A stretch of 64,000 nucleotides of DNA. Origin: Eledone cirrhosa (lineage: Eukaryota). Both the position numbers and the translations under genes were made by a program. Below, one piece after another: positions 1 to 64,000 of the stretch. Under the pieces are notes generated by a model. It saw only the letters and a program-made list of their open reading frames with translations. It was not told the DNA's origin and made no database searches. Numbering within the stretch: position 1 is the first letter of the stretch; the number at the start of each line of letters is the position of its first letter. Location of the stretch: the NCBI GenBank assembly GCA_964016885.1, contig OZ024743.1, positions 72,478,001 to 72,542,000 of the forward strand, read 5' to 3'.

Positions 1-1560
1 CAGTTTTGGAAATTCTTCCTGTTTTATGTGAAAAAAGTGACTGTTTTATATGAACACATTGATACCTGTGCCGCCCAAAATCCTTCCGCTCTACAAATCT
101 AAAGATAATGCCACCCCTACCAAGTGCATCAGCAAGGAATCTCACTTTACTAACAAATACGGACCCCCTCTAAACACATCTTCCTAAGACGAACCCACAT
201 CATACACACGTCGATATACATACCTACATAAGCATACATCCTACATACATTTCTATCCACATATAAACACAAATATACACAAATTCGCATACCTTTCGAT
301 GTTTATAGATATACACGTGCCGACACGCACACATACACATACGCACACATGTACTGCACATTGATGGGTGCATACATATTTGTACACAAGTATCCCATAT
401 GGCAGGGCCTAATGGATTCCCTTTACAGTAAGGACAATCTGGACTCACAGACGCCTTGTTGTTATGACAATACTATACATCATTTCACCTCTTTTATTAT
501 ATATATAATTGATGTTCTATTGAGAGAATCATTTTTGCAAATGACTGAAAATATCGAATAATGTACGACATTTTTACCAGGACCACAAAAATACTGGTCC
601 ATCGACACACATACACACACACACACATACACACACACACATACACACACACATACACACACACGCGCGCGCGCGCGCGCGCATGCACACGCGAACACTA
701 GCATACAGACAGACATACACACACTCACACACTTCTCCGTATAAGACAAGAGCTGAAAAATATGTTTCAACATGTTAAAATAACCCCCCCCCCCCCTACA
801 CACACACATTCCTACTGACCGATTCATTTCCATTATCACAATAATTGTTTCTACTTTAGGCACAAGGCCAGCATAATGAACCACTTTGCTACACACACAC
901 ATATTTGTCTTAATAGACACCTGAACTGTTGACCTCTCAACATGACTGCAACTCACACACGTACACACACATTCCTACTGACCGATTCATTTCTATTATT
1001 ACAACAATGAACCACTTTGCTACACACACATATTTGTCTTAATAGATACCTGAACTGTTGACCTCTGAACAACTCAATCAAGCGGAAAAGGACACTCTTC
1101 GACAAATCTACATTTGGCGCGAAACCAGTTCGCGCTATAATCAATTTAAACGTTCACGTGACTTCTACCGACCAATCAAAATTGTTTTGACAACAAGAAT
1201 TTTTGCAACACGAATTGGCGCGAAATTGATAGTGCTTATTCACGTGACATTCAACAACCAACCAAATCTTAATACCTCCCAAGCCACATTTTTCACATAA
1301 AACAGGAAGAATTTCCGAAACTGATCAGATTAGAGCAAAAATCACGAGCACTCTATCTCAAAATTATTTTTGAAAAGCATAAGAAATGCGCAACCGGTAA
1401 AAACTTGAAACTAAAACTGAATACTAACTAATACTTATTACTAATTTATATTTATTCCTAATTAAACTATTTTTCACTGGGAAAAATTTGTCAGGATTTT
1501 CTTTTCCTTTTTACTAATATATCACAACTCGTGTGTCACAACTCCATTTTTTTAAAATAA
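1..1560 (+). mobile_element. Decayed Penelope-like element 3' remnant with inverted terminal segment
   Basis: 134-175 reads KESHFTNKYGPPLN, resembling the GIY-YIG C-terminal E..F..KY.P.LN motif. 1-39 is the reverse complement of ~1285-1323. Ends at a (TA)n tract. Confidence 0.45.
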
Positions 1561-1561
1561 A

Positions 1562-1717
<156 letters not shown>

Positions 1718-1864
1718 AAAACATTTTTTCGCTCTACATGGCTGAATACAATAAATGTAATCTGAGTTTTTCGAATATGAACAATAACGTTCGATTCGTT
1801 TGCAATTATGCAAACAAGCCTCACTTTAAAAGCCATGGCAGTAGCATTAACTCTTCAAACAGAA

Positions 1865-1908
1865 CTGCAGACACTAATGTTTCTGGGTATCATCCTTCAT
1901 CAGTACAG
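1865..1908 (-). ncRNA. Type I hammerhead ribozyme, intact core
   Basis: CTGTA-CTGATGA-aggatgataccca-GAAA-cattagtg-TC-TGCAG; stem I ctgta/tgcag, stem III ca/tg. Confidence 0.8.
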
Positions 1909-2477
1909 CTCACTGTTCACCTGCCAACTCTCAGAGCTAGTGAAAGTATATGGTATTTTCTAAAATATACAGTGACTGATCGGCCTGACTTAAACTTTAG
2001 CAGACCTATTGATCAGTCAGATCTGCATATTAGCAGATCCACTGATTACCCAGATTTGCATATCAGCAGACGGGCCAGTCAGTTTCCTATATACGAGCGA
2101 TAAATGGCCGGCTTTGCTATATTCGGATAAAAAACATTTTGCCTGCAGTTCTGTTCAGATGCCAACACATGAGCAAGAATGAAGTGTTCATTGTACTGAC
2201 ATGGCTTTAAAAATGAGGCTTGTTTTCATAATTGCAAACGAATCGAATGTTATTAATATTCGAAAAACTCAGATTACATTTATTGTATTCCGCTATGTAG
2301 AGCGAAAAAGTTTTATCGCTCTTATACAGGAAACTAACTGGCCAGTCTGCTGATATGCAAATCTGGGTAATCAGTGGATCTGCTAATATGCAGATCTGAC
2401 TGATCAGTAATCACTGTATATTTTAGAAAATAGCATATACTTTCACTAGCTCTGATAGTTGGCAGGTGAACAGTGAG

Positions 2478-2521
2478 CTGTACTGATGCAGGGTGATACC
2501 CAGAAACATTAGTGTCTGCAG
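2478..2521 (+). ncRNA. Type I hammerhead ribozyme (A9C variant)
   Basis: CTGTA-CTGATGC-agggtgataccca-GAAA-cattagtg-TC-TGCAG; stem II gggt/accc. Confidence 0.65.
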
Positions 2522-2671
2522 TTCTGTGTAGATGCCAACACATGAGCAAGAATGAAGTGTTAATTCTACTGCCATGGCTTTAAAAATGAAGCTTCTTTGC
2601 GTAATTGTAAAACGAATCGAATGTTATTAATATTCGAAAAAATCAGATTACATTTATATATATATATATAA

Positions 2672-2928
2672 ATGGTCGGAGTAGCGCTTAAGGCTTTCTC
2701 TGACGATGTGCAACGAAAGAACTTTGATAAACTATATATATGTGTTTGTGTCTATATTGAATCTGTATTATTTTTGACCGTCGGTCAGTCAATGGCAACA
2801 TTGAGGACCGAATAAATTAGATTACCGATATAAAAGACACAGAAGCGAAAACCAACCAAACAGTGAGTGTGTTCTGTTATTAATTCTGGCAATATTACAC
2901 AAATATGACCCTCCCCAAGTATAACAAT
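2672..2928 (+). mobile_element. PLE 3' end fragment with partial HHR (same family as 13310-13437 and 14108-14340)
   Basis: Shared tail ccgatataaaagacacagaagcgaaaacc...gaccctccccaagtataacaa; CTGACGA...GAAA at ~2700-2718; between (TA)n tracts. Confidence 0.6.
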
Positions 2929-2939
2929 ATATATATAAA

Positions 2940-2983
<44 letters not shown>

Positions 2984-2987
2984 TACT

Positions 2988-3054
<67 letters not shown>

Positions 3055-3539
3055 AAGAGAGAGAGTGTGTGTTTGTAATTTTCATTTTTAATCATTGTTA
3101 TTGATGTTTAATACACTGTTCCTTCTGTTGAAACTTAGAGTTACGTTTAATAGCACCAACTCTATTTTATACTTTACCAAATGTAGTCATATAAATTGAA
3201 GGCCAGTATTTTTGGGTCTGTTGCTTGTATCACATTTTGTCAACAAAAGAATGTAGCCACATTTATCTTTATTCCCTTTAATAAAACAATTATAATGTAA
3301 TTTTCCTACATAAGCAATGCTTGCAACTGTGTGTTATGAGACTAGATAGTCAGAAGGTATGTATTTTATGCATCAAAATATCTAAACCCGAAAAGTTTCC
3401 ATGACTGACTCCGGTTCTGACCAATCCTCTTACTGCCTAGAACAGATATTTCTATTTGATAATTATCTTTGCATTTTTGGAAGATGACATATTATTTCTT
3501 TGGTATTGTCGCAAAAAGAACACAAGATAGTTATAATAG

Positions 3540-3778
3540 TACCAATAAAAAGGGTTTCTGATATAGGGACCATGCCAGTAAGTTTCGTGAAGGGGAAAGT
3601 CGATTAAATTGACCCCAGTGTGTGTGCGACTGGTATTAACGATCAAACGATCGACCCTGTAAGTTGGGAAAGCAAAGCTAACTTTGGCGGGATTAGAATT
3701 CAGAAGGTAAAGGACCATAACTCTATACCACAAAGCATGTTGTCCAAAGTTCTACCGATACTGCCAATCCACCGCCCA
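3540..3778 (-). mobile_element. tRNA-derived SINE family A (Meta-domain-like core), diverged
   Basis: Shares ctaccgatactgccaatccaccgccc and a degenerate aaggcaaagttaacctcggcgggatttgaac core with other copies. Confidence 0.75.
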
Positions 3779-4213
3779 CATTGTACCAATAATAATTAAC
3801 TATTTCAAGTATTTCGACAATTAATTACATATCAACTTAGTTCCAATTATTAAGGAAAGAAATCTGCTGAGAATATGGTGTATATTACAACCAAATGCCG
3901 GAAGCTAGCGTTATTGGGTTGCAGGTGTCGTAATTATATAATAATATTAATAATGGTTTCTTTATTGGCCACAAGGGCCAACATGAAGTAAAAAGTTACT
4001 GACGGGACAGATCGGTAGAGAATGTTACAAATTGGGTTTGGGCCGTGTAAATAGGTTATAACAAGAAAATAGAAATATAAAAAAAAATTCAAACAACAAA
4101 AATACCCCAATAGGGGGGAAACTTCCGAGGATCACTCGTGGCAAAACCACACAAAAGACCACGGCCATTCTGACCAACATGGAAGAGGCCCTCTCAGTTT
4201 TCCACTCCTCAGT

Positions 4214-6830
4214 CTACAGGCGCATACTCTGAGCGGGCCCGTTCTCTCGGACTAGACTCGCCACTTTCACCCACCTTTCAAGAAACTTGCTAGAAGACAG
4301 CACTTGCCTCTCCACCCTGATTTTCCTCTTCAAGTGAAACTTGAAAAAGTTAATCAGGGTTTGGCCGGAAAGGAAAGTCTCCGTCTTAACCCTTTCGATC
4401 TTGTCAACCACACAATCTCTTTCGCCATGGCCACCAGGCAGATGGAAACCGCGCGCCCTTCCTCCTCCTTAACGAAGGATGGCGGGGCTATCTGCACAAT
4501 TGTCTCAGTCGATAACCGGATTCGTCCTACCCGCGACAGCAACTGTTCGACATAGCCGCGCAAGTCAGCAATTGTCAGGCACTTAACGAGTGCGTGCAGG
4601 ACGGTTTCGTGCCCAGCACGCAACTCGGACAGGCTCAGCTGACAGCACCTCTGTGCCTGTAGAGCTTATCCTGAACCGGCAACGCTCCCCGGTAGCACTG
4701 CCAAGCCAGGGATTTCTGGAAGCTGTCCATAGGCCCCGGGCTGAAAGTTCTCTTGAAGAGAGTGAACAGCTGATCCTCTTCGACGCCCATGGTCTCCCCG
4801 AGAACGTCGCCGCTCTTCCCGTCCACTAGCCCTCTATACAATGCCAAGGTGGATGTTCCACCGATACTAGTGTCCAGCGGGTAGAGGGCGGTGAGCGCTT
4901 GGAAATATTCCAGCTTCCAAGTGCTATCCCTCGGTCTTTTCCCGGTCCAGGACTGCAGCACTGTCAAGGAGACGAGCTGGAGAAAAGCGCGTCTGCCAAA
5001 CGGGTCCGAGCATCTGGAGGTGTTTGCTGTACGACACAATCACGGTGACGTCGTCGCCGTAAGTGGGCAAGGATCTCCCGCATCCCAGTTCACATGGGAC
5101 GCTCCTCATCGTCTCCAATTTGTGCAGTAACGGCTCGAGGGAAAATAGATACAAGAGGGACAATAGGGGACAAACCTGGCGGACCACACGCATGATGGTA
5201 TATGGCTGCGACAGGTGACATTTTACCCTCAAAATCGAGCAGATGTCGCTGTGCATCGCAACAATTCAGCCCCTAAAAGCGGGCCCGAAATCGGCCGCCT
5301 CGACGATCACAGCCAAGTACCGATTGCCGACACTATCAAATGCTTTAGATTCATCCAAGTTGAACAGGGCCTCACGCGTGCCAGGTTCCTTAACAAGCCT
5401 CTAATGATGTATCGCATGAGATGGAGATGGTCGTGGAGGGATCTGTCCGGAATGGTCATGCCTGCGCTTCTCCCACCAGATCGTCAACGACAAGTGCCAA
5501 TCTCTTTGCTAACACCTTGGCGAAAACCGTGAACTTTGCGTTCAGCAGAGCTATGGGCCTGAGGTTGTCTATGACGTCGCCCTTGTTCGGGTCTTTTCTC
5601 AGCAGCGCTACCGCTCCCCGACTCACAAAATTGGCAATGTTCCCGTTCTGCTGCCAGTTGCAGTAGACGTCTGCCAAGAGGTCGCCGAACAAGTATGGCA
5701 TGTACACATAAAGTTCGTAGAGCAGAGCATCCAAACCTAGCGATTTGCCCCTCATGCAGTCAGACATCACTTTCCGTATTTAACCTGCTGTTATCGGATT
5801 TTCGCAGCCCTGCGCTGCGGTCGTTGAGAGCCGCAGCAGTCTGTCGAGGTATGCACCGAAGTCTACACTCTGATCCGGCCCGCCGCCACTCCCGAACAGT
5901 TGATTAAAGTGCTGTTGAAAAGCCGCACACATATGATCGGGTTCGGGCAAAATGCGCCCATTTTGAACTGGCAAAGATCTTGCGTTGAACAATTAGTCGA
6001 GTGCCAATCTCGCCGCAAGCACGTTGGTTGCGATGCCTGTGCAAAACAGTTATTCTAGCTTTGTAACAAGCTCTCCCTCTACTCTGTTTTCCTCTATCAC
6101 TATTCCTTTCCTAAACCTTATGGATTCTACTCTAATAGCCCTTTTCAGGTAAACCACCACATGTTGTTGACGATCGTACTCGTCAAGGCACGCTTAACTA
6201 ATTCGCTAATCCGGACTCTGTAAGCTTTGCGCGCCGAGAACGACGCGTTCAGTTTCCAATAACCGGGCCCATGCCTATGGAGCCTATCTAAGTCAACTTC
6301 ACAGATCACAAATTTGTTGTCCGTGTAGTCGACTACTTTAAATTGTGGAGAACCTAAACTAGCCTTATCTGTTTCCCTATAGAATACCCTATCTAAATAC
6401 GATCTGGATGACCCGATGCGGTTTGCCCGTCTGTACATTGGCACATTCGGATAAACCAGTCTATACCTGTCAGACAGTTCAACACGTCTGAGCAGGTTGT
6501 TGAGGCTTTTACACTCTCTTCCTCTGTATGAAAGCATTGCCTTCGCTGCCTGTCACGTCTAGCACCACCGACTTACCTTCTGGGTCCAAGAAAATGGCCC
6601 GTATGGCGAGATCGAAGGCTCTCCGAAAAATCACAGCAACTCCACCCCGGCTCCCAGACGGCTTGGTGATGCGTATACATCGTAGCCGCCGAAGACCGGT
6701 GCGAAGGCTCGTGTTTCGGAGATTCTGGTCTCGCTGATGGCCACCACATCTATGTTAGTTGAGCAGGTGACCCTGCTTCCAAGATGATGCCAGGCCACGT
6801 ACATTTACACTGCCTATTCTGAGTACGGCC
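4214..6830 (-). pseudogene. Tx1-like ORF2 (AP-endonuclease + reverse transcriptase), frameshifted and internally deleted
   Basis: SRSYLDRVF..TD, GPGYWKLNAS, LRPIALLNAKFTVFAKVLAKRL, RQVCPLL..LY, YGDDV, ETVLHALVKC. Confidence 0.88.
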
Positions 6831-7368
6831 ATGCTTGGTGAGGAATGGGTAAGTGAGAAAGGATCACTTACATTTATAGTGTGTGGGAGTGACAGTAGAA
6901 CCGTCCCCTCCGCTGGTCATGAGTATCTCCACGATGATGTTTGTTATATTATATTGGAGAATGACCCTCTGAAATCCCCAATGCAATTGAATTGGATGAT
7001 GATTATATTTTTTGGTAAAGTTGTTGGTGTTGGTGGGGTGTGGTAATTTATGTCTGTAATGTCTGTGTGTTGCTTTATAGGTTCCATTAATTCTTTGTTT
7101 GCGATATTTCTGGTTGTGTAATTTTTTTGGGGGCCGGGGGGGCAGTGGTGGTTTTGTTGCTGCTTTCTTCTTGTTGCCGTTGAGTGTGTGTGCTTTGTTG
7201 TGTTTGCGATGTTAGTGTTTGGGGTGATGCTGGTAGTGGTGTGGTTGTTTGTGGTGGTGATGGTTATTGTTATGGTGGTTGGTGTTGCTGGAAGTCGCCT
7301 TGCAGCTTTATGCTTCTTTGTTTGCCCTCGCTTTTGGAGGGTGAAGCTATGCTGTTTTTTCGTTTGTT

Positions 7369-8460
7369 TTACTTGCAAACTGTTCTCCACTCCTCTGCCG
7401 CCTCATTCTCCATGTCCGACTGTGAGAGGTCGGGGAGCGGTATGGGTTCTACCCTCTCATTTGATATTGCTGTTGTTGATGTTGTTGTTGTTGTTGGTGG
7501 TGGTGGTGGAGCCTGGTCTGGCGTTCTTGGCACAGGTGCAGATAGTGTAACTCTTTCTGTTGCTACCATTGCCGTCGCTGTTTTTGTTGTCTGTCGCTTT
7601 GCTGTGGGTGCCACAGATGTTGTCCTCCTACTCTCTGTTATGATCCCGAACTTCTCGCTGACTGCCTTGTTTCTGATGACAGCGGTTCCGGAGTTGGAAG
7701 AAGGAGGGTATTCGACTTTGTTATCTAATGTGGGCAGAAGACCCTGAGGTGAGACTTCGATCCACATTCGTAACACTTTGGGCGCCTTCCTTCCACAGAT
7801 ATTGGAAGTTGGGAGCCATTCACGAGGTCTATTGTGTAAGAAATAGCACTGATGCAATCCTGGTATGTTTGGATGAGCATCTCCATTTCAATACCGGACC
7901 AGTCCTCTGTCCCCAATTTCTGTACCTGCAGAATGCTTGTTTTGTCCTCGATGCCCACGAGGACAGATACAACCAGACAAGACACGGGTATGTAGGGCGG
8001 AACCTGGGCCACCCTGATCTTTGCAATTTTTTCCTCCCTGCAGTAAAAGGGGACTAATATTAATTCATCACTCCGTAGGATTTTCAAGGTGTGCAATTTT
8101 GCTTCCTGGGTGGTAGCAAAAATGACGTCTACTGTATCATACTTCGTGCCTCGGGTGTTGTGGGTTTTCCGTGCCCACACAGTTTACAAGGCCTTCTGGA
8201 TTTGGGCCTCCGTGACTCTCTCCACACGACGGGATATCGTGTCAATTGTGCGGTATGACAATGTGCGTCGCTTTTTTACTTCTGGAAGTCGGTTGGCGGT
8301 TTCAAGGAGACTGAAAATTCAGTTCTGGTTATCCCGTGTCTTACGACCGCCATCGCCTCCTCTGTGACCAGAAATGTCTCTACGTTGCGTGTCACTCTAG
8401 CAATAGTGATGGTCCCTTTATGCGGGACCATTGTTTCTCCTACTACTGCTGCTACTGGTC
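7369..8460 (-). pseudogene. Tx1-like ORF1 (gag-like, zinc knuckle)
   Basis: EGRRPKCYECGSKSHLRVFCP (Cx2Cx4Hx4C). The N-terminal VTEEAMAV motif is shared with the copy at 59904-60557. Confidence 0.8.
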
Positions 8461-9044
8461 TTGTTGTTGCTGCTATTGCTGTTGCTACTGCTACAACTGG
8501 TGTTACTGGTGTTGCTGCTGCTGCTGCTGCTGCTACCACTGGTGTTAATGTCACTGCAGTTGCTGTTGCTACCTCCTTCGTTGCCAAATGCATCAGCAGC
8601 AACCGCTTCTCGACCACGGCTTGATGGAGAAGAGGATGAAATAATCTTTGCCTGACTTTCACTCCATGACGATGAAGAAGACGAAAAAGAAAGCCAGACT
8701 TCACACGGACAGCTTGGTGATGAACTAAGTTTTGAGGAAAGACAAGGTAACGAAAGATAGTTTGATGTAGAACGAAGTTGGGAGTGAAGACAAGGTAGAA
8801 AAGAGATTTGTTTTGAGTGACGCCAGTTTTCTTTTTTTTTGTAGGCGTATTTGCCAAATGCAAAGTCCAAATTGGAATTTAGCCCCGAAGAGCTAATTAC
8901 CGATTGATGTCGATTGATGTCGAGAAGCGGGTTATGTTTAAACACAAGACAATATAAAGTTTTACAACATTTCGCAATAAATACTGTTCAAATATCACAA
9001 ATTTACGGGAGCAAAATTTCCTACTTCCACAATAATAATGATAG

Positions 9045-9224
9045 CAATAATAATTGTTTCTACTTTATGACAGTGTATTACTGGTACTTTATTTTAACGA
9101 CACCGTAAGGATGAAAGGAAAAGTTAACCTCGGCGGGATTTGAACTTAGATCATAAAGGGCCGTAAATCTATGTGTCAAAGCATGGCGTCCGATCGTCTA
9201 CCGATACTGACAATCCACCTCCCC
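9045..9224 (-). mobile_element. SINE family A
   Basis: gtaaggatgaaagg..aagttaacctcggcgggatttgaac core; (AAT)n tail. Confidence 0.85.
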
Positions 9225-11028
9225 TAATAATAATAATAACAGTAGCTCATTGTATACGCTATAGTTTATTGTTTTTCGAAGCCTGAATAATATGAAAGCC
9301 TAGAAAAATAACAATGTAAGCAGGTGTTTCGACATTGTATCAAGTAGGCACTTTTTGAAACAGGAAATAGGTTTCGATGAATATTACACATTTTGGGTGT
9401 TGTTTTCAATTCATGTGATATTGTATAAAATCTGATTGGATCAGATTATATAATAGTATTTTGTAAATACCACGTGCGGTACTATCAGCTATGAATATAC
9501 AGTATATATTTAATGATGTATGTCTCTGGCTCAGCATCCTGTTGTGACACTTTAAACATTTTTTTTTTATGTTGGAGATTACGTTTTGCTTTATCTGTAC
9601 GATAAATTTAAAGTACACAAAATACATTGACCGTGGTGTAAATGTTTCAATCAATTTCTTAATTGTATCCACGTAAGAAACAACCCCTAAAACACATTAT
9701 GTACCACACATATAAATCTACATCCGAAGGACATCATACAAGTTAAAATATTTCACACAAAGCGTTTTTAACATCAAACAATACCTAAATATTAATGCTT
9801 GGGACGGTGTTGCTATTAACGTCGCTTAAATTCGTTTATGTCGGTCGATCTTTTTTGAAATTAATTTCTTTCGAGTTTTTTATGTGTTATTATTCTGAAC
9901 CAGTTTTCTTATTCCCTTTGATTGCATTTTACATGCATTTCAACGAGCAAGTTACTCTCTCTATTAACTGATATCTTTAATTACAGAATGCAGATTAATC
10001 ATTCACTGTTCAATAAGAAATGTGCTTGTTGATTTCATGTGGAGATATTGAAATTGCCTTGGCAGCTGGTATTTCAATATTTTGCTGTTCGAGTTAATTT
10101 TTATAATTATGTTGACATGAAACCCTCATTAATGTTTATTCAATCCCCTGCGGACTGATGATCTCGATATATATCATATTTGGATCTCCTAGAAAAATTA
10201 TGGGGAGAGTAGGAATCTAGATGAAAAAAAATGATAGATAAGATGGTAAGTGGGGGCATGTTTTTATTTTTATATAAGGGATTTAGGGAGAGTACATATA
10301 GAGATGCAGAAGTCACATCAGATAAAAGGACAAATAAAGGATGAGAGAGAGAAATAATTGAAATTGAGATAACTACCTGCAAAAGTGAACTTTCGTCTTA
10401 CAAACTAAAAATATTGCTGCCTTCCCAAGGTTATGGTAAAGCCTGATTAATAAGCATTCAAATATATTTTTCGAAATGTTTATAGCATGTTTCTAATTGT
10501 CATTTGTCTTAAATCTGCTTAGTTTAGCAAGTATAACAGTTGTTTCAGTGAGAATAAAGAGGTCGAAAAATGTTGTTTATAGAAGCAATTGCAATGCGGT
10601 GATTAATATATAAAATAACAAGCAGAGGATGTAAGTTCAATAGCATTAGTTGATCAAAATACTCGACAATGTAGATTGAGCAGTGTTACATTTTATAGCC
10701 ATTTTGGTAAAGTAATGAACATGTTTCTGCCTTATAAAAAATTTATCATGTATGTATATTCTCAGAAGGGGAAATTGTTAGGCCTCATATGCGTAAAATA
10801 GAAGTGATATAGTGATACTAATTAGGAATAATGAGGCTATGGGGAAATGATGAAGGTTATTGTTTTGCATACAAAATATAAATAATTTAAAGTGTTCAGA
10901 ATTCTAATATTCTAATATATACAGTATAGAATATTCCGTTATACAGAATTTCATTACATTCTCTCTCACTCACTCTCTCTCTTTCTTTCTTTCTCTTTCT
11001 CTTTCTCTCTCTCTTTCTTTCTCTGTCG

Positions 11029-11102
<74 letters not shown>

Positions 11103-11218
11103 TGAGTTTATGTTGGCTAGAGCACTCGACGAAGTGCGCAGGTTGGTTTGGTTACTCCGGAGTAATGTAAAATAAAGTTAAATAAAAGTCAAATGATTAA
11201 AATTTAGCTTCGTTTATT

Positions 11219-11273
11219 ACTGCTATATGTATTTCAGTGACAGCCATCTTTGCCTGTGACCTCTTCAGGCAGT
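11219..11273 (-). ncRNA. Type I hammerhead ribozyme
   Basis: actgc-CTGAAGA-ggtcacaggcaaagatggctgtcact-GAAA-tacata-TA-gcagt. Confidence 0.7.
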
Positions 11274-11508
11274 TTGAATTAGTATGGTATATACAAGTAC
11301 ATATGTTGTTGAGGTGTATATATTGTCAATACTCTGATATGCCCAGTTCCTTGTTGGGTTGTTATTTCACTGAGGAACTGGAGTAAAAACAAAATGACTC
11401 CAGTTCCTCAGTGAAATGACAACCCAACAAGGAACTGGGCATATCAGAGTATTGACAATATTATACACCTCAACAACATATGTACTTGTCTATACCATAC
11501 TAATTCAA

Positions 11509-11563
11509 ACTGCCTGAAGAAGTCACAGCCAAAGATGGCTGTCACTGAAATATATATAGCAGT
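11509..11563 (+). ncRNA. Type I hammerhead ribozyme (minimal palindromic stem III)
   Basis: actgc-CTGAAGA-agtcacagcc aaagat ggctgtcact-GAAA-tatata-TA-gcagt. Confidence 0.78.
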
Positions 11564-11607
11564 AATAAACGAAGCTAAATTTTAATCATTTGACTTTTAT
11601 TTAACTT

Positions 11608-11664
<57 letters not shown>

Positions 11665-11666
11665 TA

Positions 11667-12606
11667 TTTATATAAATGAAAGGTATAGAAAAAACATTGT
11701 AGCGAAAAGCCAACAGTATTCCATAATATATAAGTGACTATAGCGTAAAAATGGGAAAATAGTTAACGTAAGATGTGGGAAAAATAATTCAAACTCATCT
11801 CAAAGAGAATCAGGATATAGATTCATCCACAGAATTTAGTGAAATCCAGGGAAAAATCAATAGAGCCTTAACTGATGATAAAATAAAGTTTAAAATACTC
11901 ATCCTTCAATTTGGAAAAACTTCAAATGCTCTGTATAGTCTTAAATACTATTTCACGAAAACTTTCAGTGGAGATGGTCACGGTTGGAATTCGATCCTCA
12001 GCAGAGCTCAACTCGATAACCATGATTCTCACAGATTAATATGCCAAAAAGGGATTTTAAAACAGGCTCGTTCATCATCATGCGTGATTATGAAAAATAA
12101 AACGCACACGAGGAAAGACAGGGCTGGTGACGTCAGAATGAGACGAATGTTTGTTTACAAGAAACAACAGACAAAAAACCTTCTGAAAAAATCTCTACAA
12201 TAAGGAGTCAGCAAAAAGCAATATTATCGCGGTTTTTTATAAATAAATACCGGGATTAGTCACAAATAATTTAAGCACTCTAGGAAAGAAATCCGAGTAT
12301 AAATATATAAATGAAAGGTATAGAAAACATTGTAGCGAAAAGCCAACAGTATTCCATAATATATAAGTTACTATAGCGTCAAAATGGGAAAAATAGTTAA
12401 AGTAAGATGTGGGAAAAATAATTCAAACTCATCTCAAAGAGAATCAGGATATAGATTCATCCACAGAATATAGTGAAATCCAGGGAAAAATCAATAGAGC
12501 CTTAACTCATGATAAAATAAAGTTTAAAATACTCATCCTTCAATTTGAAAATGCTCTGTATAGTCTTAAAGACTATTTCACGAAAACTTTCAGTGGAGAT
12601 GGTCAC
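11667..12606 (-). mobile_element. Direct repeat (~310 bp, period ~636), pseudo-LTR-like, with degenerate HHR
   Basis: 11667-11981 repeats at 12303-12606. The minus strand carries CTGAAAG..GAAA-tagtc tttaa gacta-TA. Confidence 0.55.
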
Positions 12607-13437
12607 GTTGTTGTCATGTTTCTGCATGTACCCTCTCTACATCTTATGCTATAGACTATATTTCTAGTCTTACAGTTTATCCGGGACTTTATTTTACATA
12701 TAATACATTTCCTATTAGTTCAGTGGATTTTCTTAAAAGATTAGGTTTTGCTGATCAGGGATTTTATTGTGGTTCCTGGCTTTTCTACCATCTTATTCTT
12801 TAAGTGGGTCTTTCTCAGGGCCTTTCACACTGGTTAGCTAATTTCCCTCCAGGGGTAGCGTCCACAAACATGACACCCGGGATAAACTGTAAGACTAGAA
12901 ACGTAGTCTATAGCATAAGATGGAGAGAGGGTACTTGCGGAAACATCACAACAACATACATAGGCGAGACAGCTCGTAGCATAGGTGAAAGGATAGACCA
13001 AAACTGGGGGGGGGAAATAAAAGGACGAAAAAACGGTTCAGTACTATACGAACATGCCAGACAACAACACAACGGTAACATAGACAACATAGAAATTAAA
13101 ATAATATCTAAACATAGAAATGACCCAGCAGATAGGCAAATCAGAGAGGCCAGCGAAATAGAACTTAGAAGGCCAAGGCTAAACAAAAAATGAATGGAAT
13201 AACAACACACAAACAAACAATACTGACTTAAGAGAAGTATAAATAAATAAAAAAAAAAAAATAAATAAATACATACACAACCACAATAACAAAAACATAT
13301 AAACACACTAGTAAACTAAGATAGAATTAACCGATATAAAAGACACAGAAGCGAAAACCACCAAAACAGTGAGGGTGTTCTGTTATTAATTCTGTCAATA
13401 TTATTACACAAGTATGACCCTCCCCAAGTATAACAAT
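12607..13437 (+). mobile_element. PLE fragment: GIY-YIG endonuclease remnant with inverted 5' piece and 3' tail
   Basis: NCKTRNVVYSI..YIGETARSIGER..SVLYEH..RQIREA..P.LNKK (12860-13193). 12607-12800 is an inverted, overlapping piece of the same ORF. Confidence 0.85.
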
Positions 13438-13514
13438 ATATATATATATATATTTATATATATAATATTAAAAGGGAACCAACAATCAGTATTGCATCAT
13501 TATATATTTTATTT

Positions 13515-13604
13515 CATATTACAAATGATTTTCTGCCGATCAGCTCGAGCAGCGATCGATTAATGTTCGATCCTGACTCTGGAATCGGAAGCTCCTCAGA
13601 TACG
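13515..13604 (-). ncRNA. Hammerhead-like motif with expanded stem II
   Basis: cgtat-CTGAGGA-(~60 nt closed by ccgat/atcgg)-GAAA..TA-atatg; homolog at 37271-37367. Confidence 0.45.
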
Positions 13605-13624
13605 TATTCACATGTAGACGCGTG

Positions 13625-13918
13625 CAACATCCGTTCATATATATGGGCTTACACCATTGAGACCAATTAAGGTATGTCACTAACTTAAAACCAAATATTG
13701 TATTTTATCTGACGAAAGCGTACAACGCCCGTTCATATATATAGGCTTACACCATTGAGACCAATTAAGGTATGTCACTAACTTAAAACCAAATATTGTA
13801 TTTTATCTGACTAAAGCGTACAACGTCCGTTCATATAAATAGGCTTACACCATTGAGACCAACTAAGGTATGTCACTAACTTAAAACTAAATATTGTATT
13901 TTATCTAACGAAAGCGTA
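13625..13918. repeat. Three tandem copies of a ~98-bp unit
   Basis: ggcttacaccattgagaccaa..aaggtatgtcactaacttaaaac recurs three times. Confidence 0.92.
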
Positions 13919-13996
13919 CTTAAATCCTCGTACCCTTGAAATATGTATAATAAAATAAATATGGTTCTGTAAAGATATGTTCATTTATTAATATTC

Positions 13997-14048
<52 letters not shown>

Positions 14049-14107
14049 ATGACGGCGATGAATTTATTTTGCAAAGATTTTGATATGAAATCGTGTGTCG
14101 AAACAAA

Positions 14108-14340
14108 TATTGTTACACTTGGGGAGGGTCATATTGTGGTAATATTGCCAGAAATAATAACAGAACACACTCACTATTTGGTTGGTTTTCGCTTCTGTAT
14201 CTTTTATATCTCCATAGTTACTTTATTTGGCCATTAATGTTTATCACAGACTGACGACCTGTTAAAAATACAGATATAAATACATATATATAGTCTAAGA
14301 AAGTTATTTCGTTGCACATCTGCAACATCATCAGTGTTAC
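14108..14340 (-). mobile_element. PLE 3' end fragment with HHR core (family of 2672-2928)
   Basis: Reverse complement of the shared tail; CTGATGA-t-gttgca gatg tgcaac-GAAA. Confidence 0.65.
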
Positions 14341-14491
14341 TATTTTCATGTCTCCCCTGCTGTATTGTAGTGTCTACGCCATTTTTATTTTATCTATTTC
14401 ATCTATTATATATATATATAAAAATTAGGATTGGTGCTCTGAAATAGCGATATATACATGAATGTATGTATATTATATTTGGCAATATACC

Positions 14492-14652
14492 GTATGTTTA
14501 ATTAAAAACATTTTGAAGACTTTACGCTATCATTTTAAAGTAGTGACTATGTCACTTACTTCTTTCCCTTCCTTTGCCGAAAAAAGAAGTGACATAGTCA
14601 CTACTCTAAAATGATAGCGCAAGGTCTTCAAAATGTTTTTAATTAAACATAC
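14492..14652. repeat. Hairpin with ~65-bp arms
   Basis: gtatgtttaattaaaaacattttgaagac..gtgactatgtcactt / aagtgacatagtcac..gtcttcaaaatgtttttaattaaacatac. Confidence 0.9.
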
Positions 14653-14678
14653 CATATGGCAAATATACTATATATACA

Positions 14679-14736
<58 letters not shown>

Positions 14737-14737
<1 letters not shown>

Positions 14738-14853
14738 CGAAGGAAATGTGGTAAGGAACCAGATGGACCATAACGCACTCAATACTTAGGGTAATAGGAA
14801 CGAGTAGGATCCCGACGGCTGAGCTCAAGCCGTTTCGACGGCTAATTCTGGAC
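14737..14853 (-). mobile_element. Short TA-inserted element end with 3' half of an HHR (related pieces at 16480-16560, 37775-37830, 55850-56035)
   Basis: Minus strand GAAA-cggct tgagctc agccg-TC; aaccagatggaccataacgcac is shared with the 16.5 kb and 55.9 kb pieces. Confidence 0.6.
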
Positions 14854-14888
<35 letters not shown>

Positions 14889-15018
14889 ATAATTATAATA
14901 TATAAGAATTATTAAATAAAATATATTCAGTCTTTCTTCAGCCTAGTCCGTAGAAATCAATTAGATAAATAATCATTTAATATATATAAATAATCATTTA
15001 ATATATATATATATATTA

Positions 15019-15049
<31 letters not shown>

Positions 15050-15619
15050 GCCGGAACCTCAGCTAGTACAGTATATAGAGGAGAAAACACAAAAAGTGTA
15101 TGTTTTCAATTACGAGGGGAGGAGAACCACTAGAGTGAAGAATATGCAAATATTGAGGAATGTAGCTGTGTAGTTTTCGAATTCCCTCATTCTCAGGGAA
15201 TGATTGTTCATCTACTGGAAACGTAGAACACCAGCAGGCTGAATCGTGTAACATCTGCCTGCATGTGAAAAATCTAAAGAAAATCAGCTGGATACTCTTT
15301 AAGCGTTCTAAAGCTTAGAGTATGATTTGTCTTTCATTTGGAGAAAATCGGTTAGGTACTTTTAAAGCTTTATAGATTCGCACCCAGTCATCCGGACAGA
15401 CATAATCATTTATATCTATTGTACCTGCATGTATACTGTACAAAGTAAGACATGTTATGCAACCACACATCATGTTGGGCCTTCCCCACAAAAGACCATA
15501 GCCTCTTCGTAAATCTATCCAATCTGTAATAGATCGAACAGTTATATCGGATGCCAAACGCTTCTGAATTCCTATTGGAGTCACCATCAACAATTTCAAG
15601 GGATGTAAGTTTAAGTAGG

Positions 15620-16402
15620 GATATTGAGATGACGAAATCAGCGTGCAACGCAACAGCAGCAGAAAGGGGTCAAAGTGCAATTAGCACAAATGCTAGGCGG
15701 CACTGGTTGCAATGCGTTTACACAGCAACAAAGGTGTGACAAAAGGGGTCATCACAGAATTAGCACAACCGCTGTTCAGCGTACATGCGCAGTGCGTTCA
15801 GACTGCGGTGTAGGTGCAACAAAAGGGGTCCTATTAGAAGTAGCACAGGCGTGAGTTTTATGGTGTCAATAACACGGCAATGTACACAGGTGATGGAAGC
15901 ACGAAGCGTCAACAGGGCGCCGAAAAAATGTTAAGGTCCTCCTCATTTCCTCAATCCCCCGAAAATGATCCTGCTTATAAGTAAGTGCTGTGTCCTCTGT
16001 TAAATAAACCACATTTTTAACTACTTACGATGTTTAAGTACGTTGAAAATGAAAATCGCATGGATTGCCCAATGCTAATTCGTAAATTTCCTAGAAACCA
16101 TTAATGGAATCGGACATCTTCTTGACCACAGCAATGTGAGGGGGAGAACTAATGTATGCTGCAAATTTCGAGGAAATCGGCTGGATTATCCTTAAGTTAC
16201 GCCTCAAAAAAGCCTAAACATGCCTTTAAAATGTGGCTTTTCGCCTAATGCGAGCCGTAGGGCAACAAAAGTTACAATTTTGTATCCCTTTGCACTTCAA
16301 GGAATATAAGTAACGCTCGTGCAAATTTTAAAAAAATCGGTCTGGTACTTCTCGAGTTTTAGGGATTTACACAGACAGACATCTTCTGTTTCATATATAA
16401 GA
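15620..16402 (-). mobile_element. Probable non-autonomous Helitron-type element
   Basis: Minus strand starts A|TCTTATATATGAAAC followed by a tgtctgtctg microsatellite; repeated gcaaattt..aaatcgg motifs; three aaaggggtc..tagcaca subrepeats. No 3' CTAG located. Confidence 0.45.
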
Positions 16403-16558
16403 TTTCCTTTTTACTAATATATCACAACGCGTGTGTCACATCTCTACTTTTTTTTAAAATATATATATTTATATATATAGGAAAAGGTATGACCCCGATG
16501 GCAGAGCTCAAGCTCTGGTGCGTTATGGTCCATCTGTTTCCTTACCACAATTCCTTCG

Positions 16559-16631
<73 letters not shown>

Positions 16632-17084
16632 AGTGTATATATACACTCAAATATATATAGATAGATATCTATATGTACATGTGTGCAAATATATGTATAT
16701 ATAGACACACTCAATCATGGTGTAGATAAAGTTTCTGTACAAACGTGTACTTTATTTTAACCCTTGTGGATTAATTTGCAGATATTCTTAGATGTCAATT
16801 TTCCAACTACATCGTTACATTGGTGAATGGCAATGCCAACATAGAATAGGTGGTCAATAAAAAAACAAACATAAATGTATAAAATAGAATTATACTGGAG
16901 TACACCGATTTATATATTTATATATTATTTAATTTGCGTATATATTTTTAATCCGTATGATCAGAGATGATACGAATTTAGCAGCTACTTCTCCGGAACT
17001 AGAGATCAGAGCTCCGATACTATGGGCACCTGATTAGAATTCCTCAGTAAATAATAGTTAGACAGATTTTACGGGTAAAACTAA

Positions 17085-17270
17085 CCAACAGGAGGCCCAG
17101 AGGTAGACCCCCTTGCAAGACGGTTGGGTAAGATTTGGGTATTGAGCCGTATAAGTGAGAAACGGTTGCTTCTGACGGGACCCGCTGGAAGGAGTGTTTG
17201 AGGAAAGTGTCCCCTGACTCTCACAGAAATAACAGGGTAAAAATGAAGGAGAACATGATGATGACGATGC

Positions 17271-17328
<58 letters not shown>

Positions 17329-17330
17329 AC
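17085..17330 (+). mobile_element. RTE-like LINE 3' remnant with (CTG)/(ATG)n tail
   Basis: RRPRGRPLAR..LGIEP..ETVASDGTRWKECL. Confidence 0.6.
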
Positions 17331-17679
17331 ATCTGCAGTATGCTAGACACTATACGAGGCTTTATATTCTACGAAGAATATTAACGTTATTTATATTTGC
17401 AAAACCAAAATAACAAATTGCAGTTTTATATTCTAAATAAGTTATATCTGTTATATATAACTTAATTCTGTATTTAATTCATGTGATAAGAAGTATACAG
17501 CACACACATATGTGAAACTGTGTTATTGATGATTATCTGAATACATTTTCATTATAGAAAAATAATCATTTAAAAACCAACCCGAAACAAATATTAGTGA
17601 AATAACGTTTAATGTTATTTTATCGATGTTACTCCTCTTTATTCGTCGAAATATTTTCAAACGGAGTGTTAATATATAT

Positions 17680-18090
17680 AATAATTGTTTCTACTTTTTG
17701 GCACAAGGCCAGCAATTACTCAGTGCATTACTGGTGCTTTACTTTATCGACCCCGTAAGGATGAAAGGCAAAGTTAACCTCGGCGGGATTTGAACTCAGA
17801 ATGGCAAGGGCCGTAACTCTATGAGTCAAAGCATGGCGTCCAACCATCTACCGATACTGCCAATCCACCGCCATGTTAATATATATAATAATTGTTTCTA
17901 CTTTAGGCACAATGCCAGCAATTACCAGTGCATTACTGGTACTTTATTTTATCGACCCCGTAAGGATGAAAGGCAAAGTCAACCTCGGCAGGATTTGAAC
18001 CCATATATAATAATTATTTCTACGTTAGGCACAAGGCCAGCAATTATCCAGTGCATTACTGGTACTTTATTTTATCGACCCCGTAAGGAT
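17680..18090 (-). mobile_element. SINE family A: one full copy plus two tandem 3' partials
   Basis: ggcacaa(g/t)gccagcaatta..tttatcgaccccgtaaggat occurs three times. Confidence 0.9.
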
Positions 18091-18539
18091 AACTCATATA
18101 TAATAATGGAGCTTGGATATATTCAATTGTAATGTAGTGAGTAGTCTAAGTAAAACAATAATGAAATGAATAAGCAACAAAATCTACCTGAGTAGTGTTT
18201 CTATTCACAATAATGATCAACAACATTTATAACTTAGAAACAAAATATAACAATATACTTACGTTTCTCTTTCGTCTCTCAGACGTTTAGAAATTTTAAA
18301 ATGCGAGGATTTAGGTTATTTTGATTTCGTCTAAATTCTATTGGCAATTTCTGAAAATTCTATATCGATCTCTTAGATACAAATGTCATTAGTGTATAGA
18401 CGATGAGACAAGACTGAGAGAAGTTGATGACTTATCGAAGAACATTAGCTAATTAAAGAAATAGACGCGGCCTCAAGCATAATTAGAAATCGCTTTACAG
18501 TGTGATATCACACATTTTCCATGGAATTCCGTGGTCTTA

Positions 18540-18670
18540 CTAACACTTCTTCTTTTCTTGGAAAAAGTCCCCAAACACTCCTTCCTGCTGGTCCTGTCAG
18601 AAGCAACTGCCTCCAACTTATCTGGCTGGATCCCCAAGCGAGACCAGCCACACTCATGGATGTTATCCAA
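18540..18670 (-). mobile_element. RTE-like LINE 3' remnant
   Basis: LGIQPDKLEAVASDRTSRKECL, homologous to 17085-17210. Confidence 0.6.
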
Positions 18671-18794
18671 CCAGTTTTAATAACTCTTCTTTCAAATTCT
18701 GTACTTAGATAATTAAATAAATAAACGCAACGATTGTTTCTAATTTGACTATAGAGTTTACTCCTTGGATATGACCGTTAGATTTCTGCTGATG

Positions 18795-19130
18795 GGATGT
18801 TAAACGTGTGAAGAGGCGTCGCTTTGTAGTGCAGGGTATTCGGCTCTCAATCGTAAAGTCCTGAGTTCGATTACAGGTGGCGCGTTTTGTCATTAAGCAA
18901 TACACTTTATTTCACATTGCTCCAGTCAACTCAGTCGGCAAAAATTAGTTTTACCTGTAATTCGAAGGGTCATTGTCGTCATTTCTGTGTCACACTGAAT
19001 CTCCCTGAGAACTATGTTAACAGTACGCGTGTCTATGGAATGCTCAGCCTCTTGGACGTTTATTTCAAGGGCTGTATGTTCCGTTGATCGCATCAGATTG
19101 AACACTCATCATCCTACCCGACGCTGTGCA
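18795..19130 (+). mobile_element. tRNA-derived SINE family B (octopus-type)
   Basis: tRNA-like head with box B gagttcgatt; body cactttatttcacattgctccagtc..ctgaatctccctgagaacta matches an abundant Octopus SINE as recalled. Confidence 0.75.
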
Positions 19131-19913
19131 AATTATGAAACATTTTAGACGACGATTTTAATTAAGTTTGTGTTAATGTGAATTACGTTATGTTGCTTAT
19201 GGTTAGTTTTATTTTGTTTGCTTTGACTTGATTTCTTTACGTTTGTTAAATCCTTATTTTTATGTTCCGTAGGGTTTCTTAATATAAATATTCACTTTTA
19301 TAACTTTGACATGTTTACCGTAGCCTCATTACTTTAAAGTTAAAACACGGGCTTTTGTCTGTTCTGTCACTGACTTGTCTATAAAACAGTTACACTAATA
19401 TGATTGAACATTATTCAAATTCTCTATCATATATGGTAATGTATTCATTTGCTATGGGCAAAGAATATCGTCTTTATAATCAAGATGTTGACATCTGAAA
19501 ATGTTCGATGAAGCATATATTCTAATTAATTGGGAGGGTCATGGTGCCAATAAAGAACCCATGCTCCTGTTGATTGTCACTTCAATGAATTATTATAATT
19601 TCCCAGAGGGTTAATTCAATAACTAGATGGCTCTTTAATTGTTGATTGTCATCAAAGCTCTTTCATCAAACATTCGATGACCTCTCCATTGCATATATTT
19701 GTTGTTATTTTCTGCCTCTCTATGTATAACTCGTATAATCACCTGAAGATTGTTCATGATTTTGAATATTCTTACATTTCTGCAGAATGGCCAATATTGG
19801 GCCTTGAAGAAACATCAAGTAGAACTTTTGTTCCGTGCATGGACATAATATAAGATAAAATAATAATAATTATATATAAACACACACACATATACACACA
19901 CACACACACACAT

Positions 19914-19982
<69 letters not shown>

Positions 19983-20909
19983 ATACATATATATGTGTGT
20001 GTGTGTGTGTGTGTAATGTGTATTTTTAATCAACGTGATGAATTCAACCCCTACGGCTCGGTGTAGGTTTGCGTTTAAAAATCAACTGATACTATTTCAG
20101 AAGTAGATTATAATTGACAAGTAATACAAATGAACAGATAATATTATTCATTATTTCTTATTTAATGGCTAAACAGATGGAGATCAGTAGCCACAAGAAT
20201 TTAAAAAGAATCTAATGGATTCATAATCAGATCGAAAGCATACCAACCATGGGCCAAGAAGTGTTGCTGAACCTGATGATATATTAAGTAAACCACACAG
20301 GAACGAGAACGGACCTTTAGAGAAACTTCCACACAGTCTCACTAAAAAAGATCGTACACAACATAAATTATTTCAGAAGTGACCTTCTGAACGACGTAAT
20401 AACGTCTACATCCTAAATTTCTTATATTTTTACAATATTCCAGTTTAATACTGATTTTCTGATATTTTAATCACATCGAATTTGGCCTTTTTCAATTATA
20501 TTTTGTTTCGTTGCAATAGTATTTCAATTGTAATATCAACTATCGCCGTGCAAGGATATGTTGTTCTTGTTGATATTGTTTATGTTTAAATTTGAAAATA
20601 TTCGAAGGTTTTTATATAATGACAATCAAAATGTTATCTTGTACATGACATTGAAAAAGCTATGTTGATTCCAGAACATATGATTATTCAGACGTCGAAA
20701 TTATCACTCCAGTGTCACCTGTCAATTCATTAACAGATGTATAAGTTAATCCTCTGAAGAATAGATAACTCTGCAATCTGTTCATTATCGTTTGATTTCA
20801 CACGAATCTTCATTTTCATTGTAAAAATTGTATTAACTTAATTTCTGTTCGTCATATTACAATCCTGCTCATGAAATATTTCATTCTTCCTAATGTAATT
20901 TAAGAAAGC

Positions 20910-21092
20910 ATTGGCGATATCAGTAGAGGGTCGGACGCCATGCTTTGACGCAAAGAGTTTCGACCCTTTACGATATGAGTTCAAATCCCGCCGAGGTTAA
21001 CTTTGCCTTTCATCCCTACGGGGTGGATAAAATAAAGTACCAGTAATGTACTGGTTAATTGTTGGCCTTGTGCCAAAAGTAGAAACAATTAT
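20910..21092 (+). mobile_element. SINE family A, sense copy
   Basis: Box A-like tggcgatatcagtag, box B gagttcaaatccc, core gcctttcatccctacggggt, 3' end ggccttgtgccaaaagtagaaacaattatt. Confidence 0.9.
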
Positions 21093-22651
21093 TTACATTA
21101 TTGTATTTTCGTACGAAAGCTCCTAATTCGCTCTACCTTAATTCCACGTAAAATCCTTCTCTGTGTTACTTCGTTTGAAAGATAATCCCCAGCACTTTAA
21201 CATACGTAAAAAGTCAACGACCAATTTTAGAGTAATATCGTGTGTAAATACACCATTAAATATTATGGCATCGTACTCTCCCTCTCATTTATCAACTCCT
21301 GTTTGTTTGGGTTCATAAAATTGCCTCACGTAACCAAATATTTCAACTACTCAAGTAACACATTGCACTAAATTGATACTATATGCTATAACTCATATAC
21401 ACTAATGATATATTACTCATATACACTAATGATATAAACATTTCTTGCAAGAGGTATTCATTTCAGAAAATGGACCACACAAAAGTATTCACATTGATCT
21501 GCAATTGCTCCAGCTGGATATCAATTGGACCTACCTCACCAAAATATGTGGCGTTTATTGCTTTGGGATAAGTAATAAGAAAACTATAAACATTCTAGTT
21601 AACTGCACAATAAACTAACAATAGATTTCTCTATTGAAATCAGTAATATATTTAAACACATTACTCACCCTCACTACACCACATGATATAGAGAGAATCA
21701 ACAAAATAATTCTATAAAAGTATTAGAAAGAAATGTGAAGAGATTTATACATTTTGTTCTCTTTTTGCGTGCGAATAATGTAGTCTGTACTAAAAAATGC
21801 TACATTCCCTTAAATTTAGTTTATAATTAATAAAACTTAGAGAAGTTAGTAAATTTATTTAATGTAACGAACTACAAATAGAAATAATTATTTTTTCAAA
21901 ATTCCCAATAGCAGGGAGAATATTATAAACCAATGATTAAATGAAATTCGGTCCATTAAACTATTTAGATTTTGTAAAAGAGCTCTTTCAAGCGAAATCA
22001 ATGCTTTCTAATTAATATATATTGAACGATCTAAAAATAAATGTGATTCCTGTTTTTTATTGAATTGAATTCTTTTGTCACTGTTTCATTCATTCGGTTT
22101 AAACAAAAGAGAATAACAAAACAGTCAATAAATAAGTTTAATGATGCTCTGATTGCAATTCTGTTCGATTCATTATCCTTAAGTCCACATTCCTCTGGTT
22201 ATAGGAAGGAACATGTCATGATGTTGCAGTACGTAATAATAGGGATTGATTTAAAAGTAATATTCTTGATAAAGAAGACCAATCCTGGCATTCTAAAATA
22301 GTGGTTAGCTGGTTAGTTGTTACTTTAATCACTAGTTTTTAGGTTTAATTTCCTCGTTTAGCTTGTCTCTTTTTTTACTTATTTTGTGTCCACGTCTGAA
22401 TTGGGTGTGGATGCCTTTAGAGAAATCTGCTTCAGGGTTTTAATAACCAACTGAAGCAAATTCTATATATGCGTAGCAATGACGTATTCTCTATGTGGTA
22501 CTGGGTCTACTAAAAATACCATTCAGCTTCCTTCAAATCCTACAATATCATAGATTACACAGTGTTGTAACATACATCAATGCGAGGCAGTCATGCCTGG
22601 ATGACCTTTACAATTATGTATGATTAATCATGATTCAATTGCTAAACAATA

Positions 22652-22932
22652 TCTTCTTCTTCATCTTGCTCGATGAGGCCGGGGTCGTACTAAGTCGGCG
22701 ATCCCATAAGCATCATTGTGCGTAGAACCGATGTGTCTGTTTCGTGGCGTAAAGTGACTGAGAGTACAAGACTCCCACCTTGACAGGAGGCCAGTCCATC
22801 GCAGGGTCAAAACTCCTACCATTTCTTGTACTCGTTTTCATTAACGTGAAATGAAGAGTTTCGTTCCAAAACTTAACAAGAAACCCAGCACAGAAATCGA
22901 ACCCACGATATTAAGATCATAATCCAACAGGC
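22652..22932 (-). mobile_element. tRNA-derived SINE family C, diverged
   Basis: Minus strand gggttcgattt box B, ccctgcgatggactggcctcctgtc core, (AAG)n tail. Confidence 0.55.
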
Positions 22933-23087
22933 CCCCAGGTTCCACCATTAATTCGTTAACAAAATGTGAATATCATCACACCCTGCAATGATGCACAGGC
23001 CAATAATGGCTATGGTAATACATTGCAAGCAAAGTCGTTTTTTTTTTAATTTATTTTCTGTAAATATACAAAATACCGATATGTATA

Positions 23088-23263
23088 ATAATTTTTTCTA
23101 CTTTGGGCACAATACCAGCAATTACCCAGTACATTACTGGTACTTTATTTTATCGACCACGTAAGTTAACCTCGGCGGGATTTGAACTCAGTCCGTAAAG
23201 GGACGTAACTATGTTGGAAACATGGCGTCCGACTCTCTACCGATACTACCAATCCACCGCCCT
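23088..23263 (-). mobile_element. SINE family A
   Basis: Family core and head present. Confidence 0.88.
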
Positions 23264-26200
23264 TAACGAAATGGATAATAATAAAGTTGATGGCTGGGCA
23301 TGGAAACCGGTGAAGGAATATAGCCTCTAGTTGTGATCGTCTTGTGTTTGAAGAAGTTGAGAGGAAATGCCAGGTGTTGTCGGAGTATGAGTAAGAGGGG
23401 TTTCTAGTGAATTAATTTTTCAGATGTTTTGTTATATTATGTATAATAAATGAAATGACCCGCAATTACCACAAACAAGAAATAAGATATACCAAAAGTA
23501 GAGCTTCAATAAATTTAAAGAAGATTTACTCCGCACAAATGTTGAAGCAGAAGCTCTAATCTTATAGAATCGTACAGTAATTGAATGGCAATAATTGTTC
23601 CAAAAGAATGAAACCTATTGTAAATATATGTAGTGAAGCAAATGTATCTTTTTTCGATCTGTCAAAACATACTGGCATGGCTGGAAATTGGATTAACGAA
23701 AAAGTGATTTATTGGAGAAATAATATATTTCTGTTAGCGATGATAATTCAACCATTATAAGTAATATGTGAAGCAACATCGAATAGTGTCGAGAAATGAA
23801 GGAGACGTAAGCTTCCGATGTAAATAAAGTATAGCCGTCCACAGATAATATGCTACATGGAACACAATTAAATGCCGTAGTGAACTCAAGCCAATTTAAA
23901 TGTTCATATGCTCTGAATAAAGTTTGGGGGGCTATCAATGCATCTAACGGTGTAAGCACTACTATATTATGAAGCCTTTTTAATTCGAAATAGAGTAATA
24001 TCAAAATAACGATTCAATCGTTAAATACTGTCATTCAGTTTTTTTCCATTGATACATAGTGAAGTTCTATTTTCACAATAAATGATATGGGTTACCTGAA
24101 GTAAGGGAATGCTAGCAAAAATAGTTTTAAAAGCCTATAAAAAGCGAAAGGAAAGATATTGTAATATGAGAAAACTACAGTCTGGGAAAGCGTAAACTAG
24201 TTTATGAAATCAGACAGTTGAATATATTATTCCGTTCTACCGAAATAATTGGAAATATAGGAACATTAGCATATTTTTGTGACAGTTTATAGAAACAAAT
24301 ATTCCCTGAAAATGAGCTTGAAGCCTGGTTTATATTTCCTTTTCGTCTTTGGTAGTGACACAATAATATATTTACTTTGATGTTATTATATACTCTGATG
24401 TGGAAACGTCTCTACGTTTATTGTAATTCAATATAATGATGTCTACTTTAGGCGCAAAGCAATACATTTTTACGGAAGGGAAATCGAGTGACTGTTACTT
24501 TATTTCCTCGAACCCTGAATTAAGAAAAGCAAAGTTAACATTAGTTGGATTTATACTTAGAAGGCAAAAGTTTGTAATTAACTGTTACAAAACATTCTTT
24601 CAGTACCTTTAACATTTCCGCCATTCCACCATAATGTTGCAAGTTAATATAAGCACCAAAATGTAATAGCTGAAAACAAAAAAACAAATCCCTTCGATGA
24701 ATATGAAGTTGTGTGAAACTACATTATGGGAATTATGGACTGTGCTAATGTGATATCGCGAGGTTTTCTTATTTGTGTAATTTGTGTAGCATTAAGTATT
24801 AATCGTGGACCCATGCTCATTTTAATGAATACTATTAAATTTAAATCGACAAGCATATTGTATGAATGTTCTATGGATAATAGTCTGTCCATCAAATCCA
24901 GTAGAATGGAAATAAGCCTTGGAAAACGATACATGAATTGGAAAACTAGAAACAAAAACTTTACTTCTATCACTCAAATACACCTAGTATTTAGATACTT
25001 GTTTTTTATTTATTATTTTGATATTTACAAAATAGGAAAGAATTTCTTCAGTGAAAACTTTTTTTTATTTTGGCATGATAATTTCACGTAAAATAAAATA
25101 TGTTTTCTTGTATAAAATACGATGCTACAAGTTCTATATCCACTACCACCATAGGTTAGTCAGGAAGACAGCAATCTGCTATATTCTGTCAGTGAGGCGG
25201 TACTACGGTTGATCTGTCATTCCTTACTCTTTCGTATCACGTCCCTCACATCAATAGCCATTCTCTGTCTCCCTCTCCTTCGTCCTCTCTCAATCTCTCT
25301 CATGCCATTACAATTCAACCGGTTTATTCTTTCCAATATTTCATACAATTTATTAAATCACTAGCATTAAGTATTTTCCAAGCTTTGCTTTATTCAACAT
25401 ACTGCAATTATTATTCTGCCAACGATTATTATTATGTTGAAGAATAAATAACTATTTTAAATAACAGATTATTTTTTACGCTGTACATTATGTGAAATTT
25501 ACGTCAACCATAACTAGAATGGTATAGGAACACTTGATGCTTTTGAATAACTTTTCTATCGCGCTACACAAGTTGTAGGGCTCATTCTACATGGTCTGTA
25601 TAACACTGCCTCATTACCATATCACCAAGCCCGGCAAACCACATTACATTTCATCTACATTCAATCGTATATTTCCTTTCTTTTCTTCCAATCAATTCAT
25701 ATCTGTTACCGTTGTGACTCCTCAGAAAATATAGGATTTACTAATAAGGAATAAATAGAAACAAAATAAAATCAATACATCTAATTAAGTATGTTATTTA
25801 TTATAATCGTTTTGTAAACTATATCATCTGAATTATCATCCATTTATAAATATCAAACATTTAAATTATTATCTGCACATTCCAATTTTTACTGTTACAG
25901 GGATTTGCTCATAAACAAGCGACGGAATGATTAGGGTTTAGGTGGAACATTTATTACAACTTTTCAATATTGTAGTTGTTAGTGTCATTGCTAGTGTGTT
26001 TGCACTTGACATTTTCTGTTTCCTAGACTTAGCTGATTCCTTTTCAACAAGTTTTTATAATCTCCTTATAACATATTCCACATTCCATTATGTTAGTTTG
26101 TTTACCCTTATTGTTTAATTGATGGGTATAATGTGTGTTATGATGTAGAGGTTGTTGAAGCCGTTCACGCGCTCAACCTCACATCTTTCAGTATTATAGC

Positions 26201-27449
26201 TCAAGTGATGATATAAGAATCCCACTCAAACTCTATGCATGTTTTCACTAAAAACCAAAATCCTTCTGTTAGCTCTCCAGGTGTGTCTAAAAATGTATCG
26301 AAAGGTTTTCCAATCCTTTGTCTTCTACGTATATCTGAAAACAGTTGTAAGTGTATAAATTCCACATTTCTTCAGAGAAATGTATGATATTATATAAATC
26401 TTCTCTATATACCATTAGATGCCTGCCCTTCCCCAAGTGACATATTTTCACTTCCGTTGATGTGGACACCATTAATGACAAATGACATCTTGCAAAATTT
26501 ATCGTACAACAGCAGCTTAGAGTTTATAAATTAATGTGACAACTATCAAGAGCTAAATCATGCTACTTTTTATGATCTGCACACAATCAGCATCACTATC
26601 GTCATAAACATTAACATCATTGCCGTTGTCGTCGTCCATGTTGCTGTCATCCCTCTCTACATCTTCCTCGTCATCTTTTTCACCGGCATTGTCATTGCCA
26701 CTGTCATCGTTGGCACCATCTTCCTTGTCATTGTCATCATCATCATCCCAATTGCCGTTGTCTTGGTTGTCACAGTCCTCCTCGTGATCATCATCATCAT
26801 CATAATCGTCATCATCATCATTGTCATCATCATAATCATAATTATTGTACTTGACATAATTGGAATCATAATTCTCCCGTTTTTTTATTTTTTTATTGTC
26901 TCTCGAAAATTGATTACTGAAAATAATACAGCCTTCCGGCAAAACAAGAAGATACATTAAATTAGATTAAACAGATGTTGTTCCAGTCTTGAACATTTCA
27001 ATGCAGTGATTGTAAGTGAAACGTTGAAATATATTAAATCTAAAGAAGGTATTATTTATTTAGTTAAAATAGACCTCTAACTACAGACAAGAAACGGAGC
27101 GAAGTTAGTAAACCATTGCCAACAGAATTAACGTAACAAGATTCCAAGTATGCGTTTGATGATTGAAGGAAACACTGATAATAAATGAAACATATATCCA
27201 ATTTTGATCTGCTAATGTAATTAAAATATAGACAACGCGAAATAACTCCAGAAGGCCAACCTTAGTACATAAACCGCATATAGTTTAATTTATTTTAATG
27301 TACTCTAATGTGATCTTACCCATAGTTAAGACAGATTAATATTTGTGTTTGTCAGCATCTCTGAATTTTATACTAAGTGTTATTATTCACTGAGATCTAA
27401 TATATATGACTGACTATTTTTCTTATATAAATAGATATATTAATTAGTC

Positions 27450-27792
27450 TGCTTTTGGCACAAGGCCAGCAATTATCCCAATGCATTATTGGTACTTCAT
27501 TAATAATGCATTGGGATAATTGCTGGCCTTGTGCAAAAAGTAGAAACAAGTAATATATATATTTATATAAGAAAATTAATCAGTCATATATATATATTAA
27601 TTGATTCTACTTTTTGGCACAAGGTCAGTAATTTACTCAGTACATTACTGGTACTTTATTTTATCGACCCCGTAAGGATGAAAGGCAAAGTTAAACTCGG
27701 CGGGATTTTAACTCAGAATGGCAAGGGCCGTAACTCTATGCGTCAAAGCATGGCGTCCGACGCCTCTACCGATACTGCCAATCCACCACCCT
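27450..27792 (-). mobile_element. SINE family A copy preceded by a palindrome of two SINE 3' ends
   Basis: 27456-27535 gcacaaggccagcaattatcccaatgcattatt..aataatgcattgggataattgctggccttgtgc; full copy at 27600-27792. Confidence 0.88.
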
Positions 27793-28088
27793 ATTTATAC
27801 TTCGAATCCACCACCCTATATATATATTAATGTTTATATTTAAGGGGTGGTGTACACACTGAGTAACATAACGACTACTTTTACAATTATTTGACGGAAG
27901 TAAATGTAGCGGTAGATAATTTTAAGAAAGTTAGGATTAATGTAAGTCCAAAATATGAACAATAGTAAATTCAGGGAACAATTTAGCCGAAAATAATAAA
28001 AAAGAAATGCTTATAAATATACAAAAATGCAACTAATATTAATAACATCATAAACAAACATTACGAATGTTATGAGGAAGGAAGTTGT

Positions 28089-28151
<63 letters not shown>

Positions 28152-28259
28152 TAAAATAACTGTTATTTTAATAAATATTTGCTCTACGGTTCTTATATAT
28201 TTGATATATATTTATCCTTATGTAAAACGTTCTAGTCATATTCACTTTGAGATTCATCA

Positions 28260-28410
28260 AATAATTGCTTCTACTGTTGGCACAAGGCCAGCAATTATCC
28301 CAGTGTATTACCGGTGCTTTATTTTATCGACCCCGTAAGGATGAAAGTCAAAGTTAACCTCGGCGGGATTTGAACCATAAAGGGCCATAATTCCTTGCTG
28401 CAAAGCATGG
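28260..28410 (-). mobile_element. SINE family A, partial
   Basis: Family core present. Confidence 0.85.
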
Positions 28411-30833
28411 ATTCATCAAATAATAAGCTATCAAAAACAATGACTAAACGACAACCGGAGCATTCAAGATAATTACAAAAAAATGTAGGTATTTACTGAG
28501 AATTTCACATAAGAATATCTAAAACCTAGCAAAGAATGTTTGAAACGATGAAAAGAAAAAACGCACAAAAATGTACAAAACAAAACAAACAACGAAAACT
28601 TAATGAAATAAACAAAATACACATAAACATGTTCCGGTTTTATTGCACCTTATAAATAAAAAAACCTAATTACTTAAAATGTGTGGCCATTATCATGCCT
28701 TGTGTCCGGCAAATAATTATAGAATTTTCACTCTAGACTCAGTTAATTTTGAAAGATTAAGTGTTAATATTGTTTAAAGTATTTCTAATTGTCTTTGACT
28801 TTCGATAGTAATTGCTATAGGGTGTGTACTTTGCCACAGCCTCGATTAAACTTTCAGTTTATTTAGAATTTGTTTCACCTGTCATTCAGTACAATGTCCT
28901 TTCAACTATTTTTCCTCATATAACTCTATTAACTCAGGGCAGATCTCAATACCACATATGCTATAGAAATGTTTTAGTAACTGCTAAGAAACACTTGCAA
29001 CTAATATTTCAAATAGGTTTTATCATTCCTTGTTTCCGATTTTCCTTTTCTTTTTCTTTTTTCTTTTTCTTATATCACACATTAGCCCTCAATATTTGAA
29101 ATAGTTCTTTTATACATTTTTTCCCCTTTTTAAATTGTTTTATTACTTGACACACTAGCAATTTTTTCTTACTAACTGAAAGGAGTACTCAGTACTTCCC
29201 GTAGTCTGCCATGGCTTAATAACTCTATGCTGACGTTTGGATAGATTAAATAAGTAAATATGTACGAATATTGACATTTAGAGTGTAGCTTTTAATATAA
29301 ATTATTAGAAGTTAAGAATTTTATGTTTATAATATTTGTTTAGGTGTGCATGATAGTTTCGGTGGTATGGTTTTTAACACCAGAGATACAATATCTCCTT
29401 TAAGCCATTAATCTTGATAGCCCATAGATGAATTCAATACATTACCATTTTATGTTTATCACGTTGTATGTAGGAAATACTATAATGCAGTATATCATAT
29501 CACTTGCAAAATACTACATCATTTAATAACTAGTATAAACAATGCAATGATTAGTTTACAGTGGTTGAATTGAGATATAACCGGGGGGGGGGGGGGGGCA
29601 CATGGTATTGTGATTGAAATGTAAGCACATATTTGAAACTCCCCTAAATTTAACTGGTTCGAGCTGAATTCAATGTATTGCATATACAGAAAAATACAGA
29701 ATTTCAGCAGTTGTTTACTATCAACAATATATAAAATGTATTTGTTTTAAAACACATAACGTTTGCTTAGCATCTTCCTAAATTTGATTCGATAGACATG
29801 TTCAAATATGACCCTGAGATTACAATGCTGTCTTTTTTATGACAGTGTACATCCTTTTGGTTGGTAAGCTTTAATTTGAAAGCAATTTGGCTGGTTGAAG
29901 TACCCGTGTTTCAACGCAGTGCAGTAATGGTAAACTATCTGTTTAGAAGAATTGGGAAGGATTTGAGTGTTATGTCTATCAGGTCGATTGTCAGATTTAT
30001 TTCATTGGTTCGTTTTTTATCATATCTAATTACGAAGACTTTGAAACAATTAACGCTTCAGTAAACGTAAAGGTGAATAACGACCGTCAGCTCAATACGA
30101 ATTTAGCTGATAAAATGATTCTATATACTAGAGAAACGTGTTTGAACGTCCTGTAAATTGTGAAAACGTTCCGTCATTACACTCAGTCAGGCAGGAAAAT
30201 TAAATAATTGCAAACTAAGTTGAAGTGATATAATAATGTGTAATAATTTATATTTTAAGATTGTTTATATTAGCGAGAATGAGGAAAAGCGATATGTAAT
30301 GCGGCAAAATTGCACGCCATCACTACATTTATGATAATGGACAGCTTATTAATTCAAAGGGAGGGGTAAATAGATTAAATAATGTAAAGCTAGTAGCGTA
30401 TCACGTTAATGTTTCACGCTGTCTTTTAACAGAAAAACCTATTATATACCTGTATGAGGTGTAAAATAGCGGTATATTATCTATTAGAAATAAGGAGCGT
30501 TTGGTAGAGTTCAAAGCCCACCACAACAAGAATACGCCTTTAATGATGTAGGAAATGTTACAACAAGTCGGCGACAGTCAGTGGGCGGAAGTGGTACAAC
30601 GTCAGACATTAAATCATATGGTAGTGTATGTCCAGGTCTTTACGTTCTGACGGCAAAACCAGAAAGATTGTTCGAAGCTGTATCTAATTTCACTTTAAAA
30701 TTCATCAAAATCTTTCGACAGAGAGAGGTGACGCTTTCGTTGCACAACTGTAGGTCATTCATTACAATTTATTTCTATATGAAATAAAACACACACGTAT
30801 AGTCATCTTTCTCGCCCCCCCCCCCCTTTCTCA

Positions 30834-30882
<49 letters not shown>

Positions 30883-31461
30883 GAAGTGGTTACACAACAG
30901 CTAGTTCACCATACCGAGAACAATTGTTTCACCTTAGCGGATCTTCAGTTCGGGATGGGCATTGTTATAGGAACAGAAAGGAAAACCGTACGAACGCGCA
31001 TGCGCATAAACCCGGTCACTTCACACAGACAATGCGTGCGAGTGGTGTAAGGGAGATAACTGCGAAAGTCCGAAAAGTTTTTAGGTTGAAAATAAAATAA
31101 AAATACAAAGAATCAGTCCGGAGCCTTTTAGTTATGTAATAGGTGTTTGGCGACGTGTGGACAACGTGTGAAAAATTCACTCGCGTGTTTAGGCAATCAC
31201 TATTGCGTAATCTCGTTAGAATAGTTAGACGTTCGTCAATACATAAGCCACACGTCGGATTTCTCCTTGCGTATGGTTTCTACTTAGTGATAGCTTTCCA
31301 TTGGATGGAGTAGTCTGTATTTGAGTACTTGGGGGACCATACGTGGCTCGGGAGTTTCGTGGATGAACGTCTGTGCGGGTATCTGAAGGTAGATTCAAGG
31401 AACGTTTCCTGAACCACCAGTCTACCTTCAGATACCCGGACAGACGTTCATCCACGAAACT
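30883..31461 (-). mobile_element. Naiad-type PLE 3' fragment with 5' inversion and terminal HHR
   Basis: Minus strand TFRYPHRRSSTKLPSHVW..IQWKAI..KPY..CGLCIDERLTIL..LNTR/SEFFTRCPH. The plus strand at 31393-31461 (FKERFLNHQSTFRYP) is the inverted piece. Abuts (TA)n. Confidence 0.82.
30914..30953 (-). ncRNA. Minimal type I hammerhead ribozyme
   Basis: ccgaa-CTGAAGA-tccgctaaggt-GAAA-c aatt g-TT-ctcgg; palindromic loop III. Confidence 0.65.
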
Positions 31462-32132
31462 GTAATTAGGGTGATCAAAGCTGACTCTTCTTCGACATCT
31501 CAAATATGTGAGGAGTTTTCATGCGTGATCCACATCTATATATATGCATCCGCATGTTGTTGTACGACTGAGAGGAAAGAGTACTCAAACTGAAGTATAG
31601 TTTTAATATTCATTTTATTAAGCCTGAATCTGTTTACATGACATGAAATAGATTACATACACGTATAGGTGAGAGTGTCTGTATAACTATACTTCAATAG
31701 AAAAACAGTTTATATGTACTGGTACATTTATATATTCTACTTAAATATTATCTTAACATTAAAATTAGCAATAAATGTTAACATACCGTACATTTAACTA
31801 CAAACAATTAGCTAAATAGAGATTCCATTTAAACTGAATGTAGTCTAGATAGATAAAACAATAACAGACGTTAAAAATGCTAAACACCATACATTTGAAA
31901 ACAACACTGTTACTAAGGTACTAAATATCTTGAGATGTTTAATTCCACCTCAATAACGTTTTTGTAGCGGAAACCTACTTAAGATGCCGACTTTTTTCGC
32001 AGTAAGACTAACTCTTGGTGCTTTATTAATGCAAGCTTTTCACTATTCCTTCCAATATAATATTTAGAACTATCCATTATAACAAGTATATACACATATA
32101 CATATAATTACACATACACACATACACAAATG

Positions 32133-32192
<60 letters not shown>

Positions 32193-32269
32193 ATAATAAT
32201 ACAACTGAAGACTAAAATCCAAAGAGGGCTCGATAAGGAAAATATATATCAAATATATAAGAACCGTAG

Positions 32270-33260
32270 AGCAAATAACCTCTCTATACAGGTTGAAGCC
32301 AATCTCTCGGTCGTTAATTACCTCGACGTTACCCTCAATTTATTGAATGGGTTGTATTACCCGTATAGAAAGCCGAATGATACGCTTAATTACATAAGTA
32401 AGCATTCCAACCATCCTGCCAGCATAACCAAGAACCTGGTAAAAAACGTTTCGTTGAGGCTTTCCCGTCTTTCCACCAACGAGCGCATTTTCAACGACCA
32501 TTCCACATATTACAATGAAGCACTTGCTCGAAGTGGATTTGTCGATAAGGTAGCATATATAGAGTACGAAAATAGACCTAGAAGAAATAGATCCCGTCGC
32601 ATTTGTTGGTTTAACCCACCATATAATATGGAGGTGGCCACACCATTAGCTAAGACCTTTCTTTCCCTTATTACGAAGCACTTTCCCCCTACACATAAAT
32701 ATAGTAAAATTGTTAATAGAAATAGTATTAACATTTCTTACTCTACGACTCCTAACCTTGCACATAACATCACAGCTTCAAATTTAGGTAAACTACCTAG
32801 CCGTAGGAACACGTGCAACCCTGTAGTTAGTACTAACTGTACTTGTAGGAATCGGGCTGATTGCCCCTATCCGGGAAATGCCTCTCTAGTAACATTGTCT
32901 ACAAATGTAAGGTTGTAACACCCACGTCCCGTAGGGCCTACATAGGGTTAACCGCCAATAGTTTCAAGCAGCGTCTTTACATGCATACCCATTCTTTTCG
33001 TTACCCTCTAAGAAGGAATATGACGTCACTTTCAGCTTATATCTGGAGTCTAAAAGACAACCACACCCAATATAAGTTACACTGGGAGATCCTAGCTAGG
33101 GCTAGATCGTATAACGGAAATAAAAGACCATGTGACCTCTGCGCCGCTGAGGCCCTGGAAATACTCTACGCCACAGACCACATCTTAAACAAAAAATCTG
33201 AGGCAATTTCGGCTTGTAAACATAAATTGCACAAAACCTTCCTGTATTACAGCCCCACGT
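32270..33260 (+). pseudogene. PLE RT thumb + CxCx5C linker + GIY-YIG endonuclease (one frameshift near 32870)
   Basis: NYLDVTLNL..YRKPN..SNHP..WFNPPY..CTCRNRADCP / GKCL..NIVY..YIGLT..FKQR..H..LSAYIW..CDLCAAE..LNKKSE..CKH. Confidence 0.9.
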
Positions 33261-34202
33261 TATACCATAACGGATACCACGATCTATACGTGGATATTTT
33301 ACGTCTTGATGTGGGAGCTAAGTATATGTTTTGTTTATTCCTTTACTTATTTGCATAGGTAAGTATATATTACCCGTATGTTTTGTGAAGGTATGTATAG
33401 CTTCTCGTACGTATATTTGACTGTTTGGCGTATAATTTTTACATATTCTGGTATTTAGGGTTTGGCTATGTGTACACGGGAGTTTTGCGTCTGCGTGAGT
33501 ATGCAGGTTCGTACGTATGGTGGGTGTGTGTATATGTGTACTTCTTGTTTTAGTTGACTTACGTCTCCGAACATTCGTGTATTTATTTGTAGGTATGTGT
33601 GTGCTCTTGTTATATACGTATTTATTTACTTATATACGTTTATATAATTATTTAATTATTTGTACACAAGCATACACACACATATTTATATGTGCATGGT
33701 TTTGTATACCTATGGTAAGGTTTTGCGTATGCTTGTGTATGTACGTATCTGTTTGCGTGTATGTATTTATTTGTTTCTATTACTTCTGTATTGTATTTAT
33801 TTACTTTGTTCTTAACTCTGTAGCGGAGATTCATTTGGTCTCCTAGTTAGAATTTTAGTCTACGACTTCTGCTATACCATTTACGTGGTTTTGTCTTTGC
33901 GTGCTATTGTTGTCCACGCTCCACATATGACTTATTATCTTCGTTTTTTCCGTTCATTGCCAGAGAACGTCTCTATGCACCACCTAAGAGAACATTAGTC
34001 TACGGCCTCTTTTATACCATAAACGTGGTTCTGTCTTTGCGCGTAATTGTTTTTCACCGCTCCTATTAATGACGTATTATACGTTTTTTCCCGTTCTTTG
34101 CCAGCGAACGTTTCCACGAACCAAAGTATCGTCTTCCTGTCTTCCTCCGGTTGCAACGTTTTTTTGAAATATCCAGTTCTGCGTTTACAGATTGACTTTG
34201 TT

Positions 34203-34253
34203 AGTTTCAGAAGATCCCGTTAAGGGTGAAAGCAGCGATTCTTTGCTTAAACT
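34203..34253 (+). ncRNA. Type I hammerhead (U4A core variant)
   Basis: agttt-CAGAAGA-tccc gttaa gggt-GAAA-gca..tgc-TT-aaact; all three stems pair. Confidence 0.6.
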
Positions 34254-34272
34254 TTAATCTGTTATTTTAATA

Positions 34273-34309
<37 letters not shown>

Positions 34310-34357
34310 ATATATATATATTAGTGAGTAAGTATATTCTTTATATATACACACATG

Positions 34358-34393
<36 letters not shown>

Positions 34394-34414
34394 CGTGTGT
34401 GTATACATATATAT

Positions 34415-34461
<47 letters not shown>

Positions 34462-34511
34462 TATGTATATACATATATATATATATACACATATATTTAC
34501 ACCCACACATA

Positions 34512-34545
<34 letters not shown>

Positions 34546-34546
<1 letters not shown>

Positions 34547-35340
34547 AAATAAAGTTAAATAAAAACTCCAATGTTTTATATTTAGCTTCGTTTATACTGC
34601 TTATATATTTCAGTGACAGCCATCTTTGGCTGTGACCTCTTCAGGCAGTCCGAATTAGTGTGGTATACACAAGTACATATGTTGTTGAGGTATATAATTT
34701 TGTCAATACTCTGATATGTCCAGTCCTGGTTAGGTTGTTATTTCTCTGAGGAACTGGAATCATATGAATTCAAACAAACGAATTTCATTGTCAAAGGTCC
34801 ACGTCTACTCTCATTGGTCAGTTGTTAGAACATTCCTCATTCTAAGTGTTGTCATTGTTGGAGTTAGCTTAAAAAATTGATAAAGTGGTAGAGGGAACAA
34901 GGTGGTAAAGAACAAAATAACAAAAAAAAAGTGTCAAACTTCCCATTGGTCAGTTTTGAGAGCATTCCTCAGTCAGAAGTCTATAGAATTCTTTCTGGGG
35001 TGAGGCTCCCTGTAGTGTTTGTGTTTGCTATTGTTATGTACATTTGACCTCTACCATTATGTCCGTAGTGTTGTTGGTGTTGTGGTCAGCTTATGTCTTG
35101 CTGCTGCTGACAATTTAGAAGTATCTGTGGGTGTTTTTTCTTCATCCCTCCCACCACCATCTCTCATAGTGGTGGTGGTGGTGGTGGGGGGGGGGGGGGG
35201 GGTTCTTCCATGTATATGAAGAAATATAAGGCAATAAATATAAGGCAATAAATGAAGGAGGGTGCGTGTGAGAAAGCTTAAAAATACATAATAGCAATTT
35301 ACATAACTGTTAGAGGTTCAAATAATTTAAATTATTGAAG
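34546..35340 (-). mobile_element. PLE remnant carrying the 11168-family terminal repeat and HHR (34596-34649)
   Basis: 34546-34765 matches 11168-11384. The distal limit is uncertain. Confidence 0.65.
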
Positions 35341-36161
35341 AAAGAAAAAAGAAGAAAGAGAAGAGAGAAACAGATGAGGAGAAAAAATATAGTTACTAGA
35401 AGTATAGCAAGCAAAAGAGAACTGATCAAGGATAGAGAGACAAGGAGTAATAATGTTTATAGTATAAAGCATAGGGAGGGAGGTTTGTATTGTCGTGGAT
35501 GAATAGGGTGTGATTAGAAAATGCAAAAATTATATATATCTATACAAACACATGAATTTAGGCATAGCTTTGTGAAAGATTAAACTCGAATCTTTGAATT
35601 ATTGAATTATCTAGAAGAATCCATCAATCTAAATATTAAATATATCTGGGTGTAATTATATGAAGGTTTAATTTCGAGTCCTTAGTTAATTAGAAATATA
35701 CTAACAATTAATTATATACACTATATATATTCAAACGTATCCGGCTGACCGTTAAATTTAAAATCATTTATGTTACTTTAGAATAATGAATTAATCAAAA
35801 TGTATAATATTTCAGGTTATAAAAGTTTATAAATATCTATATTAATATTAAAGTATACTATTATATTTAATTTCTAAAATCTTATTTAAAGTATCTGCAA
35901 ACATGAGAAGGAATACTTAATATTTTCATCCTCACAAAGGTAATCCATATTAAATGATATTATCTTATATTATATAAAAAAACAATTTTTCATATTGAAA
36001 TAATTCACATTATATAATTTAGAAAATAATTACAATTATAACCTTAAAAATTTAAAATTAACAATTAGAATGCCTTAACGTATCTAAAGGCCTTATAATT
36101 AAACTTAAAAATATATATATATACACACACGTACACCCAATACATTGTGCAGTCAATCTGA

Positions 36162-36163
<2 letters not shown>

Positions 36164-36225
<62 letters not shown>

Positions 36226-36249
36226 ATATATATACAGAGAGAGAGAGAG

Positions 36250-36330
<81 letters not shown>
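36164..36330. repeat. (TC)n then (GA)n, mutually complementary microsatellites
   Basis: Direct observation. Confidence 0.95.
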
Positions 36331-36334
<4 letters not shown>

Positions 36335-36868
36335 GACATCTACGGTTGTGATAATGATTTATTTGTTTGAAATCAACCATTCTTCGTTGGTGGAATACTA
36401 CAGTCTGTTTCAGAAGTGTCCCTTTGAATAATAGTACCTGCAAATCTTGATGTAACTGGCGACTCCTGGAACAGATAGAACTGGCGCAACATGCGCAGTT
36501 CAATTTTATACTATATAGAATCGCAAGTGTATATATGGTGTCCCTGGTCCATTCTCCACCATCAGCAAGGAGTGGGGTACCCACAGGTGTTATCCACGCG
36601 AGCTGGACTTGCTCTCCCTGGCCACGTTGTACTTTACAATCTGTGGGTATGCTGAATCTAGGAGCAGACGATATTAATCTTCGATTCCTCCTCATAGCTG
36701 ATGTTAGCCCTTTCTGAAGTGAATATTCCACGACTCAACGTCCCTGGAGTTGCTCAGTACACGTGGATTCACTATTAGATAGAGATTGGGAGATTAGGTT
36801 TACTAGTATTAACATTATTGTTCAGTTTAATGCTTGATATTGTAAAGAGTTACTCAACGGTAGTGACT

Positions 36869-36919
<51 letters not shown>

Positions 36920-37103
36920 TTATTTATACTTATATATACGCTATATATTATTATAGAGTGGAAAGGTCAGTAATTCGTTATTACCTTGACCTCAACATCT
37001 CCACTCTGTAAATATGACACTGTTGATGACAACATTAATATCTATGTATGTTTATGATTGTTCTGTGGAATAGGAGGTTAATTATATGTCTAAACCTTGC
37101 TTG

Positions 37104-37149
37104 TGCTCCGATGAAACCAAACGAAATTTGGAAGAAACGATTGTCAGCA
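37104..37149 (+). ncRNA. Hammerhead motif (U4C variant)
   Basis: tgct-CCGATGA-aa ccaaa cgaaa tttgg aa-GAAA-c gatt g-TC-agca. Confidence 0.55.
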
Positions 37150-37270
37150 ATAAAATGTTTTGAACATAGTTTTGATTATTCTGTAACTTATATATATATA
37201 TAAGTGGTGTGGGATGCTTAAAGCGTCTCTAAGCGGTATGCCGTTTTGGAAACTCTGCTTCGTAGAATCG

Positions 37271-37367
37271 AGACATATCTAAGGATCTTGCGATTTCAGA
37301 GTCAGGCTTGATCATTGCATCGATCTTGCCTCGAGCTGGTTGCCAGAGAAACGATTGAAATATGTCT
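37271..37367 (+). ncRNA. Degenerate hammerhead with expanded stem II
   Basis: 8-bp stem I agacatat/atatgtct enclosing CTAAGGA..GAAA-cgattg-AA. Confidence 0.45.
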
Positions 37368-37486
37368 GATACATTTTATTCGTCGCACCACTGATTCTCC
37401 GTTTCTTATGTGATATATATATATATATATTTATATACTATAAAATAACAGGAGGCTGGACTGGTATAATTTCTTAAAGGTGTGTT

Positions 37487-37544
37487 ATACTATAAACATT
37501 TCAATGACCGGGTTCAGTATGAAACCGGTGACATCATCAGGTAT
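37487..37544 (-). ncRNA. Type I hammerhead ribozyme
   Basis: atac-CTGATGA-tgtcaccgg tttcatactgaac ccggtcatt-GAAA-tgttta-TA-gtat. Confidence 0.65.
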
Positions 37545-37994
37545 TCGAAATTTAACAAAGGAATATAATAGACACAATCCATCGGGTTGAAAAGGCAGAG
37601 AGACGAGAAGGCGGCCAAACATTTAGCAGTTTCCAGTCCGGTTGACCGCATTAAAGTCAGGTGACTTGCATTGCGTCGAGTGCTCTCCCTATATTACATC
37701 CAGGTTGACTATATGGAATGACTAGTTCTATCCAGTGGTGAACCAAGAACCCTAAATGACTATATATATATAGGAAAAGCGTCAGGGCTCCGATGGCCGA
37801 GCTCCGGCCATTTCGCCAGCTAGACCCGAAACATTGTTGTTTTATGTATATATATAATGTTTAACATAGAAAAGGGTTCTAGAGAACTAGAACTCTTTCA
37901 TTCGAAGGAAATCATATACATATTTGAAATGTAGTCGTCACAACGTAAATTGTCATAATAATAGTTGATAATTCGTGACGGGAATATATGGAAA

Positions 37995-38070
37995 GAAGCG
38001 CATGTGAAATTTGAACCCCGCATTTCTTGTATGCCGGGCGAATGCGTTAACCATTCCGCTAAGGGGTACC
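37995..38070 (-). pseudogene. tRNA-like sequence (pseudo-tRNA or SINE head)
   Basis: Box A tagcggaatggttaacgc and box B ggggttcaaat; the acceptor stem does not pair. Confidence 0.5.
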
Positions 38071-39556
38071 TGACAAACCACTGCATTTTTCACGAATAGT
38101 GTTAGCCTATAGCTCCAATTGTAAAGATCCTGTTGACTTAAGTTACATAAACAGAAGCTACAATTTATGTTGAATTTTCGATTGAAAACATTTTACAACT
38201 AAGTTTATTGATTTGTTTATAGTTATTTACAAGTAGTTTCGGATTATAATAATATAATATTTATCATTATTAGCTTTGTATCTATGTCTTATTGAATTCC
38301 TCTCCAAACTAGTATATTTCTTAGTGATGTAATACAAAAGTGGTGTGTATGAATGTGCGTAAAACATGATATATTTAATATATTGTTGTTTCTTTATAAA
38401 ATTGTGTAAGTTAATTATAACAAACTTTAACGCACGTTCGCAGCTGCCTTAATAAAAGAACATTAGGACACCAGGTGCATTACTATTCACTGGAAGAAAT
38501 TATAAAATACATCAGACAATTTCCGGTGTGAGTACAGTTGGTGCTGGGTATATTGGTAATGTTGATTGTTGTAACTGTTTAGATGATGATGTTTATGAAA
38601 TATGCCCACGTATGAGTAAATCAATTGAATAAAATAATCCCAATGGAATTTTAAATAATAAGATGTAATTTTTTTCATCATTTTCGACAATTGCAGCGAG
38701 TAAACACAGAAATGCTAGAAGTGTTCGTTGTTAGAAATTATTTTAATTAATTTAGCAGTGGCCGAATATACATGAATGAATACGATACATTGGGGTGGGG
38801 GGTAATATATTGTTGTGATAACAACGATTCTTTATACGTTCCTGTCAGAAACTTGGGGAACTCGCTAATATAAAGAATGGGAAATATTGAGTGTGATGTT
38901 AAATACATCGGTTGGCGTTGTGGTGGCTCATATTGAAAGAGGGTGTGGAGGGAGAGTATGTATTGGTCGTTCTTTCGTGCAAGTCGTTTATAAAACTAAT
39001 ATCACATGAAATAAGACAGCTATATAGTTATCAAGTCGGTAATGTCACAAGAAATGGACAACCAAATACTTATTAATACACTGATATCACAAGTATTGGG
39101 ACAGCTGTATATTTATTAATTCATTAATAACACAAGTATTGAGACATCTATATAGATATCATTTCATTAATAACACAAGTATTGGGACATATATATATAA
39201 TTATCAATTTATTAATAACACAAGTATTGGGACAGCTATATATTTATCATTTGATTAATAACACAAGTAGTGGGACAGCTATATAATTATCATTTCATTA
39301 ATAACACAAATATTGGGACAGATATATAGTTAACAAGTCATTAATAACACGAAAAATGGGACAGTTACAAAGTTATCAAATCATTAATTTCACAAGCAAT
39401 GGGACAGATATATAGCTATCAAGTCATCAATTTCACAAGAAATGGGACAGCTATATAGTTATAACGTCATTAATTTCACAAGAAATGGGACAGTATATAG
39501 TTATCAAGTCTCTAATAACACGAATATTGGGACAGCTATATAGTTATAAAGTAATT

Positions 39557-39746
39557 AATTGTTTCTACTTTTGGCACAAGGCCAGCAATTACCCAGTACA
39601 TGACTGGTACTTTATTTTATCGACCCCGTAAGGATGAAAGGCAAAGTTAACCTCGGCGGGATTTGCACTCAGAATGGAAAGGGCCGTAACTCTATGCGTC
39701 AAAGCATGGCGTCCGACCCTCTACCGATACTGCCAATCCACCGCCC
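39557..39746 (-). mobile_element. SINE family A, full length, TSD-like flanks
   Basis: Flanked by ttataaagtaattaat / ttatagagtcattaat. Confidence 0.92.
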
Positions 39747-39931
39747 TTATAGAGTCATTAATGTCACAAAAAATGTGACAGCTATATAGTTATAAAGTCT
39801 CTAATAACACGAATATTGGGACAGCTATATAGTTATAACGTCATTAATTTCACAAAAAATGTGACAGCTATATAGTTATAAAGTCTCTAATAACACGAAT
39901 ATTGGGACAGCTATATAGTTATAAAGTAACT

Positions 39932-40123
39932 AATTGTTTCTACAATAGGCACAAGGCCAGCAATTATCCAAGTGTATTACTGGTTCTTTATTTTATCGAC
40001 CCCGGTTAGGATGAAAGGCAAAGTTAACCTCGACGGGATTTGAACTCAGAATGGCAAGGGCCGTAACACTATGCGTCAAAGCATGGCGTCCGACCCTATA
40101 CCGATACTGCCAAGTCATCGCCC
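39932..40123 (-). mobile_element. SINE family A, full length, TSD-like flanks
   Basis: Flanked by ttataaagtaactaat / ttataaagtaattaat. Confidence 0.92.
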
Positions 40124-41021
40124 TTATAAAGTAATTAATGTCACAAGAAATGGCACAGATATATAGTTATCAAGTCCCTAACATCACAAGAAAGCGGACA
40201 ACTAGTTATAAAGTCATTAATAACACAAATATTGGGACAGATATATAGTTATCAAGTCATTAATAACACAAACATTGGGACAGATATATAGTTATAAAGT
40301 CATTAATAACACACATATTAGGACAGATATATAGTTATCAAGTCACTAACATCACATAAAATAGGACAACTATATAGTTATCAATTCATTAATAACACAA
40401 ATATTGGGACAGCTATGTACTTATATAGTCACTAACATCACAAGAAACGGGACAGCTATGTAGTTATAAATTCATAACGATTGGGACAGCTATAAAGTTA
40501 ACTTTCAAAGTTGTGCAATTATTTTAAAACTTAAACTTTTTATAAGTACCTTTCTGTAGGATTGAAGTTTGAGGTTTAATATATATTTCTTTGGAAAATA
40601 TGTCGTATTTTATTGACACACGTGTTGGTGAATGTTGCAGTATTGACGTTTTTTATTTACGTTGATATTGTTCCTTTTGTTACTTCTACCTTGCTGATGT
40701 TGCTTTGAATATCAGCCGTCAAAGTTAGGAGTTGGTGCCCTCATCAGCTATGAGGAATTTCGCTGCACCTCTCCTGCTGTGAATATTACAATGCCTTCTT
40801 TTTAGCTCGACAAGAGGGTGGTTTTATATTGTATCTAAAATATATTCCCATAAAGACTGAAACCACAGGAAAGCTGATTGGGTATCCGTGACCGACCCTG
40901 GGGTGGTTTAACCACAAGTAATTATAAAAATTACAGCAAAAAGCATTTAGAAACAGGTAGACAATAAACTTACAGATCGATCTGTGGCTGGTTTTATGGA
41001 GACAGAACTATTAATATTCAT

Positions 41022-41350
41022 AATAATTATTTCTGATTTAGACACAAGGTCAACAATTTTAAGGGGGTGGAAAAGTCGATTAAATCGACCCCAGTGCGTT
41101 ACTGGTACTTTATCTTATCGACTGCGTAACGTGGAAAGGCAAATCTAAACTTGGCGGGATTTGAATTCAGAGCGTAAAGGACCGTAACCTATGCCAGAAA
41201 GCATGGTTTCTGGTGCTCCACTGATACTGACAATCCACTGACCAATAATAATAATAATTGTTTCTACTTTTGGCACAAGGCCAGCTATTACCCCAGTGTA
41301 TTACTGGTACTTTATTTTATCGACCCCGTAAGGATGAAAGGCAAAGTTAT
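41022..41350 (-). mobile_element. Two tandem SINE family A copies (long subtype plus partial)
   Basis: Core present twice; the first has an extra ggggtggaaaagtcgattaaatcgacccc segment. Confidence 0.85.
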
Positions 41351-42875
41351 AATAACAATAATGAGGATATTAATGGTTTCTTTATTAACCACAAAGGATG
41401 ACACAAAATATAACATTAAGAACAGCGCAGGACAATACACGACGGTACAAATGAGCATTTCTGCATGTAAAAAAACAAAAACAGAGGATGTAACAAAAAA
41501 GAAATAAGAAAAAATTCCCCAATAGGGGGGTAGACTTCCGAGGGTCACTCGTGGAGAAAGCCCATTAAAAAAGACACGGTGACCCTGACCACCAAGGCAA
41601 TTGCCCTCTCCCAGTTGTCCACCTCTAATTTACAGTCGCATACTCAAAGCAGGCCCATTCACTCGGGCCATGCTTGCCACTCTGACGTATCTTTCAACAA
41701 ATTGCTGGGAAGGGAGCACTTCCTTCTCCACCCTTTTGGGGGAAATTTGTAAACGTTAATCAGGGCATCAATGAAGAGGTAAATGCTTGTCTTCAGCCCT
41801 TTAAAACGCGTCCACAACACAACCTCTTTCGCCATGGCCACCAGGCAGATAAAAACTGCTTGCCCTGCCCGGCTAAAGGAAGGCGGCGGGGCAATCCTCA
41901 CAATGGACTCAGCAGTTAGCCGGATCCGTCCTACACGCGATAGTAGGTGTTCTACATGAAACCACAATTCAGCAAAGTTTGGACACTGGACGAGTGTGTG
42001 CAGGGCGGTTTCAGTGCCCTACGTGCATCTAGGACAGGTCCAGCTGACGGCATTTCCATACCTGTAGAGTTTATGCCGAACTGGCAAAGCTCCCCTGTAA
42101 CACTGCCAGGCCACGGATTTCTGGAGGTTTCCCATGGGCCCCGGCTCGAAAGTTCTCCCGAAGCGATTGGCTAGTTGATTTTCCTCGACGTCCACAGTCT
42201 CCCCGTGGACTTTGTTACTCTTTCCCCCCACTAAACCATTATAGAATGCCAAGGTGGAATTTCCACCGATCGCACCACCAGAGTGGTCGAAATCTGTTAG
42301 CGCATGAAGACATTCCAGCCTCCAAACGCTTCCTCTCGGTCTTCGCTTGACCCAGGACTGAAGCTCCGTCAAGGAGACGACCTGGGGAAAAACGCATCTA
42401 ACAAACGGCGACCACACCTGTTCACCGTCCTGAAAGAGATGGAGATGTAATAGCCTCAGCGTATGTCTGCACATCATCAGGCACGGCTTTCCCAGCCCTC
42501 GATGTAGTCGGTGTTGACAGCAGATAGACTGCCTGACCTTCAGAGTGTGTCCCTTCCACAAAAAGCGAAAGAGCAAACGCTCTAGCACAGTCAGGTTAAG
42601 CTTAAGACAAGGCACAATGATCAGGCCGTAGTAGATGACGATCGTGATGAACGCGTTCGCCACCTCCGCTTGACCTTTCAGGGATAGGTTCCTCTCGGCC
42701 CATTTCTGGGTGAGAGACGCCACCTTGCTTGTCACATCGTCCCAATTTTTTGTCTGTCTGGAGGTCCGGACCGAAGCAGACCCCTAGCAATTTAATCGGT
42801 CCGTCCGTCCAACACCCGACAACGTTGTTGGACGACATGGACCTGCCTCTTCAGGTACAGAGCGGCAGGCCCACC
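41350..42875 (-). mobile_element. Tx1-like LINE 3' fragment, 5'-truncated (copy 2)
   Basis: KWAERNLSLKG, RFLWKG, QKSVAWQCYRGALPVR..CPRC; 3' end aataaagaaacc. Confidence 0.9.
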
Positions 42876-44486
42876 AGCATTTCACAGACAATAATAATAG
42901 GAAAATTACCGAATAAAAATACAAAAAAACCCAAATCTGGATCCTGAATAAAATAGTGAAAATGAATTGAAGAAGCGAGTTAAAATAAATAGTCCCTGGG
43001 GAGGGTGATTTAACACTAACAAGGATTACAAACATCTTTTATGAACAGAAATACTGTTAGAAAACCTCTCCCCCTCGCCCCTATAAATATAAGATTACCT
43101 GGAGAATTTATATAAGGAGCAAAAATATGAAAGAAGCACTCTCATATTTTGATAGTGATGAAAATTCCACTATTCAGGTGTCGCGACAGAAATGACAGCA
43201 CAGGTGGGAGTGGGCATACTGACAAGCCCCCGGCTTTTAGAATGTGTTATGTACTGGAGCCCGTTAGGAGGGAGGATTTGCCTCTTGAAGCTTAGGCTGA
43301 AAGATAAGTCTCTGTGGGAGATTATATAGCAGGAAAATTATTACATAAAGCACTGAAAATAACTATTTAGCGGACATATGGCGTGTATTAGCGAACTCTT
43401 AAGCCGAGGAATGGCGGAAAAGAGGCATACATTTAAAATACGTGTGGAGGTATGTTAGTGTACTATTTAGAGGAGATAAGCCGGAAAAGAGGCATGGATA
43501 TAAAATACGTGTGGAGGTATGTTAGTACACACTTGACAAATAACTATTAAGGATAATGATATTCGATTGTTTAAATGTACAATAAAATACGAACTTATGC
43601 TTTAAGGCAGAAACGTTAACATTCATGAATTGCGTAAATAATGTAATTAAGATTACAATAACGATTGCTACAATTGCCACAGAATATAATGGCCCTAGCA
43701 GGAAAGGTATACTTGTAACATTATAAAGCTTATAGATAAGGTTTATGAATGGAAAATGTATTCGAAAATGCCTTGAGAAATCTGCTAAATTGCACATTAT
43801 ATAAACAAAAAATCGCTTAATAAAATACTTCATATGTTAAAGAATAATGAACAAACACATCCTATATTAGCGTAATAAATAATAACATATACACTGTTAT
43901 TCATACACGATCTGACACGAGTAATGTTAACTTCCTCATGTAAAATGGTTAACGAAGAATAAATATGAGAACGCCCACGAGTGCATAGTTCGACGTATGT
44001 TCTTTTTTCAACTGAAAGTGATAAAGAAGAGCAGTTGTCACATGTTGAAACCTCAACATAATTGATTTAATTGAAACCAAAGAAATATAGCATTAATTGG
44101 TGCCCACCGATACCTTTCCAAAACGTATGACCATATTTGACATATAATCTATCCCTACACAATGATGTAGGTATAAGAATATATATAAACACAGCATACA
44201 CATCAAAATAAGTGTATTCTTATGATATTCTGCTTTATCTAAATATAGTCGAACATTTTCTGTTACACATGGCATGAACTCGTCTGTGTCTAGTGAAGAT
44301 CTCAATATATTAAACCAAAACGGATGAGGTGAGAAGAAATATAAAACAAAGCAGGACTTTAAGCCCGAGATATGAGACCAATAACCAGGCTCCATAAACT
44401 AGGTTCCATATCTAAAGTTTAATGCGATCAAACTTCTCCATATACGATGGATTTAGAAAGCGAAACCCTCTGAAAATGTTATTTCA

Positions 44487-44670
44487 TAATAATTGTTTCT
44501 ACTTATGGCACAAGACCAGCAATTATTCCAGTGCATTACTGGTACTTTATTTTATCCACCTTGTAAGGATGAAAGGCAAAGTTAACCTTGGCGGGATTTG
44601 AAGTCATGCCATAAAGGGACGCAACTCTATGCTGGAAATCATGACGTCCTACCCTACCGATACTGCCCAA
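44487..44670 (-). mobile_element. SINE family A
   Basis: Family core and head. Confidence 0.85.
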
Positions 44671-46184
44671 CCGATGGCGACCAACATCATGCTTCAAGAG
44701 TCCACTAAAAGAACTACAAGATGACAACAATCAATATACACTACGTAGTAACATAGCATCACCTGATATATGAAGGACATTGCTAAACACATGTAATAGA
44801 ATGGGAACTCGATGAACAGGATTTATTTACTTCAGATCTTATTTCTGTTAACCTAATTCATGCTATTTCTATATACATTACCTAAGTTTATCGGATTTAG
44901 TTTCATATTTTATGTAAATTGTAGTGGCCAAATTTAATAACAAAATATCTTTCAGAACTTTCTATATAATAGAGAAATCTTCAGAGATTATATTTGACTA
45001 TTGTTATTTGTCACGAGAATTTACGATCTTAATCTAAATCGCGCTGAATTCATCTTTGTATTTCTGCCTTTCGATAAAATGAAATAGTAGTTCAGGGTTG
45101 TGTGTTGGCGTAAAGCCGCAAAACACACTAGATGTACAGAAGAAGAAAAGCAGAGAGAAACATATGCTCAAATATATTTCATTATATATAGAGATGCATT
45201 GTGAATTCTGAAGGATTTCTTTCTGTAAGAGGAATAGAATGACAAAAATTAAATACTTGAAACGAGAACAATATCACTGAAAGTGCATGAAGGAATACAC
45301 CTACGCAAATCAACGAATGCTTCAAAATAGAATGAACTAATACAAACATCATACAGAAGTGAATAAACTACGCTTCCTATAGAGTGTAGGATCTATGGAT
45401 TACCTTGAAAATAACGCAGAAAACTGATCATATATCAAAAGAACTTATCAAAACAACACAGGCAAAAATAAAACTATAAAACAGATGATATAAATGCCCG
45501 TGATGATAGTTATATCGTCACGGAAACAACCACTTAAATACGGAAACATAATTTGTTCTCCGAATCGGATTAAACATTAGAATCTGGAAACAAATAAATC
45601 AACTCATTTACTCAGTAGAATATAATAATTGTGTGTAATATGGGAGGAATTAGTTTTTACGCATTGTCGACAGATCCCTTCGTCGAAGAAAGTGTATCTT
45701 TCACACGAACCATATACAACTGGCGAAGAAACAAACTTATAAATGCTGTAATAAGAAACAACAGTGGCACAAAAAGTACTTGCACTCTCGACAACAGATG
45801 TGGCCGAGCATATAGTGAATGAATTCTAAAACTCAGCCTTTCAGTTATTGAAAGGTGTCTAGCCAGAAACATATGTACTTACTTCTGATTACAGAATCTA
45901 GATTTATGTTTAACAATTTTATTAGCTGTTATATTGCTTAGTGAAACGTAGTTTGATTAGTTGCCTTCCACACCTATCATTTTTCTATTATTTATTGTGT
46001 AGCAATAGCAGAGAAGTTTATTCTATCATAATTAAGTACATCTATAGCTAAGTACACCTCGTTATTCAGCACAAAATGGAGGAGGTGGAGCAAAATAGAA
46101 AATGAAACATCAATCAAAATTAGAATATATTTTTACGCTCTAACATAGCGGATGTGTAAATGTATTCATGAGATTTGTATCGAA

Positions 46185-46400
46185 TAATATTTGTTTCTAC
46201 TTTAGGCAGAAGACCAACAATTTGAACGGGAGGGAAAAGTCGATTAAATCTACCCCAGTGTATTACTGGTGCTTTATTTTATCGACCCCGTAAGGATGAA
46301 AGGCAAATCTAACCTCGTCGGGATTTAAGCTCATATAAAAGAAAGTAACTATATCCCGTAAAGCATATTATCCACACTCTACAGATACTGCCAATCAATC
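46185..46400 (-). mobile_element. SINE family A, long subtype
   Basis: Family core and head. Confidence 0.85.
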
Positions 46401-46404
46401 CTTA

Positions 46405-46593
46405 TATAGAATAATAATAATAATATTCGATTCATTTGCAAGCAAATGGACTCATTACGGTATGTTTTATAGATGACCATCGCCATCCATTCGTTCTGGC
46501 GGTGAACAGAACGATAGTGATGGCCATCTATAAAACATAGCAGGACGAGGCTCTTTTATTGCAAACGCATCAAATATTATTATTATTCGATAT
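46405..46593. repeat. Imperfect hairpin (~190 bp)
   Basis: tatgttttatagatgaccatcgc / gtgatggccatctataaaacata, with outer (AAT)/(ATT) arms. Confidence 0.75.
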
Positions 46594-48091
46594 AAAACTC
46601 ACGAATTATTAAGAAAATGCGGTAAAGGGAACAAGTCGGGAAAGTAAAATAAAGATTGATATAATTCATCCCATTCTGAGCTTGCTGAGGAAAAAAGAGG
46701 ATTCGTAATCTCGAGTGTACTTTTTCAAACCCAAAGAGGTAAACATATATGTGAAGCAAATACTGACAACATTTCCTGGAACATTAATAGAAAGTAGCAA
46801 TGAAGGTTATATCATTAACAGCATAAATGAAAATACTCTGAGAACATTAAAAAGCAAAATACATTGAATAATAATAACAGCGATTAGGTTTGAAAAGATA
46901 TTGAGAATGTAATAACATAACACACCATGCATGGTGTTTTTCCAATATCACTTTGGAAACCTTTGCGATTTCAATCTAGATATCAAGCAACAAGAATACA
47001 AGCAACATAGATAAACTCACTGACTTCTGTTTGAAATACTTATCCAGCTCACATCAAGCTGTAGCAACAACATTCAATGAATTAATGAAAATATAAGAAA
47101 CAACATCCGACTGTTTATCACGGAGGGAAGCAATATTACTTCCAACGGCGCAGTCCCTAGATACCCGATTCATTATATACTAATAAACCTGTGTACCAGC
47201 ATTATATAAAATCCAGACATTTTCTAACATCTATACCGCTGTTCCAAGGGCAATTTTGAATACAAAAAGGTAGGATCCGAAATGAATGTGTGAATGGATT
47301 ATACAACTACTTTCATATCTACTTGTTATTCCAAGCAGCAGACAATGAAGCTATCTCATCGTGGTATATGTAGTATAACGAAAAGCCTTCGCATAGCATG
47401 TCCTACATTTAGTTATTAAGGGTTCACATGAACCATGCCATATAGAAATAGGAAGCCTAAATGATAAGCCTACGTAATATTGGAATTATATAAAACGAAG
47501 TATAAAAGCGCATTGAAGATGAAATATTATTCCGCCCAACATTTCTCTGCCGATATATCCCTTGTATATGAATAATTAACAAATATACATCAGACAGATC
47601 CCTCTAGTCCTGCTTGCAATGTACAGAAGAAACCAGAACTTCAAATTAATAATTTGGATGTGAAATTATATAGCTTCATAAGATGAGGAGAAAACTGCTA
47701 TTTACTGGCTTCTCAATGCACCATAGTAAAATTGATAGATTTAGCATAGAAAGGAATGGATTTGATAAAGATAAAACTTCTAAGTGGATGTAAAGAATAT
47801 CAGAAACAATAAAATAATATTTAATTATTTATGTTGTAGCAATATAAGCAATAAAATATACAACATTTAGACGTTGACAAAACAATCTACAAATAATATA
47901 AGAAAAACAATACAAATTAAGATTTAATAAGAAAAGTGTAGAGGGACATATTTTGTTCATCCGATACTGTAGAAGTGTTTGGAGAGAATATGCGTTAGAA
48001 TTATAGGCAGCAATGGCACGAAAGCAATGGAAGAAAGACATACATAGAACGTTTAGTTTTACCCCCGCAAGATTTATAACTAGAATCAAAG

Positions 48092-48420
48092 AATGATTTC
48101 TGATTTAGGTACAAGGCCAACAATTTTGTGTGAAAAAGAAAGTCGATTAAATCGATCCAGTGCATTACTGGTACTTTATTTTATCGACCATTAAAAATCA
48201 CCAAAATAATGGATTCTGATTTAGTCACAAGACCAACAAGTTTGAGAAAGGGGTAAAGTCGACTAAATGGACCCTAGTGCGTTACAGGTACTTTATGTTA
48301 TCGACACCGTAAGGATGAAAGGCAACGTCGGTTGGATTTGAACTCAGAACCTAAAGGGCCTTAACTAAATACTGCAAAACATTTTTTCCGACGCTCTACC
48401 GATTCTGCCGATTCACCTCC
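48092..48420 (-). mobile_element. Two tandem SINE family A long-subtype copies
   Basis: The tail and actggtacttta core occur twice. Confidence 0.8.
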
Positions 48421-49413
48421 AATCTCAGAAGCCCTGCCGTCTCTAACTAAACGTTAGGCTCAGCCAAGGCTCAGAAATATAAAACACAATTCTCAAAATA
48501 ATAGGAAGACATTAGAGACAAAAACCTCTCATTATAATAACAAATAAATGAAATAGCTTGCATACTATTTGCTATCTAGTCCTAGGAAAACAGATTACTT
48601 CTATTGACATGTTAGATACGATTACTGATATCTCTCTAATAAGATGTAAACACTTTAAAATGCAAGCTAATAATGACTTGTATAAACACTCATCATTTCC
48701 GATATATGACAGTGACATATCTACGATAGTCGCGAAAATATCTGTCCAGACTGACAGAGCCAATTGTATAGATATGTAATCATCAATAGACATACAACGT
48801 AACCAATAGAGAAAGAAGAAAATTATTCCCATCTGTTTAATCAATACATAGCACTCTTTAACATAACATTGACAGGAAAGAGGTCGAAAATGCATCAGAG
48901 TGGAGAGGACTTGTAAAAGTATAAACAAAATATATAGATGATAGATATAATAATTACATATAAACATTAGTACATTAAATACTTTAGTATTTATTGGATG
49001 GGTAGACTTACTCTGTTTCTCACTGTAATGACATTAACCAAATACTTGTGTATCTTACCTGATTTGAATCTGAGGCATGTTTGCTGTGAGAGAACAAATC
49101 TTCCACTTCAAACTCAGAAGCCTTGTTGTATGTAACTCTACGTTACACAACCCCAAGCCTCGGGAATATAAAGCACACAAGTGTCAAATGAGCAAAGCAG
49201 TTACCTCACATATTCTATGCTCACTCAATTGAGTAAAGCATATTATTTAAAATCACAACTGCGTAGTAAAACGGCCTGTCAGACAAAATCGATTTTAACA
49301 GAATCTTTCTTGTCAAATTACCACACACACACACACACACACACATATATACATATATACACTCGTCACCCACACATAATATATATATAGATATATGTAT
49401 ATATACGTATATG

Positions 49414-49457
<44 letters not shown>

Positions 49458-50124
49458 ACTTTCAGAAACCGCATACAAATACAGGTAGACTCATATATTC
49501 ACATAGTCACACACAGACTCGCACAATACACACAAAAACACACGCACATACACACACACTCACATACACACGTATACCCATACATACACACTCACATACA
49601 CACGCACACTCATACACACACGTACACACATACACATGTATATATATATATATTTATTCACTTTCAGAAAACCGCATTCACACACATACACATAGAGAAC
49701 CACACACACATACATTCACATAGATACACATATACCAACACGACGCTTCCTACATTACCCCGAATAGATAAATAAGGAAATTGAATCATCAAGACGCCTA
49801 AAATCTGAGAGATAATGTATTAAATCTGTTACAGGAACAGTCAATAGATTCTATAGACTGGATTTCACTCTTTTGTTCCTTAAAGGTGATACACTGTTCA
49901 TGTGTTTCACTGTTCAACATCATTCGTCAATATCTGATGTAATATTATTTGTCTTTCAGCCATAGAATTTCTTTATTGGCCTCGTTTATTCATTGAATGA
50001 ATTTACTTCGGTTGATCTCGTTTAACAGTAGCTAAAGATATAAAAACAGTAATCAGCCAAAGTGTAGTGTACGATGGATATATTTGTGTGTACGTTTGAA
50101 TGTGGTTCTGTCTACAAGTGTATG

Positions 50125-50320
<196 letters not shown>

Positions 50321-50433
50321 GGAACAAATAATTATTTGCTGAGGCCGAGGGGACCATTAATCATGGGAGTACTCAATGCATGCTGAGAGGTTGTGTATAT
50401 AGATATATGAAAAAGCCTGGGAACGCCGCCATT

Positions 50434-50500
<67 letters not shown>

Positions 50501-50684
50501 CTATATACATACATATATATATATACGTATATATATATATATATATACATTTATCTGTATATATATACATTTGAGTGTGTGAGTGTATGAATGTGTGCGT
50601 GCGTGTTTAAACATGATATGAAATTAATAGGAGCAATGAGTGTGTAATATATTAATACAATATATTTTTTTATTGTTCTTTATG

Positions 50685-50734
50685 ATAGGCTGAATGTGTT
50701 GGAGTCCAGAATCCAACGAAATTGTAGTACCTGT
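50685..50734 (+). ncRNA. Degenerate hammerhead motif
   Basis: atagg-CTGAATG-t-gttgga gtccagaa tccaac-GAAA-ttgtag-TA-cctgt; the core lacks G8-A9. Confidence 0.45.
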
Positions 50735-51826
50735 TTATGTTGTCACTTGTAATTATATATATATATATATATATATATAATCAATATAGAAAGGCTTCTA
50801 CAGGATTTACTGTCGTTACTCCCTATTGAACCCGGGATAAACTTGTATATTTATATATATATATATATATTTATTCTCACACAGATATACGATGTACACC
50901 CGCTTGTGTGTGTATGTCACTATATCTTCACTTATGTGAGTGTGTGTTTTCTTAGAATTACAAAAAAGTTTCTGTAAAGCTATATTATGGCATCATCTGT
51001 TGCCACATTCAATATACAAGTCTTGAATGATACTTCCGTCACTTTCACAAGATTACCGATTAATTAATTCTCTTTACATGCTATTCAGTAGAATGTATCA
51101 CCCCTCACTTCCATTGATAGGATTTATATAAAAGAAACGCTGTAATAAAAAAAATCCACTTATTTTCGATCTGGTGTCGATGATGATCAATTACGTACAC
51201 AACAATAGATTCCTATTTTTCATCCAATTATTTATACAACAATAACTTCTCTTTTTTTTTTCGTTACAGTGTAGTTTACAAAGTAATGTATTTAGCATGC
51301 TCACTCGTGCGTGTTGATTCAAAGTTCCTTAAAAGCATTCATCACACAATGCTATTATAATAGAAACTTATAATGATATCATAGTATAGAGTGCAGTAAA
51401 TTATTACACTGGTCAGCAATTTGTTTGATTTTATTTTATTTTTTTTTGTCGGAGATAAAATTAGCTTATTTTTTTCTTTCTAAATACGCTTTGCAGGCTG
51501 ATTCTAAATCTAAATTTTTCCTTGCACGTCTTGGAAATTGTGTATTTTCTCTAATATCATAAATACCTTAATCATTAAGTAACATTTCATACAACATTTG
51601 GTTATTGCATGAATCGAAACAAACAGATTCCTGATTAATTTATACATTATTAATTTACATTCATTCGAATAACGTGAATTCAATTAGAATAATACATAAT
51701 TAAATGTATGCATTTTACGTTCTTTAAAATTCGTGTGAATTTAGCTTTCCTTAACATCGTTTGTCTGGGTTATCACGATCTAACATTAAGAAATAGTCAG
51801 TAATAATGTCTTCATTGGTGGTTGGG

Positions 51827-53905
<2,079 letters not shown>

Positions 53906-53908
53906 ATA

Positions 53909-53939
<31 letters not shown>

Positions 53940-53940
<1 letters not shown>

Positions 53941-54549
53941 ATAACTAGAAATTGATTAACATATATATATAAACATGAATAATCACAGGAGATAATTTTT
54001 AAAAGAGTGTAACCACGCATGGCTAGTTGGGTAACAAATAAATAAAGTTGACTAGAACTTCAAAAATAGATACCTTTTAATATGATTAATCTTCCCTAAA
54101 CAATTGTCCAGCAATCCATGCTTACACAGCGAGTTCAAATCTTCAACTGGCCGCTACCACGTGTTGTTTTTACACATCACAGCAGCTTCGTCTCAGTGGC
54201 GTGAATAGGTATTCGACAACTAGAAACAGCAGTCGATTCCTTTCAACAGAGTTAGCTCTACAATTAAGGAGCCGTATTTATATATCTATATCCAAAATTA
54301 AGATAAATTAAATGAATTCAATCTAAATCGAAATTGTGGGTGTCATGCCATATCGCTTTTAAAAATTACACGCTTGTAAAAATTATCTCCTGTCATTATT
54401 CATGTTTATATATATGTTAATCAATTTCTAGTTATTATAAAATGCTCGGACCTACAAAATCTTTGAGCTTATTTACCGGGCGATATGGCGCACGCCGTTA
54501 TGGCATGACACCCACAATTTCGATTTAGATTGAATTCATTTAATTTATC

Positions 54550-54557
<8 letters not shown>
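53940..54557. mobile_element. TA-inserted fragment with two internal inverted repeats
   Basis: 53940-54000 pairs with ~54378-54438, and ~54295-54352 pairs with ~54498-54555. Confidence 0.65.
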
Positions 54558-54646
<89 letters not shown>

Positions 54647-54677
54647 GAAGATACTCAATATATATATATATATATAT

Positions 54678-54728
<51 letters not shown>

Positions 54729-54737
54729 GAAGATACT

Positions 54738-54827
<90 letters not shown>

Positions 54828-54879
54828 ATACATATATATAAATATACATATATATGCATGTTTGAATATATATTATATA

Positions 54880-54911
<32 letters not shown>

Positions 54912-54954
54912 AACATACATATATATATATATATATATATGCATGTTTGAATAT

Positions 54955-54993
<39 letters not shown>
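54557..54993. repeat. Long interrupted (TA)n with duplicated interruptions
   Basis: gaagatactcaa twice and gcatgtttgaa twice. Confidence 0.95.
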
Positions 54994-54995
<2 letters not shown>

Positions 54996-55139
54996 TAACA
55001 CATGTCTATAGAATCACCAAATAAAATATATACCGTTTCCTCTCCCAATTAGCATAGTTAACCATATAAAACATCGATTAGACCAAGCTATAAGAATAAA
55101 GGCTTCCATGAAGGAATCTATCTATATATATATCTATAC

Positions 55140-55773
55140 ATACAGCTATGTGTACGTTTGTGTTCCATAAACAGAGATGTGTGTGTGTTTGTGTGTGTGT
55201 GTGTTCGTTCCAAGGAAAACAGAATTAATAATAATAATAATTGTTTCTACTTTTGGCACAAGGCCAGCAATTATACAGTATATTACTGGTACATTATTTT
55301 ATCGACCACGTAAGGCAAAGTTAACCTCGGTGGGATTTGAACTGAAATAATAATAGTTAGGCAATGTATATGTACATTTTGAAATCTGGTAAAGCAAGCA
55401 AAGAGAAGTGACGTGTGGAATCTAACCCCACATCTCTTGTAATTCGTGGTCAATAGTATAAAGCACCAGTAATATAATGGGGGTAATTGCTGGCCTTGTG
55501 CCAAAAGTAGAAATAATTATTATTATAGTCATTTACTTTAAGAGAAAAATAATTAATATATTTTATTTTATATTTTACCAATACTTGATATATCAGGACT
55601 CCTGAGACCCCAGTACGTATAAACAAATAAAGACAAAATGATTTATATTGAAATATGCTCTCCACTCACACACCGTAATTATCTATAGTGACGCAGATAT
55701 TTGCATATATATATGAGAACGACTCATCTAATAACAATAATGACTTCTCTAAAACTTTGGTCTATCAAAGAAT
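55140..55773 (-). repeat. Right arm of inverted duplication
   Basis: See the left arm; bounded by TA-rich tracts on both sides. Confidence 0.95.
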
Positions 55774-55775
55774 AA

Positions 55776-55851
<76 letters not shown>

Positions 55852-56056
55852 CGAAGGAAGTGTGGTAATGAACCAGATGGACCATAACGCACCAGAGTAC
55901 TTAGGGTAGTAGAATGGGTAATAGTAAAATGTTTAATCCCGACGGCAGAGCTCAAGGCGTTTCGACGGTTATTTCAGTCCAGAAATAGCCGTCGAAACGG
56001 GTTGAGCTCTGTCGTCGGGGTTAAACATTTTCCTATAAATATATATATGTATATAT

Positions 56057-56192
56057 TTATTAAAATAACAGATTAAAGTTTAAGCAAAGAATCGCTGCTC
56101 TCACCCTTAACGGGATCTTCTGAAACTAAAATAAATAAATCTGTGAACGCAGAAGTAAATATTTCAAAAAACGTTGCAACCACAGGAAGATA
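56057..56192 (-). mobile_element. 3' tip of the Naiad family at 32190-34272, with HHR copy at 56077-56127
   Basis: Reverse complement of ~34138-34272. Confidence 0.8.
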
Positions 56193-57661
56193 GTGAGTAT
56201 CTTCATTTTAGTGAAATATATCCAGCGTTTACTCATTTGTCGAGGGTTATGTTTCCGTCATATATAAACATATCAATGCACTAAAATCATAGCAATAACA
56301 ATATATCATTTATTATCCATGTATAGGCTTTTAGATTTCACTGATAACCCCTATAGTATATATGATGTTACATGGTATAAGTGGTGTTGGTATAGTTTTT
56401 ATTTTGAATTCTGTATATGTATGTTGACTGACCTGCAGAGACGATAGACTCCACGAGGCTTTAAAATGGCCTAGAAACGCCATATATCAATACGGTACAC
56501 CCAACGACTCCCTCAGAAGTTACGAAATGATAAATATATATTTTGACTTGTAAAGGTAATCATGATATAGTGGGTCTATCGCGGTTTGGTTGTTCAGTAA
56601 TGTTGGTACAATATATACAATTGTCTTGTGCAGCTAGCATTTCTTTCTCATCTACAGTATTATTTTCTACAGCTCATCATTTTCTGTTATTGATCTACGA
56701 GACAACAATGCAATTATATATTTTTCGCTAGGTTTGTAAAATTAATGGTGCGATGTTGCCCGAAGTGTTTTACTTCATAGTAAACAAGGTTTTATAAATT
56801 CTCTTAGTCTAAGGTCAGTTTCTGTATCACAGGTTATTTTTTATTTTTAAATATCAACAAATTGAGAGCTTTTAACCTCGAGGTATTACTGTACATCACA
56901 TTATCGAACTTTTATAATATATATTTTTGGATTCAATAAACATTGGTAATAAAGGTTGTAGACTATAATTTCGATAATTTTTGTACATAATTTGTAATGA
57001 TATATGTTGTTATGTCTAGTTTCCTAGAAATGCACAGAAATTACAAACCTATGTATTAGCTGATAGCAATACTGAATGTCAAGGAATCAAAGAATAAATT
57101 CTAATAAACTAAAGCCTCAAGCTTCTGATATCAACACTACTCATGATCTTTCACAAATTAATCCTCTTTAAATAAACTTCGCTACAAGACTGATTTTCAG
57201 AGTTTCATAAGTCTTGAACGTAATACAGATGTATTATATAAGAATTGAAATAGAGATAGAAGCATTGCGGTAACATTGACTACATAATATAGTCTATTAA
57301 TGGGTCGTATACACCCACAAAACGGACAATGATAGCTTTAAATCTCTTATGATGATATTATGTAACCGATATTAAGGCAACACTTCTATTTTTATATCAA
57401 TTCTACACATTGTATTTAAGGTCGAGTGACGCAATTTCGAGTGAACAGTAGCCTTTGGACTCACCTGATCAATGAAACAATTGTTAATACTGTAATTAAA
57501 ATCCTTTTTGTACAGCCGACAATGCTACTCTTCATTCTTTCACTACTATTAATCCAAGAATAAGCTCCATGGGGATTCTCGTAAACTCGCGACCTAGTTA
57601 AGGAAACCTCTTGTTGAATCAAACCGCACCGTACGTTAAAACTATCCATACATATATATAC

Positions 57662-57928
57662 ACTTTATAAATAACAAGGAAAGAGTGTTTAGAACATTTA
57701 ATCATTTAAGATCGTTTCATCCTAGCACATGGCCGTTATCATCGGAGTATATAGTAACGGTTGAAACACAAATATAATACAAGAAATTTGTCATAATATC
57801 ATTAGGGTGTTTGTTATATGTTTGTTTCAACGTTGATTATATACTCAAATGATTCCGCCCTTGTGCTAGGATGAAACGAGGGTAAGTGATTAAATGTTCT
57901 AAACATTTTTGATTGTTATTTATAAAGT
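57662..57928. mobile_element. Imperfect ~270-bp palindrome, MITE/fold-back-like
   Basis: actttataaataac, tgtttagaacatttaatca and tcgtttcatcctagcaca each have a mirror-position reverse complement. Confidence 0.7.
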
Positions 57929-57972
57929 ATTTCGGCTCCGTAATATACTTGCTATTATACATTGAGCTATTC

Positions 57973-60878
57973 TCATAGGGTCTCTGTAAGCTTTGCGCGC
58001 CGGAACGACGCGTTCAGCTTCCAGTAGCCGAATCCTTTCCTATGGAGTCTATCTAAATCAACTTCACAGATCAACAATTTGTGGTCCGTGTAGTCGACTA
58101 CTTTAAACTGTGGACAACCTACACTAGCCTTATCTGTTTCCCGACAGAATACCCTATATAAATATGATCTAGATGACCCGATGCGGTTTACCCATGTCCC
58201 GATTGGCACATTCGGATAACACAGTCTATGCCTGTCAGACAGTTCAAAACGTCTGAGCAGATTGTTGAGGCCTTTACACCCTCCTGCTCTGTCTACTACA
58301 CCCACATAATCCCAGCGTGCATCTAAGATACCGTTCCAGTCACCCACTAACACTAAAGAGCGGGACGTTCCAAGAAATGTCTCTAGTCGTCTGAAGAAAT
58401 CTGGGGCGTAGACGGCTACTAGCCTGAAAGCATTGCCTTCGCTGCCGGTCACGTCCTGCACCACCGACTTCTGGGTCCAGGAACATTGCCCGTATGGCGA
58501 GATCCAAGCCTCTCCGAAAGAGTACGGCAACCCCTCCCCACCGCCGATCCTGGACGGCTGGGAGATGCGCTCGTGCTTCGGAGATTCTGTTCTCGGAGAT
58601 GGCCACCACATCTATGTTTAGTGACCTGAGGTCGTTGAACAGGTGACCCTGTTTCCAAGATGACCCAAGGCCACGTCACTTATACTGTCTATTCTAAGTA
58701 CGGTCATGTTGGATGAGAAACGGGGTAAGTGAGAAAGGATGATCGTATGGGGAAGGGACAGTAGAACCGTCCCTTTGACTGGTCATGGGTGTTTCCAAGA
58801 TGATGTCGGTGGATATCCTCTTGGTAACCGACCCTCTCAAGTCTCCTACAGCGTTGGGGAATTTTACTTTTAAAAGTTTATAATGATCTATTTTAATTTC
58901 AATGAAGTTCATATTTTTCGGGAGAGTTCTTGGTGTTGGTGGGGAGTAGTAATTTTTTTCTGTGATGTTTGTGTGCTATTTGATATGTTGTAAGAGTTCT
59001 TTATTTGCCACGTTTATGGCTGTGTACTTTTTTGGGGGGCGGGGTAATTTTGTTGCTGTTTTCTGGTTGTTGCTGTTGGGTGTGTGTGCTTTCATGTGTT
59101 TGCGATGTTGGTGCTTTTGGTGATGCTGGTGGTGGTGGGGATGTTGTTGGTGGTGGGGATGTTGTTGGTGGTGATGCTTGTGGTGGTGGTGGTAATGGTG
59201 GTGGTGTTGCTGCAAGTCTCCTAGCAGCCTTTACCATTCTTTGTTTGCCTTCGCATTTGGAGGGTGAAGCTAAGAGTTTTTTGTTATTTTGTTTTTTGTG
59301 GCAGACCGTTTGCCTCTTTCTCCCGACTCATACTCCATGTCGGATTCCGTGGAGTCTGGGAGGGGTATGAGCTCGACTGCTATTGGTGGTCGTAGTGGAG
59401 CCCGCTCCGGCGATTTTACCGCCGGTATAGCTACTGCGACTGTTGGTGTTGCCGCCACTGCTGCCGCTCTTTTAGTTGTCCGTGGCCTTGGTATGGGTGC
59501 CACAGATTTGCCCGCCTACTCACCATGAAAGGGTCTTCTGCCTCTGTTACCTGCCCTGCTCTTGGTAGCAGCGGAACAGGTACCGGAAGGAGGGTGGCCC
59601 TCATCTGCGGGCAGAAGGCCCTGAGGTGACCCTTCTGCCCACAGAGATAGCATTTGGGGGCCTACCTTCGACGCTTATAGGGAGTTGGAGTCATTCCTCG
59701 AGGTCTATGATATATGGGATGGCTTCGATGCACTCCTGGTCAGTTTGTATTACAATTTGCATACCTATTCCTGACCAGTTCTCTCTTGACATTCTCTGTA
59801 TTTGCAGTATGGTGGTCTACTCCTCGATTGCAGCCAGTACAGACGCGGCCAGCAAAGGTAAGGGCACCTCACGTTGGACCTGGGTGACTTTGCCCCTCAC
59901 AATTTACTGCCTGCAAGAGGAGGACACTAAGACCATCTCCTCACTCTTTAGGGTTTCCAAAGAGTGAGACTTCGCCTCTTGGGGGGTGGCGAAATGTGCG
60001 TCTACTGTGGCGTACTTTTTTACCTCGGGTGATGTGGGTTTTGTGCGCCCAGACGCACCCCAAGACGTTTTGAGCCTCCGTGGCCTTTGCTGCTGGTTTT
60101 TGAAGAAATCGGGTGCAGGTTTCAGGGAAACTTTATTGTTATTTCTTGTCACCATGGCTCTTGCGACTGCCATCTCCTCCTCAGTGACTAGCACTGTTAC
60201 GATATTTCGGGCCACAACTGCGAAAAAAGTGGCCCCTGTTTCAGCGGCACCATTATTGCTGCCGCTACTGCTGTTACTGGTCTTGTTGTTGGTGCTCTTG
60301 CTGTTGCTACTGCTACAAACGGTGTTGTTGGTGTTTTTGCTGTTATCACTGTTGTAGTTGGTTGTGTTTTTGGTGCCACCGTTGTTGTTGTTTTCGGTGC
60401 AATTTGTATTGTTGGTGTTGTCGTTGTTTATTTTCTTGTTAGTAGTGTTAATATCGTTGTTGCATTTGTTGTCATTTTTTTTCTGTTGTCTGTATTTTGG
60501 TTGTCGCTGTGATTGTTGTAGTTGGTGTGGTAATTGTTTTAAGATAAGTGTTCTCAATGTTGTTGTCTGTGTTCACGTTGTTTGTGCTGGTGTTTGTTGT
60601 ATGAATTTCACTAACCCTCTTCTCAACCTTTACGCCGTTGTCACACGACAGCAGCAGACATATTGCCTGGGGGTGTGGCTCATCCATGTTTTTTTTATTT
60701 TTAAAAGTAAAATATCCAAATATTGTTCAAATATTTGCGCCAAAAGGCCCAAATATTATACTTTCACCTTCACAGGGGCTAATATGCCTTACACAACACG
60801 AAAAATTAAACAACAAATGATTATAACATGTAAATAAAGCGTCTTACTGGGAGCGAGCAAAAAGACGTCCAAACAGAC

Positions 60879-60880
<2 letters not shown>
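57973..60880 (-). mobile_element. Tx1-like LINE 5' half: 5' UTR, ORF1 and endonuclease; 3'-truncated (copy 3)
   Basis: GGVAVLF, FRLVAVYAP, LVGDWN, TDHKL, GYWKLNAS. ORF1 is homologous to copy 1. The 5' end reads tggtctgtttggacgtctttttgctcgctccc. Confidence 0.9.
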
Positions 60881-60881
<1 letters not shown>

Positions 60882-60919
<38 letters not shown>

Positions 60920-63900
60920 TCATTATTAACCACAAGTGTTTACATAAAGTATACATTAAGGACAGTACATGTCAATGCAGGATGGTACAGATGGGCATGT
61001 CTGCGTGTAAAAAACAAAAACAGAGGATGTAATAAAAAATAACAATGAAAAATTCCCTAATACGGGGGAGACTTCCAAGGCACATTCGTGGAGAAAGCCC
61101 ATTAAAAAGCCACACTGACCCTGACCACCAGGGCAAGTGCCCTCTCCCAGTTTTCCATATTCAATTTACAGACACGTACTCAGAGTAGGTACATTCACTC
61201 GGGCCATTCTTCCCTCCCTCACCCATCTTTCAACAAAATGCTGGGAAGAGAGCACTTCCCTTTCTACCCTGATTTTCTTTTTCAAATGAAATTTGAAAAA
61301 GGTAATCTGGGCATCACCGAAGAGGTAAGGGCTCGTCTTCAGCCCTTTCAAACGTGTCCACCATACTATCTATTTCGCCATGGCCACCAGACAGATAAAA
61401 ACTGCCTGCCCTTCCCGGCTAAAGTAAGAGGGCGGGGCAATCCTCACGATGGACTCAGCTGATAGCTGGATGCGTCCTACACGTGACAGCAGGTGTTCGA
61501 CATAAACCGACAAGATAGCAATGCTCGGACACTGGACGAGTGCGTGCAGGACGGTTTCGTCGCCCTGTGCGCATCGCGGACATGCCCGGCTGACGGCACC
61601 TCCATGCCTGTAAAGTTTATCCCGAACTGGCAAAACACCCCGGTAGCACTGCCAGGCAAGGGATTTCTGGAAGTTGTCCATAGGCCCCGGCCCGAAAGTC
61701 CTTCCGAAGAGATTGGCTAGTTGATTTTCGTCGACGCCTAGAGTTTCCCCAAGTACGTCGTCTCTCTTTTCCTACACTAATCCTCTATAGAACGCCAAGA
61801 TGGAGTTTCCACCGATCACATTGCCCGATTGGTCGAGGGCGCAGTGAGCGCTTGATGACATTTCAGTCTCCAAGCGCTACCTCTCAGTCTTCGCTTGACC
61901 CAGGACTGCAGTTCCGTTAAGGAGACGAGCTGAAGAAAGACGCGTCTAGCAAATGGCGACCACACCAGATCACCGTCGAGGAAGAGGTGGAGATGTCGTA
62001 TCCTGAGCGCGTATCTGCACATCATCAGCCACGGCATGCCCAGCCCTCCACGTAGCGGGTGTTGACAGCAGATGGACCGCCTGACCATCGGAGCGCGTCC
62101 CACAAAAAGCGAAAGAGCAAACGCTCCAGCGCAGTCAGGCGGGGCTTAGCACAAGGTACGACGGCCAGGCGGTAGTACATTATGGACGTGAAGTACGCGT
62201 TAGCGACCTCCGCTCGACCTTTCAGGGATAGCTTCATCTCCGCCCATTTCTGGGTGAGAGAAGCTATCCTGCTCGTCACCTCGTCCTAGTTTTTATCCGT
62301 CTGGAGTTCCGGACCGAACCAGACCCCTAGCAATTTAACTGCCCGAAGACGCTGTTAGACGGCATGGACCTGCCTCTCCAGGTGCCGAGTTGCAGGCACA
62401 CTGACATTTCCTGAATGATCATTGCGGCTGTCACCGCTTAGTATTCTCTTAATGCAGTGCCGATCGTTTCGATGTGTTTGGCGTTCGACACCACTTCGGA
62501 GACATCGTCCGCATATGCTGACACGGATCTTCTGCACCCTACTTCGCGCGGGATCCCTCTCAACGTCTCCAATTTGTACAGTAATGGCACGAGAGTCAAT
62601 ACGTACAAGATGTACGAGAGGGGACATCCTTGGCGGACCGAGCGCATGATGTTGAACAGTTCCGAAAGGTGACCGTTCACTCTCACCACAGAGCAGATGT
62701 CGCTGTGCATGGTAGCGATCCGGCCTCTGAAGATGGGCCCAATGCCAGCCGCCCCCAGGACTGCCGCTAGGTAACGATGGTCGACCCTATGGAAAGCTTT
62801 CGACTGATCTAAATTGATCAAGGACCCACCCGTCCCAGGTTCCTTAGCTACCCTCTCTACGATGTTTCGCATGACGTGTAGGTTGTCGTGGATGGAACTG
62901 TCGGGAATGGCGCATGACTGCGTTGCGTCTCTCCCATCAGATCACCAACGACAAGCGCCAACCTCTTTGCTAGCACTTTGGCCAAAATCTTGAACTCTGT
63001 GTTTAGCAGAGTTATGGGCCTGAAATGATCTATGTTATCCCCCTTGATCGGATCCTTTCTCAGCAGCCCCACCGCTCCTCGACTCACAGACCTGGGAAAT
63101 TCTCCCGTTCTGTTGCCAGCTGCAGTAGACGTCCGCCAAGAGGCCTCCGAACAACTCTGGCATCTGTACGCAAAGTTCATAGGGCAGACCATCCAATTCA
63201 GGCGATTTAGCCTTTGTGCAGCCAGTCACTGCCTGCCGTACTTCAGCGGCTGTTATCGGCTTTTCGCAACACTCTGCCTCGGCAGTCCGTCGAGGTAGAC
63301 ACTAAAGTCCATCCCACGATCCGGCCTGCCGCTGCCCCCAAACAGCTGAGCGAAGTGTCGCTGAAAAGCTCCACACATTTGCCCGGGATCGAGTAGCATG
63401 CACCCGTCGTGGTCCACCAAAGACCGGATCGTGCATTTGTTGCCACGACGCGCCTCCGCCACTCGGGCCCATTGAACGGCTATCGTCCCTTCGTGTCTGA
63501 GAGCACGCACCCTAGCTCTGACAACACAACCTTCGTGCTTTGCATTGAAGAATTGTACGTCGGTCACGATGCCTTTGCTAAGCGCCTCGTCTAATGTTCT
63601 AACTAGTTCTCCCTCTGCTCTGTTTTTCTCTATAGCTAAAGCCTTACTAAACCTAATGGACTCTATTCTAATCGCTCTTTTCATAGCAAACCACCACTTG
63701 TTGTTGACGATGGCCCCCGTCAACGCCCGCTTAACTAGTTCGTTAATCCAGTCTCTGTAGGCCTTACGACCTGGTAAGGACGCGTTTAGCTTCCAGTAGC
63801 TGAGTCCTCGTCTATGAAGCCTATCTAGATCAAGCACACAGATCACGAATGTTTAGTCCGTGTAGCTGACTATCTTGAATTGTGGACAGCCTATGCCTGA

Positions 63901-64000
63901 CCTATCTACTTCCCTACAAAATACTCTATCTAGATATGATCTGGATGACCCTATGTGGTTTGTCTAAGTCCACATTCGGGAAATCCAATCGGTACCTGTC
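60882..64000 (-). mobile_element. Tx1-like LINE ORF2 and 3' UTR with (AAT)n tail, running off the window (copy 4)
   Basis: FRPITLLNTEFKILAKVLAKRL, DQSKAFHRVDH, RQGCPLS, AYADDV, CPRCAQGDETVLHALVQCP; multiple frameshifts. Confidence 0.93.

Follow-up and report, generated by a model that had tools for sequence, protein, structure and literature searches.

The closest described systems to the repeat reported here are the non-LTR retrozymes of animals and the endonuclease-bearing Penelope-like elements. With the former (bioRxiv 10.64898/2026.07.22.740005 and PMC7229834) our family shares a non-coding, low-GC unit containing a type I hammerhead, a copy number in the thousands, units that follow one another head to tail, a predicted circle that is highly self-paired, and coexistence with Penelope-like elements. 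As both this class and its proposed link to Penelope have already been published in these same two sources, the novelty lies in the family itself, with unusually clear evidence at the level of single insertions; the earlier case for Penelope mobilising retrozymes was built on co-occurrence and terminal-repeat homology. Penelope-like elements are described, in PMC8557442 and PMC3846280, as carrying an inverted truncated copy and, optionally, a ‘tail’ of 30–40 bp at one end; in vitro, Penelope starts reverse transcription at two internal sites, with both target strands being cut and extended, and the length of the tail equals the spacing of the two start sites (PMC11167929).

The window analysed here is a stretch of 64,000 nucleotides from Eledone cirrhosa. 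Close to its beginning we see two arms, one minus and one plus, of a single non-coding repeat flanked on both sides by (TA)n tracts. Working from left to right, the first tract (1562..1717), which from its sequence and from outer-end flanks across the family is the likely target site, gives way to the minus arm (1718..2140, minus strand); tracing and alignment to the unit of locus L077 take this arm from unit position 167 through 437/1 to 177, a complete turn and ~10 nt more, with its outer end at what we term the long (‘tail’, L) site. The plus arm (2144..2657, plus strand; traced and aligned in the same way) runs from unit 1 through 437 to 144, its outer end lying at the short (S) site next to the right-hand (TA)n tract (2658..2671). 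The two arms meet head to head at 2132..2144, a junction with short homology to both as judged by sequence and alignment, and the locus is a typical S + L two-arm case. Comparison of three contig runs with this stretch gave short pieces only, none of which extends across the arm junction, so that the assembly is neither confirmed nor called into question by them.

As a copy it is both old and decayed. The L077 alignment reveals a 24-nt deletion in the minus arm at 1858|1857, and two 30-nt deletions in the plus arm, at 2311|2312 and near 2408; it is because of the latter pair that the plus-arm period in the window is 373 nt instead of 437. A repeat scan locates 33-nt subrepeats with octamer-like ATGCA(A/G)AT words, of candidate promoter role, at 1997..2071 on the minus strand, and with alignment shows two of the three to be left in the plus arm (2346..2408). 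An earlier note, made from the letters of this stretch, had correctly recognised both copies, their (TA)n flanks and the 373-nt period, but had ended the minus copy too soon: the arm really reaches 2140, and thus includes 2104..2140 (minus strand; unit ~167–203), which matches other loci of the family and is by alignment absent from the plus arm. The proposed 373-nt monomer has to be given up, the family unit being 437–444 nt and the shorter figure reflecting deletions in this one copy. The same is true of the proposal that the two copies are circular permutations of each other with ends contiguous at ~2310; since 2104..2140 is present in the minus arm and was lost from the plus arm at 2311|2312, the supposed junction is a 30-nt deletion between short repeats.

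Both motifs that the earlier note had called hammerheads (1865–1908 and 2478–2521) do exist, one per strand, and in a scan of both strands of the window these are the sole sites with 8/8 stem-I pairs. By structure matching, the motif of the minus arm (1862..1911, minus strand; predicted cut 1870|1869) has an intact core, but is not pristine as had been claimed, one helix II pair being broken; that of the plus arm (2475..2524, plus strand; predicted cut 2516|2517) bears a substitution of A9, a core position with an established role in the hammerhead, and is likely inactive. Across the family, three helical elements surround a conserved core: stem I, of 8 bp; helix II, of 4 bp, the base of which has an A–A apposition; and helix III, of 3 bp, with ten self-complementary bases (duplex −8.8 kcal/mol). 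The motif is alike to that of axolotl Amex2, which also has a short helix III with a tetraloop and a mismatch at the base of helix II. The core is intact in 134 of 183 sampled copies, the sole common variant of stem I converts a G–U pair to A–U (24/186 copies), and we see no two-sided covariation. As a search of Rfam gave no hammerhead match, the call rests on manual structure matching. The missing Rfam match and the A–A apposition count against our preferred explanation (below), as does folding of the monomer, the active fold being predicted at −10.2 kcal/mol and an alternative that sequesters the core at −16.4 kcal/mol. Dimer-activated hammerheads have been described in animals (PMC4209133, PMC7229834), and the family motif, as modelled, would fit such a type.

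The repeat and its type I motif are real. The 45-nt hammerhead motif has 683 exact copies in the genome and its reversed control none, and is therefore not a product of chance; a 23-nt motif following the cut has at least 2,689 matches, and the genome search returned 3,093 first-look candidates. Four distinct units bounded by two exact cores measure 437, 437, 438 and 444 nt, a little longer than the 170–400 nt given for animal retrozymes in PMC7229834, with a GC content of 37% and neither LTR nor coding sequence inside the arms. Divergence stands at ~8.5% among loci and 6.8% between the arms of one insertion, indicating that the family is not recent. Two or more consecutive hammerheads in tandem are found in a minority of insertions; unlike animal retrozymes, the family rarely exceeds two, shows no long arrays among its 40 best long hits, is mostly arranged head to head with two fixed outer ends, and has no homologous autonomous terminal repeat in the three Penelope-like families compared. 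It was not found in the published literature searched, although the supplements of PMC7229834 or of bioRxiv 10.64898/2026.07.22.740005 could list it, and a metagenome scan with the family motif gave 0 matches.

With regard to transcription, the unit of L077 has an A-box-like word at 188–199, no B box, and three octamer-like words (unit 246, 279 and 312) in the 33-nt subrepeats; from sequence, we view these words as candidates for an internal promoter. Newt satellite 2 has a promoter of snRNA type. A transcription start at unit 380 was suggested by 7 of ~21 second-pass arms ending at 379–386, with an association at first with a second hammerhead (p = 0.008); it went unconfirmed genome-wide, where 30 inspected copies included 3 true ends and none on a second pass. 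A subfamily defined by a SINE was likewise ruled out, as SINE junctions vary by locus and the SINE is often present in one pass only.

Tracing of 239 loci gave 217 unique insertions after removal of 22 duplicates. The counts below are based on 144 insertions selected by exact motif, most of which lie in the initial portion of a single contig; loci found with a query that begins at a boundary were excluded from the main counts. Two arms head to head are seen in 97 of the 144, with one arm in the remaining 47. Outer ends fall at two sites ~33 nt apart, S (cut +140–149) and L (cut +167–182), and where both outer ends of a pair could be classified (71 pairs) the combination is S + L in 63, L + L in 6 and S + S in 2—an inverted, truncated copy with a one-sided tail of 30–40 bp, as in Penelope. 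These ends run into (TA)n in 90/107 cases for S and 82/96 for L (172/203 together) as against 9/36 other ends at motif-selected loci; the target is thus AT-rich or (TA)n, a context in which target-site duplications are unreadable, and this last point weighs against our explanation.

How the two arms are related can be read from their extents. In 36 of the 63 S + L pairs the S arm reaches >30 nt further 5', with the tail on the L arm alone; each arm therefore has sequence that is absent from the other, neither can have been copied from its partner, and both need a longer template. This bears directly on the possibility that the second arm was made at the level of DNA, through fold-back on the first cDNA or later rearrangement. 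Self-priming has been proposed for Penelope palindromes (PMC3846280), the inner ends lie ≤30 nt apart in 13/63 S + L pairs, and a few palindromes are centred on the cut (L027, L310); with mutually exclusive sequence in 36/63 pairs, the window included, we nonetheless regard an origin of this sort as very improbable. In 43 of 44 comparisons, moreover, paired arms carry one and the same two-site subfamily haplotype (random expectation 67%), although later conversion between arms could contribute to this sharing of alleles. At the inner junctions, the alignments of the two arms overlap in 65/97 cases, a figure inflated by loose scoring.

We consider it likely that the window holds one twin-arm insertion of a 437-nt hammerhead repeat, in which a Penelope-like reverse transcriptase/endonuclease primed on both strands and copied the same RNA twice. 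Under this model, units would be transcribed and part of the RNA would self-cleave, probably as a hammerhead dimer held by the self-complementary helix III; the Penelope-like enzyme would then cut both strands within (TA)n, one target end priming at site S and the other at site L. A given cDNA might halt at no particular place, or near L one turn on, or where its template had a cleaved 5' end; ends of this last kind would account for roughly 10% if taken within 2 nt of the cut and for as much as ~30% over the last 10 nt. The two cDNA ends would then be united through short homologies.

The same set of features—two outer-end sites ~33 nt apart with the tail on one side only, a head-to-head junction with short homologies, and (TA)n targets—is shared with endonuclease-bearing Penelope-like elements (PMC8557442, PMC3846280, PMC11167929), as is the placing of a hammerhead upstream of the start sites. 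What sets the family apart from them is that it has no ORF, that its unit is joined to itself, and that its hammerhead is canonical instead of minimal. A second comparison is with L1 twin priming, where two target ends prime on one RNA to yield an inverted junction with short homologies. In our family, by contrast, both primings are internal and at fixed sites, the arms overlap by hundreds of bases, and the inverted structure is the rule instead of a minority outcome. Judged from sequence, an ORF-less family with Penelope-type insertion and all the testable sequence features of animal non-LTR retrozymes fits the data, and our verdict is of a new, non-autonomous retrozyme family of Penelope type. 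That a non-coding, hammerhead-bearing family is retrotransposed with a Penelope-type insertion signature is thus supported; it adds to the published case insertion-level evidence, in the form of a tail and inverted copy in most insertions of an ORF-less hammerhead repeat. The rule of one short and one long arm, together with allele sharing between arms, also offers a testable model for how the inverted structures of Penelope form.

Alternatively, the arms could be ordinary stumps, left by truncation of the terminal repeats of an autonomous Penelope-like element yet to be found, or of its internal-deletion derivative; the hammerhead would then be irrelevant, and the excess of ends at the cut (below) would be due to local structure or short homologies. 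The insertion architecture is certainly that of Penelope, insertion in vitro is independent of hammerhead cleavage (PMC11167929), and our comparison covered three of many Penelope-like families (first-look candidates numbering 22,374 and 91,967). Saying this, arms pass from unit to unit with no ORF or other coding sequence between them in any of the 217 unique insertions, and 108 abnormal ends share no common sequence at a common unit position; there is nothing here of the RT + GIY-YIG ORF between terminal repeats that characterises an autonomous element. A deletion derivative able to spread by itself would, furthermore, be the same thing as our twin-arm explanation. Taking these points with the abrupt drop in stops past the cut and the few ends at a control position, and setting against them the partner-only arms that have no cut excess (all below), we judge the stump origin unlikely.

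Autonomous Penelope-like families are present in the genome. One is very young (L221–L250), with 102 scored copies at 99–100% protein identity and many open frames of at least 777 aa; it has an RT domain and what we take, by eye, to be an endonuclease motif, and its loci contain no canonical hammerhead that we could find. A second family has a minimal hammerhead of its own. Further Penelope-like loci (L113, L335, L343–L372) have their own hammerhead cores in the 3' region, and one of these families is, presumably, Hydra-like, going by its motifs. The young RT + endonuclease family, the minimal-hammerhead family and the Hydra-like family were each considered as the partner, and set aside as having nothing in common with the unit; no homology to it turned up in the three families compared (30 loci each, with 1.5-kb flanks), a result that weighs against our explanation. 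Some arms (L271, L373–L380) are fused directly to Penelope-like ORF pieces, truncated on the 5' side and drawn from several families, with no simple repeat in between; these are possibly hybrid insertions from two RNAs. In all eight loci that were extended, the rest of the repeat does not resume past the ORF piece. Such fusions are not enriched (6 ends within 100 nt, against 12 for a LINE control), which likewise counts against our explanation, and their orientation is biased by long 3' UTRs. The window itself has a Penelope-like ORF fragment spanning the RT and endonuclease region (32268–33355), the start of which adjoins (TA)n.

Moving to the inner ends of the arms, the earlier note had proposed that the plus copy begins at the predicted cut, 2143/2144. 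Homology is indeed clean from 2144, but the start is less certain than this, by 4–12 nt: 2140–2143 is a recurrent family variant of the four pre-cut bases, 2132–2138 can be aligned to both arms, and the arm may begin anywhere from ~12 nt before the cut up to the cut itself. Of 73 arms selected just 3' of the cut, 22 have their end in the interval +9 to −2, five of them exactly at the cut, whilst 2 of the 51 that continue end within the following 18 nt. Genome-wide, 229 of 2,689 copies have lost the C that precedes the cut; inspection of 30 showed 16 to be true ends, giving an estimate of ~120 overall. The control position gave 37 matches, with 3/30 true ends and ~4 estimated, from a scan of two of the three possible letters with an uncounted denominator. 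Against this, per-base loss prior to inspection of loci is 8.5% across the cut and 6.8% at each of the next two bases; in the first 100 copies that keep the pre-cut base, 18 lack the next two, and 6 of the 18 are ends by eye.

The tabulation of boundaries that the earlier note had suggested therefore divides: the excess at the cut is there in motif-selected copies, and absent from arms that were not so selected and entered as partners, 4/44 of which stop in +11..−2 and 10/54 in +40..+12. By eye, 6–9 of the 22 near-cut ends pair with a partner ending at unit 15–40, and an imperfect inverted repeat within the unit could join such arms without cleavage. Most arms read through the cut intact. We read the sequences as showing that cleaved RNA did serve as template, though for a minority of arms; what is supported of the imprint idea is that, family-wide, 5' ends are over-represented at the predicted cut, a difference from the anole element, whose RNA reads show no such excess. 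That cleavage mainly sets the boundaries is not supported, as it is on the 3' side that the arms have fixed ends, at two internal positions, and the cut is read through in most of them.

The templates were probably of two kinds, some cleaved and linear and others with the junction intact, the latter being about equally likely to have been a circle or an uncleaved multimer. That the main template was a covalently closed monomer circle of 437 nt, copied by rolling-circle reverse transcription, is the idea of the earlier note with its size corrected, and we put it at somewhat below an even chance. Of the arms that get as far as the cut, ~70% or more pass over it with no indels; in 26 of 144 insertions it is crossed at least twice; and no long array turned up among the 40 best hits, where arms attain ~1.1 kb at most. 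Taken together, these observations favour a circle as the means of regaining length. In addition, 20 of 71 arms at risk (S, 13/48; L, 7/23) stop near L one turn after their start, as does the minus arm of the window, at a rate of ~0.011 per nt compared with 0.004 (Poisson p ~1e-4 against the neighbouring rate). The circular monomer has a predicted fold of −136.9 kcal/mol versus −94.3 ± 5.1 kcal/mol for 60 shuffles, the two passes of one arm share a haplotype in 18/19 cases, and related animal elements form circles (PMC7229834).

Other observations point away from a closed circle. One locus has differing haplotypes in its two passes, and in the window two variants absent from the first plus pass are common to the second and to the minus arm, although three-way sharing over all loci is flat (8, 6, 6). 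The stop near L falls where the unit has its longest T-run, a feature that may in itself encourage switching and make alignments less sharp, and this second excess fits either a circle or another primer acting on that RNA. Of 25 arms at risk, four run through a first cut and end at the following one, as the window possibly does too, and arms ending in this manner require a linear 5' end. If the plus arm of the window starts at one cut and crosses the second intact, a partly cleaved, linear RNA of two units fits it better than a monomer circle; and with the 2310 junction being a deletion, the argument for circular RNA that the earlier note had drawn from it no longer stands.

A more specific version, which we offer tentatively and think rather more apt to be wrong than right, would make these insertions the fossil record of a dimeric Penelope-like enzyme at work on one ribozyme-processed RNA, circular or as a nicked circle: each cut strand would prime at its own fixed site, and the cDNAs would travel round the unit, pausing where they began and halting where self-cleavage had ended the RNA. 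If true, this would document the proposed retrozyme cycle directly in genomic sequence, and would explain the tail and inverted repeat of Penelope in general.

An abundant SINE-like repeat of ~180 nt has 23 hits in the window (e.g. 3650–3770, 17685–17866, 27601–27784 and 39559–39739). At several loci of the family (L002, L004, L011, L027, L079, L085, L102, L204 and L257) it has inserted, repeatedly and with differing 5' junctions, at an AT-rich hairpin at unit 109/110; by eye it is tRNA-like, and ARAGORN finds no tRNA in four loci. A palindromic stretch at 46413–46601, whose outer parts resemble unit ~89–128 on both strands, adjoins a copy of this SINE, and two further copies are included in an array of a 43-nt unit (39015–40475) with a higher-order period of 377 nt, in which no hammerhead was found. 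The window also has three tandem copies of a 98-nt unit with 94% matches (13620–13919), and minus-strand fragments of one LINE family at 4232–5003, 41743–42750 and 61169–62530.
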